DNA of 54,901 nt, the filler included, from Sluysia triapertura (lineage: Eukaryota), in assembly GCA_046118255.1 (NCBI GenBank). It is 4 parts of 4 records of this genome, joined end to end, with 100 filler letters (N's around TTAATTAATTAA, not from the genome) between each part and the next. Parts side by side here need not be neighbours in the genome. Positions count along the whole stretch, not along the records: positions 26,547 to 39,758 come from JBJNIA010052887.1; 3 more parts are not named here. One strand, written 5' to 3'. The notes beneath the pieces are model-generated. The model was not told the DNA's origin and did not search any database. It was given only the letters and a program-made list of their open reading frames with translations. The position numbers were made by a program, and so were the translations under genes. Positions 1 through 54,901 of this stretch are shown here, one piece after another. Within the stretch, counting starts at the first letter, position 1, and each line of letters starts with the position of its first letter.

Positions 1-12004: not shown

Positions 12005-13729
12005 TTAATTACGCACTAAAAATAATATATAATGTAAACAGTTTTGAATACCATAAAATTACTGAATAGTTACTGAATTTGTATGTAACAATATGAATAC
12101 GTTAACAATACAATTAATATAAACTTGTAATGATTGTTTTTCCATAAATTATATAAATTATCTACGATTTATTATATTTTCATGGATTACTTTATTTTTA
12201 TAAATTTAGTGATTATTTCAAACAATATTTTCTGTTTGAAATATTTAAACAAAAATAAACATTTAAAGTTTATTTTTTATTTTATTCCAAGTAAATATTT
12301 AATTTAATTGTTTTCAACATTTTACTTATCTTTTATTAATTTTTATTTGTATTTATTAGCCTTAATTTTTTAATTATGCTTATAAAAAGTATTTTTTGTA
12401 GCTTCATAATTTCATCATAGTTTGAAAAAAACAATATGCACACTGTTTTCTAAGATAAGTTTCGTTAATTCCTCAAACAATGTGTTATTGATAAATAATT
12501 TTCAGATTACTGTGTATATAGCGAGTCTATTATAGAATGTGTTCTATAATACTAAAACACACGGTAATTTTATTAATGCATCATATTTCAATGCATAAAA
12601 ATATAATTTACGTACTTATAATTATTTCTATATTTTCTCATATTTATCGTACTACATTCGTTACTAAATGGCCAAAAGAATGGTGCATATTTCCATATTG
12701 TTGTAGCAATTTTGAGGAAACAGAATTCGAAGTAATTGTTTATTATATCTTATAAATAGTTTTAACTACATATTAATCTATCTATTATTTAAAAAAATAA
12801 TTGTTGAAGTAGTACTAGTACTAGTAGTTTCAATTTATATAATATTTAGTTTACAATAGATTGCTTTCATATCATATGTTATCATTCGAATCAAGTTACT
12901 GTTTATTCCGACTGTACTCCAGATAGTCATTCCGATTGTCCTGATTACCAAGATAAATTTCGTAATGCAGTTTACGAAAAAACGTTAAAAAAATGTGATT
13001 CTAATACATAAATATTTTATTAAATCAATTTATGATGTATAATATAAATGCATTTTTTAAATATGATTTTAAGTATTTCTAAATTTCCCTGCAAAATATT
13101 GATAATGATCGCTTGATTAAAAGAAATTATTATAAAGTACTTGAAGAGAACTACTATTATAGAACATTATAATTATAGAACTTCTAAGAGAAAAAAATTG
13201 ATGGATGTAATGAAAAATGATTGAATCTCGTAACCCCACAATTTTAGCTTGTTTTGGTACATTTAACTGTTGCGAATTCTTTATATTCTGTTTTATTCGA
13301 AAGTGGATAATTTTTGTATGAAATGGTGAGTGCAGTTTGAAATATAGTATGTAAATGATATAATGAAAAGTGATTCGTAATTTTATTTAATTTGACATAA
13401 TGCATAAATTAATGTGTGTCTTTAGTGGAAATCATTGTAAATTCAAAATTAATTTAGATTTTTTCTGTGGATTATTAAATTTTTTATCACTTTTATTAGT
13501 GTTATTCTCAATATTAATATATTTTATAGTTGCCATGCATTATCATTATTAGAGTTATAGATTTGAGGAGTTAAGGATCTAGAATTAGTTTTTAAATAAC
13601 TTAGGATTACTCATGTAGATATTTTATCGCCAAGGTTGTCATTCTTACAATTTGTGTTTATCGGATTTTATTTAAATTTAATTTCATTCTAAAATTTAAG
13701 GCCCTGACATAACTTCTACAGATTTTAAC

Positions 13730-14400
13730 AGAGTAATTGAATAGAATGAAAAATAACAAACATAACAATCAATTTTATAAACTAACTACAATCAGAAACA
13801 AATTTTCTGTGTAATCAGGCTTAACATGATAACATGACGATTTTCTGGAAAATGCATTCTAATAATGAAAATTCGCAAGGAATTTGAATTGTAATCATAT
13901 GTTGGTTAATTTTTAGCTGCAAAGATGTATTTATAAAGTTCTAAATCGCGACAAGTGATTGCATAATAGTATCTTAAATAATCAGATATATTAAAAAATT
14001 ATTTCTTGGCGAAATTTAATTCTATTATATTGTAGATGATCTAACATGAGATTTGGCAGGCGATAATTTAATAAGCTCACGCAGATCAATTTCATCAATT
14101 ATAGCTTTAGGTATGTTACGTTTTTTTCTTTAAAGCAACAATTATAAAACTTAAAAAATGGGTTCGTCTGTAGTCTACGATTTGCAACGTATAGATCTCG
14201 TACAGTCTTTAGCCAAATTTTCAGTAAGTCACTTTTAATCTTCAGTAAAATCTTTGAGTAGAACCACGGTTAATATTTAGCGAAATCTCCGATTAACTAT
14301 TATTCAATTCGATTTAAATTCCTCTCTTATTTTGTGTCAATTTTTTGTTAGTGTTGTATCTTTATATATTTCTGAACTTAGTCCTGATGAACTTTAGACT
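13730..14400 (+). mobile_element. Highly decayed Penelope-like relic
   Basis: FYKLTTIRNKF resembles PLE VYRKPT; SSVVYDLQ resembles the GIY-YIG start; CTGATGA at 14384. Confidence 0.3.
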
Positions 14401-14917
14401 TTAAATTAAATAATTTACTTTAATTTTAATGTTCCGGAACCTTTGCTCTTGATAAATAATTATAAATACCGACAAAATAATAACATAAATAAATAAATAA
14501 TGAAAATATAAATAAATAAATAATGGAAATTTGGGTCATAGTCCATATTTACAAAATCCGTTTAAAGTTTAAAATAAATTATTTGTAAAATTAACTAATT
14601 AATTTTATTTTTACCATTTTAATTTTATACAATTTTTTAACAAATTCATATTATTTTAAAGTTTTGTTTATGAAATTTACATATTAATTTACAAAATTTA
14701 CATATTATTATTAATCTATTTACATATAAAAGTTACATATTATTATTAAATTTATTTACATTACTTATTCTTTTTGAAACTGCGAATAATAATTAAAATT
14801 TGTTTTGAAAATTATACACTAGAATTTTATGAAATTGTTTTATTGTTTTTCTTTGTGTTACCTTATACAACTAAATAATATTAAAATAGACAGAGATTTG
14901 AACTTAGAAAATTTAAT

Positions 14918-15330
14918 CTAGTTCATTAACTTATTGCTTTTTATATTTGTTCCAGTTAAACTAATTATATTAAATAATCCAAGAGCAATATAAAAGAAAT
15001 TTTGGCATGAGATACACAAATACTTTCCTATTTGATAAATGGTTAAAGATAAGTTTTCAATTTTACCATGTAACTTAACATTTTTTGTGAAGCTAAGAAT
15101 AGTGAGTACGCCGAAAATGATCCATAGACCAATATCCATAGTAATTACAAGAAAAAACTAAAAGTTCTGGAAATATGATCGATAGGATAGAGTGGTATAC
15201 CAATGTTGATGTTACTATTTCCAATGAATAGAAATTAAGACGAGAGGATTTAATTGAACATGAAAGAGTCTGATTTACATAGTCTGTAAAATCAACAAGA
15301 GTAAAACTGTTATAAATCATGATATTAACG
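14918..15330 (-). pseudogene. DEG/ENaC channel C-terminal (TM2) fragment
   Basis: RLNFYSLEI...FPELL / DIGLWIIFGVLTILSF across a frameshift resembles DEG/ENaC IYFxxL...LLxxIGGxLGLWxGxSVLTILE. Confidence 0.5.
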
Positions 15331-18300
15331 TTGACGTGTCTACGATATAAGTTACAGCAATAATTGATAACCTTATGATGAACAATTAATTAAAAATTAT
15401 ATCAGTACTTAAGTTTAGACGATTCCTAGTAGAATATTGTATTGAAATAGCATTCTAAGTAATACTTATTCATTCTTTTTGTCCCTATCTAGATAGGTTG
15501 TGACAAAATATTTCAAGTATTATTTCACTCTTAAGACCAATTAATCGAATCATGCAGGAATCTATTTCAATTCCTAGACTGAATTTTAAGTTATTTTTGA
15601 AATGTACCAATACAGTTTTAAAATTAAACTCTATTTGATTACTCAATGTTGAAATGCGCAAACTTTTATTTCCTATTTTGTGAGGATAAGTTATTTACCC
15701 ATAATATACGACAAAAGTGATGTGAAATTCAATTCATATTAAACAAATTAAGTAGAGAAAAAGAACATAATCTAAACTGCTTGAAATGGCCGGGGATGTT
15801 TGAGGAGTTTAGTTTAAAAAGTTACGCTTTCGAAAATAAGATTATAAAATATGGGCTTAAGGCTCCTTCTAAATTTAAAGTGTTTACTCGGATAAGAATA
15901 ATTACTATTATTACTAATTAAATTTCGAAAGTTCAATTTATTAAAAATCGGCTTAAGGCCTTTTACCAAAATAAAACAAAGTCCAAAGCATAACTCAAAT
16001 AAAATTCACCATGAAATTTAAAATAAAACTTCATTTCATATTTGAAATAATATAAACGTGTACTTGTTGTTAATTATGTTGATTTCTAAAGCTTATAATT
16101 CTTTTCTTGTGGCCCTTGATGTAAAAAAGGGATAAGTGTATGCCTTTTGTAGGAAAACAAGATCAAAAATCAAAAAAATGGAACACAAAGTTTGAGTGTT
16201 GTTCAAAGTGATGTTAACGCGAATGAGGGTGGCGATATCGGCGAACTAATCGTGATGCTAGTACGATCAATTGTCATAGTTTTTACATATTAATAATTAT
16301 ATTTAGATTTTATAGTCTGTAAAACGATGTAGTGGAGTTGTTTATGAAATATATTTCGGTGAATTTGATGTTAATTTATGAATATGTGGACACAACACTG
16401 CTTACTAAAACGTTGTATGGCGATACTAAAATTTTGACGAGAAATCTCAATTACTATGCATATGATTTGTCGCTGTTGATTAGTATGATTATAACACATG
16501 ATTCATTATCAGATAAATAACTAATGTACTACTCGAAATAACTAATAAATTGACTTTAATGTGTTGCATCGACATTATTTTCGCGATATTAGGTACAATA
16601 TGATTGCATGATAACACACCTTTACTATTGAATCCTTTATCAGTTTTTAGATACCAAATGTGATTGTGCAGTTTTCATTGATCAAGTAATTACTAAATAT
16701 TCCACAAATATTTTAAGACAAAATGCATTTCTGACAAAGTCTTGTTGGAAATGGTAGTTTACGTGATAATGTTGGTACTTTTAATAAGTCTCTTTGATTA
16801 CTAGAACTTCATTCCAAATAAATACTGTTTGTGCTAATATAATTTATCCATTAAAATAAAAAAGTAAAGTAAATAAGGTATTACTAAAATTTAGATAGTG
16901 TATAATAAAAATCCAAAATTTAGCAATTAAAACGTCGAATTTATTATTTATTCTAATTATTTAAAACAAATAAGAAATAAACGATAATTTCGTATTGATT
17001 TTTAATCCCATGAAATATAAACTGAGCCAAATTCAAGGACTAAAATTAATTCAATTATCATTATACTTCTTATCCTTAATAATAATATTATTATTATTAT
17101 AAGTATCAAAATCAAAGTAGACAGTAATGTAATTATTTTAATTATTATTTTATGAAATTTAGCACATATTTTAATTTTTAAAACAAATAAACTGTAGTTA
17201 TAAATAATTCAGTTATTTCATTTTTATCATAATTATTGTAGATAATATAATTATTATAATTGATGTAAATAAAATTATCTTTTTATAATTATAATTATAA
17301 TTGCTGTTTCAAATCGAAAAAAATCGTTTATTTTGAATAAAAACAAATAATTATTACAATATTGGAACTTATGAAAGGATCAGTATAAAATCGAAAAATT
17401 CACAGATGATTTTTTAAACCACACTATAATTTTGGACTGCACAATAGTTTAATAGTTTTGGATAAGTTCGAATAGAAACATTTATCCAGAGTTTTCGAGA
17501 AATAATATTGCAATGCATTAATCTTCGCTGAAATTTGCTTTTTTATGTTCCATAAAATATGTAAGTTTATTTTGTTAAGGATTTCCCTTATTTAAAGTAA
17601 GGATTTAAATACACCATAAACCATTATTTGTTTTCTGCTATTTTAAAGGTAAAGTATAAATTGTCGCTGTCAAATAATAAGAGAAATCTTAATATTTATA
17701 TAATTTATTAATTATTCGTTTGTATTATACATTTATATTTTATATATACTAGTAGTAATAAATCACTTGTTAATTATTTTATTATATTTGCAGAAAATTG
17801 AGTAACCAAGTCAAAAGTACTCGTAAGTGTAAGTTGGTCTATGACTTTGTCCATCTTTATAATCTTCAGCTAAGTTTGTTTCTATTAAAATAGAAATTCT
17901 ACAGGTGTATCTCTTCTCAGGAAGTATAAAGCGTTTACGACAGGTGAACCCTTCGAAAAACAAAACACTTCATAAAGTGAGAAAAATAGCTAGATAAGTA
18001 ACTTCTGCGATAAGCTCAAAACGAATCCATAGACAAACATCAACACATGTCTCACAAACAAAATCTTAAACAAACTTTAACGCAATCTAACATAAAAATA
18101 TCAAATCACAAATAACATAGATGACATACAATCTAACAGATCTATCATAAATAAATATCCAAAATAAATTATCAAATCAACAAATAATATACATAAACAA
18201 AAACAATCTTCACACAATAAAACAACTCAAATCCAACATATCTTTATCAATAACAGTTATAATAATGATAACAATAACTGACACACACGTAACTAAAATT

Positions 18301-21300
18301 TAATTTTATCGCTAAAATTACTATTGTTGTTAATTTTATTGTCATTGTTTTTTTATTCTCTATATTTGTTATTATATTTGTATTATCGTGATTCTTGTTT
18401 CCTTGTTCTCTATCACTATCATCGCCATCTCAAAATAACTTCGCTTAGCTCTCTCCTCACCTGACACATGAACAATTGGATTATAATAGATCAAAATGTA
18501 AAGAATCACCTACATCTATTATTAACAAATATATATTATACGATTTAAATATGCCAATCTTCAACTGTTACTTCATTCAATTTTTTAGATTCGTTATTTA
18601 ATTATTTTATAAAGTTCTTTGTTTTTAATGACAGTTTATAAGTTTTAAATTATTACAATTCATTATTTATATCATTGTATATAAAGTGATAAAAAGTCAA
18701 TAACTTTATATATGTCACAAGTTGTAATGTTTCCTCTGATATGGCAAGGAATTTTAGAAATTTATTAAGCTTTCTCTCATTTAATTACACAAATTTCATT
18801 CACGCCAGTCCGAGCTGGAAATCACAGTTACATAAAATAATTAAGACAAAACCTAGATAACTTAATTAATAATATATTTATGATCATATTTTGATAAAAT
18901 ATAAAATTAAAAGAAAATTTTTTAATTATTTTTTTAATTAATTATGTATTTCTCTTGATTTCATTTTTTAATGGAAACTAATTTTTTTAATATTACTAAT
19001 TATTATCTACTTACTTTTGTGGGTAAATAATGATTGGTAATATTTAATAAACGGAACAAAATAAAAATGGTTATTATTAACAATTATTTTTATTTTATTA
19101 TTTTCACTGTATTATTATTATTACTTGTTACCTTTTGTTGCTTAATAATTATGAAATAATAATACTGATTTAAAAATAAATAACGATAGGCAAATTAAAA
19201 AAATGTTAATTTAACATATTCTGTTTATGGATAGTTACGTTCAAGTATTTTAAAGGAATATTTTCATATGCTATTATTTTATAAGGCTGTTAAGTCAGTT
19301 TGTATATCATTTCTATTGTCCATTACTTATTTTTATTTTGATATAACTGCACGGCATATTTATGAATATCTATTTACGGATAGAGGTGTTTTATTATTCG
19401 ATGTGTTTCGTATTTATTTGGTTATTTTTTTACTTATTCCACATTAAAAAAACAAATCCAATTTATACGTTAGTATTCTTTTATTATAATTTTAAATATT
19501 AGTTTTATTACTTCATCCGGTCTAAATTATTTCAATTCAATTTTAAATGTTGATTTTATTATTATATTACAAATATTTATTTATTCCAATTAAAATTATT
19601 ATCAAACATTGTTATTGCAATCATTTTTATAATACGCCATTTCTCTGCCATTTATTATAATATTGAAACTAGAAATATTATGAACACTAATTTAAGTCAA
19701 TTTTATTACATGCATTCGGAAAATTATATTGAAGTAATATTTTTCTCTATTTGATTACTTTTGAAATTTTTTAATTTTTAAACTTTAATAAATACACCAA
19801 GTCTCAGTCTTGAGTTTTGGAGTACACGTTGCTAATATTTCTTCGTTTTAGCTGCTTTAGTTAAAAATAATTTTTGAGTATTTAGACGATCATTTTGGAC
19901 ACTTATTTTTTTCTTTGATATTTATTCTGCATATGATGCTTATAACTAGCGCCGAGTTTTGGAAAAACGGAGTTCTTAGAAATGAATTTTAGTTTTCTAT
20001 ATATTATTTGTTCTTTTATCGTTATCCTCGATTGCGATTGGTGGATTAAATGTTGTTTACATAATCATTATAAATGTAATTTTGTATATATTAATGATCG
20101 TCAGTGTTGCCTATACTGGTCTGTCTAATACAAATATTTTCGATTTAATTAAATATTCGAATGATGTATAAACAATATTTAATATTTCGAATATTTTCTA
20201 TATGATTATTTTTAATATAATTTTATCAAACAGTGCTGGAATTAAATATAATGAAGTTGAACTTAAATTATTATTTTTTAGTGTTGGGTGATTTTTAGAT
20301 ACAAAGAGTCAAAATTTCTATTATTATTAATGTTAACACGAGCACTGCTACAACCAATATTTATCTTGAAAAGACTGTACTACTTGTTAATTGTTTATTG
20401 TTCCAGAGTTTCGTTAGATTGGTATCTTTTGTTTTTGTGCCTTCTTTAAAGGGTTAAATGATCCTTTAAAATTAGTACCATTAGTTTTTCCAGGCCTTAA
20501 GCCCAATTTAAATTATTTAAAATTAAAAGGAAACTATTGAGTTTAAACATAAAAATGAAACCAAGATTTACAAATAGGAGCAACAAAATAATATTCATAT
20601 ATCAAGATATCTCTCAAAACTTCATGAAGAATTTTATAAAAATTAAGTAAATATAAAAAATCCGAAATTATTATTATTATTATTATTAGCAGTAGTAGTA
20701 GTAGTAAACAATGATGATAAGAATGATAAAGATCTTAGGAAAAATCTTTTTTAAAATATAATTGATTATAACTAACTAACGATAGTTAGTTAATGTAAAT
20801 TTAATTATTATTATTATTAATCATATTTGCCCATTCTATTTTGTATTTAAAAAATAAAAGAATTTTTCTTTATAATTTCTGATCTATAAATTACATAGTT
20901 GTAAAATCGATTAAAATCATACATTTTAAGAGTTTTCAAGGGACTAGAATTTAATTCTAGCAGGTAAATTCCTATTTTTGATCCCATATAAAGGAAGCCT
21001 GCGAAAAATATATAATTAAATTTGATTCATTTAATTTTAAAATTTAAATTACAGAGATTTTCTAAAATAGCAAGAATATTCACCTCCAGATAAATAGGAT
21101 TTCATTAACTTATTTTCTTTTGAATTATCTTATAAAAATCTAACGGCTGACCCTAACAGGTAAGCTCAGTAAGTTGGTGGACTCACATCTTTAACTTATT
21201 TTATTCTATCAACTTCACTTACCTTTATATATGAATAGTTCAGACAATTTTTTTGAATATGCTGGGTGTTTTAATAATACAAGAACTTAACTAGCTGCAA

Positions 21301-21579
21301 AATAAATTATTAATATTATTCCAGTCCGACTTACTAATGGTGTACCTGTAAAAAATTACGTGAAAACAATCATTAAGATTAATCGTATAAAAAATACTCG
21401 TCACCTTAACTTAATAGACGAAATAATAGACAAAATCGTCGGTTATGTCGACTGATACTAAATAGCTTAAAAATAATCACGACCAACTCTGGCGTATGTA
21501 ATATTTAATATATAATTGAGTCAGTTATATAAGTCGATCCAGATGGATCGTATAGTTGCTCGGAACTGATTTCGAATAG

Positions 21580-22143
21580 CGACTGGAAAGTGTTTCGAGC
21601 ATTCACATCATCAGTAACCTTTGAATGGTCTCTTAGTTTGGTGTTTGGTTATATAGTTTGATTCTATCACATTATGTTTCGGCATTTAGTCTATTACCAT
21701 TTTGTTGAACGATTATTATCTGAGATTTGGCGTACAAATAAATGTCGTAACATGAAGTAGCACACCAACAATCGCCTAATAAACAAAGCAAATGTGCTAG
21801 GTGGACGAACGAGAACTTTTGTTCAAAATCTATTATATTACTTTATTACTGAAGTTATTGAACCATCTTGGATTTACTTAGAAAACAAATATATCAAGCT
21901 TCTAATATTGATGCAGTTTTCGATGCACATAAGGAATACTTAAATTATTGTTTTCTTAATTGTAATTTAACATCATCCAATCATTTTCGGAGCTCGGAAT
22001 CATTTCTTGGAATGCGTGTGAAATTTTCTGACGAATTCGAAAATAAACTAAGCGCTAGTTTGTTTTTGGCACAAGATCAATTATTTATTACAAAATATGA
22101 AAAGTTCATTGATGAAAAAGATAAAAGATTAATAATTAATTAA
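21580..22143 (+). pseudogene. TUBGCP2: Gamma-tubulin complex component 2 (Spc97/98 family) C-terminal fragment
   Basis: EWSLSLV..Y.IMFRHL.Y.HFVERLL..IW / FVQNLLYYFITEVIEPSW / ASNIDAVFDAHKEYLNYCFLNCNLT; in-frame stops and a frameshift near 21870. Confidence 0.8.
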
Positions 22144-22228
22144 ATAATTAATATAAAATAATGCAATCTATCAGAAAAGATAAGAAACATTCTAAAAACT
22201 TAAATAAATTAACAACAACAACAGCAAC

Positions 22229-22290
<62 letters not shown>
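22229..22290. repeat. (AAT)n microsatellite
   Basis: Direct. Confidence 0.95.
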
Positions 22291-22291
<1 letters not shown>

Positions 22292-22497
22292 TTAAATAAT
22301 TTAATAATTATAAAATTTTAAATTCTTATTTGACGTCATCGTAAAAAGTTGCCAGATTTCACTCATATTTCAGAATAACCGAAATTAGTAGTCGACACAA
22401 ATTCAAATACAATTAAGTAGTTCACGAAATTTTAAGTATAACAATTTCAAACGTAATTCAAGTTTCCTAGCGCAAATCAATTTAGTGTGACGAAATA

Positions 22498-23355
22498 ATG
22501 TTAGACTCTTTAATAGTAAAAGTCGATGAAGTGCTTAATGATACTGGTAATCGAACTACCAAGCTAGCGAAGAAATGCTAGAAGTAGAAAAGAAATATAA
22601 TTTAAAAAGACGACCGTTAATTCAACAACTTGCAGCTTTAATAATATCTATCCCAAATTGCTGAATTAATGCTCCTTTTAACTGTAACGGCTAATCAATT
22701 TAATCTATCATAAACATGAGTATCTATTACAATTTTTATTTAGCATCGATGTGGAAAAATCTTATGATGATATCAAATTAGTTCTTAAATCAAATTTAAC
22801 ATTTACAATGAATGATCAATTTTCTAATACTATAATGACCAAATCTATACCTGTCAACGAGCCAATTTATAGAGTCGATTTTAGTATGCCAGAATTTGAG
22901 AAGAAATATGTTTTAAAGCGACAACTATTACGTAAGCAATGTACTAACTTAATAAAATCTACTTTAAGCTTATGTACCAATGCTCATGGTAATCATCCGC
23001 ACTCGATGAGTGTAATAACTCAACACTACTAACCTTTGCTACATCATTTAGTTAGCTTCGATGAATTTGATAATAGTAAATCAGAGTTAAAGCACCTTGT
23101 TATGCAGTGAAAATGGAAGATTAACTTAAGTATGCCAAGATCATGAATGCGTCAGTCAATAAAGCTAGTTCTTGTAACAATAAATTCAGTATTAGTTCTA
23201 TTAGTTTCATGCAACGTTTTACATCAGATGTTTCTAATCCTATGGTTACGTTAGACGAAGATATCAAAGATGATTCATGGCCTAATCCATTACAAAATCA
23301 TACGGTTCCAGAAGGTGATGAAAAACATTTTATGTTCCTGAATGATCGCCTTTAA
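22498..23355 (+). pseudogene. SET: SET/TSPY-like (NAP family) histone chaperone, two tandem partial domains
   Basis: LEVEKKYNLKRRPL...IPN, then a second EFEKKYVLKR...NHP; C-terminal IKDDSWPNPLQ (SET: IKDDIWPNPLQ); stops and frameshifts. Confidence 0.75.
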
Positions 23356-23487
23356 CCCTTTGAGTGCCAACATGATTTTTAGAGAATTATCTAAAAGTGA
23401 AAGGATGCTACACAAAAATGAAAATTAAAAAAATAATTTTTTTTCGGGTACCGAGGAGCGCGATCGCGCTTGTTGGCACTCAAAGGG
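23356..23487. mobile_element. 132-bp piggyBac-type MITE
   Basis: Perfect 17-bp TIR CCCTTTGAGTGCCAACA, TTAA on both sides (23352-23355, 23488-23491). Confidence 0.93.
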
Positions 23488-24592
23488 TTAATATCTTTTA
23501 AATCTCTATTATCACTTATCTTTGTCTTGAATTCTTTCTCCTATGTCATAACAATTCTATTATATGCGTTTCGAATGTTTATTTTAAATTGTGCTTAAAA
23601 GAAAGTAATATAATTGTTTTTAATGTAAAATTTTTTTATAAATATAATACAAATATTTTCGCTCCAAAGTATTAAATTAATTTTTGTGAAACGTAAATGA
23701 AATAAGTAAAACAATTTTTTCCAGTACGTTATCTACGGAAACTGTATACAAATGCATAATACTGTAACGTAGAATAATAATTGAAAAAATATTTACTATT
23801 TCTTGGGTATTATAAAAAAGAAGTGTGATCAAAATCAACATATCGTTCTAATGAACTGACATATTAAGTTATTTTAAAAATCATGAGTAGAAGCTTTTCA
23901 TTATTTTAAGTATACAATGATACTAAATAGCAACTTTAAATACTTTGTAGGTCAAATTCATTCAACTATCTAATATCAAATAAAATATATTTATAATATT
24001 TTATACTAAAAGCATTTAAATTTTAACTAAATAAAAAATTCTAAAATGCCAGAAAAAAAACGAAATGAAATCATAAGTAGCATATTCACTAATTACTCAA
24101 GTTTTAAGTTTGAACAATTTATCATCTTTTAAATTGATACTAATTAATGACGTCATCTTTGATTATGGGTAATCGACATAATTTTCTATAGTTATATGAT
24201 GGTATGTACAATATTATTTCATTTATGTAATTATTTCTGTTCATTTATACAAGATTTATTTATCGATAGAATAAAATTGATTATAGATTTTATTTTTATG
24301 AATTAGATAAAAGAATTATTTCAATTATGTAGATTGCATTATTTATATTAATTGTAGTAACTTCAAATTGTTGACAGAAATCATTTATTTTCATTTTAAG
24401 TAATGTAAGATTTTTATGACAAATTAACAGTTTAATTAACTAAGGATAGTTGTTTAAGTCTATGATTTAACTTATACTTAGTTATTAATTTTGTTAGATT
24501 GGCATCACAAAACGGTAGTAATAATAACGATAAATTTAAAAAGTAATAATACATAATTTGGTACTTAAATTTGTAAGTAAATATGAGAAATA

Positions 24593-25075
24593 TAGTGGCC
24601 AACCTTGACAACCACTAAAATTTTATTAAAAACTAATATCTTTTTTCTCTTTTCATTATACTTTAACAATCATACATCTATCTCTTACATACTTTTTAAA
24701 ATCAATCTATGTCCACAATTCCACAACATCCAAATCACATTTACACCAACATTACCAAATTACATTAACTAATCCATCAAAAACATGTACTCGATATCCA
24801 CAATAATCCAACAACAAACACATTCGAGATAATCCACTTAATACTTTCGAACCCTTTATTTTACATTACACTTTAACAATTAATACTTAATATTTAACAA
24901 TATTCATTTAATAGTTTATTTGCTTAAACTAAATCACAATCACAAACTTAAAACACATAAACCACAATTACATTTATTACCATTTGACAACACCAGCAAA
25001 TCTACTTGAAACATATAAAATACCTACTTCACATCTTCGAATCAATTACAACGTTTTAAATTCACTATTCATTAA
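24593..25075 (-). repeat. G+T-skewed cassette, copy D (3' part)
   Basis: Reverse complement aligns colinearly with 2595-3039. Confidence 0.85.
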
Positions 25076-25439
25076 TTATATGCTTAATTATATGTTATAG
25101 TAATTAATTATATGCTTAAGTTAAATTAAGTTTAGTAATAGAGTTTATGCATAAAGTTAAAATTAAAGAATTTTCAAGTTTAATAGAAAAGTTTGTGTTA
25201 ATTGTTTGTGAATTTTCAAATTAAACAATTATTTATGCCATATTTAATTAAAAATGTAAACTTCACCATATTTGCAAACCAAATAAATACTTTGTTTAAA
25301 TTAAATTGTATTAAATATTTTGTAATTAACATCAATAATTTGTTTAAATTATATAATTAACATAATTCTGTACAAATTATAAAACATAAATTACATTTTC
25401 CAATAGTTGGTTTCTTTAAATCCCAACGTAATTGTTGCT

Positions 25440-25665
25440 CAGCTAGAAGTTTCCTGTAATTATTTAAACCCACAAATCATTGACGGAGAATGTACTATCT
25501 TGCTGGATTCCTAGTAATTAGTGCATAAATTTCAGTATTTAATAGTTTGTTTCAATACGATCCGCAACACAAATGTTGATTAGTTGGAAGTGTCCTGTAA
25601 TCATTTAAATCCAAAATTCACTGTCAGATAATTTACTATCTTTCTAGATCCTTAATATTTAGTCG
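25440..25665. repeat. Diverged tandem duplication, period about 141 bp
   Basis: GAAGTtTCCTGTAATtATTTAAA...TACTATCTT near 25446 and 25587. Confidence 0.75.
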
Positions 25666-25979
25666 TTAATTTGTTATTATTACGTCACAACTATTTTAGT
25701 AGGTAGTTAAATTTTACTTAAAATCAGTGCATAAATTTTTTTAACTGACCTTTTACTTGGTGTAGAGATGGGGCTTCGGTACAGTTTTATAGAGGACCGT
25801 ATTTTATTTTGATTAAAAGAAAACTTATTTATTGCGATGTTATTCGATAACAATTCAATGTATTTTGGTACTTTGGTATATCTTACTGCGTTTAGCGTTA
25901 TTTCGTATATTTTATGATTTAAAGGTAAATTAATATAACAACATGGTTTATCTAATACATTTATTAAAATTTTGCAATT

Positions 25980-26446
25980 TAACATATAACATAAACGACC
26001 ATTAGCCTTCGCTTTCGACTGTGCTTCTGTCGCCACAGATCTGGGCCTGTTAGAGACTGACCTAAGAGTAAAACAATAAATAACATAAAATGTAGTATAA
26101 TCGAAATCGATGATAATGTTACATAACATAAATTCATTACTTGGTAAGTGGCTGGCTTCTCCGTGATCGCAACTCTGATCGTGGTTTCCAAAGTATAGTG
26201 GTATTGCTAAGTCATATACGCTGTTGACTGTATCCTGTTCTCTATTGATCACGATGTTCATGTTCTGTCTGGAACTACTTGCATGAACTACATTGTGTAC
26301 AATTCTAAATAACTGATACACATCTTGCCTGGAACTATTTACATTAATCATGTTCTGTTTAAATCTAAACGACTGGTACACATCTTGCCTGGAAACATCT
26401 TGCCTGGAACTATTTACATTAATCGCGTTCTGTTTAAATCTAAATG
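25980..26446 (-). CDS. Fragment of an unknown gene with about 57-bp coding tandem repeats, truncated by the gap
   Basis: Repeats ACATCTTGCCTGGAACTATTTACATTAATC at 26320-26446; possible short intron ending ...ctcttag near 26062. Confidence 0.3.
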
Positions 26447-26546
26447 NNNNNNNNNNNNNNNNNNNNNNNNNNNNNNNNNNNNNNNNNNNNTTAATTAATT
26501 AANNNNNNNNNNNNNNNNNNNNNNNNNNNNNNNNNNNNNNNNNNNN
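26447..26546. other. Artificial contig linker
   Basis: N44-TTAATTAATTAA-N44. Confidence 0.98.
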
Positions 26547-26949
26547 TATAAGGTTACTAAAGGATCTCAAATGCTTATCGATATTTCAAGAATACTTAAA
26601 GGTTACTAAGGTTTTCAATGATCCAAAGGTTCTAAAGTTCAAAGGTGCCTTAATGCCTCTAAAAGTTCCTCAAGCCCATCTCAAGCTTTCATAAGGTCTC
26701 AAACCCTTACATAGGTCTTTGGAACTCAAAGGTATTCTTTAAATGTTAGGATCATTACAAATGTTTTCTTTATCATGATTCTTATTTCAACAATGTTTAT
26801 AATGCTCAATCCATCAATTTGTATAAGTTCTTCTTTGATTTTATAGTTCTATAAGTTTCTTACTCATTTCCTGATCTACAGTTGGGAAATCCCAACACAC
26901 GCAGTAGAAAAATTAGATGAAAATAGTCGTTTGTTTTACGACTAATACA

Positions 26950-27870
26950 AATGGACAATCAGCCATTTTCCTATTTAAGCTTAGTTTGTATGACTATTCA
27001 AGATTTATGTTAATCTAGGTTAATTTTTACACAAATATGCGAATAGATTGTTATACTTTTCCATATTATCGATTGTTGGATTTAGCTCGGCAAAAATTCG
27101 ATGAGAAATTTACTTGAAGTGGGTAAAAGTTTCCAAAATATTCCCGTGGCAAAGATGAACCCGAAAAAGGTGGTTTTTGTGCTTAAGTAGTGACTATCAA
27201 AAATACTTGTCACATTGTAACAGTAATAATATAAATGTAAAGAACATTAATAATCAGACGAGTAATTGTACTCAATCAGCATCAGCATTATTGTCTTCGG
27301 CGTCAAACAACAATAACGCAAACCATACTAAATTAAAGAAAAATAATAACCCTTTAATAAATGGTGTATATGGCAAATGGAAAAATATTTGCAAATAGCA
27401 AACATTCAAAATTATTTAACAAAATCTCATTTACAACACCAACCTCAGAATTATAACTCAAAAATGGCTAGTAGTAAAAGAAACATCAGTGTTAGTAATA
27501 CTAATAATAACGCTATGCTGTGTTATCCGTCTACCTCAGATTATTGTTTTAATTCCTTATCTAATGATAAATTACCTGCAACCGCTACATCTATTGACTT
27601 ACCCACATTAACATAAAATTCAACTGATTTGTTATTATCTTCTGTGTACGATGCATCTAGTAGAAGTCAGAAATTTTACTCGGCTGTTAAAACCAGTAAT
27701 TCGTTTTCCATAATAAATAGTCATTATTCAAATAAGCCATGTACTACTGATAATGCCAGTGATACAATAACTGGATCATACTAAAGGTGACAATCATAAT
27801 AATAATAATCATCATCATAATCACACTCGCATCATCATTTTAGTGGTATTCATTTTTCGCATCATCATGT
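26950..27870 (+). pseudogene. Forkhead transcription factor (FoxJ-like) pseudogene with N/S- and His-rich tail
   Basis: Stitched frames give QPFSYLSLVCMTIQ..L..TQI...I / TFPYYR...ARQ / NSMRNLLEVGKSFQNIP / RGKDEPEKGGF; KDEPGKGGFW is typical of FoxJ1. Confidence 0.75.
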
Positions 27871-28390
27871 TGTGTCTTTTATACTTTTTTACTTTATACA
27901 TTATTAATCAAAACCCAATAACTAAACAACTTCAGAATCTCGATATATTCTTTGAATAATCAAAAGTTACAGTTTAAAAGATAACAATTATTCTTTATGA
28001 CGACAATACAAAGTACACTTTATAACAAAATACAAGTTATTCTTTATAACAATATTGCGAATTATTATCCTTAGTTTTGACCCTTTCATCTACCATTATT
28101 CTTCACCAATCCCAACAATCACAATAATTATATCAATCAATTAAAATACGACAAGATACATCAATAAATTCATCAACTTTTTGTGTCTTTTAATACTTTT
28201 ATTTTTCCAAATTATTAAATTAAAATTCAATAACTAAATAAATTCAAAATCTCTATATAATCTTTATTTTATCACAAGATTGCAACTAAAATTATTCTTT
28301 AAAGCAACAACGATACAAAATATTCCTAATAACAATAATCATACATATTATCATATATAACAATACAAATTATTCTTCAATGACAAATAT
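27870..28390. repeat. Diverged tandem duplication, period about 311 bp, C+A-rich on plus
   Basis: TTGTGTCTTTT(A)ATACTTTT...CAATAACTAAA at 27870 and 28181. Confidence 0.75.
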
Positions 28391-29648
28391 CAACCAGGGA
28401 TGACATAACCTATTCACATCTTCGCACCCATATTAATACAAAATTATAAACAATATAAAATAATTCACTAACCCTTATTGTTCTAACTCTAAATGCTTAT
28501 TTGAATCAATTACTAAAGAACAAGCCTTGATATTACAGTTAACCATAGGTGAATCAAGGCAGCGTCCATACAGCTAAAATTTTCTTACGTTTTGTCTCTA
28601 TAACTATTTTTTCCTGATTTTCTTACAGAAATACAACTGCTTATATAACAGTTATATGACAAATAGTGAAATTAAAAATCAGAAACTGAACAAGACGGAA
28701 ATTAAAGCTGTTGATTTTCTTTTAGTCGGCAATAAACCGACTAATTTCGCTGATGAAATGTCGACAGCAGTTTCCGTCAATGTTCAACTTCATTATCATT
28801 CTAATTATCAAATTTGTGATAAACAATCCCTTTATCATTTTAATATCAAATTAAAATTTAAAATAATTGTTATATTGTTTTTATAACAGTAACATAACTT
28901 GTCAACTTAATTTAAAGATAAAATTAATGAAATGATAAATTTATTTCTCGCGGGAGTATTCTGCATTAATACGTTGTGCTTCAACCGTTCGTTGCACGTC
29001 AAGTTCAATAACATATTTGAAGTAGTATCTTTATAAACATTAATTTGATATATACTTTATTAATACTAAGACATCGGAACATATTTAACTTTAATTTTAA
29101 ATTATAAAAATTAATTAAAATAACTAATTTTTACGTTATTTACGTTGACGTGCTTCGCAATACTTCATCATTAAAAAAACTAATAAAACTCAATATTATA
29201 CACTAAATCTAATATCATGAGAAAACGTTTTTATTGACTTAACAAATTAAACAAATTTCAATTAAGTTAATTAACAAATGTACTTTAATATTTTAAGAAA
29301 TAAAACCTTTTAAAGGGTTATTTCTTCGTATTTCTCATTATTTTGATTTGATTAAAAGTATTTTATGTGTTTATCTTACCATTACAATTCATCATAATAC
29401 TGTAAAGGTCATTTGTTTGTTGATACCTAAAATAAATAAATAAATAATAAAGCAAACTTCAATATCTAAAAAGTAAATAAAAATTAATTTACAAAAAATA
29501 AACAAATAACTTGCTGTATATTCGAGGTTATACCTCAATAAATAAAAATCAATTAAAAATAAATTAAATTGATTTAACATATTTACACTGATTTTTTTTA
29601 CCTAAAGAAATTAAAATAAATAAAGTCATTACATTTTAATAAAATTAC

Positions 29649-30623
29649 TGTTAAAGTTATAAATGGTAAACAACTGAAGAGATATATAAAGGTTGAACAT
29701 AAAAATAAAGGAGACAGAACAGTATAAATCGATTCTAGAGATCGTATTTTACAAATTTTACATAGATTTCCAATTTATACTTGATATGTGATTTCTAATC
29801 GGTACGTAATTTGAGTTTTGATAATTTTGTACGATAATTTGTACTTGGTAATCGGAGATATTTGATACTTGTCAAACTAATTGGGAATATTTAGTAATTA
29901 ATTGGTAAAGAATTTTGGAAGATATTTTTTGTTACTTGTCAAGAGATCTGAAGAGTTTATTATGCTCAAGTGGCTGGATTCATCAATTCACTTTATAAAA
30001 AATACAGATTTTATCTTAATTGCTAAGATACAAAATTTTAATTTAATTTATTTAAAAAGTGATCTCTAATTTTAGGTTAAAGGCAGTTTGTCTATTATAA
30101 AATCAAGTTACAGTTATTAGAAAGTTAAATCTAATAATAATAATAATTTATTGTTTATATATTTGTATCATTTGTTTTAGCTATTATATTTTTCATTTTA
30201 TGTAATAAAAATTCAAACGACTTTAAATATAGTTCTGTTTTTTGAAGTTATCCATTAATTGTTAAGGAAGAAATAAAATAGTTCTTTAAAACTACTATTC
30301 GGAATATTTGTAAAGAATTATAGCAACTTTAATATTAAAAGAAGATATTTAGGTGTCATCAATTTGTTCAATTAGTGTTAAGTAAATTCTAAGTTTACGA
30401 TTTTCTTAAGTTGTCAGACCCTCGTTAAGTTTAATTATTAAAATCATACAGGAACGTCATATAAGCGTAAAACTTTAATCGTCGGCAAACTTAATAAGTA
30501 ACATTTAATTTGTTTATCGTTAAATTTAAGAAAAACACTAGCAATATCCTATCTCAAGATCCTTATTCTGTTATCCTGAGTCCTTACCTTTATGTTTCCA
30601 TTTATCCCTCACTAATCTCAACA
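29649..30623 (+). mobile_element. Possible solo LTR
   Basis: TGTT...AACA, TATATAAA near 29684, T-rich tract with AATAAA near 30204, layout like 7921-8954. No TSD found. Confidence 0.35.
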
Positions 30624-31350
30624 CAAGGATCTTTATGGATATGATAAAGAACCTTTATTTGTGTTCGTATCAAATGGTTTTGATGATACATCAATGATAA
30701 AAAGTCAAAAACAATTTATCGCGTGTTATTTGTCTCGGTTTAATGGCCCTGCAGTTACGGAAAAGAAATTGCTGACTAACGAAGTAGTCAAAAGATTTAG
30801 TGTTTAGATATTAGAAAACATTTAATAGTAACATTATATACAGAAGCTGCCAATGTTGGTCAACAAATGGAATTATAAAACGATTTCAAGAATGAAACTT
30901 TGGCAGCACACTTTAGATCTTTGATACAACATCAATTTGATTATATTCTAATACCAAAATTTCGTGGAGCTGACGCAAAATTACAATTTTCTAGAATATA
31001 TAACTAAACAATATTAACACACCGGAAAAAAATATAATAGCTCTAAAATATGAACCAAAGAATGATTTTGTTGATCTTTTAAAAGATGGAAATTCTCACA
31101 AAGTGTTATTTCTTTCCATAAAGTTTGATAGAATCACTTCTGTCCTATCAAATATCTCATTATAAACTTATATTAAAAGTTCTTATAAACCCAACATTAA
31201 ATGTTAGATGTTAGTAAAGCCATGCATTATTTAATAGCTTCAATTTTTGATTAAATTAATAAAATAAATGATTTTACTCCATAAATTTGTAAAAATAAGG
31301 CATTTTATAAAAGTACAAAAGTAAATCTATTTTTAAAAATTGTAATAATA

Positions 31351-31486
31351 CAGTGTAGGGTCATTAAGCCGCGTCTAAACTACTTACCGATGATTAAATA
31401 TTTTTTAAATCTTTAAAGTCATAAAATTGGGATCCAGCTTATTGCGTCACTTAAGCTAATTCGAGGGTTTAATGGTCTTACAGTTG
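31351..31486. mobile_element. Short inverted-repeat element (MITE-like)
   Basis: TGTAGGGTCATTAAGCC / GGTTTAATGGTCTTACA (13/17 Watson-Crick); a related end sits near 30737-30755. Confidence 0.5.
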
Positions 31487-31753
31487 CGAAGTAGTCGAGA
31501 GAGTTATTAGAAATTAGAAAAACCAAATGTACGTTTCTGAATTCTCCAGATATAAATTTATTGTGTAAATTGTGCAAGCATATTTGTCATGCAATTTAAT
31601 CCTCTTGTGAAATAATTTCACATTACCAGTCGTCAGATTTATTATAATATAATTTTTTTAATAATGTAAATTTATTTGTTTATATATAAAATTAAAAGTC
31701 ATTAATACAATTTCATAGTATTTTTTAAATAAAAACTAAAAACGGCCATCTGA

Positions 31754-32092
31754 TTGGTCGTGGTGCATTTAGTGTTAAGCATTATTATTAATCTGGATGA
31801 AAATAATTTATCACATACGATAATGTACCTACACATATCACATTCTGCATCTGATATATGTATCAAGAATAATCATAAAATAAAATTTATTCCATCTTAT
31901 TCTCCACAACTTAATCCAATTGAAGATGTTTTTTAAATGAAAAAAATCATAAAATCTGTAAATTGTCAAACAGAAAATCAATTAAAATTGAAAATAATCC
32001 AATCAAGTTTGGATATCACTAGTAAAGATTGTAACTCATGTTTTAAGCATTTGCGCGAGTATTTAATAAGATCAATTGATGAGTCCTTTTAA
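31754..32092 (+). mobile_element. Tc1/IS630-family DDE transposase C-terminal relic
   Basis: IKFIPSYSPQLNPIEDVF motif and downstream helix ...DCNSCFKH; internal stop. Confidence 0.85.
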
Positions 32093-32125
32093 CACGTTGA
32101 ATGCCACGGGGTAATCGGTGACCAT
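32093..32125 (+). mobile_element. piggyBac-like terminus (orphan)
   Basis: TTAA|CACGTTGAATGCCACGGGGTAATCGGTGACC with a subterminal near-palindrome. Confidence 0.4.
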
Positions 32126-32799
32126 TGAAGCCAAGATTATTAGAAACACATACTGAGAAATTCATGTAAAATTAAATAAATATCTTTTATTGTAAATTTA
32201 TTGTAATTTTATTAAAAAGTATGACTCTTCGCTTATTTTGGAGTTTTTTTATTTTATTGGATAATATAAATAAGCAATATATAATTACAATATTCTAATT
32301 AATTTCTAAAAAGATTAAGTTATATGACAAAATGTTTAAATTATTTGACAAGAAGATTAAATATTATAAAAATGTATTTATATTTTTTTTGAAGTAAAAT
32401 TTATCATTTATAATGTTGAGACATTTTCCAAACTTCATGAAGAATATACTTTTCAATAAGTAAAAAAAGACTTTTAGTCAAATATTTATATCATGTTTAA
32501 TTGAAAAAGATATTTAAATTGCAATTAGAGAAAAAATTGTTACGTAATAAACAATTAATGTATGTTTTTATAATAGAATTTAAATATCAAAACAATTTTC
32601 TACTTAAATAATTGGATAATTCAATGGCAAGAAATGTTTTAAAAATAATCAAGATAAACTTGAAAAATATAGAAATATCAAAAAAACATTTAAGATATAT
32701 TTTACATGTTTTCTAAGATAATAATAATATATTTAATTTACATTGCGCTCATATCTACTGCAAAATACTCAAAAGCACTTAAAGTAAATTATTTACTAT

Positions 32800-33470
32800 A
32801 ATATTACCATAAATTTAGTTAATATTTCATAATCTTCCAGTAATTTGATATTGTCTGGTAACTGGTTGTATATTTTTGAAACATAAACGGTATACATCCT
32901 ATCACCTAGCACGTTATCACTCTGGATTCTGTATAGATCATTGTCTCAATGAAATATTCATCTTGGTTTCCAAATTTTTTATTATTTCTAAGAGATATTC
33001 CATAATGTAGGCATTTGTAAATTATTATCATTATTTCTATTCTTGAATTCTATTCTTGCTTTTAATGGCAACCAATGTAATTCCTTAAGATAAGGTGTTA
33101 CATGAGATCTTGGAGAAGAAGAATATAATTCAGGATTTGTTGATTAGTTTAATTCAAAAATTCAAGAAAAATAAACAAAATATTCAATATTTATGATTTT
33201 ATTAGATTTATATTTTAATATATTAATTACTAAAATAATTTTAACTCTTTTAGAACCAGTGATGCGTGTTATTTTTCTTGTTTTCTTCCATTTTGAATCA
33301 AATATATCAATTAAGCACATTTTTCGTCAATTTTTTAATTAATATAACTAGATAAATCTTATTTGGATAAATGAGTCTCTTTCTCTTACAATAGATAAAT
33401 ACTATTGTCCCACAATTATCGATTCCTCAAATTGTATTTTGACATTTTCCATCACAAATAATTTTTCATA
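32800..33470 (-). mobile_element. L2/CR1-group LINE 3' fragment
   Basis: RSHVTPYLKELHWLPLKARIEFK..IIYKCLH and GDRMYTVYVSKIYNQLPDNIK. Confidence 0.8.
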
Positions 33471-33474
33471 CAAC

Positions 33475-34096
33475 TGTGAAAAATTAATGAATTTTTATAA
33501 AAGTGATTGATTATTTTTAATGAATTTCTTAATGGAAATATATATTAATATTTAATGGATTAATTGTTTTCGAGTAAATATTAATACATTAAATGAATAG
33601 AACATTATGCTTAATGGATTTTTAATGGAATGGCTGAATATAATAAAACGTACAACAAATTAAAAAACAGCGATTTAAAACGTATTATGGTTGGAAAGTT
33701 TTTTAGACATAACTATATTATATCCAATGATTGATCCGAACCGGGAGATTCTTAGTGTTACGAAGACAAATTCCTGATATTGCTCAAACCTCTTGACGAA
33801 CTAGATAAGTGTATTGTCGCTGAATTCGTTCCAGCCATTCTATTGGCTTCTGTCCTACTAGATAAATCGTAAGTTATATTTGTTAAGTTGTACCCTTAGT
33901 TTTCTACTTAGTTTAACGCTAATTTCAAAATCACTAAAAATTGTATTAATATTAAGCTAAGTCTTAATATTTTAATATCTTAATATTACTATCCTTTCGT
34001 AGTATTATTATCTTATTGTTCACAGTTTTTAAATTTTTTGCATAATTTTTATAATTATTTGTGTAATAAATATTTGTATTTACGGATTTCGTAACA
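33475..34096 (+). mobile_element. LTR-like segment
   Basis: T-rich tract with AATAAA ending TTCGTAACA (34088-34096), the exact inverse of TGTTACGAA at 33756. True 5' end uncertain. Confidence 0.4.
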
Positions 34097-34794
34097 GTAA
34101 TCACGAATAGTCATAAAGTAATACAAATTAATAAGACATCCAGCAACCAAATTGGCACAACTTATAAAAATAACTTTAAAAGCTATAGAAAAGTACTTCA
34201 TCAACTGTACATACACTGATAATAAAACAAATAACTGTACACATACATCAGTAAATTTTCATTAAACATAACAAACCCTTGATTTATAAAATCTTATAGT
34301 TTAAGCTAGCAATAAAATCTCTTAAAATTTAATACTTTTAAGCAAGAGAGGATCAAAAGTCTTCTATTGTTACTGCAAGTGTTCTGTCTTAAGAGAAACC
34401 TACTTAGTAAAATTGTTAACGTCTGGAAGAGAGTTAGGTTAGATAGAGACGATTTATGTCACTAGCTGACGACGGTCTAATTAGACTTATAACCAACGTA
34501 AAGAAATTAACTGCAAAAGATAACCTCAGCGAAATCAACTGGTAGCAATGTATAATCGGATTTTAATTTTATCTGTAGGTTAGGACAACCTTTTTACGGT
34601 CTGTCGAATGTTCAAATATTTTAAAGGTGAAATCAGCCTTTTTACGGTCTGATTATAATCAAAAAACGAAGAACTCTCAAATATAAGAGTATATTAATTA
34701 CAACTTACACACACTATATAATAAAGATAAGATTTTAAATTTTAACGTTTCCCTTAGATTGAAATAATTTTAATTCGAAGGTAAGTCAGCCTTT

Positions 34795-35512
34795 TTAAGT
34801 CTTGTTCAATAGACTTAAATTCTTATCTAAATTGTCCGAATAATTTACAGCAGTAGTGGGATATGTGCTTTTTACTCTGTTCAACACAGTATTAGTAGGT
34901 ATGGCTGGTTTTGAGTAGCAGTAATATCTAATTTGTCTAAGATTTGGTACACGTAAATCGCATACTCTATATTCTGGCAAAAATCCGAGTGTATTGTGAA
35001 TTTTTTTATGAAGTAGAATCCAAACCTCGATAAAAGTAAGATTTTGTTCAAATGCAAAAAATAGATAATTATCAGTTTTAGGAAGTATTAGTGCATAATG
35101 CTGTTCTTTATCAAATAATTCATCAAAATCCTTTTTGGGTGGGTTCTTTTTGTTTACTTCATAACCAATTAGTATAGCATTTTCCGTTAACGGGTTTGTT
35201 ATTTTCACAAAGTTATTTCTTTCCCTATATAGTAACATTGGAAATTTTATAGATATTGATAAATGATCAAAAGCATAAGATTTTGTTCTAATTCTATAAT
35301 CGTGTATTGATATAATTTTTGAGTTTTGGTTTGGTTCAAATTCAATTTCTAACTCCAAAGTAATATTAAACAATTGATTACACATCCATTGCACATCATT
35401 ACCCGATGACTGGTATATTTACTAATGTCCAATCCATGTTTACACCAATTAACCAAGCGACAACTAATAGAGATATTGGTGATTTTAGGAATATTACTTT
35501 GTATATTTCCAT
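34795..35512 (-). CDS. Accessory ORF (199 aa open; possible signal peptide from ATG 35512 via frameshift)
   Basis: 600-bp stop-free frame with complex composition; the upstream frame reads MEIYKVIFLKSPISLLVVAWLIGV. Confidence 0.55.
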
Positions 35513-35600
35513 ACATAATTTTTCGACGTGATTTAAATGTAATTCATGGTCTTATTATTATTCATATTGTATGTACGCTAATTATACATGTCATACATAT

Positions 35601-35867
35601 TCATGCTATCATGACTGACTGTAAGCTTGCCACCTGCCATCCTGTTGCGTATTCGTAGATAGGGGGTGGTGGTGGTGGCTCAAGATTATTTCTGTGTGGA
35701 ACAGTATATCGATCATCGTCGTCATTATTCGGAAGTAAGCACGGATATCTACACGGATATCTGTTTGACACAAACATGATAATTACTAGTATAACAATTG
35801 ATAGAGCAATGATGAATAATATTGCAGCTAAAATTAATATTAACAATGATGGATCCGTTCTTAACAT
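35601..35867 (-). CDS. 88-aa single-pass TM protein with PPxY motif
   Basis: About 26-residue hydrophobic stretch, RYPCRYPC, DDDD, EPPPPPPIYEY. Confidence 0.7.
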   Translation of the reverse strand: MLRTDPSLLILILAAILFIIALSIVILVIIMFVSNRYPCRYPCLLPNNDDDDRYTVPHRNNLEPPPPPPIYEYATGWQVASLQSVMIA

Positions 35868-36416
35868 TTCTGATAATGACAGATATTTTCGGTTCCTTTT
35901 AGTGTAAAATGTAGTTGTTCTAATTTCGCTGGTGCTACATATATCTTAGCAATAATAAGTCGCTCTTCGTTAGGCAAGAAATCAGTACATATGGCAATAT
36001 TATTTACCAAATTATTAATATAATATTCCTTTACGTTCCAAGAACAAGTTAAGTCTATTTGGTTTCAGACACATAAATCTCACTTGAATGTCGTTCTGTA
36101 ATATTTTAACTCTTACTTCTGTGTCATAATTATGAAATTCGAGATACTCGGTTTTATAAATTTGTACATCACATTGAACCGTGGTAGTTATTAAGACTAA
36201 CATTAAAGGTATTGGTTTTTTATTAATTGCGACTACGCCTATTTTTCTACTAAAGTCAATTATATGCAATCTGACCCAAATTGCATATATTACTATAAGG
36301 ATTACTGAAATTGGAATTAGTTTATATATTAATGTGATAATGTTGGACGGTATGTCATTTGATGTACAATTGTTTAGATATTTATTCATTGTAATATTCT
36401 GCACCAAATTTTGCAC
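35861..36416 (-). CDS. Accessory membrane or secreted ORF (frameshifted near 36030)
   Basis: Hydrophobic IPISVILIVIYAIWV, second signal-like PLMLVLITTTVQC; continues in another frame KEYYINN...ICHYQKC*. Confidence 0.5.
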
Positions 36417-36561
36417 CTTTCTCGTGTTTCACTTTGTGTCCAATGCAAACAACGCGAAATCTTATTTATGTGATTAATAGTGGGTCTAGATAAATACAAT
36501 ATATATCAAGTTTATGCCGTAAAACATTTTCTTTGAGCTAAATTTTATCTCCCAATATTCA

Positions 36562-37300
36562 TTATAAATATTCGTGACTGATATTTTTGTTCTTTTCCGT
36601 TATTAATTGCAGCATATAAATTCCTATACTTTCATCCTCATCAATATCTATGAATTTGACGAAATTAATCATTACCACTAATAGTATCATCCACCATGAC
36701 CTCTTATGATTATTTACCCTGGTAAATGTAAGCATTACTGTATCGACAGAGCCAATTCTCGATGATGATGATTCCGAAAATTCACTCGTTACTGCTGACA
36801 TTGATGAGTCTGTTGATGACTCATCCCATAAAAAATCAAATAATCGAATTGGTAGAGGAACTGGATTACTAGGTTGGATTTCCGGTGTTGAAATATTAAT
36901 CGGAGCAATATTACTACTACGAGATGGAATAATAACCTGTGGAAGTATTAATTGTGCACCTTGAGGAAATTTTGTAAGACCATACATACAATGTATGACT
37001 GTGTCATCTAATTTATCGAGTGTGTCTAAGCAAATTATTAAATCAAAAGGGGATTCTTTCCAAACACAGATATATTCATTTACTCGTTTGTCTAATATAC
37101 CCAAATGTGCGTGTATTATTCCATCTATATTTATCGGTGTCCGTTGCAGGTTATAAATTATTGTTGGCGGTGGATCCAAAAATACAATTTCCCATGTGGT
37201 CAAAAAATTATAGTGTATTACTGATGTGGTTGCTCCCGTATCAATATTGCTTGGATCCATCTACCATTGAATCGTACGTTTTGGAAAATATGCGTAAGTA
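36562..37300 (-). CDS. Retropepsin-like aspartic protease + Ser-rich linker + hydrophobic segment, downstream of integrase
   Basis: VRFNGRWIQAI[L]/DTGATTSVI (DTGA at 37231-37242); FDLIICLDTL resembles DxILGxDFL; WWMILLVVMINFVKFI. Confidence 0.75.
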
Positions 37301-37329
37301 TTCCAGTTGATACATGGTACATCATTACT

Positions 37330-39282
37330 ACTTGCTTATGAACCAGCGACTGAACTGAAGATGGTGGTTTATCTCGATCTTTTGTTTTTGGTTTAACCTT
37401 TAATTTAGACTTTTTAACAGTTCTATTTCTTAACTGGTATTCATCACTTGGTACTATCTTACATCTGTTGACATGTACTATAAAAGTTTCGGAATCTAGT
37501 TTGGTTGTATCTTTAACAAATAAATTGGTATCGGTGATTTTTATTATTTCATGTGGTCCCTTAAATGGCTTATGTAACTTTGGTGATTGTCCCGTTTGGT
37601 TAATGGATATTCGATGAGTATCTTATCACCAATCTGAAAATTGTGCTCTTTAGCTTTCTTGTCGTATGCATCCTTATGTGCTTCTTGTGAAAATTTTATT
37701 TGTAAACCAGCACGTTTCCAAGCATCTTGTAGTCTTTCGTGCATTATTCTTACGTATTCAGGCGTTTCCATATATTGAGATGTAGGTAGTATCCATTCTA
37801 AGTCCACTGGCATATTTGAGTGACGTCTGTACATTAAATAAAATGGAGTAAAATTTATTGCTTGATGCACCGATGCGAATAAACACGGTGAAATATATAA
37901 GTCCCAGTCTGTTTGCATATCATTTACGTTTGATTGAAGCATATTTATCAATGTTCGATTAAACCGTTCAACTAGTCCATCCGTCTGCGAATGATAAGGT
38001 GATGTGTAAATTCTTAAAATGTCGAATATTTTTGCCACTGATTTAATTACATCACTAGTAAAATTTGTACCCTGATCTGTAAGTAACTTTCGTGGCGTAC
38101 CATATCTGTATATTATTTTTTCTACAAGTATCTGTGAGACAGTTTCTTCCCTTTGATTCTCATTGGGTACGCCTCAGGCCATTTAGTTAAGTAGTCGGCA
38201 AATACAATAATATATTATTTCCATTAAAAGTTTCTGGTAGTGGTCCCACCATATCCATTGCTGTAAAGTCCATGGGTGATAATGAAACTGGCATTGGTTT
38301 AAGTGGTACTTTTGTCCGAGTTCCAGTATTTTTCCTTCTACAACAGAATGAACTATCTTTACACCATTTTCTAATGTCTTCTTCCGTGCTTTCCCAATAA
38401 TATTTATCTTTTATGCGTGATAATGTTTTTCTTAAAGACAGATATCCACCTAATTGACCATCATGAAATTGTATTAGAATTGGTGTTATCAGTGATTTAG
38501 GGACTATGGTTTTCCAGTCTTCTTTTGAATCTCTAAATCGAAGAATTCCGTCCGTAATGGCTAATCTCTTTGCCTGATTTTCGATTAGTGTCCCTTTCGC
38601 TAATGAATCAATAATACATGAAATTTATTCATCTTCCCTTAGATGTTTGATAATTTCCTTAGGGTTTTGCAACTTGCTTGATATTGCCATAATTTTTATT
38701 AAATTAATATTTGCTTTATCATTTACGTTTGTCGGTCGTGACATACAGTCAGCGCCATTGCTTTGTGAACCTGGTTTGTAGATAACTTTTAAGTCAAATT
38801 CAGATAGTTTGTTGAACCATCTATTTAGTCTGCTCACTTCATCTCTATGGTTGTACAAGTAGGTTAGTGGTTTGTGACCTGTATATAAATAAACTTTTTG
38901 CCCTAACAGATAATGTCTAAATAACTTGCATGCGTATACTCTTGCTAAACACTCCTCTTCTATTGCAGAATAGTTCATTTCAGTTTTATTCAGTCTTCGA
39001 CTAGCATATGCGATTACCGCTTCTAAATTGTTCATATCCTTTTGTCCCAAAATTGCTCCTATGGCATAGTTAGTGGCATCTGTGGTGATTATAAATGGTT
39101 TATTGACATCTGGAAATATTAATATTGGTGTCGTGGTTAGCCGTTTTTTTTAATTTTTTAAAGGCTTTTGTTTGTTCTTCTGTCCATCTAAATTCCACAT
39201 CTTTCTTTGTTAATTTTCTGAGGGGCTGGGCTATCTTAGCAAAATTTTTAACAAAACTTCTATAATAATTAGCTAAGACTAA
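37330..39282 (-). pseudogene. pol: pol: RT connection, RNase H, integrase with GPY/F module
   Basis: LANYYRSFVKNFAKIAQPL; TDATNYAIGAILGQ; YSAIEEECLA; MDMVGPLP; LLTDQGTNFTS; PYHSQTDGLVERFNRTL; KLHKPFKGPHEI; several frameshifts. Confidence 0.95.
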
Positions 39283-39541
39283 AATTTTTATGTAGTAATC
39301 ATAAAATAATAATAAAATGGTACTAAAATTTAAAATAACATTTATAAAATAATTTATATTTCTAATTTAGTAAAATGAGCTAATTTATCGACTAATTATT
39401 TACAAATATTGATATATACAAAAATATTAAATTAATTATTTACAAATATTAATTAAAATGTTGTTTTTAAATACAACTTAAACATTAAATCATTACATTA
39501 AATTATTTTTAATCATTAAATTTATTACATTTATTATTTAC

Positions 39542-39600
<59 letters not shown>
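39542..39600. repeat. (AAT)n microsatellite
   Basis: Direct. Confidence 0.95.
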
Positions 39601-39601
<1 letters not shown>

Positions 39602-39758
39602 TGTTAGGTCTTCCATCACGACACTTTAAAATATCATAAAATGTTTTAAAATTATTTATGTGTCAAAAAACACATAAAAAGTATTAATTTTCCAAAAAAG
39701 AAATTATTTTTTCTAAAAAAGAAAATAAAATTTCTAAAATAGAAAATAAGCTTCTAAA

Positions 39759-39858
39759 NNNNNNNNNNNNNNNNNNNNNNNNNNNNNNNNNNNNNNNNNN
39801 NNTTAATTAATTAANNNNNNNNNNNNNNNNNNNNNNNNNNNNNNNNNNNNNNNNNNNN
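39759..39858. other. Artificial contig linker
   Basis: N44-TTAATTAATTAA-N44. Confidence 0.98.
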
Positions 39859-40011
39859 TATTTCGAATTTTATTCGAGTTTCGAATAATCGTTCTACATT
39901 TTTTCATGAACAATTTTTTATCGATCGCTTTTTACTTTCTTATAATTTATAAGTCTAAAACGTTATATTAATAAAACCATGAATAATTAATTAAAATTTT
40001 GATTGAAATAG

Positions 40012-40204
40012 AAATTTAATGCTGCTGTCGAAGGCAGAAGAAGATGGCTTGGAATGCTTTAAATTTAATTTTACATTGACTCAGAATTCATTTGGCAAAC
40101 TTCACAAATACGAAATAATCCGAGGTGGACAAAACATTCCTGTTACTATGGAGAATAAAGGAGAATATATTTACGGTGTCGTAGAACTCATTCTTTATAA
40201 ACAG
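40012..40204 (+). CDS. Isolated HECT E3 ubiquitin-ligase exon
   Basis: FTLTQNSFGKLHKYEIIRGGQNIPVTMENKGEYI; flanked by ...aaatag| and |gtaact. Other exons not seen. Confidence 0.7.
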
Positions 40205-40259
40205 GTAACTGTAAGATGATTTTATAATTTAATATAAATATATTTTATAATGGAAAATA

Positions 40260-40430
40260 AAATTGATCGCAAAGTAGAATATAGAAACAAGTGGAACTAT
40301 CACACTTGCTTGGCGAGTAGGAGCGGTTATGGATTCATAAAAATTGAACGAAAAACGAAAAAGGAATGATCACAGACCAGAGCCGCAACAGGCCTGATGA
40401 AGGCCCTTAGAGGACCGACGAGTGAATGAA
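40260..40430 (+). mobile_element. Penelope-like 3' end with decayed hammerhead
   Basis: NIETSGTITLAW resembles the PLE endonuclease end; CTGATGA (40394), stem GGCCCT/AGGACC, then GACG instead of GAAAC. Confidence 0.45.
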
Positions 40431-41822
40431 TGTGTTTATTGTTTACTTTATATTTTGTTGTACGTTGTTTGGTTCTTATTTTTTATATATACTTTGTGAA
40501 CATGCATACTGTTCGTTACAAATATAATTATTTTTTAAATATTTTTTACAGGGCTGTAACTGTTACAGTGCCTGTAACCATTAAATGAATGTATGTGAAA
40601 GAATAAATAAATTATAATATGGCTGAATCAATATTGTGAAAGAAAAATTGGCAACATCAGTGAAATTAGAGAAATATTATTATACATTGAAATTGAGGAA
40701 TTTATTGGTCGTAGTACTAGTGAAAGATACTACATATAAAGTGTGTTCCTATTCTGATATTACCACTTTAGTGTATGAATGATCGATATATCTAACATTT
40801 AAATTATTTTTCAAAATAAATGAATGTTATACGCATAGCTAACATTTTTAAATTTTAATTCAAAAGACGAATAAAAAAAATGTAATAATAACAGTATGAT
40901 GATTATTTATAAAAAAATGGTCTACGCAGGCAACGTTGAGTTTAAAAAATGTGTTTCCAGCACAATTTGCAGTTTTTATAAATTCACATACTAAAGATGA
41001 AAGCCGTGACTTAAAAGTGTACGAATAGTTTTATCAAGACGCTTAAGGTGTGACCAAAAATTTGCAAGACAACGAATCCAAATAAACATAAGGAACAAAA
41101 ATATATTATTACATAACAAAATATGACAATAACGAGCTCCATTTTCTTTTTCATCATTCTTACCGTTCTTATTAATGTTGTATCAATCATGCTAATAAAA
41201 GATCGTCTATTCCAGTTGAACATGTACAGATAAACTATTTACGAGATTCGTCATCATCAAATGTCACTTGTGAAGGCTGCCTAGGTCGTCGATCAAGTAG
41301 TTTACTGTACAATCATTTATATTTTGGATATCTTTTCACACAAACCAATAATATTATTCTTCTCAACACACTCTTATTACGTATTCACAAGTGTTTTAAG
41401 ATGGTTTATTTCTTTCTGTTAAAAATGGTTCAATGTAATTAAATGGCACATCATAATTTAATGTAATCTACACTAACATTAACATTAACCAAAGACTTAA
41501 ATTCATAAAGAACCATTTCAGTTGCTATCAATAATATCTAATAAAATACATTTCTTTGTATGATTTAGTAAACTTTTCGTCATTGTGGCGTCTGATTTGA
41601 AAGTGCGGCAGTAAAATAGGCTGTTGTCATAATTTTCAAAAAATCTTTTTTCTATTGATTTTTTCATTAATATTTTATTATGCCATCATTTATTTAATTT
41701 CAGCTACAATCTCACTAAAAGTCTCAATAATGTGCAGTGAAAATAAGTTTATCGTAATTTAAATTTTGTTAAGACTAAATTAACCTTTTTAGAAATTTTA
41801 TTTATTGTACCACTACTTAATG

Positions 41823-42087
41823 CGGCGGTCTTCACACTTTTTGTGCTGCAACCCCTACGGACTAAAATAAAAATAATTAAGTAAATTTTATTTTACAAAA
41901 AAATTTTTTAACACCAAAAAATTCAAAAAGAAAAATGTACTAGTTTTCTTTCATCTAGTAACATCAATAAAATAAAAGAATTGTATTGAAAATTATTTAT
42001 AATGAGATTTGTCATATTTAAAGAATATTGTCTTTAAGAATGCTATATTGTTTGAAATTTTTCGTGCACCCCTTTTGAAGAACACTG
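41823..42087. mobile_element. 265-bp hAT-type MITE
   Basis: Exact 8-bp TSD ACTTAATG (41815-41822, 42088-42095); imperfect TIR CGGCGGTCTTC / CAGTGTTCTTC. Confidence 0.85.
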
Positions 42088-42109
42088 ACTTAATGCCTAG
42101 GATAAATAT

Positions 42110-44200
42110 TGTGAAGATCGATCAGTTCAAAATGACTTAAATTAATTTAATTTCTTTCGAATATCTCTTCCTACAATTGTTTCTAACTACTCTTCATCTA
42201 GAATTTGAATGTTAATAATCCAATATTTATTGCCATTAAATTATATCGTTGATAAGAAGGCATTTTTACGATTTTCTTTACCATGAGCCATCAAATAATA
42301 TTCATTTGTTCGTGGTGATAACATATTCCTTCTTTTGTCTCTTATTTCGAAGTAATTACTGAAGAAATTTAATTTAAATGAATCATCATTCTCATTGTTT
42401 TTATTACAGTGGTAATTTTATCTTTTGTGATTAAATAATCTATCAAATATGTTACTTCCATTTGATCACGATTCTCTGCACCTGTTTTTTAAAGAACTTA
42501 CTGCTTCTCAAGTTTCCTGCTTTGTTCATCTAGATTTACTTTAACTCTAGTGACTTTTGACCTATTAATTTGTTTTTCTTTGTCTCCTATACATTTTCCC
42601 TAGGCGACCCGAGGTGATGATTGGATAACTTCGTTTAATCTATATTTTAAATAGTAGTATTATATAAAGCTTCGTTATTGTTCAGAACAGTGTTAATTGT
42701 TGTTTCTAATTCATTTATATCTATTGGAGCTTTAAGAGATTCTTCCCATTTTCACAAGTGACAAGATTCATAATACTTATATTTTCTTTCAGAACAAAAC
42801 ATCAGAACTCTATTTCTGAACTGTCTTTCAATTCAGTTCCCTTATTTATTAATATTTCTTGAAGTTGTCTCAAAATACTCATTCCTCTTATTATATTATA
42901 TTTTATGGCCAATTTTTTATAATTCTTGGTATGCAATTTAGAGTCCTAAGTTTATGTTTCATTGATATTTAATTAAGCTGGAAATCATCTAAATAAATTT
43001 CACGATAATTTATATTATGTTGAACTTTATCTAAATTAACTAAATTGGCTTCATTGGTATTTACATTATGCTGAACGTTATCTAAACTAACCTCATGAAT
43101 ATTTATGTCAAATAGATGGCATTATGTCATCATCATCGTTTTAAGAGTTGTGGGAATGTTTTTGATTTTATTTTATCCAGTTTGTTGTAAAAATAGAGAC
43201 AACATTCTTTGAATTATTGATTGATGTAATTAAATTTAATTTTAAAAAATGTAACTTAATTTCTTTTTCTAACAATTCTAAAGAGTAACAACACATAAAT
43301 TTATTACTAAATGATTTAATTATACATTCTAAAAAATGGATAAAAATGGTTACTTTGTTCATCATATTCAGCACGTGAAAACATTTTCAGCATACTATGA
43401 TCCTTGTCAAATAAAAAGAACACAAATCAAATGTCAGTTTATCATAGAAATTTAAAATTACTTTGAATCTGGATTCATCAATATAACTGTGTCCAAAATA
43501 AGCTATTGTCCAAGTCTGGAGTTTGAAACTTGCTGATTTGTAGGTTATGATTGATCCTGTTGTTTTGTAAAGACGAAGCAGACCATCCAAGCGTTCTAAA
43601 TGTGCACTACCAGCCACGTTCGACGCGCTATCGTAGCTCACCTCCAAAACGTTATGAAAATAGTGGCAAGATGTGCCAAACTCGATTCACGTTCCAAATT
43701 TGTCTACTTGGGATGGACATTGTGTCATACATTTCTGCATAAGAACGGTACGACTTGAATTGATAGTAGTAGATTTACCATAATACCTTTTGTAATAGGT
43801 TAACTCGATTGTCGCATTACATCGGTATTTGACTTCATTATCTTTAATCATATCCTATGTGAATCATATGTATTTTGCGGATAAATTTTCTTCAAGCACA
43901 ACAAGTGACAAATTAAAACGTAGTCTTTTAGAAACATCATTAATGATAAATTCAATTTTGTTTCCCGACAGAAACGCTGTAATTCATGAACATTGCCGGA
44001 TTTTATATTTGAAGTGGACAATTTATTAGTATTGAAATAACAATTTTCGAATAACATTCATGAAATTTTATTTTGAAAAGAATTAGGTTCGAGCAATTTT
44101 GTTTTTGGTAAGGTAAAACATATTCAGGGACTAATTTATTGACTACACCATTATGAGACATACATGAACGATGTTGCCTCAATTCTTTGTTCCTGATCGG
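42110..44200 (-). pseudogene. Decayed coding region, possibly a divergent DEG/ENaC ectodomain/TM2 plus tail
   Basis: In order: MLFENCYFN, LRFNLSLVVLE, KCMTQC, YKSASFKLQTW, VILNFYDKLTFD, TIFIHFLECII, resembling DEG/ENaC blocks; many stops. Confidence 0.3.
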
Positions 44201-44207
44201 CTATAAC

Positions 44208-44450
44208 TCAAAATTCAATTATTAACTTTCCATCATAAATTGCATCTACTTTTCTGATCATTTCTTCCACTTCAGTAACTGATCGATTTTGTAACATTTT
44301 TATTGCTGAAGTTGATTCGTGGATCTCAATATATCGACTTTTATCTTTATCAAACCTTTTAAATGCTTTTCGTAGTTCTTCATATTCTTCATGAGAATTA
44401 TAAAATTCTTTTCGCCCTTGTTTGTTCGATTTCGTTGACTTTTTGAACAT
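44208..44450 (-). CDS. Calmodulin-like EF-hand pair (80 aa), probably degenerate
   Basis: EELRKAFKRFDKDKSRYIEIHE and EVEEMIRKVDAIYDGKLIIEF. Confidence 0.75.
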   Translation of the reverse strand: MFKKSTKSNKQGRKEFYNSHEEYEELRKAFKRFDKDKSRYIEIHESTSAIKMLQNRSVTEVEEMIRKVDAIYDGKLIIEF

Positions 44451-44730
44451 TTTATAATACTAAATGGCAGTAAAATATGAAAACAAACGTGTATTTTAGT
44501 TTCTTTTAAATTTGTTCAAATATTAACTATGGATAATATTATGATTAACTAAAATGACTAAAAATACCTTTTTATAAAATCTAAAATTTCTCTATATTTT
44601 TCTTAACACCTTTTAGCACAAAAGCTGTCTGAATTTATTGAGTAATTATCTATATTGAATTTTTATTTGTCAGCTATTTTTGTTCACTTTATTTTTAACA
44701 TTTATATATTGAAAAGAACCTCAGGCAATG

Positions 44731-45446
44731 ATTGGTTGGTGAATCAGAGTCTATACAAAAGCAAAATCAGTATTGATTCAACCAATAGTAAGGTGTAAAT
44801 GCATGCCTGTTACCACGTAGTTTTTAAAACTAATGAATCAGTTATTGAGAAATTCAATTTTTGCGAAAAATCATTTGTCGAAATTGACAGAGATTAATTA
44901 AAACTTTTGAATGTCAATGATTATATAATAATAAAATAAAATTAACAATAATAGAGTAATAATAATAATAATAATGAAAATGAAAATGAAAAAATAAAAA
45001 TGTTGATAATAGCAATGAATTTAATAATAATAAATAATATCAACAACAATAAAATAAAATTAATATTATACAATATAAAATGCTAAAATAACAAAAACGC
45101 ATAAATCTTTTCTTCTTGTAAATAAAATTCTTTTTAGTTCTTTTCTTTGTGCGGTGACGACAACAAAATGAATTGTGAAAATAATTGATGAAAGATGTTA
45201 AAGAAATTCCATTTTGATTAGAATGTTAAAAAATGACTTTAAGATGTAAAATTAATGATTGAGTGATTTAAAAATTGTGAACTTGAAATGTTTTGGATTA
45301 ATTTAAAATTTACGTTTAATAATTTTAGATGATCGAAAGTATTTAAAATTTTAATGAGTCTGAAAAAGTAATATGTAAAATGTTAAGAAATGTGATATTT
45401 AGTGTATAATAATGATTTGAATTTATAATGAAAATGTTGGTCACCA
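44731..45446 (+). repeat. G+T-skewed cassette, copy E
   Basis: ATTGG..CCAAT inverted pair, AATGCATGCCTGTTAC, AAT spacer, TAGTTCTTTTCTTTGT, body, TTGGTCACCA. Homologous to the reverse complement of 48120-49340. Confidence 0.75.
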
Positions 45447-45779
45447 CACAAATAATTTTTTAAATATAAAAATTAAATTCACAAAATATATAACAATGTT
45501 CTGATTTGGTATACAGAGTTTCTATTCCAAACTGGGAAAAATTTCCATGAAACAACGTAATATCACCGATCGTTATGATTTCTTGTTATTATTATCATAA
45601 TTTGGTTTATACCAATACTATGACTAGTACTAGAGCCGGTAAAATTGACACAATTGAAATAGTTAGCATTTTAAAATAAATGGTGAATGAAATTAGTTTA
45701 TATTTGATTATCTCACAAATTTTCGTAAAATTGTAGCGCATAACCTAATGGATTTAACAGTGTAACATAAAATGAATTA

Positions 45780-46910
45780 AAAGGTTAAAGTTAAATTTAC
45801 TTTGATAAACGTGGATTCACGATAATATATTTCAGTACTTACTAATAATTCATCGATGAAACGAAATAATCGTTTAATGAAAGTCAACGAACTATAGGGT
45901 AAGTTTTATTGATCAAAATAGTATATTACAAAACAATTATAATATAGATATTATTAATCACGAAGTATACTATAAGATAATTTCAATCATTACAAGAATT
46001 ATAATACAATAGTGACTTTATATTGATTTTTTATCGAATTTGATTTTTAAAATGATTTAATAGTTATTTTAAACTAACTTAAATAAAAATATTTTAAGTG
46101 TGAGATTATTACTCCCGCAAATCAGCTGACCTACAATAAATTAACTTACAAAACTAATACAAAATTCAATGCACTGCTTGAATTATCCATTGTGGATTTG
46201 AGCAATTAAATGTATCTTTTAAAAATCGAAAAGTCACTTGAATTTTAATAAATACTAAAATCAATTAATAATTTTACTTTAATATTAAAAAATATTCCAA
46301 AAATATTTGACTAAATATTTCAGCTGTTATAAAGATATTAAAATTAATTAATTTTAACTTTATTATGATTTTTAACTAATTATTTATTTTTAATTTTAAA
46401 CTGATTTTAACTTTTAACTATAAATTTATAATTTTTTGACTTTACAATAACTTAAATTAATTGTGGATAATTATCTAAACATGCCAATGTTATTAGATAA
46501 ATCAATGAAATCTAAAGAAATGCAACTTGAATCGAAACTGATTTTGTCGAAACCGGTGTTGATACAGCGGTACCAGAATATAAAAATGAAATTAATAAAG
46601 CTTGACAGAAACAGGAAGTCCGAGAAACTATTCTATATAAGAAAGTAGCATTGCCAAAACATATTATTGTGTGTGTGTTGCTGAAATATCAATAATCAAA
46701 TACATATTCTGATGATCAGGAATTAACAAATTTGTAAAACCAATATTGTCACTTACTGATGAAGATTTTAGTGTCAGAACAAAAACTAGATATAAAATAA
46801 TTTTAATTTGATTAAGTCAGAATTGATACGAAATATTCATATCAAATTATACATTGTTACAGATGAGGACAAAGCAATCTTAGTTTGAAAGCACAAATTA
46901 TGTGGTATAT
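45780..46910 (+). mobile_element. Decayed Penelope-like element with hammerhead-like array
   Basis: VKFTL.. and KSTNYRVSFIDQNS resemble PLE RT thumb; LLDK...LESKLILSKPVL.Q resembles the GIY-YIG end; CTGATGA cores from 46709. Confidence 0.5.
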
Positions 46911-47638
46911 TCGTTTTTCCGAATATTGTTACTCCAGACTTACCACATAATCATTCACAGATTTTATCGTTAATGAAACAGTTATATCTAAATACTATTC
47001 CGTATTTTGCTCCTTATCTATGTGACATTTTCATTAAGATAAAGAATCATTTTATCTTTATTATTTCATATTCACTTGACCTTTCCTGAAATATCATTTT
47101 TATCTGAAAATATACTTTATCGAATCATAACTTTAACCATTCGAAAGCCATCAAATCTTTCAAATTTGAATAAATAAAATATCGAAAGTTTTGGAAAAAA
47201 TGCCTATAATTGTGATGCTGATTATTTTAATTATTAAAAGTTTGTTTAGAATTTATTAAATTTAATTTTATTTAAATTTTAATAACAATATATACAAATG
47301 GTTTTTATACATTACTATTAAAGTATTACTTTTAGAAATAATAAGTAATAAAATTTAATAAAAATTCGATGAATTCATTTTTGAAATCGAAGCTGATTAT
47401 AAAAGTAGATTTGAAATCAGCACAAATCAAAAAATAATAAGTAATTAAATTAAGAAGCTTGTGTTTAGTCTGATATTGTCAAAACTGTCATTATAAGCTG
47501 GAAGTTTACAGACATTTTCAGAAAACATTGAGATATTCGAATATCATTATAGAAAATTTTAGAAATAATAACTGATTTTAATTAGATTAAATAAAGACTT
47601 TATGAATTATTGTAATAATATTGTAAATAAAGTATTAA

Positions 47639-47680
47639 CCTCTCTGCCGCCGCTGGGACCAATTGGTCCCACAGGTATTT
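47639..47680 (+). mobile_element. piggyBac-like terminus (orphan)
   Basis: TTAA|CCTCTCTGCCGCC followed by the palindrome TGGGACCAATTGGTCCCA. Confidence 0.45.
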
Positions 47681-48119
47681 GTGCAAGTTTTAGAGGATTA
47701 AATAAGGACAATGTTTTGCATAATCGTTTCTGCTTTTAAAGTGTGTGCACAAAGTTATTTCAATAATATACCACCATTTTGTGTTAAAATATTTGAATAA
47801 AATAAAATAAGTGAAGATATTGTAATGTCTAAAGTTATTATTACTTTTGTTAGAAGATGGGCAGATTGCTTCAGAACATTCCAGACTATATTACACTTTG
47901 ATAGAGAATACCAAATTTACCAATTTTCATATTTTATGCTATTTTATTGGAAATTCATGAAAAATTATGATGTAAATGTAATCATAGCATACATAATTAC
48001 AATATAGAAAATAACAAATAAATAAAGCGGATAAAAATATAGCCAGAAATATTATATAGAATGTAATTAGGTATTATATGGAGTTAATATTTCATAGTAA
48101 GTACAGTATCTTAAGATTT

Positions 48120-49340
48120 TGGTAGCCAATCTATTATTTTTTCTTGACATAACATATTACAACATTTTACAACGCTTAATACCATCAAACATGTTAAACA
48201 TAAAATTTCATATCAATTTAAATACTCTTACATCTAAATCTTTTCATATTTCATCTCCTTTACTTCTAATAAAACCTCATTACAAATTTCTCAAAACATT
48301 TCTATTTCATACTTTATAACATTAAAATTACATTCACACACATTAAACTTTATTTAGAACATTTCAACACATATTTCACAGTATCAAAGTTACAATTACA
48401 TTTAAAACCATCAATTTACAATTTAAAGTTTATTTAAAACACCTCAATTCACAAGCTTACAATATCAAAATCATAATGATTCGCAAAGCCATCAATGTTT
48501 GCAGAAACGTCCTTTTAAAGTTATCTAAAATTATCTATATCTAAAAACTCTTCTAAAATATGTATAAAGGATTTTATAACAGTAGAATCACAATCACATC
48601 TTAAATTAACGAACAGACATCTTCAAATTAATTCAAAATATCTCAAATTCATAATCCTCATCATTCAATCCCTAATATTATTGAAAACATTAAATTAACA
48701 TTTTGAAACCATTTTAGACATTGCAATCGAAACAACATTCTTTAAACATTTTCGTATCGATCGTTTCTGTCAAACATTTTCTTATTATCTCCTCCATAAC
48801 TTATATCTTCGTATAAACCGAACAATCTCTTTTAAAGGAAATAAGAAACATAACAATGTTTCAAAAGCATTCGAAGAAAGAAATGAATTATCAATGAATA
48901 TAATCAACAAAGAAAAGAACTAGAAATAACTTTATTTGAAGTATTAAGCTAAAAGGATTTCATTTTAATCATATTTTTAAGAAATTTTAATATGTTAAGG
49001 AAATTGTACAGATTAATTAAAAGACGGATTGTGTTATGAGCATAAAGAAAAGAATTTATGTTTTAGTTAATTTATTATTATCATTATTTTATTTTACGCT
49101 TATTCAATTGTAATTATTTTATTATTATAACCAGCAATATTAACAATTAACCATATGACATGGTAACTATTTATTTAACCAAATTACATTTACCTGTCAC
49201 AATTTTAATTACCATTTTTGTCAGTATATAATCTAAATAGTGACAGGTATGCATTGAACCAACATGCTAATATTACTCTCGTGATTGGATATTCAATCAA
49301 ACTCATTCACGATGTTCCATTTTGATTGGGTACCTAATCA
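48120..49340 (-). repeat. G+T-skewed cassette, copy F
   Basis: Several CCAAT, AATGCATACCTGTCAC, TAGTTCTTTTCTTTGT, body, TTGGCTACCA on the minus strand. Confidence 0.75.
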
Positions 49341-49561
49341 GCAAATTCTTCACAATTGTTTACTTATCATTAAACACACTTAGATTCACAATAATTTCTA
49401 TACTGCTAGCTGACCAATAGTACTTCCTCATAGTACGTTACATACAATTAATAATATTCACGTGGTCAGCCAACCACATTTCAGACTAAACAATTATAGA
49501 GAAATAAATTGTTCAACGAAAAACGTGTGCCAAACTAAAATAAGCTCAAAAACACCAAAAT

Positions 49562-49903
49562 AATACTCCAAGGTATGTCATAATCAAGATAGATAATAGT
49601 GTACACATCCCTATCGATATCCATTCAGTCGTTATTAAGAGTAAATCTACACAATTAGTAAAAAATATATCTAAACTCGAATCTAGGACCGTCAGTTTAA
49701 AACATAATTACGATTATAAGATGCCACCTTATAAAAACTCGCGAATTTATGATTATCGATCTAAATATTATAAATGCGGCTTGCGTTTGTTCGCAAAAAC
49801 ACAAAGCGGAACATATTCCAGATATGGCGCAGATTGCATCTTCAGTCATGATTCTCTTGAAACTATCATCAACAGTATATTTCAAGATTCAACAAGATTT
49901 TGA
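49562..49903 (+). pseudogene. Fragment with degenerate CCCH zinc-finger-like motif
   Basis: YKCGLRLFAKTQSGTYSRYGADCIFSHD; followed by a GT..AG intron-like stretch near 49905-49978. Confidence 0.35.
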
Positions 49904-50269
49904 GGTAATAACAAGTTTTGATTTAATTTATTTTCATTTAAAACCAATTATATATTTACTGTATCCATTTTTCTTCAGAAGAACGAGGCATATTCGGAAT
50001 GAAGATGATTGTAATAAGAATTTAAATTTAAACAATAAATATTCTTATATAATAAATCGTTTTAGTTTTTGATACTATACTTTTTCGTTAATTAATAAAG
50101 CTAAATTTAATTTAATCTACAAACATCATATTTTCATTAAATATGCTTTTCGAATATTATTAATATCGAATAAATCTAAAGTGTTTATAGCTTCATTTAA
50201 TTGTAACAATTTTGGATTTAATATTTTGATAACTTATTTTAATACATTACTGCAACTGAATTTATCACA

Positions 50270-53200
50270 ACATGCCTGGGCAAATGTTCTCTAGACAAAA
50301 GTTAACATATATGATATTTTTGCGCACTTAAACCATAAATAATCCGAGTGAGAATGGTTTGTCAGAGGGTTACTTTTCATATGGCAAGACATGTACGTGT
50401 TTTCCAAATATGGCTGTTGGAAAGATTGATCAGCTCATGTAGATATTTCCACACTTTATCATTATGAAACCTACTGGTGTCGGATTAAATGGACAATTTA
50501 ATTTGATCATCCTTGAGAATGGAATTCTAATTTTACACTACCAGGTTTGTAATCATGCAGTCTTATCAACTTGACATCAATTTAACCAATATAGTGAATG
50601 AGTTACTCAGTTACCTGCTTTAGGTGATTCTCTGAAACCATCATAATTACGGAATGCGCAGACTACATTTTGACAAATATAGTCATCTTAAGCATAAATC
50701 ACACTAAGATCTCCATGATTTTTATGAGCATAAAAGAAACAATTATTAAGGGGAAACTGTTTCGAGCCCAGAAATAATTTGAAGATCTTGTGGATTATTT
50801 CGTTATAACCTACCGATTTGGAGAGATTCCTGGATTGTTTGCTATGAGGACTAGTGAAAGTTTGAGTATTGATATTGAGGCTACGTGAGTGTAAGAAGTT
50901 TCCATATATAAGAAAATTACTTTGGCAAGTGAGACTGCACGTCTGAATCTTGCGGGCATATTCAAGATTTTTCTGCAAAAGTTTCTGAAAACTTTGTTTC
51001 TTCAGTTCGCCAAATGGGATCCCTAAGTAAATCATATTAGTATCATTGTATTGTTAATGCTAAAGCAAAGTTAACTTTCAGTGATGTAGTAGAAGCATTT
51101 AGTTGGGAGGAAAATAAATTTTGATGACTTAGCTTGCTCAACAACACGATTTATGACCTGTTGTAGTTGTTCGTGTGATGTGTGGATTAGGACAATGTCA
51201 TCTTCATAAATGAGATATTACGGAAATGAAATGCCATTAATCAAGAAGTCGTCCTTTGGGGGAAGGAATGAAATAAAAAGACAATGGAAATACAAAATAG
51301 TGTCACTGACAATGGAAACTAGTGGTACTGTCATCACAAATGTTCTTAAGGAGGTTGATGGAGACCCAGTGAAGAAAGTGTTTGGAAGATGAGCCGGTGA
51401 GGCACAGACCCAAAAGCGTTGGCACTTTCAAGAAATACGGTATAAAGTTTCTTCTGCACTGTCTTCTTATGGTTCAAAGAAGCAATAATATCCTGAAGAC
51501 TGTACAGCAAGAAATTATGTTCAGTTTAGCCACCAGAGCTAAGAAGTGAATCCAAGATAAAAGGCGATCATTGGCAAATATTCTATATGTGGAATAAAGG
51601 ATCGCAATTTCTCGCCACGAGCTCAACTTCATGAACGGCGTGGAATTTGCTCCGTTAATGATAAGAAGAGTGGTAAATGCTTTCCAAGGCTTTGTTATAT
51701 TTTGTATACGCAATATTTTATTAAATAGGAAACAATGTAATTTTCCTGCAGGAACTATATCTGTGATAGTCGCAAAAGTGATGGTATTAGGACCAGGGAC
51801 ATATTTCTTACAAAATTTCATGGTCATTGCAACTTCATTTTCAGTAATGGGTTTATTCGTTGAGCATTCTATAAAGCGCGGGTGAAGAATCACTTTCGAG
51901 GCATCAAATGGAGGAAAATTCCCGTACTATAATATTGACACATATCTTATGCAGAAGCAGTAATTGGAGGAGAATCAATTCCTATCACTAAGTGAAACAA
52001 TTTCGTTTAATTCTCATCGGAGATTTATCGAGATCGTGATTGTCCGGAGGCTTCAAGGATTGGGATTGCTTCATCTGTGCTAAGAAACTTTGGGGGATGA
52101 AGTCTTAGAATTAGATCGCAGAAATCAGAAAGTGCCTCATATATGGACAAATTCGCAACACTGATTAGGGAATTTCATAAGGATTGTAGCGATGGATGAG
52201 GATGTTTACTATTATTGCCCTCCACGGATTGGGTCACAACATTATAGAAGATCTCAAGCTTGGCACCAATGTATGGGATAATAAAAATAATAATATCTGG
52301 ATTGCAATTGTACTGAAACGCAATATTGCAGATAAAAGGACCGCAGTCAATTGGTCCTGCTGAGTAGGATAAGGAATGGCGCGGCGTTGATATCCCTGCG
52401 CTTTAGGATAAATTCGCAGAATGGTATAGTCAAGCATAATCTTACCAATGTAGTCACCTAAGAGAAACCGGTTTCGTGAATACAGATCAAGTGAGTTAAT
52501 AATTTTATAGGAATTAGAATCCCGATTAAAAATGATCAAAATCAAATGACATTTTATATTTGTGATGCAAGAGAAGTAAAGCCAGTTTGAGCATTTACAG
52601 AGGGAGAAATTGTTCAGAAAGGCTTGAGCATCGCCAAACCGAACAAAATTATTTGTGATGCAAACAACAACTACTGAATCGGAGTCAGAAATATAAGCAG
52701 TGAGAGGAAGTGAATTTGACTCATTAACTAAGTCAAGATCTATCGCTGTAGGAACAATGGATACACTATCAACACGTGTTGGGTGAGTTCTGCGTGACTA
52801 TCAAATACCATCGAGCACGAACATTTCGTTGTTATTGGAATACCAGTGGTATTGTGCTTTCGGCTTAGATGTCGCCGCAAGCTAGTCCCATCATTAGTGT
52901 TAAGTTTTGTTTTATGTCACAAGCAACACATTTTACCTGGTCTGGGGAAGTTACAGTTTTTCAGGAATAACTGGCAAGGTACTTCCCTTTTTACCCGAAG
53001 CATTCAGTATATTTATCTAATCAATATGAAATGTAATGCATTCCACCCAATGTTGGATTGATCCACAAATGAATTTAAACCAGAGATCACTAAGCGCAAC
53101 GGTGAGCTGGTGTTTGCTGCTAAAGTGTTTTTGATTTACCTATTATTAGTAGGATTTTTAATTATTAGGGATTTCGTTGTGCTTTTATTACGAGCACATT

Positions 53201-53340
53201 TAATGTAGATATGAGCATCCTTATTCGATTGGCCGCTAGTGGATCTTGTGGAGTATGCGTGGGATAACACAGACGAAGTGTGACAGCTTAGAGATATGGA
53301 ATAGTCGTCCAGGGAAAAGATGGGAAGATATGCAAAATAT
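50270..53340 (-). mobile_element. Decayed non-LTR retrotransposon, RLE (R2/NeSL-like) group
   Basis: N-terminal C2H2-like relics (SLRRHLSRKH; KCSCSMVFDSHAELTQH), VPGPNTI, SSWREIAIL, ANAFGSVP, YEDDIVLI near 51200, YLGIPF. Confidence 0.85.
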
Positions 53341-54239
53341 TATTCGTAGTTATTTAAATATCGCTTAGGATAGCCAACAATTATTAGTATCTTGACTCGC
53401 TTTTAAAAAAATACGTTTTAAAGATATAAATAATCGTCCCACTCTTAAGTGACAGTTCACAAAACGGGTACTAGCATCCGCCCGCTCATAATAACATTTT
53501 AGAATTAGTTTAAAGAAAGTAACAATGATGAATCTTTGTCCAGAATGAAATTTGAAAGCGATCAAATCAAAGGAAAATGAGGAAAAACTTCAAAATCAAA
53601 ATGAAGACGAATCTGTTTAATTAATAATCTGTTGGTGTTATTAATCAAGCTGAAGAAAGTAAAGAAAAATTGAATAATAAAATATTATTTTTGTGGTTTA
53701 TAAGTACTCTGACAACTTTTATATTGTGTTTCATGGTAAGATAATGATATTTTGATAATGATAATGGTATCATTTTGTTATTTAATATAACAGCATGTTG
53801 ATGTTTGTAAATGTAGGGAAATCACATAAAGTTCATCACACTTCATCACATAAAAACATTTCACATTTACACAAATTATTAAACAAACTACTAAACTCAT
53901 TCAAAACCGAACATAATAATCGCACATAATTATCATGAACTACAGCTACTATTATTACAATTCAAATCTTATTAAACTATATATAATAATTATAGTGATT
54001 ATTGTTGTATAATATGATTATCAAATAATAACTTTTATAATACATTTCATAATAAATTTCATATCAACATCAACAATTCAATATTAATAAACATAATAAC
54101 CACATTATTGTTATCATTATTATTTCTTTCATCTTTATTATCAATCTTTCTTCTTATTTAGTGTATTTATAGAATTTGATCTATTAACAATTCCAACATT
54201 TCAATCGAACTGTCTCATATAATAGTATGTTTCTTGTAA

Positions 54240-54901
54240 GGGTACAGATATTAATTTAACTGGTTCCTTGCATATTTCAAATAATACAATCATCAAATCG
54301 TCACTTCCATTTTCATTAGATACTAGTAACGGTCGTAGTTTAACTAACATTCATCAAACAATATTTACACCAACACTACCATCTTCAATTTCACTCGTAT
54401 CAAGTGGTAAAGACATGCCTTTATCAACTGTGGAGTCAAATAATATTATCACTATAACAACTGATGTCACTTTATCGCGCTATCGTAACTCTACAAATCA
54501 TTATCAGTGATTAATGTTAACAATAATAATAATTATATCAGTGGAGTCAATCTTAGTGACAATAACAATGCAGATGATTTGAAACAATCACACGCTAATA
54601 ACAGTAGAAGCTTAAAACACTTGGCAGAGAACAAATTTTGTGCAGAACCTCCGAAAGCGTTAAGCATAAACTCAAAAGATTTCATTAGTGATATAAATCG
54701 TAAGAAGATGCAAAGAGTAGATGTAGGAAATCGAATTAAACACATAAATATTCTAGAATCTATAAAGAACAATTTATTATTAGTTAGTTTAAATTTACAT
54801 ATTTCAATTAGAAATAGCATAAATAATCAGAAATATAATACTTGTATTTTACATCGAGCTAATATAATAAATACGAATGGTTTTGTTAGAAACAGAAAAC
54901 A
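54240..54901 (+). pseudogene. S/T/N-rich coding region, frameshifted near 54490, open to window end
   Basis: ORF 54268-54510 plus a second frame open from about 54490 to 54901. Confidence 0.4.

Follow-up and report, generated by a model that had tools for sequence, protein, structure and literature searches.

The four small genes proposed behind the integrase of a Ty3/Gypsy element from Sluysia triapertura are likely fragments of what was a single long protein tail. The element lies in the window, a stretch of 54,901 nucleotides joined from four parts of assembly GCA_046118255.1 (Table 1). On balance we favour the reading that its Pol frame likely ran past the integrase into a second protease, two predicted signal/ectodomain/TM units and the PPxY tail of ORF C, with ORF D likely separate. 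That the window copy is a 5'-truncated, decayed member of a multi-copy Ty3/Gypsy family is held, jointly with the reading of its 3' part as one polyprotein tail, with moderate confidence.

Results

The stretch 34305-39300 is assigned to a repeat family because the summed depth in run X1 is 182-98,000 in all of its bins, whereas the unique contig representing the flank (33300-34329, zero differences) has a depth of 20; the step falls between bins 34104-34304 and 34305-34505. Since this depth is unbroken, the cassette lies inside the element family, as the initial annotation had assumed. Similarity to pol, traced by tblastn with intact relatives as queries, ends at 39282, within RT. Domains of Gypsy type follow in the order RT and RNase H/integrase (PF17917, E 1.9e-23), and the four co-oriented frames described 3' of the integrase were indeed seen, all on the minus strand. 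The summed depth is lower at the A/B, C/D and D/3'-end gaps, which we do not use as evidence because contig depth cannot rank the parts of the element. The candidate 3' LTR has no direct-repeat partner in the window, where the copy is 5'-truncated, and no LTR pairs were found in 11 relative loci, all of them contig fragments. An Rfam search gave no match.

Table 1. Features of the element and the basis of their assignment
Feature	Position	Strand	Basis or remarks
Element segment	34330..39282	-	Ty3/Gypsy copy in the JBJNIA010052887.1 part, Sluysia triapertura
Pol remnant: RT end, RNase H, integrase	37422..39282	-	Pfam, tblastn with intact relatives, integrase tree
Pol frame changes	near 39147, 38210, 38165, 37595	-	tblastn with intact relatives
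Pol in-frame stop	38625	-	tblastn with intact relatives
Integrase C-terminal linker to first strands of putative second protease, integrase frame	37242..37421	-	protease profile, alignment with six relatives, X1 contig 5
Putative second retropepsin-like aspartic protease domain, N-half of ORF A	36950..37245	-	relatives' post-integrase protease profile
ORF A	37260-36562	-	232 aa, IDTGA motif, weak hydrophobic stretch, KD19 1.79
H1, hydrophobic segment after S/P-rich linker	36658..36696	-	predicted internal signal peptide (flank charge +3/-4)
ORF B	36389-36015	-	124 aa, KD19 2.43, two hydrophobic stretches
H2 in ORF B	36273..36341	-	predicted TM helix, N-out/C-in (-1/+2)
H3 in ORF B	36177..36215	-	predicted internal signal peptide (+4/-1)
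Predicted second ectodomain: ORF B end and ATG-less Cys frame 36064-35861	35861..36176	-	two frames, split near 36060
ORF C	35867-35601	-	88 aa, KD19 3.53, PPPPPPIY
ORF C TM helix, 26 residues	35846-35769	-	flank charge -1/+2
ORF C PPxY motif	35666-35655	-	sequence
ORF D (35385-34795, 196 aa) and preceding Cys-rich frame (35543-35349)	34795..35543	-	frame analysis; homologue searches empty
Repetitive 3' end, candidate LTR	34330..34794	-	X1 depth step; CAGTAACA end at about 34368; imperfect AAAAAGG repeats

The pol remnant has accumulated 6 breaks in 2037 nt. At this rate about 7 further breaks are expected in the cassette, and 4.8 between the protease and the stop of ORF C, with a probability of 0.008 for none. 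Among the 12 of 67 rows listed, X1 copies vary in length at three known pol breaks (39147, 37593 and 37245-37247) and also at 36583, 36520 and 35381; the same 12 show no length difference at the B/Cys-tail and Cys-tail/C junctions. Forty substitutions listed against the X1 copies are private to the window copy, and its private substitutions were left out of dN/dS.

On a quick tree the window integrase falls within a clade of 27 rows (SH-aLRT 99), outside which the homologue E-values weaken from 2e-63 to 1e-38. The intact members of this clade are shown to have one predicted polyprotein of the order Gag-Env(gB type)-PR-RT-RH-IN-(PR2)-(ankyrin)-signal-(mostly FN3 x1-3)-stalk-TM-tail; accessory ORFs lie behind it as separate frames. 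Each of the four longest relatives (L005, L008, L011 and P0121) has one ORF of 3184-3735 aa, and in all four a fusion glycoprotein of the gB type (PF24664, E <= 1e-83) precedes PR in the same ORF; ankyrins were found in L001/L002. The cassette had been described as standing where env would be. In this clade, however, Env is placed in frame between gag and the protease in all four relatives long enough to show it, and since the window copy is 5'-truncated, its env position would belong to the missing part. A separate ORF begins 66-513 nt past the polyprotein stop in all 11 loci checked; in the window copy the distance from C to D is 215 nt. The relatives' separate ORFs, of 110-720 aa, are mostly without hydrophobic segments and none is a small TM protein; a DEDD-type exonuclease (PF00929) was found in 5 of 20 downstream ORFs scanned. 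The lineage thus carries real accessory ORFs after the polyprotein, in agreement with the proposed complex, retrovirus-like organization.

A TM protein is predicted behind the integrase in 17 of the 20 distinct relatives that reach a stop, and in the three tested by hydropathy (L005, L008 and L011) the part past IN contains one signal-like segment and one TM segment. Most of the post-integrase tails hold one to three fibronectin-III (FN3) domains. Pfam fn3 was matched in 5 of 14 cases (best E 5e-4), a PDB profile search gave fibronectin as the top match (E 1.8e-5), and the ectodomain model (pLDDT 84.8) matched LAR FNIII in Foldseek (E 2.5e-8) and reached Z 10.0 and rmsd 2.2 with 79 aligned in a structure comparison (VIA). 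Profiles and modeled structure agree on a predicted FN3 fold of the relatives' ectodomain. The protein ends in a class I PDZ motif in 13 of 17 distinct relatives versus none of 109 other integrase matches. Judged by dN/dS (0.18-0.39 for L003/L015 and 0.26-0.29 for L001/L002), the relatives' tails are under purifying selection. An Atlas search with the P0006 ectodomain gave no usable match, and a weak homologue search with the ectodomain alignment, covering proteins of 546-2000 aa only, returned just two input proteins.

ORF A is, by its sequence, a second retropepsin-like protease, which relatives carry fused to their integrase. It combines the D[ST]G motif with a match to a profile built from 7 post-integrase protease domains of 6 relatives (25.4 bits, iE 4.6e-7; the runner-up of 732 window chunks reached 5.8); the DTG is kept in the window copy and the second conserved motif is altered. 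The ATG of ORF A is likely not a start codon, because the first strands of the protease sit upstream of it in the integrase frame. There, profile positions 9-25 align to 37292-37242 with 5.3 bits, which is weak alone, and X1 contig 5 (37091-37452, 35 differences), representing another copy, spans the integrase/protease junction. ORF A had been annotated as a protease with a TM segment; the protease stood, and a weak hydrophobic stretch is present. Pfam gave no protease match on the shortened ORF A frame; ORF A had no matches in 1.84 billion representatives and none in viral contigs, and its best PDB match was only E 3.3. The C-half of A as well as B, C and D returned no homologue in sequence and domain searches. 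Among the relatives, the post-integrase protease is present in six distinct ones. A single origin finds no support, with 4 changes on the quick tree, of which at least 3 are forced.

Membrane-protein-like coding sequence is present in the segment, as had been noted. ORF B does have the hydrophobic stretches of the annotated TM/signal ORF, but the Cys tail assigned to it lies in another frame without an ATG. The 88-aa TM protein was recovered as ORF C, which carries a juxtamembrane Cys. By their flanking charges the hydrophobic segments of the window alternate as signal-TM-signal-TM and therefore fit one continuous chain, in which ORF C is likely the polyprotein's last TM and tail. ORF C ends in VMIA, without a class I PDZ motif. 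None of the relatives has two tandem post-integrase membrane units, although L008 and P0010 have an extra unit before PR.

Compared with the FN3 profile of the relatives, the window ectodomains gave no score above controls. With frame switches allowed, the FN3-unit profile scored at most 6.0 bits on the window versus up to 7.7 in 17 controls; of 33 held-out true FN3 units, 26 exceeded 8 bits and 7 stayed below, and the window pieces are broken. A profile of the second subfamily gave nothing above controls, the second ectodomain aligned non-significantly with the relatives' FN3 core (hhalign P 0.054), and 21 segments of relatives, aligned pairwise with frameshifts tolerated, did not match clearly (z at best 3.8, 12 shuffles). 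The best match of these profiles in the whole window is found outside the element, at 53234-53109 (11.8 bits).

ORF D occupies the position where relatives have a separate accessory ORF and is likely such an ORF itself. The frames are not as tightly packed as had been stated: 172 nt lie between the A stop and the B ATG and 215 nt between the C stop and the D ATG. The signal peptide considered possible for ORF D was not confirmed either, its own frame having no hydrophobic N-terminus (KD19 max 1.29). No homologue of ORF D was found among 48 candidates of 107-343 aa, all its Atlas matches were under 0.9, a PDB sequence search was empty, and it matched neither the relatives' exonuclease-family profile nor their downstream ORFs. 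Its single-sequence structure model (pLDDT 36) is unusable.

Discussion

The initial annotation raised termination-reinitiation as a possible mode of translation for four small genes. All three stop/ATG overlaps on which it drew are in the sequence, but only the ATG of ORF C opens a long frame: the frames begun by TAATG at 36562 and by ATGA at 35601-35604 run for 5 and 8 codons, respectively, and the chance rate of such an ATG overlap at stops here is 10-16% (40/383; 53/340). Four reinitiation-coupled genes are therefore unsupported, as ORF A is Pol-fused, two of the three overlaps are dead ends and the piece sizes fit the decay rate. Alternatively, only the protease would be Pol-fused, whereas B together with its Cys tail, C, and D would each be a small ORF of its own. 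C would then be a stand-alone type III membrane protein, translated by reinitiation or expressed from a subgenomic RNA, that acts as a FAST/sORF2-like or late-domain egress factor. The ATG of C indeed overlaps the stop of the preceding frame 7 residues ahead of the TM, stops are clustered in the C/D gap and, in the frames tried, in the A/B gap, the clade does have separate downstream ORFs, and, among 22 lepidopteran consensus elements, 7 have an sORF2 gene behind pol (PMC11952523). ORF C alone resembles the sORF2/FAST-like proteins of the MDG1 group: it is a sense-strand frame of an LTR element, has a single TM and falls within their size class of 63-107 aa (PMC11952523). However, ORF C differs from them by its start (MLRTD) without a myristoylation motif, by an ectodomain of 7 instead of ~30 residues, by two Arg in the 12 residues past the TM in place of a polybasic patch, by its PPxY and by a lineage that has its own Env (PMC11952523). 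Moreover, the overlap is within reach of chance, the frame of C stays open for 26 codons upstream of its ATG through an S/T-rich, stalk-like stretch, and the relatives' separate ORFs are of another kind. Thus we consider this explanation unlikely.

A single polyprotein tail reaching down to the stop of D, with three membrane units and D as the last ectodomain, would agree with the Cys-rich, partly hydrophobic stretch that follows the stop of C in its frame, with the length variation of copies at 35381, with the 5 N-glycosylation sequons of D and with the 7 of 21 best pairwise alignments (none clearly significant) that fall on its first half. It is nevertheless quite improbable: it requires 3 in-frame stops within 20 codons past C, when pol has 1 in about 680 codons, D is without an intact TM, and the relatives stop after TM and tail. 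The segment might also be what is left of an ordinary env, a nested insertion of unrelated origin or a gene of the host, which could be argued from the missing homologues of A's C-half, B, C and D, and from the linkage of B-D to pol, which follows from continuous repeat depth and not from a single spanning contig. Yet fusion-glycoprotein homology of a canonical 3' env (F- or gB-type) is absent after the integrase, with no Pfam fusion family on any piece and no tblastn match of the relatives' Env in the window, which upholds the view that this is no ordinary env. The contig of another copy bridges the integrase/protease junction, depth continues to the 3' end, and the hydrophobic pattern and position fit the clade's tail, so we give this explanation very little credence.

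Alphaviruses and flaviviruses have structural polyproteins in which internal signals thread one chain into the ER. By analogy, the internal signal sequences of the favoured polyprotein tail would thread parts of a single chain into the ER, where signal peptidase would free lumenal N-termini and the extra protease might sever the integrase from the signal stub that stays in the membrane. Type I membrane proteins freed in this way could then travel to the cell surface, PPxY (NEDD4/ESCRT) or C-terminal PDZ motifs may direct them to sites of budding or of cell contact, and there they might serve the upstream fusogen as partners for attachment or host modulation. It could even be that, in a lineage of invertebrate endogenous retroviruses, one polyprotein supplies a two-component surface. 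A class III fusogen would lie between Gag and protease and a captured FN3 receptor mimic behind the integrase; a second protease dedicated to this step would free the mimic, and PDZ or PPxY tails would steer it to cell contacts for direct cell-to-cell spread. The window family would have swapped in or doubled the unit with two different small membrane proteins. We offer this extended scenario tentatively and regard it as possible but rather doubtful.

Env-bearing Gypsy elements are usually pictured with a single surface protein. In addition to Env, the clade appears to keep a membrane protein that is fused to Pol and under selection, with a predicted host-receptor fold and a conserved PDZ-type end. 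This points to separate fusion and attachment or host-modulation functions in a retrotransposon and to ER-threaded polyprotein expression. What looks like a small-ORF "cassette" on a single decayed copy can also consist of fragments of a polyprotein tail. In the literature searched (titles and abstract openings) no Pol-fused FN3 membrane protein or post-integrase protease was described, though Repbase entries, figures and supplements may show such domains; the element is probably a variant of gag-env-pol elements with a Pol-fused membrane tail, an arrangement that we did not find described there.

Nematode ERVs with continuous gag-env-pro-pol and extra ORFs were reportedly described by Sacco et al. 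in 2022. Their gene order is alike, and by eye the listed nematode Env rows look unlike the relatives' Env (PMC13524379). The motif run and Cys spacing of Env in L005, L008, L011 and P0121 are, also by eye, those of six S. mediterranea rows, unlike the listed nematode rows, and the gene order is common with the platyhelminth GAG-ENV-POL errantiviruses (HSV/gB-type, group C1a); in the accessible text on these, nothing is described past the integrase, and the window copy differs in being without gag and env (PMC13524379). LTR elements of bdelloids have extra ORF3s that include a DEDDy exonuclease and small TM ORFs, to which the relatives' separate DEDD-type exonuclease ORFs after pol are similar; however, ORF D has no match to the exonuclease family and the membrane protein is here Pol-fused (PMC5408684).

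Burro/GYPSM1, a planarian giant Gypsy element, has one huge ORF with env, a mononegavirus fusion-protein homologue, in frame between gag and pol, together with ankyrin repeats and accessory domains that can be fused or separate ORFs (PMC6431247). The relatives are alike in the PF24664 Env before PR and the ankyrins of L001/L002. Our findings provide a testable handle on the role of Burro-like elements in their hosts. In contrast, a second protease, FN3 domains, a TM past the integrase and a PDZ tail are nowhere mentioned in the available text on Burro; compared by description, its ORFs are of 4.9-5.1k aa versus 3.2-3.7k in the relatives, and Burro proper exceeds 30 kb and carries BCL2, BIR and MATH, Pfam domains without a match in the four long relatives (PMC6431247). 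The window itself is AT-rich with scattered exon-like matches, which is compatible with a triclad flatworm host.

Relatives of the element and the place of env

The element in the window retains the end of a Ty3/Gypsy reverse transcriptase (RT), RNase H (RH) and integrase (IN), recognised by Pfam and by tblastn with its relatives. Beyond 39282 the similarity to pol ends and is followed by AT-rich sequence and an AAT array; therefore gag, the main protease (PR) and most of RT are absent. No paired LTRs were found within the window, which leaves the initial annotation's probable 3' LTR without a partner.

The integrase search returned 11 proteins (53-62% identity, E <= 2e-63; next best E 1e-38) and 19 loci (48-58% identity) from three metagenome assemblies and two MAG contigs, and in a quick tree of 76 rows the window and these relatives form a 27-row clade (SH-aLRT 99). 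L081 and L082 are contigs of eukaryotic retroelement DNA filed in bacterial MAGs, one of them named Turicibacter; this placement is probably binning contamination.

The four longest relatives (L005, L008, L011, P0121) each consist of one ORF, 3184-3735 aa in length, in which a fusion glycoprotein (PF24664, E <= 1e-83) precedes PR-RT-RH-IN; three of them have Zn knuckles. Since the glycoprotein precedes PR, env belongs upstream, within the part that the window copy has lost. The relatives' Env found no match in the window, and the proposal that the region 3' of the integrase (the cassette) is the place where env would be is thus not supported. The same order is described for planarian Burro elements (PMC6431247) and for GAG-ENV-POL errantiviruses of flatworms, nematodes and bryozoans (PMC13524379). 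By eye, the relatives' Env resembles six S. mediterranea rows of the latter's supplement, unlike the nematode rows shown there. Judged by this kinship, the host of the window may be a flatworm.

The post-integrase tail of the relatives

The frame of the relatives runs ~140-1150 residues past the integrase. We counted 20 relatives after merging near-duplicates (L001=P0007, L003=L015, L081=P0009, P0002=P0121) and setting aside L081, which is cut short by the end of its contig, as well as the fragments L009, L012, L014, L016, L044 and L082. A transmembrane segment (TM) with a tail follows the integrase in 17, mostly with a signal-like segment ahead (L007 encodes its membrane part in a shifted frame), and is absent from P0001, P0003 and P0004. 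P0001, which lacks a TM, carries two proteases after the integrase, separated by a C2H2-like stretch. In six distinct relatives a retropepsin stands immediately after the integrase, joined in two of the six by ankyrin repeats.

The ectodomain mostly consists of one to three units of ~90 residues (33 units in 14 proteins), which, by sequence and a structure model, are fibronectin type III (FN3) domains. Pfam fn3 matches occur in 5 of the 14 rows, the best match in a PDB sequence search is fibronectin (E 1.8e-5), and the L005 ectodomain model (pLDDT 84.8) best matches FNIII tandems (Foldseek E 2.5e-8; VIA Z 10.0, rmsd 2.2 over 79 residues). In L013 the ectodomain is instead short and Cys-rich, while L004, L006, L007 and L011 fall outside the FN3-unit profile. 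Two of the 33 units sit in an additional signal-FN3-TM module that lies after Env and ahead of the main protease (L008, aa ~1520-1710; P0010, aa 48-229), so that a single polyprotein contains the membrane module in two positions.

A C-terminus of the form [ST]-x-[VLI], the class I PDZ-binding pattern, ends 13 of the 17 relatives and none of 109 other integrase matches, some of which are fragments; PPxY is present in the tails of two relatives. Pairwise dN/dS for L003/L015 is 0.31 in FN3, 0.18 in stalk, TM and tail and 0.39 in the signal; for L001/L002, with dS near saturation, it is 0.26 in FN3 and 0.29 in the second protease.

A separate ORF begins 66-513 nt past the polyprotein stop in all 11 loci checked. 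Many of these ORFs belong to one DEDD-exonuclease-like family, and two (L003, L015) carry a RING finger. Across L001-L013 and L015 the family members measure 440-720 aa; in 5 of 12 the first DEDD motif can be made out, sometimes in two copies.

The gag-env-pol order is already known, as are accessory domains that are fused or free and DEDD ORFs (PMC6431247, PMC13524379, PMC5408684). Among the titles and opening lines of abstracts listed in the literature searches, none reports an FN3 membrane protein that is fused to Pol and has a PDZ end, or a protease that follows the integrase; such features may nonetheless be present in Repbase, in figures or in four of the supplementary tables to PMC13524379.

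The copy in the window

Features of the window, with positions along the joined stretch
Feature	Position	Strand	Remark
N/Q/S/Y-rich open frame	3-1571	-	523 codons, runs off window end; weak Pfam match, E 0.003
~320-nt repeat, inverted copies	2598-2915 and 24747-25071		83-87% complementary
Second decayed LTR element, 5' end	8560-11830	+	Interrupted by assembly gap
Gag of second LTR element	9059-9565		Resembles P0121 Gag, 25%, E 6e-10
Zn-knuckle remnant of second LTR element	near 10100-10250
Gamma-tubulin complex component pieces	21761-22140	+	Host or TE fragment
DDE_3 transposase piece	31754-31933	+	Host or TE fragment
ORF D	35385-34795	-
ORF C	35867-35601	-
Frame of Cys-containing tail	36064-35861	-	No ATG
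ORF B	36389-36015	-
ORF A	37260-36562	-
RT end, RNase H, integrase	39282-37422	-
HECT exon	40007-40216	+	Host or TE fragment; Pfam E 6e-11
EF-hand exon	44211-44459	-	Host or TE fragment
Broken frames	50690-52920	-	RT-like wording; weak C2H2 match

The four frames of the initial annotation do exist, but without tight packing: the stop of A is 172 nt away from the ATG of B, and the stop of C 215 nt from the ATG of D. The Cys-containing tail assigned to B lies in a different frame, and D's supposed signal peptide is an N-terminus that is not hydrophobic (KD19 max 1.29). As for the three stop/ATG overlaps, only the ATG of C opens a long frame, while the other two open 5 and 8 codons; as a chance background, out-of-frame ATGs at such offsets follow 40 of the 383 stops that end a frame in the window, and 53 of the 340 stop triplets within the element. 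Within ORF C, at 35740-35762, there is a 12-bp tandem duplication where other copies vary in length.

The cassette stretch belongs to the element family. In X1, a public run that contains the stretch and supplied contigs of other copies, the flank 33300-34329 is matched by a unique contig (zero differences, depth 20), and the summed depth is 182-98,000 in every bin of 34305-39300 (5,482 records, mostly <95% alike). A contig of another copy bridges the integrase-protease junction (37091-37452), and a separate one covers ORF C plus 120 nt beyond. No X1 contig was found to span the entire cassette, and the linkage of B-D to pol therefore rests on the unbroken repeat depth.

The window copy is decayed, with five frame changes and one stop across 2037 nt of pol. 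This rate predicts 4.8 breaks from the protease to the stop of C (P = 0.008 for no break at all) and 7.2 if the stretch is extended to the stop of D. Among the 12 of 67 rows listed, other copies differ in length from the window copy at three of the pol breaks, at 36583 and 36520 in the A/B gap, and at 35381, where D starts, with no such differences at the B/C junctions. Therefore, ORF ends of the window copy cannot serve as gene ends.

Reading of the four frames

The first 80 residues of ORF A match the profile of the relatives' post-integrase protease (25.4 bits, iE 4.6e-7; next 5.8); upstream of ORF A, the integrase frame encodes the initial strands of this second protease. Thus ORF A is a Pol-fused domain and not a separate gene. 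Four hydrophobic segments follow it, with cores of 13, 23, 13 and 26 residues and flank charges of +3/-4, -1/+2, +4/-1 and -1/+2. Flank charges indicate membrane orientation by the positive-inside rule, and the segments are accordingly read as signal, TM, signal, TM. This predicted pattern agrees with one chain giving a pair of type I membrane proteins, of which the latter would end in the PPxY tail of ORF C. The distance from the integrase to the stop of C (~600 codons) is inside the relatives' range, and ORF D lies where they carry a separate ORF.

Several points count against this mapping: stops are clustered in the A/B gap, a PDZ-type C-terminus is absent from ORF C, pairwise alignments of the window tail with relatives gave nothing significant, and ORF D found no homologue among 48 candidates of 107-343 aa and no match to the relatives' downstream ORFs. 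ORF C could also work at membranes by itself, as a separate protein; two of the three sORF2/FAST features (PMC11952523) are missing in ORF C. The window ectodomains score 6.0 bits against the FN3 profile, no better than 17 controls (up to 7.7), in a test in which 26 of 33 held-out true FN3 units exceed 8 bits. They may represent FN3 domains that have diverged, or another module that was captured. The relatives' clade varies here. The evidence is strongest for the relatives rather than for the window copy.

For the single chain, we propose that internal signals would thread it into the ER, signal peptidase would liberate the ectodomains, and a protease, in the window's family probably the second one, would cut the integrase off the membrane stub. 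Sorted by their PPxY or PDZ tails, the type I proteins would travel to the surface, where they might act beside the upstream fusogen in attachment, budding or host signalling.

Other features of the window

The second LTR element possibly belongs to the same clade as the relatives. At ~8961 it has the sequence TGGCGCCCGAA, which we take to be a tRNA-primer-like site. The broken frames at the far end of the window, in which Pfam found no RT match, presumably resemble a non-LTR retroelement. The region upstream in the second LTR element has no match to the first element's 3' end (34330-34794). The 3' edge of the latter (34322-34341, minus strand) matches a stretch just past the primer site of the second (8989-9008, plus strand) at 19 of 20 nt (E 0.008), an AT-rich match that may be due to chance.

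Follow-up and report, generated by a model that had tools for sequence, protein, structure and literature searches.

A small membrane-spanning frame behind a decayed Ty3/gypsy pol of Sluysia triapertura is probably the detached helix and tail of a longer membrane protein

The 88-aa minus-strand frame (P0001) situated behind a decayed pol in the analysed window, i.e. the whole stretch of 54,901 nucleotides from Sluysia triapertura, raises the question of whether it encodes a small protein of its own or a piece of a larger one. A preliminary description had read it as a microprotein of an env-less retroelement, acting as a budding adaptor, a ubiquitin-ligase hijacker or a small fusogen. The features on which this reading was built were all present in the minus-strand translation: a near-absent ectodomain, a long transmembrane segment, RYPCRYPC, an acidic patch and PPPPPPIYEY. 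The frame begins with MLRTDP, and about 7 residues lie ahead of a hydrophobic segment some 26 residues long (8-33), whose Kyte-Doolittle maximum is 3.53 over a 19-residue span. The juxtamembrane cysteines correspond to Cys39 and Cys43, the acidic run DDDD to residues 49-52, and the frame ends with VMIA. Among the 36 window ORFs of at least 60 aa, P0001 alone reached a hydropathy of at least 3, and PPxY was present in one of the 36. The coordinates of the features are presented in Table 1.

To estimate what arises by chance, the 2931-nt 3' cassette was shuffled 2000 times with its dinucleotide composition kept. An ORF of at least 88 aa appeared in 242 shuffles, an ORF of at least 60 aa with a P0001-like membrane helix in one, and the same with PPxY in none. 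A membrane-spanning ORF with PPxY is far above chance expectation, and the view that the locus holds real retroelement coding sequence for a membrane helix with a tail was upheld. It had also been pointed out that the frame is intact although pol is decayed. The frame is indeed intact, but this is unremarkable: at the rate of breaks in pol (5-7 per 2060 nt) a stretch of 267 nt stays unbroken with a probability of 0.40-0.52, and the intactness therefore carries little weight. None of 6 candidates of 48-154 aa was a homologue of P0001, none of 185 longer candidates contained it (weak evidence), and viral contigs gave no match (0 of 32). The Pfam scan resulted in ECSCR and WSS_VP only, both far under the cut-off. 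The best Atlas match, to small chordate membrane proteins, was 0.87, which is below 0.9 and serves as a lead only.

Table 1. Features of the window element and of the 88-aa frame.
Feature	Position	Strand	Basis or remark
P0001, 88-aa ATG-to-stop frame: membrane helix and cytoplasmic tail	35601..35867	minus	translation
Membrane-spanning helix, residues ~8-33 of P0001	35769..35846	minus	hydropathy maximum 3.53
RYPCRYPC, two juxtamembrane Cys (putative palmitoylation candidates), residues 36-43	35739..35762	minus	translation
PPPPPPIYEY, residues 64-73; PPxY = residues 68-71	35649..35678	minus	translation
67-codon stop-free stretch without Met, two Cys, candidate second ectodomain half	35861..36064	minus	different frame from P0001
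P0003, 124-aa frame: hydrophobic segment, basic loop, second signal-like segment, beta-rich start	36015..36389	minus	
P0004, 232-aa frame: second retropepsin-like domain (DTGA), Ser-rich linker, signal-like hydrophobic segment	36562..37260	minus	
Decayed Ty3/gypsy pol: RT end, RNase H, H2C2 zinc finger, integrase core, C-terminal GPY/F-like part	37218..39282	minus	
P0002, 196-aa downstream ORF	34795..35385	minus	no relative found
3' non-coding end of the element	34212..34794	minus	depth rise

The pol in front of the frame has the Ty3/gypsy order RT-RNase H-integrase, with Pfam matches to RT_RNaseH (1e-34), Integrase_H2C2 (2e-14) and rve (3e-5), and its frames were confirmed by tblastn. It is decayed, as had been stated earlier: the three-frame map contained six breaks, five frame changes and one stop, between 39305 and 37245. 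The element is truncated at its 5' side near 39300, and gag, env and protease are therefore out of view. P0004, severed from pol near 37245, resembled the protease of P0014 (blastp E 1e-6); the search against solved structures gave one chance match (E 3.3). P0003, which lies in the same reading frame as P0001, had no Pfam match and no homologue among 7 candidates. P0002 matched nothing among 1.84 billion representatives and had no Pfam match; its structure model (pLDDT 36) was unusable. P0002 is repeated along with the element. The summed contig depth, which is not a copy number, was about 1,700-89,000 over 34212-39750 compared with about 45 on the unique flank, and the repetition clearly takes in the 3' cassette along with pol. 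The repeat boundary was located at about 34.2-34.3 kb, where the depth climbs from about 45 to more than 3000 and the unique flank contig stops at 34329. AATAAA was not found at 34100-35620. Two short overlapping open stretches of 64 and 50 codons, one of them hydrophobic, were noticed on the minus strand at 35349-35551, with no phmmer match within the clade described below.

The search with the window integrase gave 436 proteins, of which 11 stood apart at 53-62% identity and 232-265 bits, the next match scoring 151. The alignment of these 11 clade proteins was used to fetch further loci. In the integrase tree (73 rows, 195 columns, midpoint root) the 24 pre-grouped rows including the window formed one side of a branch with a support of 99/92, and the window integrase belonged to a 9-row set with P0125, L001 and L002 (support 98/90). 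The window integrase was not found in viral contigs (0 of 11), where the alignment search gave distant elements only (23-30%). The search of genome contigs added one clade member, L080. This contig of 4655 nt was binned with a bacterial genome, Turicibacter sp., and is probably a eukaryotic contig in the bin. No LTR pair was found in L001, L002, L004, L005 and L009.

All four long polyproteins scanned (L001, L002, L009 and P0125; 3181-3735 aa) contained the Monjiviricetes-type fusion glycoprotein PF24664, with E values of 1e-83 to 5e-94, in frame between the gag region and the protease. The lineage is thus not env-less, and the description of the window element as env-less found no support, the window holding its 3' part only. 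Such a GAG-ENV-POL layout was described for the planarian Burro elements, as far as the accessible part of the text covers (PMC6431247), and gB-type errantiviruses with the same layout are listed from Nematoda, Bryozoa and Platyhelminthes in the accessible part of a second text (PMC13524379). With Burro/GYPSM1 and these errantiviruses the relatives share the single polyprotein and the mononegavirus-like glycoprotein between gag and protease. Ankyrin repeats, present in some clade polyproteins and in two members behind the integrase, are likewise shared with the Burro/GYPSM1 giants, as are the downstream accessory ORFs. Large accessory ORFs 3' of the polyprotein were observed in L001 (11176-13653), L003 (2798-6448), L004 (6867-9923) and L005 (7283-11520); the accessory ORFs of the clade loci encode a DEDD exonuclease (RNase_T), a RING finger protein and proteins of unknown kind. 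The clade is called Burro-like here by analogy of layout, the tree containing no Burro sequence.

In 7 of the 11 clade proteins and 9 of the 13 loci, Pol runs in frame into a membrane helix and a tail, and the same was found for L001, which the scripted helix count had missed together with L010 and L053. P0005, P0007, P0008 and P0013/L080 have no terminal helix, that of L080 being in a split-off ORF just downstream. The module is laid out as a type I membrane protein: a signal-like segment, between one and three repeats, each about 100 aa long and of the fibronectin type III (FN3) kind, the membrane helix and the tail. A second aspartic protease was detected behind the integrase in P0005, P0007, P0010, P0011, L004 and L006, P0005 apparently having two. 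The AlphaFold model of the L001 repeat pair (8 sequences, pLDDT 66) was all-beta and gave 202 FN3 matches at E of 0.001 or lower in Foldseek; the VIA Z values reached 10.1 across 80-90 residues, chiefly in the second domain. The Atlas features of P0012 also suggested FN3 (0.86-0.90, a lead). The post-integrase repeats of the relatives are predicted to adopt the FN3 fold. A further FN3-like repeat was seen upstream of the protease in P0014 (1-260), where it has its own helix, and in L002 (4799-5152), so the module can also precede Pol.

A class I PDZ-binding motif is S/T-x-V/L/I at the C-terminus. It ended 13 of the 17 helix-plus-tail rows compared with none of 109 other Pols. The 17 rows include the close pairs P0006/P0125, L003/L017 and P0012/P0015 and so do not count as independent; duplicates (L005, P0126, P0129), truncated rows and those lacking a terminal helix were excluded from the count. 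PPxY, in contrast, was present in one of the 17 post-integrase tails, that of L006, and in the 22 polyprotein rows it occurred four times: behind the env helix of L001 and of P0125, in the L006 tail and inside the L006 Pol. In L006, which also has the second protease, PPxY followed by Cys and Tyr lies 15 residues behind the terminal helix. Conservation of PPxY in the family was not found, the conserved tail signal being the C-terminal PDZ-binding motif. As a ligand of WW domains PPxY remains plausible; it recurs behind helices in three relatives. In 16 rows the part from the helix to the end measured 47-149 aa, and in 4 of these a Met immediately precedes the helix. Among 35 sense ORFs of at least 40 aa downstream of Pol, one had a helix, and that was the split-off piece of L080.

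These data suggest that P0001 is probably what frame changes have broken off a longer type I membrane protein, namely its C-terminal helix and tail, the protein being encoded behind the integrase. The strand and place of P0001 are those of the post-integrase helix and tail of the family. A piece of 88 aa fits such a break, as the relatives have 47-149 aa from helix to end and a Met before the helix in a quarter of the rows, and L080 exemplifies a split-off helix piece. The frame of P0001 stays open for 26 codons 5' of its ATG, which is therefore a candidate start at most, and the Met is probably internal. The microprotein claim was accordingly not sustained: in the relatives the helix and tail end a long protein, and in the sister copies the frame seems to run on past the ATG in the 5' direction.

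The 124-aa frame and the P0001 ATG are separated by 148 nt, which the open stretch without Met covers (Table 1). The chance of the spacer being open in a free frame was p 0.035. Because it contains no Met, this stretch needs an upstream start. Sister-copy data were obtained from contigs of one public run, aligned over the window. Four contigs depart from the register of the window at 35891, which is one of the six loose ends listed, and after a register shift they agreed with the window at 25 of 29 letters by hand comparison. The same hand comparison joins the Met-less stretch of these contigs to the 88-aa frame in a continuous reading frame. One of the four differences, at position 35905, was independently listed as a copy difference. 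Three of the four were silent in the upstream frame and none in the 88-aa frame. However, silent changes failed as a frame marker in pol, where only 1 of 17 listed copy differences was silent, and the argument at 35891 is weakened by this. A gap at 35891 does not appear in the 12 of 118 gap rows listed, nor do three of the five frame breaks of pol. At 35891 the support from copies consists of the short ends of four contigs, all of them from the same run and compared manually. The window copy is broken near 35891 and, as we infer, near 36064.

Several observations stand against the remnant reading. Two opposite breaks within about 170 nt are required, and the copies support one. By sequence comparison the putative ectodomain of the window has no significant FN3 match: with the breaks read through as X it scored 3.0 bits against the FN3 profile, a value matched by 90 of 1000 shuffles, whereas left-out true FN3 repeats scored 6.5-46.5 bits, all above it. 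In the pairwise comparison with FN3 repeats 35 of 500 shuffles were as good, and hhalign gave 11.5 against a shuffle maximum of 14.1. The two Cys of the ectodomain align with the FN3 register by eye, but the scores were not above the shuffles. The individual window pieces were not picked out, among 1090, by FN3 profiles made from 6 and 27 repeats. The end VMIA, judged by its sequence, has no PDZ motif, although 4 of the 17 relatives have none either. Finally, 4 of the 11 clade proteins have no terminal helix, and no longer P0001-bearing protein was found. As a separate observation, the stretch 36378-36509 was likened by eye to the Cys-rich ectodomain of L006, a candidate rejected for lack of phmmer support.

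An unlikely alternative is that P0001 is a stand-alone accessory protein of the sub-lineage, a palmitoylated membrane adaptor recruiting a NEDD4-type ligase. NDFIP or TMEPAI-type proteins are membrane adaptors that recruit such ligases. P0001 would then be one of several small 3' ORFs (124, 88 and 196 aa), made via re-initiation or from spliced RNA. The stop of the upstream frame overlaps the first P0001 codons, and this is a layout known from coupled termination-reinitiation. The lack of a significant FN3 match and of a PDZ end in the window would agree with such a protein, genuine downstream ORFs exist in the clade loci, and both copy differences that fall within the ORF among the 40 of 1263 rows listed sit in residues 1-7, the helix, Cys and PPxY having none among them. 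The Burro accessory ORFs can also be separate or lie within the polyprotein (PMC6431247). On the other side are the register shift of the sister copies at 35891, the Met-less open frame directly upstream, the single helix among the 35 downstream ORFs of relatives and the lack of a homologue among the 6 candidates of similar length. The ubiquitin-ligase idea survives in part: as an inferred tail signal it may stand, as a free adaptor it does not.

Two further readings are far less probable. The fusogen proposal, i.e. a FAST/sORF2-like cell-cell fusogen substituting for env, is very improbable. The sORF2/FAST group is characterized, in the accessible part of the text, by 60-210 aa, one helix, the motif MGxxxS/T (absent in some members), a polybasic patch and an ectodomain that bears an amphipathic motif and comprises 10-50 residues, in the typical case about 30 (10.1101/2025.03.14.642691). 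P0001 resembles the sORF2 of the MDG1 group and FAST proteins as a short single-helix sense frame; according to the accessible passages, its 88 aa fall within the range of 63-107 of sORF2-like proteins, some of which lie downstream of pol, and the membrane-proximal Cys pair and proline run recur in some FAST proteins (PMC12945298). In contrast, P0001 has no MGxxxS/T motif, has about 7 outside residues instead of about 30, and carries 2 Lys/Arg in the 15 post-helix residues instead of at least 3, with an acidic patch in place of the polybasic one. It is probably not a separate ORF, and all four long polyproteins scanned show that the lineage is already equipped with a fusion glycoprotein. Membership was rejected, as size, single helix and Cys pair agree with the group while the myristoylation motif, ectodomain length and polybasic patch do not. 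About as remote is the possibility that the frame arose by chance in AT-rich DNA without coding function, or that it is a piece of host sequence picked up by the element and not related to its proteins. This reading would agree with the 88-aa ORFs in 242 of 2000 shuffles, the empty homologue searches and the Atlas matches below 0.9 to small chordate membrane proteins only. However, helix plus PPxY appeared in none of the 2000 shuffles, strand and position match the helix and tail of the family, and the P0001 stretch is repeated with the element.

In the favoured reading, a giant GAG-ENV-POL (Burro-like) gypsy element would encode a membrane protein behind its integrase, as part of the single polyprotein that is seen in the relatives. 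The post-integrase part would be freed by the element protease or the second protease, and an internal signal segment, suggested by hydropathy, would route it to the secretory pathway. There, two or three FN3 domains, as predicted for L001, may be displayed on a stalk, with the tail carrying sorting signals: a motif of the class I PDZ ligand type, which would bind PDZ domains, in most members, and PPxY with the Cys pair in the window, where it may attract a NEDD4-type ligase, with turnover or sorting by ESCRT as the outcome. In the dead copy, frame breaks would have detached the helix and tail, so that an internal Met mimics the start of a microprotein; the window copy is inactive. If P0001 is such a remnant, the job of an attachment or adhesion partner, placing particles and the gB-type fusogen at cell-cell contacts while the tail would set location and turnover, is the likeliest single role given that a class III fusogen is already present in the lineage and that FN3 repeats serve in binding, although this assignment is held with somewhat less than even confidence. 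A decoy or signalling-receptor mimic comes next.

PPxY late domains occur in retroviral Gag and matrix proteins. P0001 has a canonical PPxY in a similar proline-rich context; unlike theirs, its motif is in the tail of a membrane protein and not in Gag, and the relatives have it in one of 17 tails and in two env tails. The cellular FN3 type I proteins (FNDC5, cytokine receptors, LAR, NCAM) have FN3 repeats, a helix and a short tail in common with the module of the relatives, but the identity was 7-20% with no single source, and the module is fused to Pol. For the LTR elements of bdelloid rotifers, extra ORF3s and small membrane ORFs behind pol are described in the accessible part of the report, one ORF3 being regarded there as what may be left of a longer env-like ORF (PMC5408684). 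Membrane ORFs behind pol and the DEDD exonuclease cargo are thus alike; the bdelloid ORF3s are separate ORFs, and that part of the report mentions no FN3 (PMC5408684). The accessible parts of the Burro and errantivirus texts name no fibronectin repeats, which the module of the relatives contains, and their descriptions include no post-integrase membrane protein, second protease or PDZ motif (PMC6431247, PMC13524379).

The GAG-ENV-POL giants are already known, whereas an FN3-helix-PDZ end could not be found in print. The literature search gave neither this module nor a second protease behind the integrase, although the Burro paper, the Repbase entry GYPSM1 or supplements may already annotate them, and nothing on PPxY/Nedd4 or a PDZ-binding motif in gypsy retrotransposons. 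What is striking belongs to the relatives, and a link between this trait and the window locus is probable. It is tentatively proposed, as an idea that we regard as rather doubtful, that the giant gypsy clade encodes, at the end of the single polyprotein, a second surface protein resembling a cell-adhesion or cytokine receptor, an attachment partner steering the gB-type fusogen and particles to cell junctions in a two-component entry, with the PDZ signal of the tail replaced by PPxY in the sub-lineage of the window. If functional, the module would give a retrotransposon a further surface protein that does not itself fuse membranes, and would offer a handle on how such elements choose their target cells. 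Small FAST-like ORFs in decayed copies can be remnants of a helix and tail.

Other parts of the window were also recorded. The window is AT-rich, with a GC content of 0.18-0.39 per kb. The 100-base N gaps at 11829-11928, 26447-26546 and 39759-39858, each with a central 12-base all-frame stop linker, are artefacts and not repeats. A HECT ubiquitin-ligase fragment (40007-40219, plus strand, E 6e-11) lies about 4 kb from the PPxY frame, past an N gap, and its proximity is taken as coincidence. An EF-hand (calmodulin-like) frame was located at 44208-44459 on the minus strand, a gamma-tubulin complex fragment at 21862-22143 and a decayed DDE_3 transposase at 31754-32092, both on the plus strand. 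Gag-like fragments of a second similar element were detected at 9059-11434 on the plus strand, where tblastn matched the N-terminal region of P0125 at E 2e-7 and 3e-5; they also match L001, and long acidic frames and an N gap come next.

Follow-up and report, generated by a model that had tools for sequence, protein, structure and literature searches.

A retropepsin-like domain behind the integrase in a decayed Ty3/gypsy-type element of Sluysia triapertura

Pol domain order in described elements and in the window copy

According to the available part of the ICTV profile of the Metaviridae, the pol gene of these elements encodes protease, reverse transcriptase (RT) and RNase H as well as integrase, and env lies downstream (PMC7879559). 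In the Gmr1 clade the integrase is placed ahead of RT (PMC8220671), and GAG-ENV-POL arrangements occur in several non-insect animals, with chromodomains after the integrase, rearranged env positions and duplicated RNase H also on record (PMC13524379). Other elements carry additional modules: a dUTPase follows the integrase in some, the bdelloid Vesta, Juno and TelKA elements have enzymatic and transmembrane (TM) ORF3s, and an ORF3 in LTR retrotransposons usually forms a unit of its own that is produced by splicing (PMC5408684). In the planarian Burro element env lies between gag and pol (PMC6431247), and in the MDG1 group a small TM protein, sORF2 or FAST-like, is sometimes encoded downstream of pol and has been proposed to allow spread without Env (PMC11952523). 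These descriptions, and the comparisons made with them below, refer to the portions of the papers that were available. Within the literature searched, PMC2238898 and PMC9940879 included as far as their text was available, we found no case of a protease after the integrase, nor did a word search of seven supplementary files of PMC13524379 return one; Repbase, the GyDB pages, most subscription papers and bioRxiv supplements lay outside this search. The layout described here is thus probably, not certainly, new. The TATE elements, considered for a protease after RT and RNase H, were discarded as a precedent, the domain in question (Peptidase_A17) being in fact an RNase H in the available part of PMC6681497.

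The window, that is the whole stretch of DNA that was analysed, comprises 54,901 nucleotides (with filler counted) of Sluysia triapertura (GCA_046118255.1); it is AT-rich (about 25% GC), and its positions 26,547-39,758 come from JBJNIA010052887.1. The pol element sits on the minus strand in a more GC-rich island running from about 39290 to 33700. It begins with the C-terminal end of RT (39145..39288), which tblastn of all 16 Pol matches reaches and none exceeds, and this marks the 5' limit of the copy. There follow, on the same strand, an RNase H of the Ty3/gypsy type (38796..39110; PF17917, E 1.1e-34), the zinc-binding domain of the integrase (38328..38504; PF17921, E 2e-14), in which one His and one Cys position are substituted, and the integrase core (37604..38258; PF00665, E 2.6e-5, and tblastn), which is interrupted by frame changes and has the D/D/E residues at 38255, 38077 and 37969. 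The GPY/F module of the integrase (37455..37592) was located by tblastn to the C-termini of relatives P0003, P0007, P0009, P0013 and P0015, and had no Pfam match when searched alone. Pfam found the pol domains in successive broken ORFs, the gypsy-type RNase H and H2C2 integrase signatures being PF17917, PF17919 and PF17921. When the 16 relatives were aligned back to the window, their matches ran from 39288 to 37443 through RT tail, RNase H, integrase and GPY/F in turn, and none extended below 37443. Judged by its RT-RH-IN order and its domain types, the element is a Ty3/gypsy (Metaviridae-type) LTR retrotransposon. Neither the RNase H tree (17 rows) nor the integrase tree (12 rows), whose references are mostly unnamed, contained a supported group holding the window copy.

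With the Metaviridae (PMC7879559) the element has in common the RT-RH-IN order, the PF17917 RNase H, the H2C2 integrase and the GPY/F module, and its protease also belongs to the gag-asp_proteas/RVP clan; whereas their protease precedes RT, that of the window copy lies behind the integrase and has no RT after it. Like Gmr1, it is a gypsy element with a non-standard pol domain order, the difference being that Gmr1 relocates the integrase, whereas here RT-RH-IN is canonical, with the integrase downstream of RNase H, and a protease has been added or moved behind it. The bridge between RNase H and integrase is short, in contrast to the long one of the insect errantiviruses.

The copy is dead, decayed and 5'-truncated. 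The codon-model path through the element has eight frame changes and one in-frame stop across 1376 codons, and only one of the eight breaks lies near a base run longer than 4. At the third catalytic position of RNase H, 14 of the 16 relatives have Asp and the window copy has a substitution; taking RNase H and integrase together, 3 of 11 catalytic or zinc-ligand positions carry a substitution (one non-catalytic control column omitted). Beyond 39288 there is no further Pol homology, and the nearest gap is still about 470 bases away, so the truncation was not caused by the gap itself; the DNA above this point is AT-rich (13% GC). The gaps of the window (11829-11928, 26447-26546 and 39759-39858) are 100 bases each, composed of two N runs flanking a 12-base palindromic linker, and are not biology. 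Neither a primer-binding site (PBS), a polypurine tract (PPT), gag nor LTRs were seen in the truncated copy, there was no purine run of at least 10 on the element strand within 33400-35200, and the window held no LTR pair and no second copy of the element. The layout reported here rests on a single dead copy in this window.

The protease and its junction with the integrase

The initial annotation had described the frame of the GPY/F module as running on without a stop, and the restoration of one G near 37243 as yielding the start of a retropepsin fold; the open frame and a frame break at this site were both borne out. The frame is open from the module (37592-37455) down to 37221. It passes through a stop-free basic linker of 55 codons (37290..37454, minus strand), identified by frame reading and codon position bias, and then through the 13 residues that form the N-terminal strands of a retropepsin (37283-37245). 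The frame break falls just before the catalytic Asp, so that the D-T-G (37242-37234) and all that remains of the domain are read in a frame adjacent to that of these strands; no other D-[TS]-G-[AS] motif occurs in any of the window's six frames. We considered a programmed frameshift at 37243 and rejected it because there is no slippery run at the site and such a shift would split the active-site strand.

Codon position bias in the linker favours the pol frame (+6.6, versus -4.4 and -12.2 for the other two frames), and 55 random codons of the same composition would be free of stops with a probability of about 1.2%. The 16 relatives, at most 54% identical, were recovered from 271 candidates by an RNase H search; in the eight of them where it can be measured, the tail that follows GPY/F is 2-66 aa long (50 and 66 aa in P0001 and P0007), so the open 55 aa seen here are within the ordinary range and a lost stop is possible. 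The linker also contains a Met-Met (37328-37323), which includes the internal Met at 37325, and, at 37350, a pyrimidine-rich CAG (11 of 15 pyrimidines) that weakly resembles a splice acceptor and is one of nine YAG sites listed.

The domain downstream of the linker (36988..37289, minus strand, with the frame break near 37243) is, by sequence and profile, a retropepsin (clan AA aspartic protease), as its initial identification had proposed, with activity at the level of prediction. It was recognised by the ESM Atlas, by a custom HMM and by motif alignment, the two sides of the frame break being tested separately and also joined with an X at the break. When the part downstream of the break alone was submitted to the ESM Atlas, the first match scored 0.96 (recognition 2770), the second was a cluster with 88% PF13650/PF13975, and the ten best family-bearing matches were all in the retropepsin clan. 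The custom HMM was built from the N-terminal proteases that can be recognised in 10 of the 16 RNase H relatives; it gave the window protease 17-19 bits, compared to 9.2 for the best of 2000 shuffles, and this match (E 5e-4) was the sole significant one in any of the window's six frames. In leave-one-out runs the canonical proteases scored 18.7-84.3 bits and the window protease 11.9-20.3, which makes it a divergent member. Pfam on the separate frames and phmmer against the PDB returned no protease match. The single-sequence AlphaFold model (pLDDT 33.5) was uninformative.

The N-terminal piece was evaluated by an ungapped comparison with the matching positions of the 10 canonical proteases, taking the best of two registers per frame. 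It scored -0.8, within the range of the real proteases (-5.0 to 5.7), versus -14.5 to -18.4 for the two other frames; 12 of 1176 control 13-mers scored as well. Adding this piece left the HMM score unraised (17.4 versus 17.0 bits). A second protease motif (37044-37024) aligns at its expected place, about 65 residues downstream, with a Cys at a column that is Gly in 10/10 canonical proteases. This Cys could reflect decay, a possibility raised by the 3 of 11 RNase H and integrase positions that are also substituted, or it could be real divergence, and it says nothing on whether the enzyme of the family is inactive.

No protease was found after RNase H or integrase in any of the 16 relatives (best 3.8 bits). 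Homologues of the ORF consisting of the protease and its tail numbered zero at E<=0.001 among 1.84 billion representatives, with none among 606 longer candidates, and the integrase's C-terminal half had no homologue among 20 candidates. None of six ORFs of the element itself was present by exact look-up in the sequence collection, so these empty searches say little.

The initial annotation had named a second, nested element with its own gag or LTR as one finding that would overturn its reading. Behind the protease, tblastn with the Pol relatives found no RT; in the 55-codon gap between GPY/F and protease no gag or LTR was seen; and the window has no LTR pair. A nested canonical element behind the integrase is therefore excluded, and the order RT-RH-IN-PR is supported in the window copy. 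As to the proposed fusion of the protease to Pol, the continuity of the frame stands in its favour, against which must be set that this is one decayed copy with its frame changes and its in-frame stop.

The hydrophobic tail and the accessory ORFs

The protease is followed by a Pro/Ser-rich linker of 86 aa (36709..36966, minus strand; 17 Ser, 9 Pro), in agreement with the Ser-rich linker first noted there. A basic patch comes next, then a hydrophobic stretch, recognised by hydropathy, and a short tail that ends in a double stop (36559..36708, minus strand). The initial annotation had extended the domain order to RT-RH-IN-PR-TM on account of a hydrophobic helix acting as a membrane anchor. A hydrophobic core of 13 residues is indeed present (36696-36658, KD 1.79), but the best 19-mer of the tail scores +4.4 on the insertion scale versus -7.0 for the TM segment of the accessory ORF-A described below. 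As a predicted membrane anchor the tail is thus marginal, and it could equally be a signal-like or a re-entrant segment; the RT-RH-IN-PR part of the order was seen in the window copy, while its TM part is weak.

When a codon model was trained on pol alone, it called 85% of the block 34795-36990 coding on the strand of pol. Over this block it scored 72.1; none of 30 shuffles exceeded 2.7, the opposite strand gave 3.1, and the six flank tests stayed at or below 5.3. The protease therefore stands at the head of 2.2 kb of accessory ORFs that run in the sense of pol and share its codon usage, which the initial annotation had not noted. ORF-A (35601..36389, minus strand, from the codon-model path and hydropathy; broken twice) has a hydrophobic N-terminal segment, a signal-like segment, a Cys-containing ectodomain of about 115 aa and a strong TM segment at about 35846-35770, followed by a Cys-rich juxtamembrane tail, an acidic patch and a PPxY motif. 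Its Pfam matches were weak only (best E 0.008), and it is predicted to be a membrane protein with a PPxY tail. In enveloped viruses the PPxY motif is a recruitment signal for Nedd4-type ligases and ESCRT. ORF-B (34795..35512, minus strand, from the codon-model path; broken once near 35410) has a signal-like N-terminus, a soluble domain of about 200 aa with five N-glycosylation sequons and no TM segment, suggesting that it probably encodes a secreted protein. It had no match in Pfam or the PDB and no usable match in the ESM Atlas, and its single-sequence AlphaFold model (pLDDT 34.8) was uninformative. That one domain is repeated among the accessory ORFs was considered and found unsupported (best in-frame E 0.16-0.3).

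The downstream ORFs had no match to F- or gB-type Env families in Pfam, the PDB or the ESM Atlas, in searches whose sensitivity the broken ORFs lower, and both ORFs appear too short for a class I or class III fusogen. In having membrane-protein ORFs near pol, and in ORF rearrangement, the element is like the errantiviruses and the GAG-ENV-POL and ENV-GAG-POL elements (PMC13524379); the errantiviruses carry F- or gB-type Env, whereas the ORFs found here, of about 260 and 240 aa, match no family. As with Vesta, Juno and TelKA (PMC5408684) and Burro (PMC6431247), captured enzymatic or small TM ORFs follow pol or extra domains join the polyprotein; the cargo described for those elements is a GDSL lipase, a DEDDy nuclease, Env, BIR, ankyrin and the like, with no retropepsin after the integrase in the available text. 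ORF-A further resembles the sORF2/FAST-like proteins (PMC11952523) in being a small TM protein downstream of pol, and differs from them in its larger size, its Cys-containing ectodomain and PPxY tail, and the absence of an N-terminal Met-Gly myristoylation start.

The remainder of the island (33700..34794, minus strand) is a probable 3' non-coding part of slightly raised GC and CpG, in which UTR and LTR are not delimited. A 14-nt motif occurs in it twice, at 34650 and 34602. Beside this repeat, on the strand opposite to pol, eight bases (34540-34547, plus strand) are, on our assumption, like an initiator-Met primer-binding site, which may be chance or the leader of another element.

Several other features were observed in the window. 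At 9059-11830 (plus strand) there is a decayed gag-like element with a capsid-like start, Asn/Gln-rich repeats and one CCHC knuckle (PF00098, E 0.13), after which about 1.6 kb of charged, coding-like sequence makes an unusually long Gag; it has no protease motif before the gap, and no tie to the family of the pol element was established. Broken ORFs at 50688-51926 (minus strand), which we take to resemble the RT region of a non-LTR retrotransposon, had no Pfam match. The window also contains a tRNA-Arg gene at 7049-7121 (plus strand; anticodon GCG, which is rare in eukaryotes), possibly a pseudogene or variant; an exon-like piece of a gamma-tubulin complex component at 21862-22143 (plus strand; PF04130, E 6e-4); a Gln/Asn/Tyr-rich open frame of 523 codons at 3-1571 (minus strand) that runs off the window and has no convincing Pfam family; and inverted copies of about 300 bp at 2598-2915 and 24747-25071 (83-87% identity), probably a small dispersed repeat or MITE.

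Explanations of the layout and their meaning

The reading that we prefer, with a probability of about 0.55, is that Pol of this family really ends with integrase, linker, protease, spacer and hydrophobic tail, and that two accessory ORFs, one for a membrane protein and one for a secreted protein, lie behind it. Retropepsins are obligate homodimers. In the mechanism that we propose, the hydrophobic tail would bring Gag-Pol to a membrane, where the protease would dimerise and free the integrase from the tail during particle maturation; membrane exit or passage from cell to cell would be assisted by ORF-A, through its TM segment and PPxY motif, together with ORF-B, the two standing in for a classical Env. 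The element is best regarded as functioning in the Ty3/gypsy manner, with modules captured behind the integrase.

Whether the protease is a second one or a relocated one had been called undecidable from the sequence at hand, and we agree; the 5' homology ends at 39288. We lean modestly towards a second, accessory protease because captured modules usually land behind the integrase and because the scores of the window protease are at or under the bottom of the canonical range. It is possible, at odds that we put well short of even, that a gypsy lineage moved its only protease to the C-terminus of Pol, giving Gag-RT-RH-IN-PR-membrane tail, with maturation tethered to the membrane and accessory membrane and secreted proteins replacing Env. 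If true, this would add a new pol order to PR-RT-RH-IN, PR-IN-RT-RH and that of Gmr1.

A further reading, which we regard as rather unlikely, takes protease, linker and tail to be an accessory gene in its own right within this element, of the ORF3 type, with expression either through a spliced subgenomic RNA or by a start at the internal Met; the substrates of its product would be the accessory membrane proteins or a host protein, and the continuity with the pol frame would come from a lost stop or coincidence. The Met-Met with the pyrimidine-rich CAG just upstream of it, the tails of P0001 and P0007, and the typically separate, spliced ORF3s of LTR retrotransposons (PMC5408684, as far as available) are consistent with such a gene, but the whole linker favours the pol frame by codon position bias, a stop-free run of this length would seldom arise by chance, and the candidate acceptor is weak and has eight competitors.

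We judge it just as improbable that the copy is a one-off chimera, in which template switching or a deletion fused the 3' end of pol to the protease region of a different element, with the frame preserved by chance; the donor could, for example, be of a gag-PR-membrane-ORF type with envelope-like ORFs before pol. Donors of this kind are suggested by the GAG-ENV-POL elements of several non-insect animals (PMC13524379) and by the env between gag and pol in Burro (PMC6431247), both from the available text. The copy is moreover truncated and decayed, and the end of the linker may resemble a Gag/PR junction. Against this, the join had to be in frame (1 in 3) and the donor protease had to lack an RT behind it, codon usage is continuous over the junction, and no gag remnant or LTR lies between integrase and protease. 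An assembly artefact in which collapsed repeats joined pieces of two elements is very improbable: although this is a draft assembly with three gaps in the window, and eight frame changes to one stop could be read errors, no gap lies inside the element, the breaks mostly avoid longer base runs, the substituted catalytic residues indicate real decay, and a misassembly that happened to join in frame is unlikely.

The order of pol domains is a main criterion in the classification of LTR retrotransposons, and the canonical protease adjoins Gag. A protease behind the integrase would mean that its position is free, or else that these elements can carry two proteases with different tasks. Annotation tools that expect the protease before RT, or that rely on Pfam, would miss such a domain, as Pfam did here. 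The accessory block is a candidate for a route of spread that is independent of Env, and if intact copies share the layout, it would be a new arrangement for a gypsy-type element.
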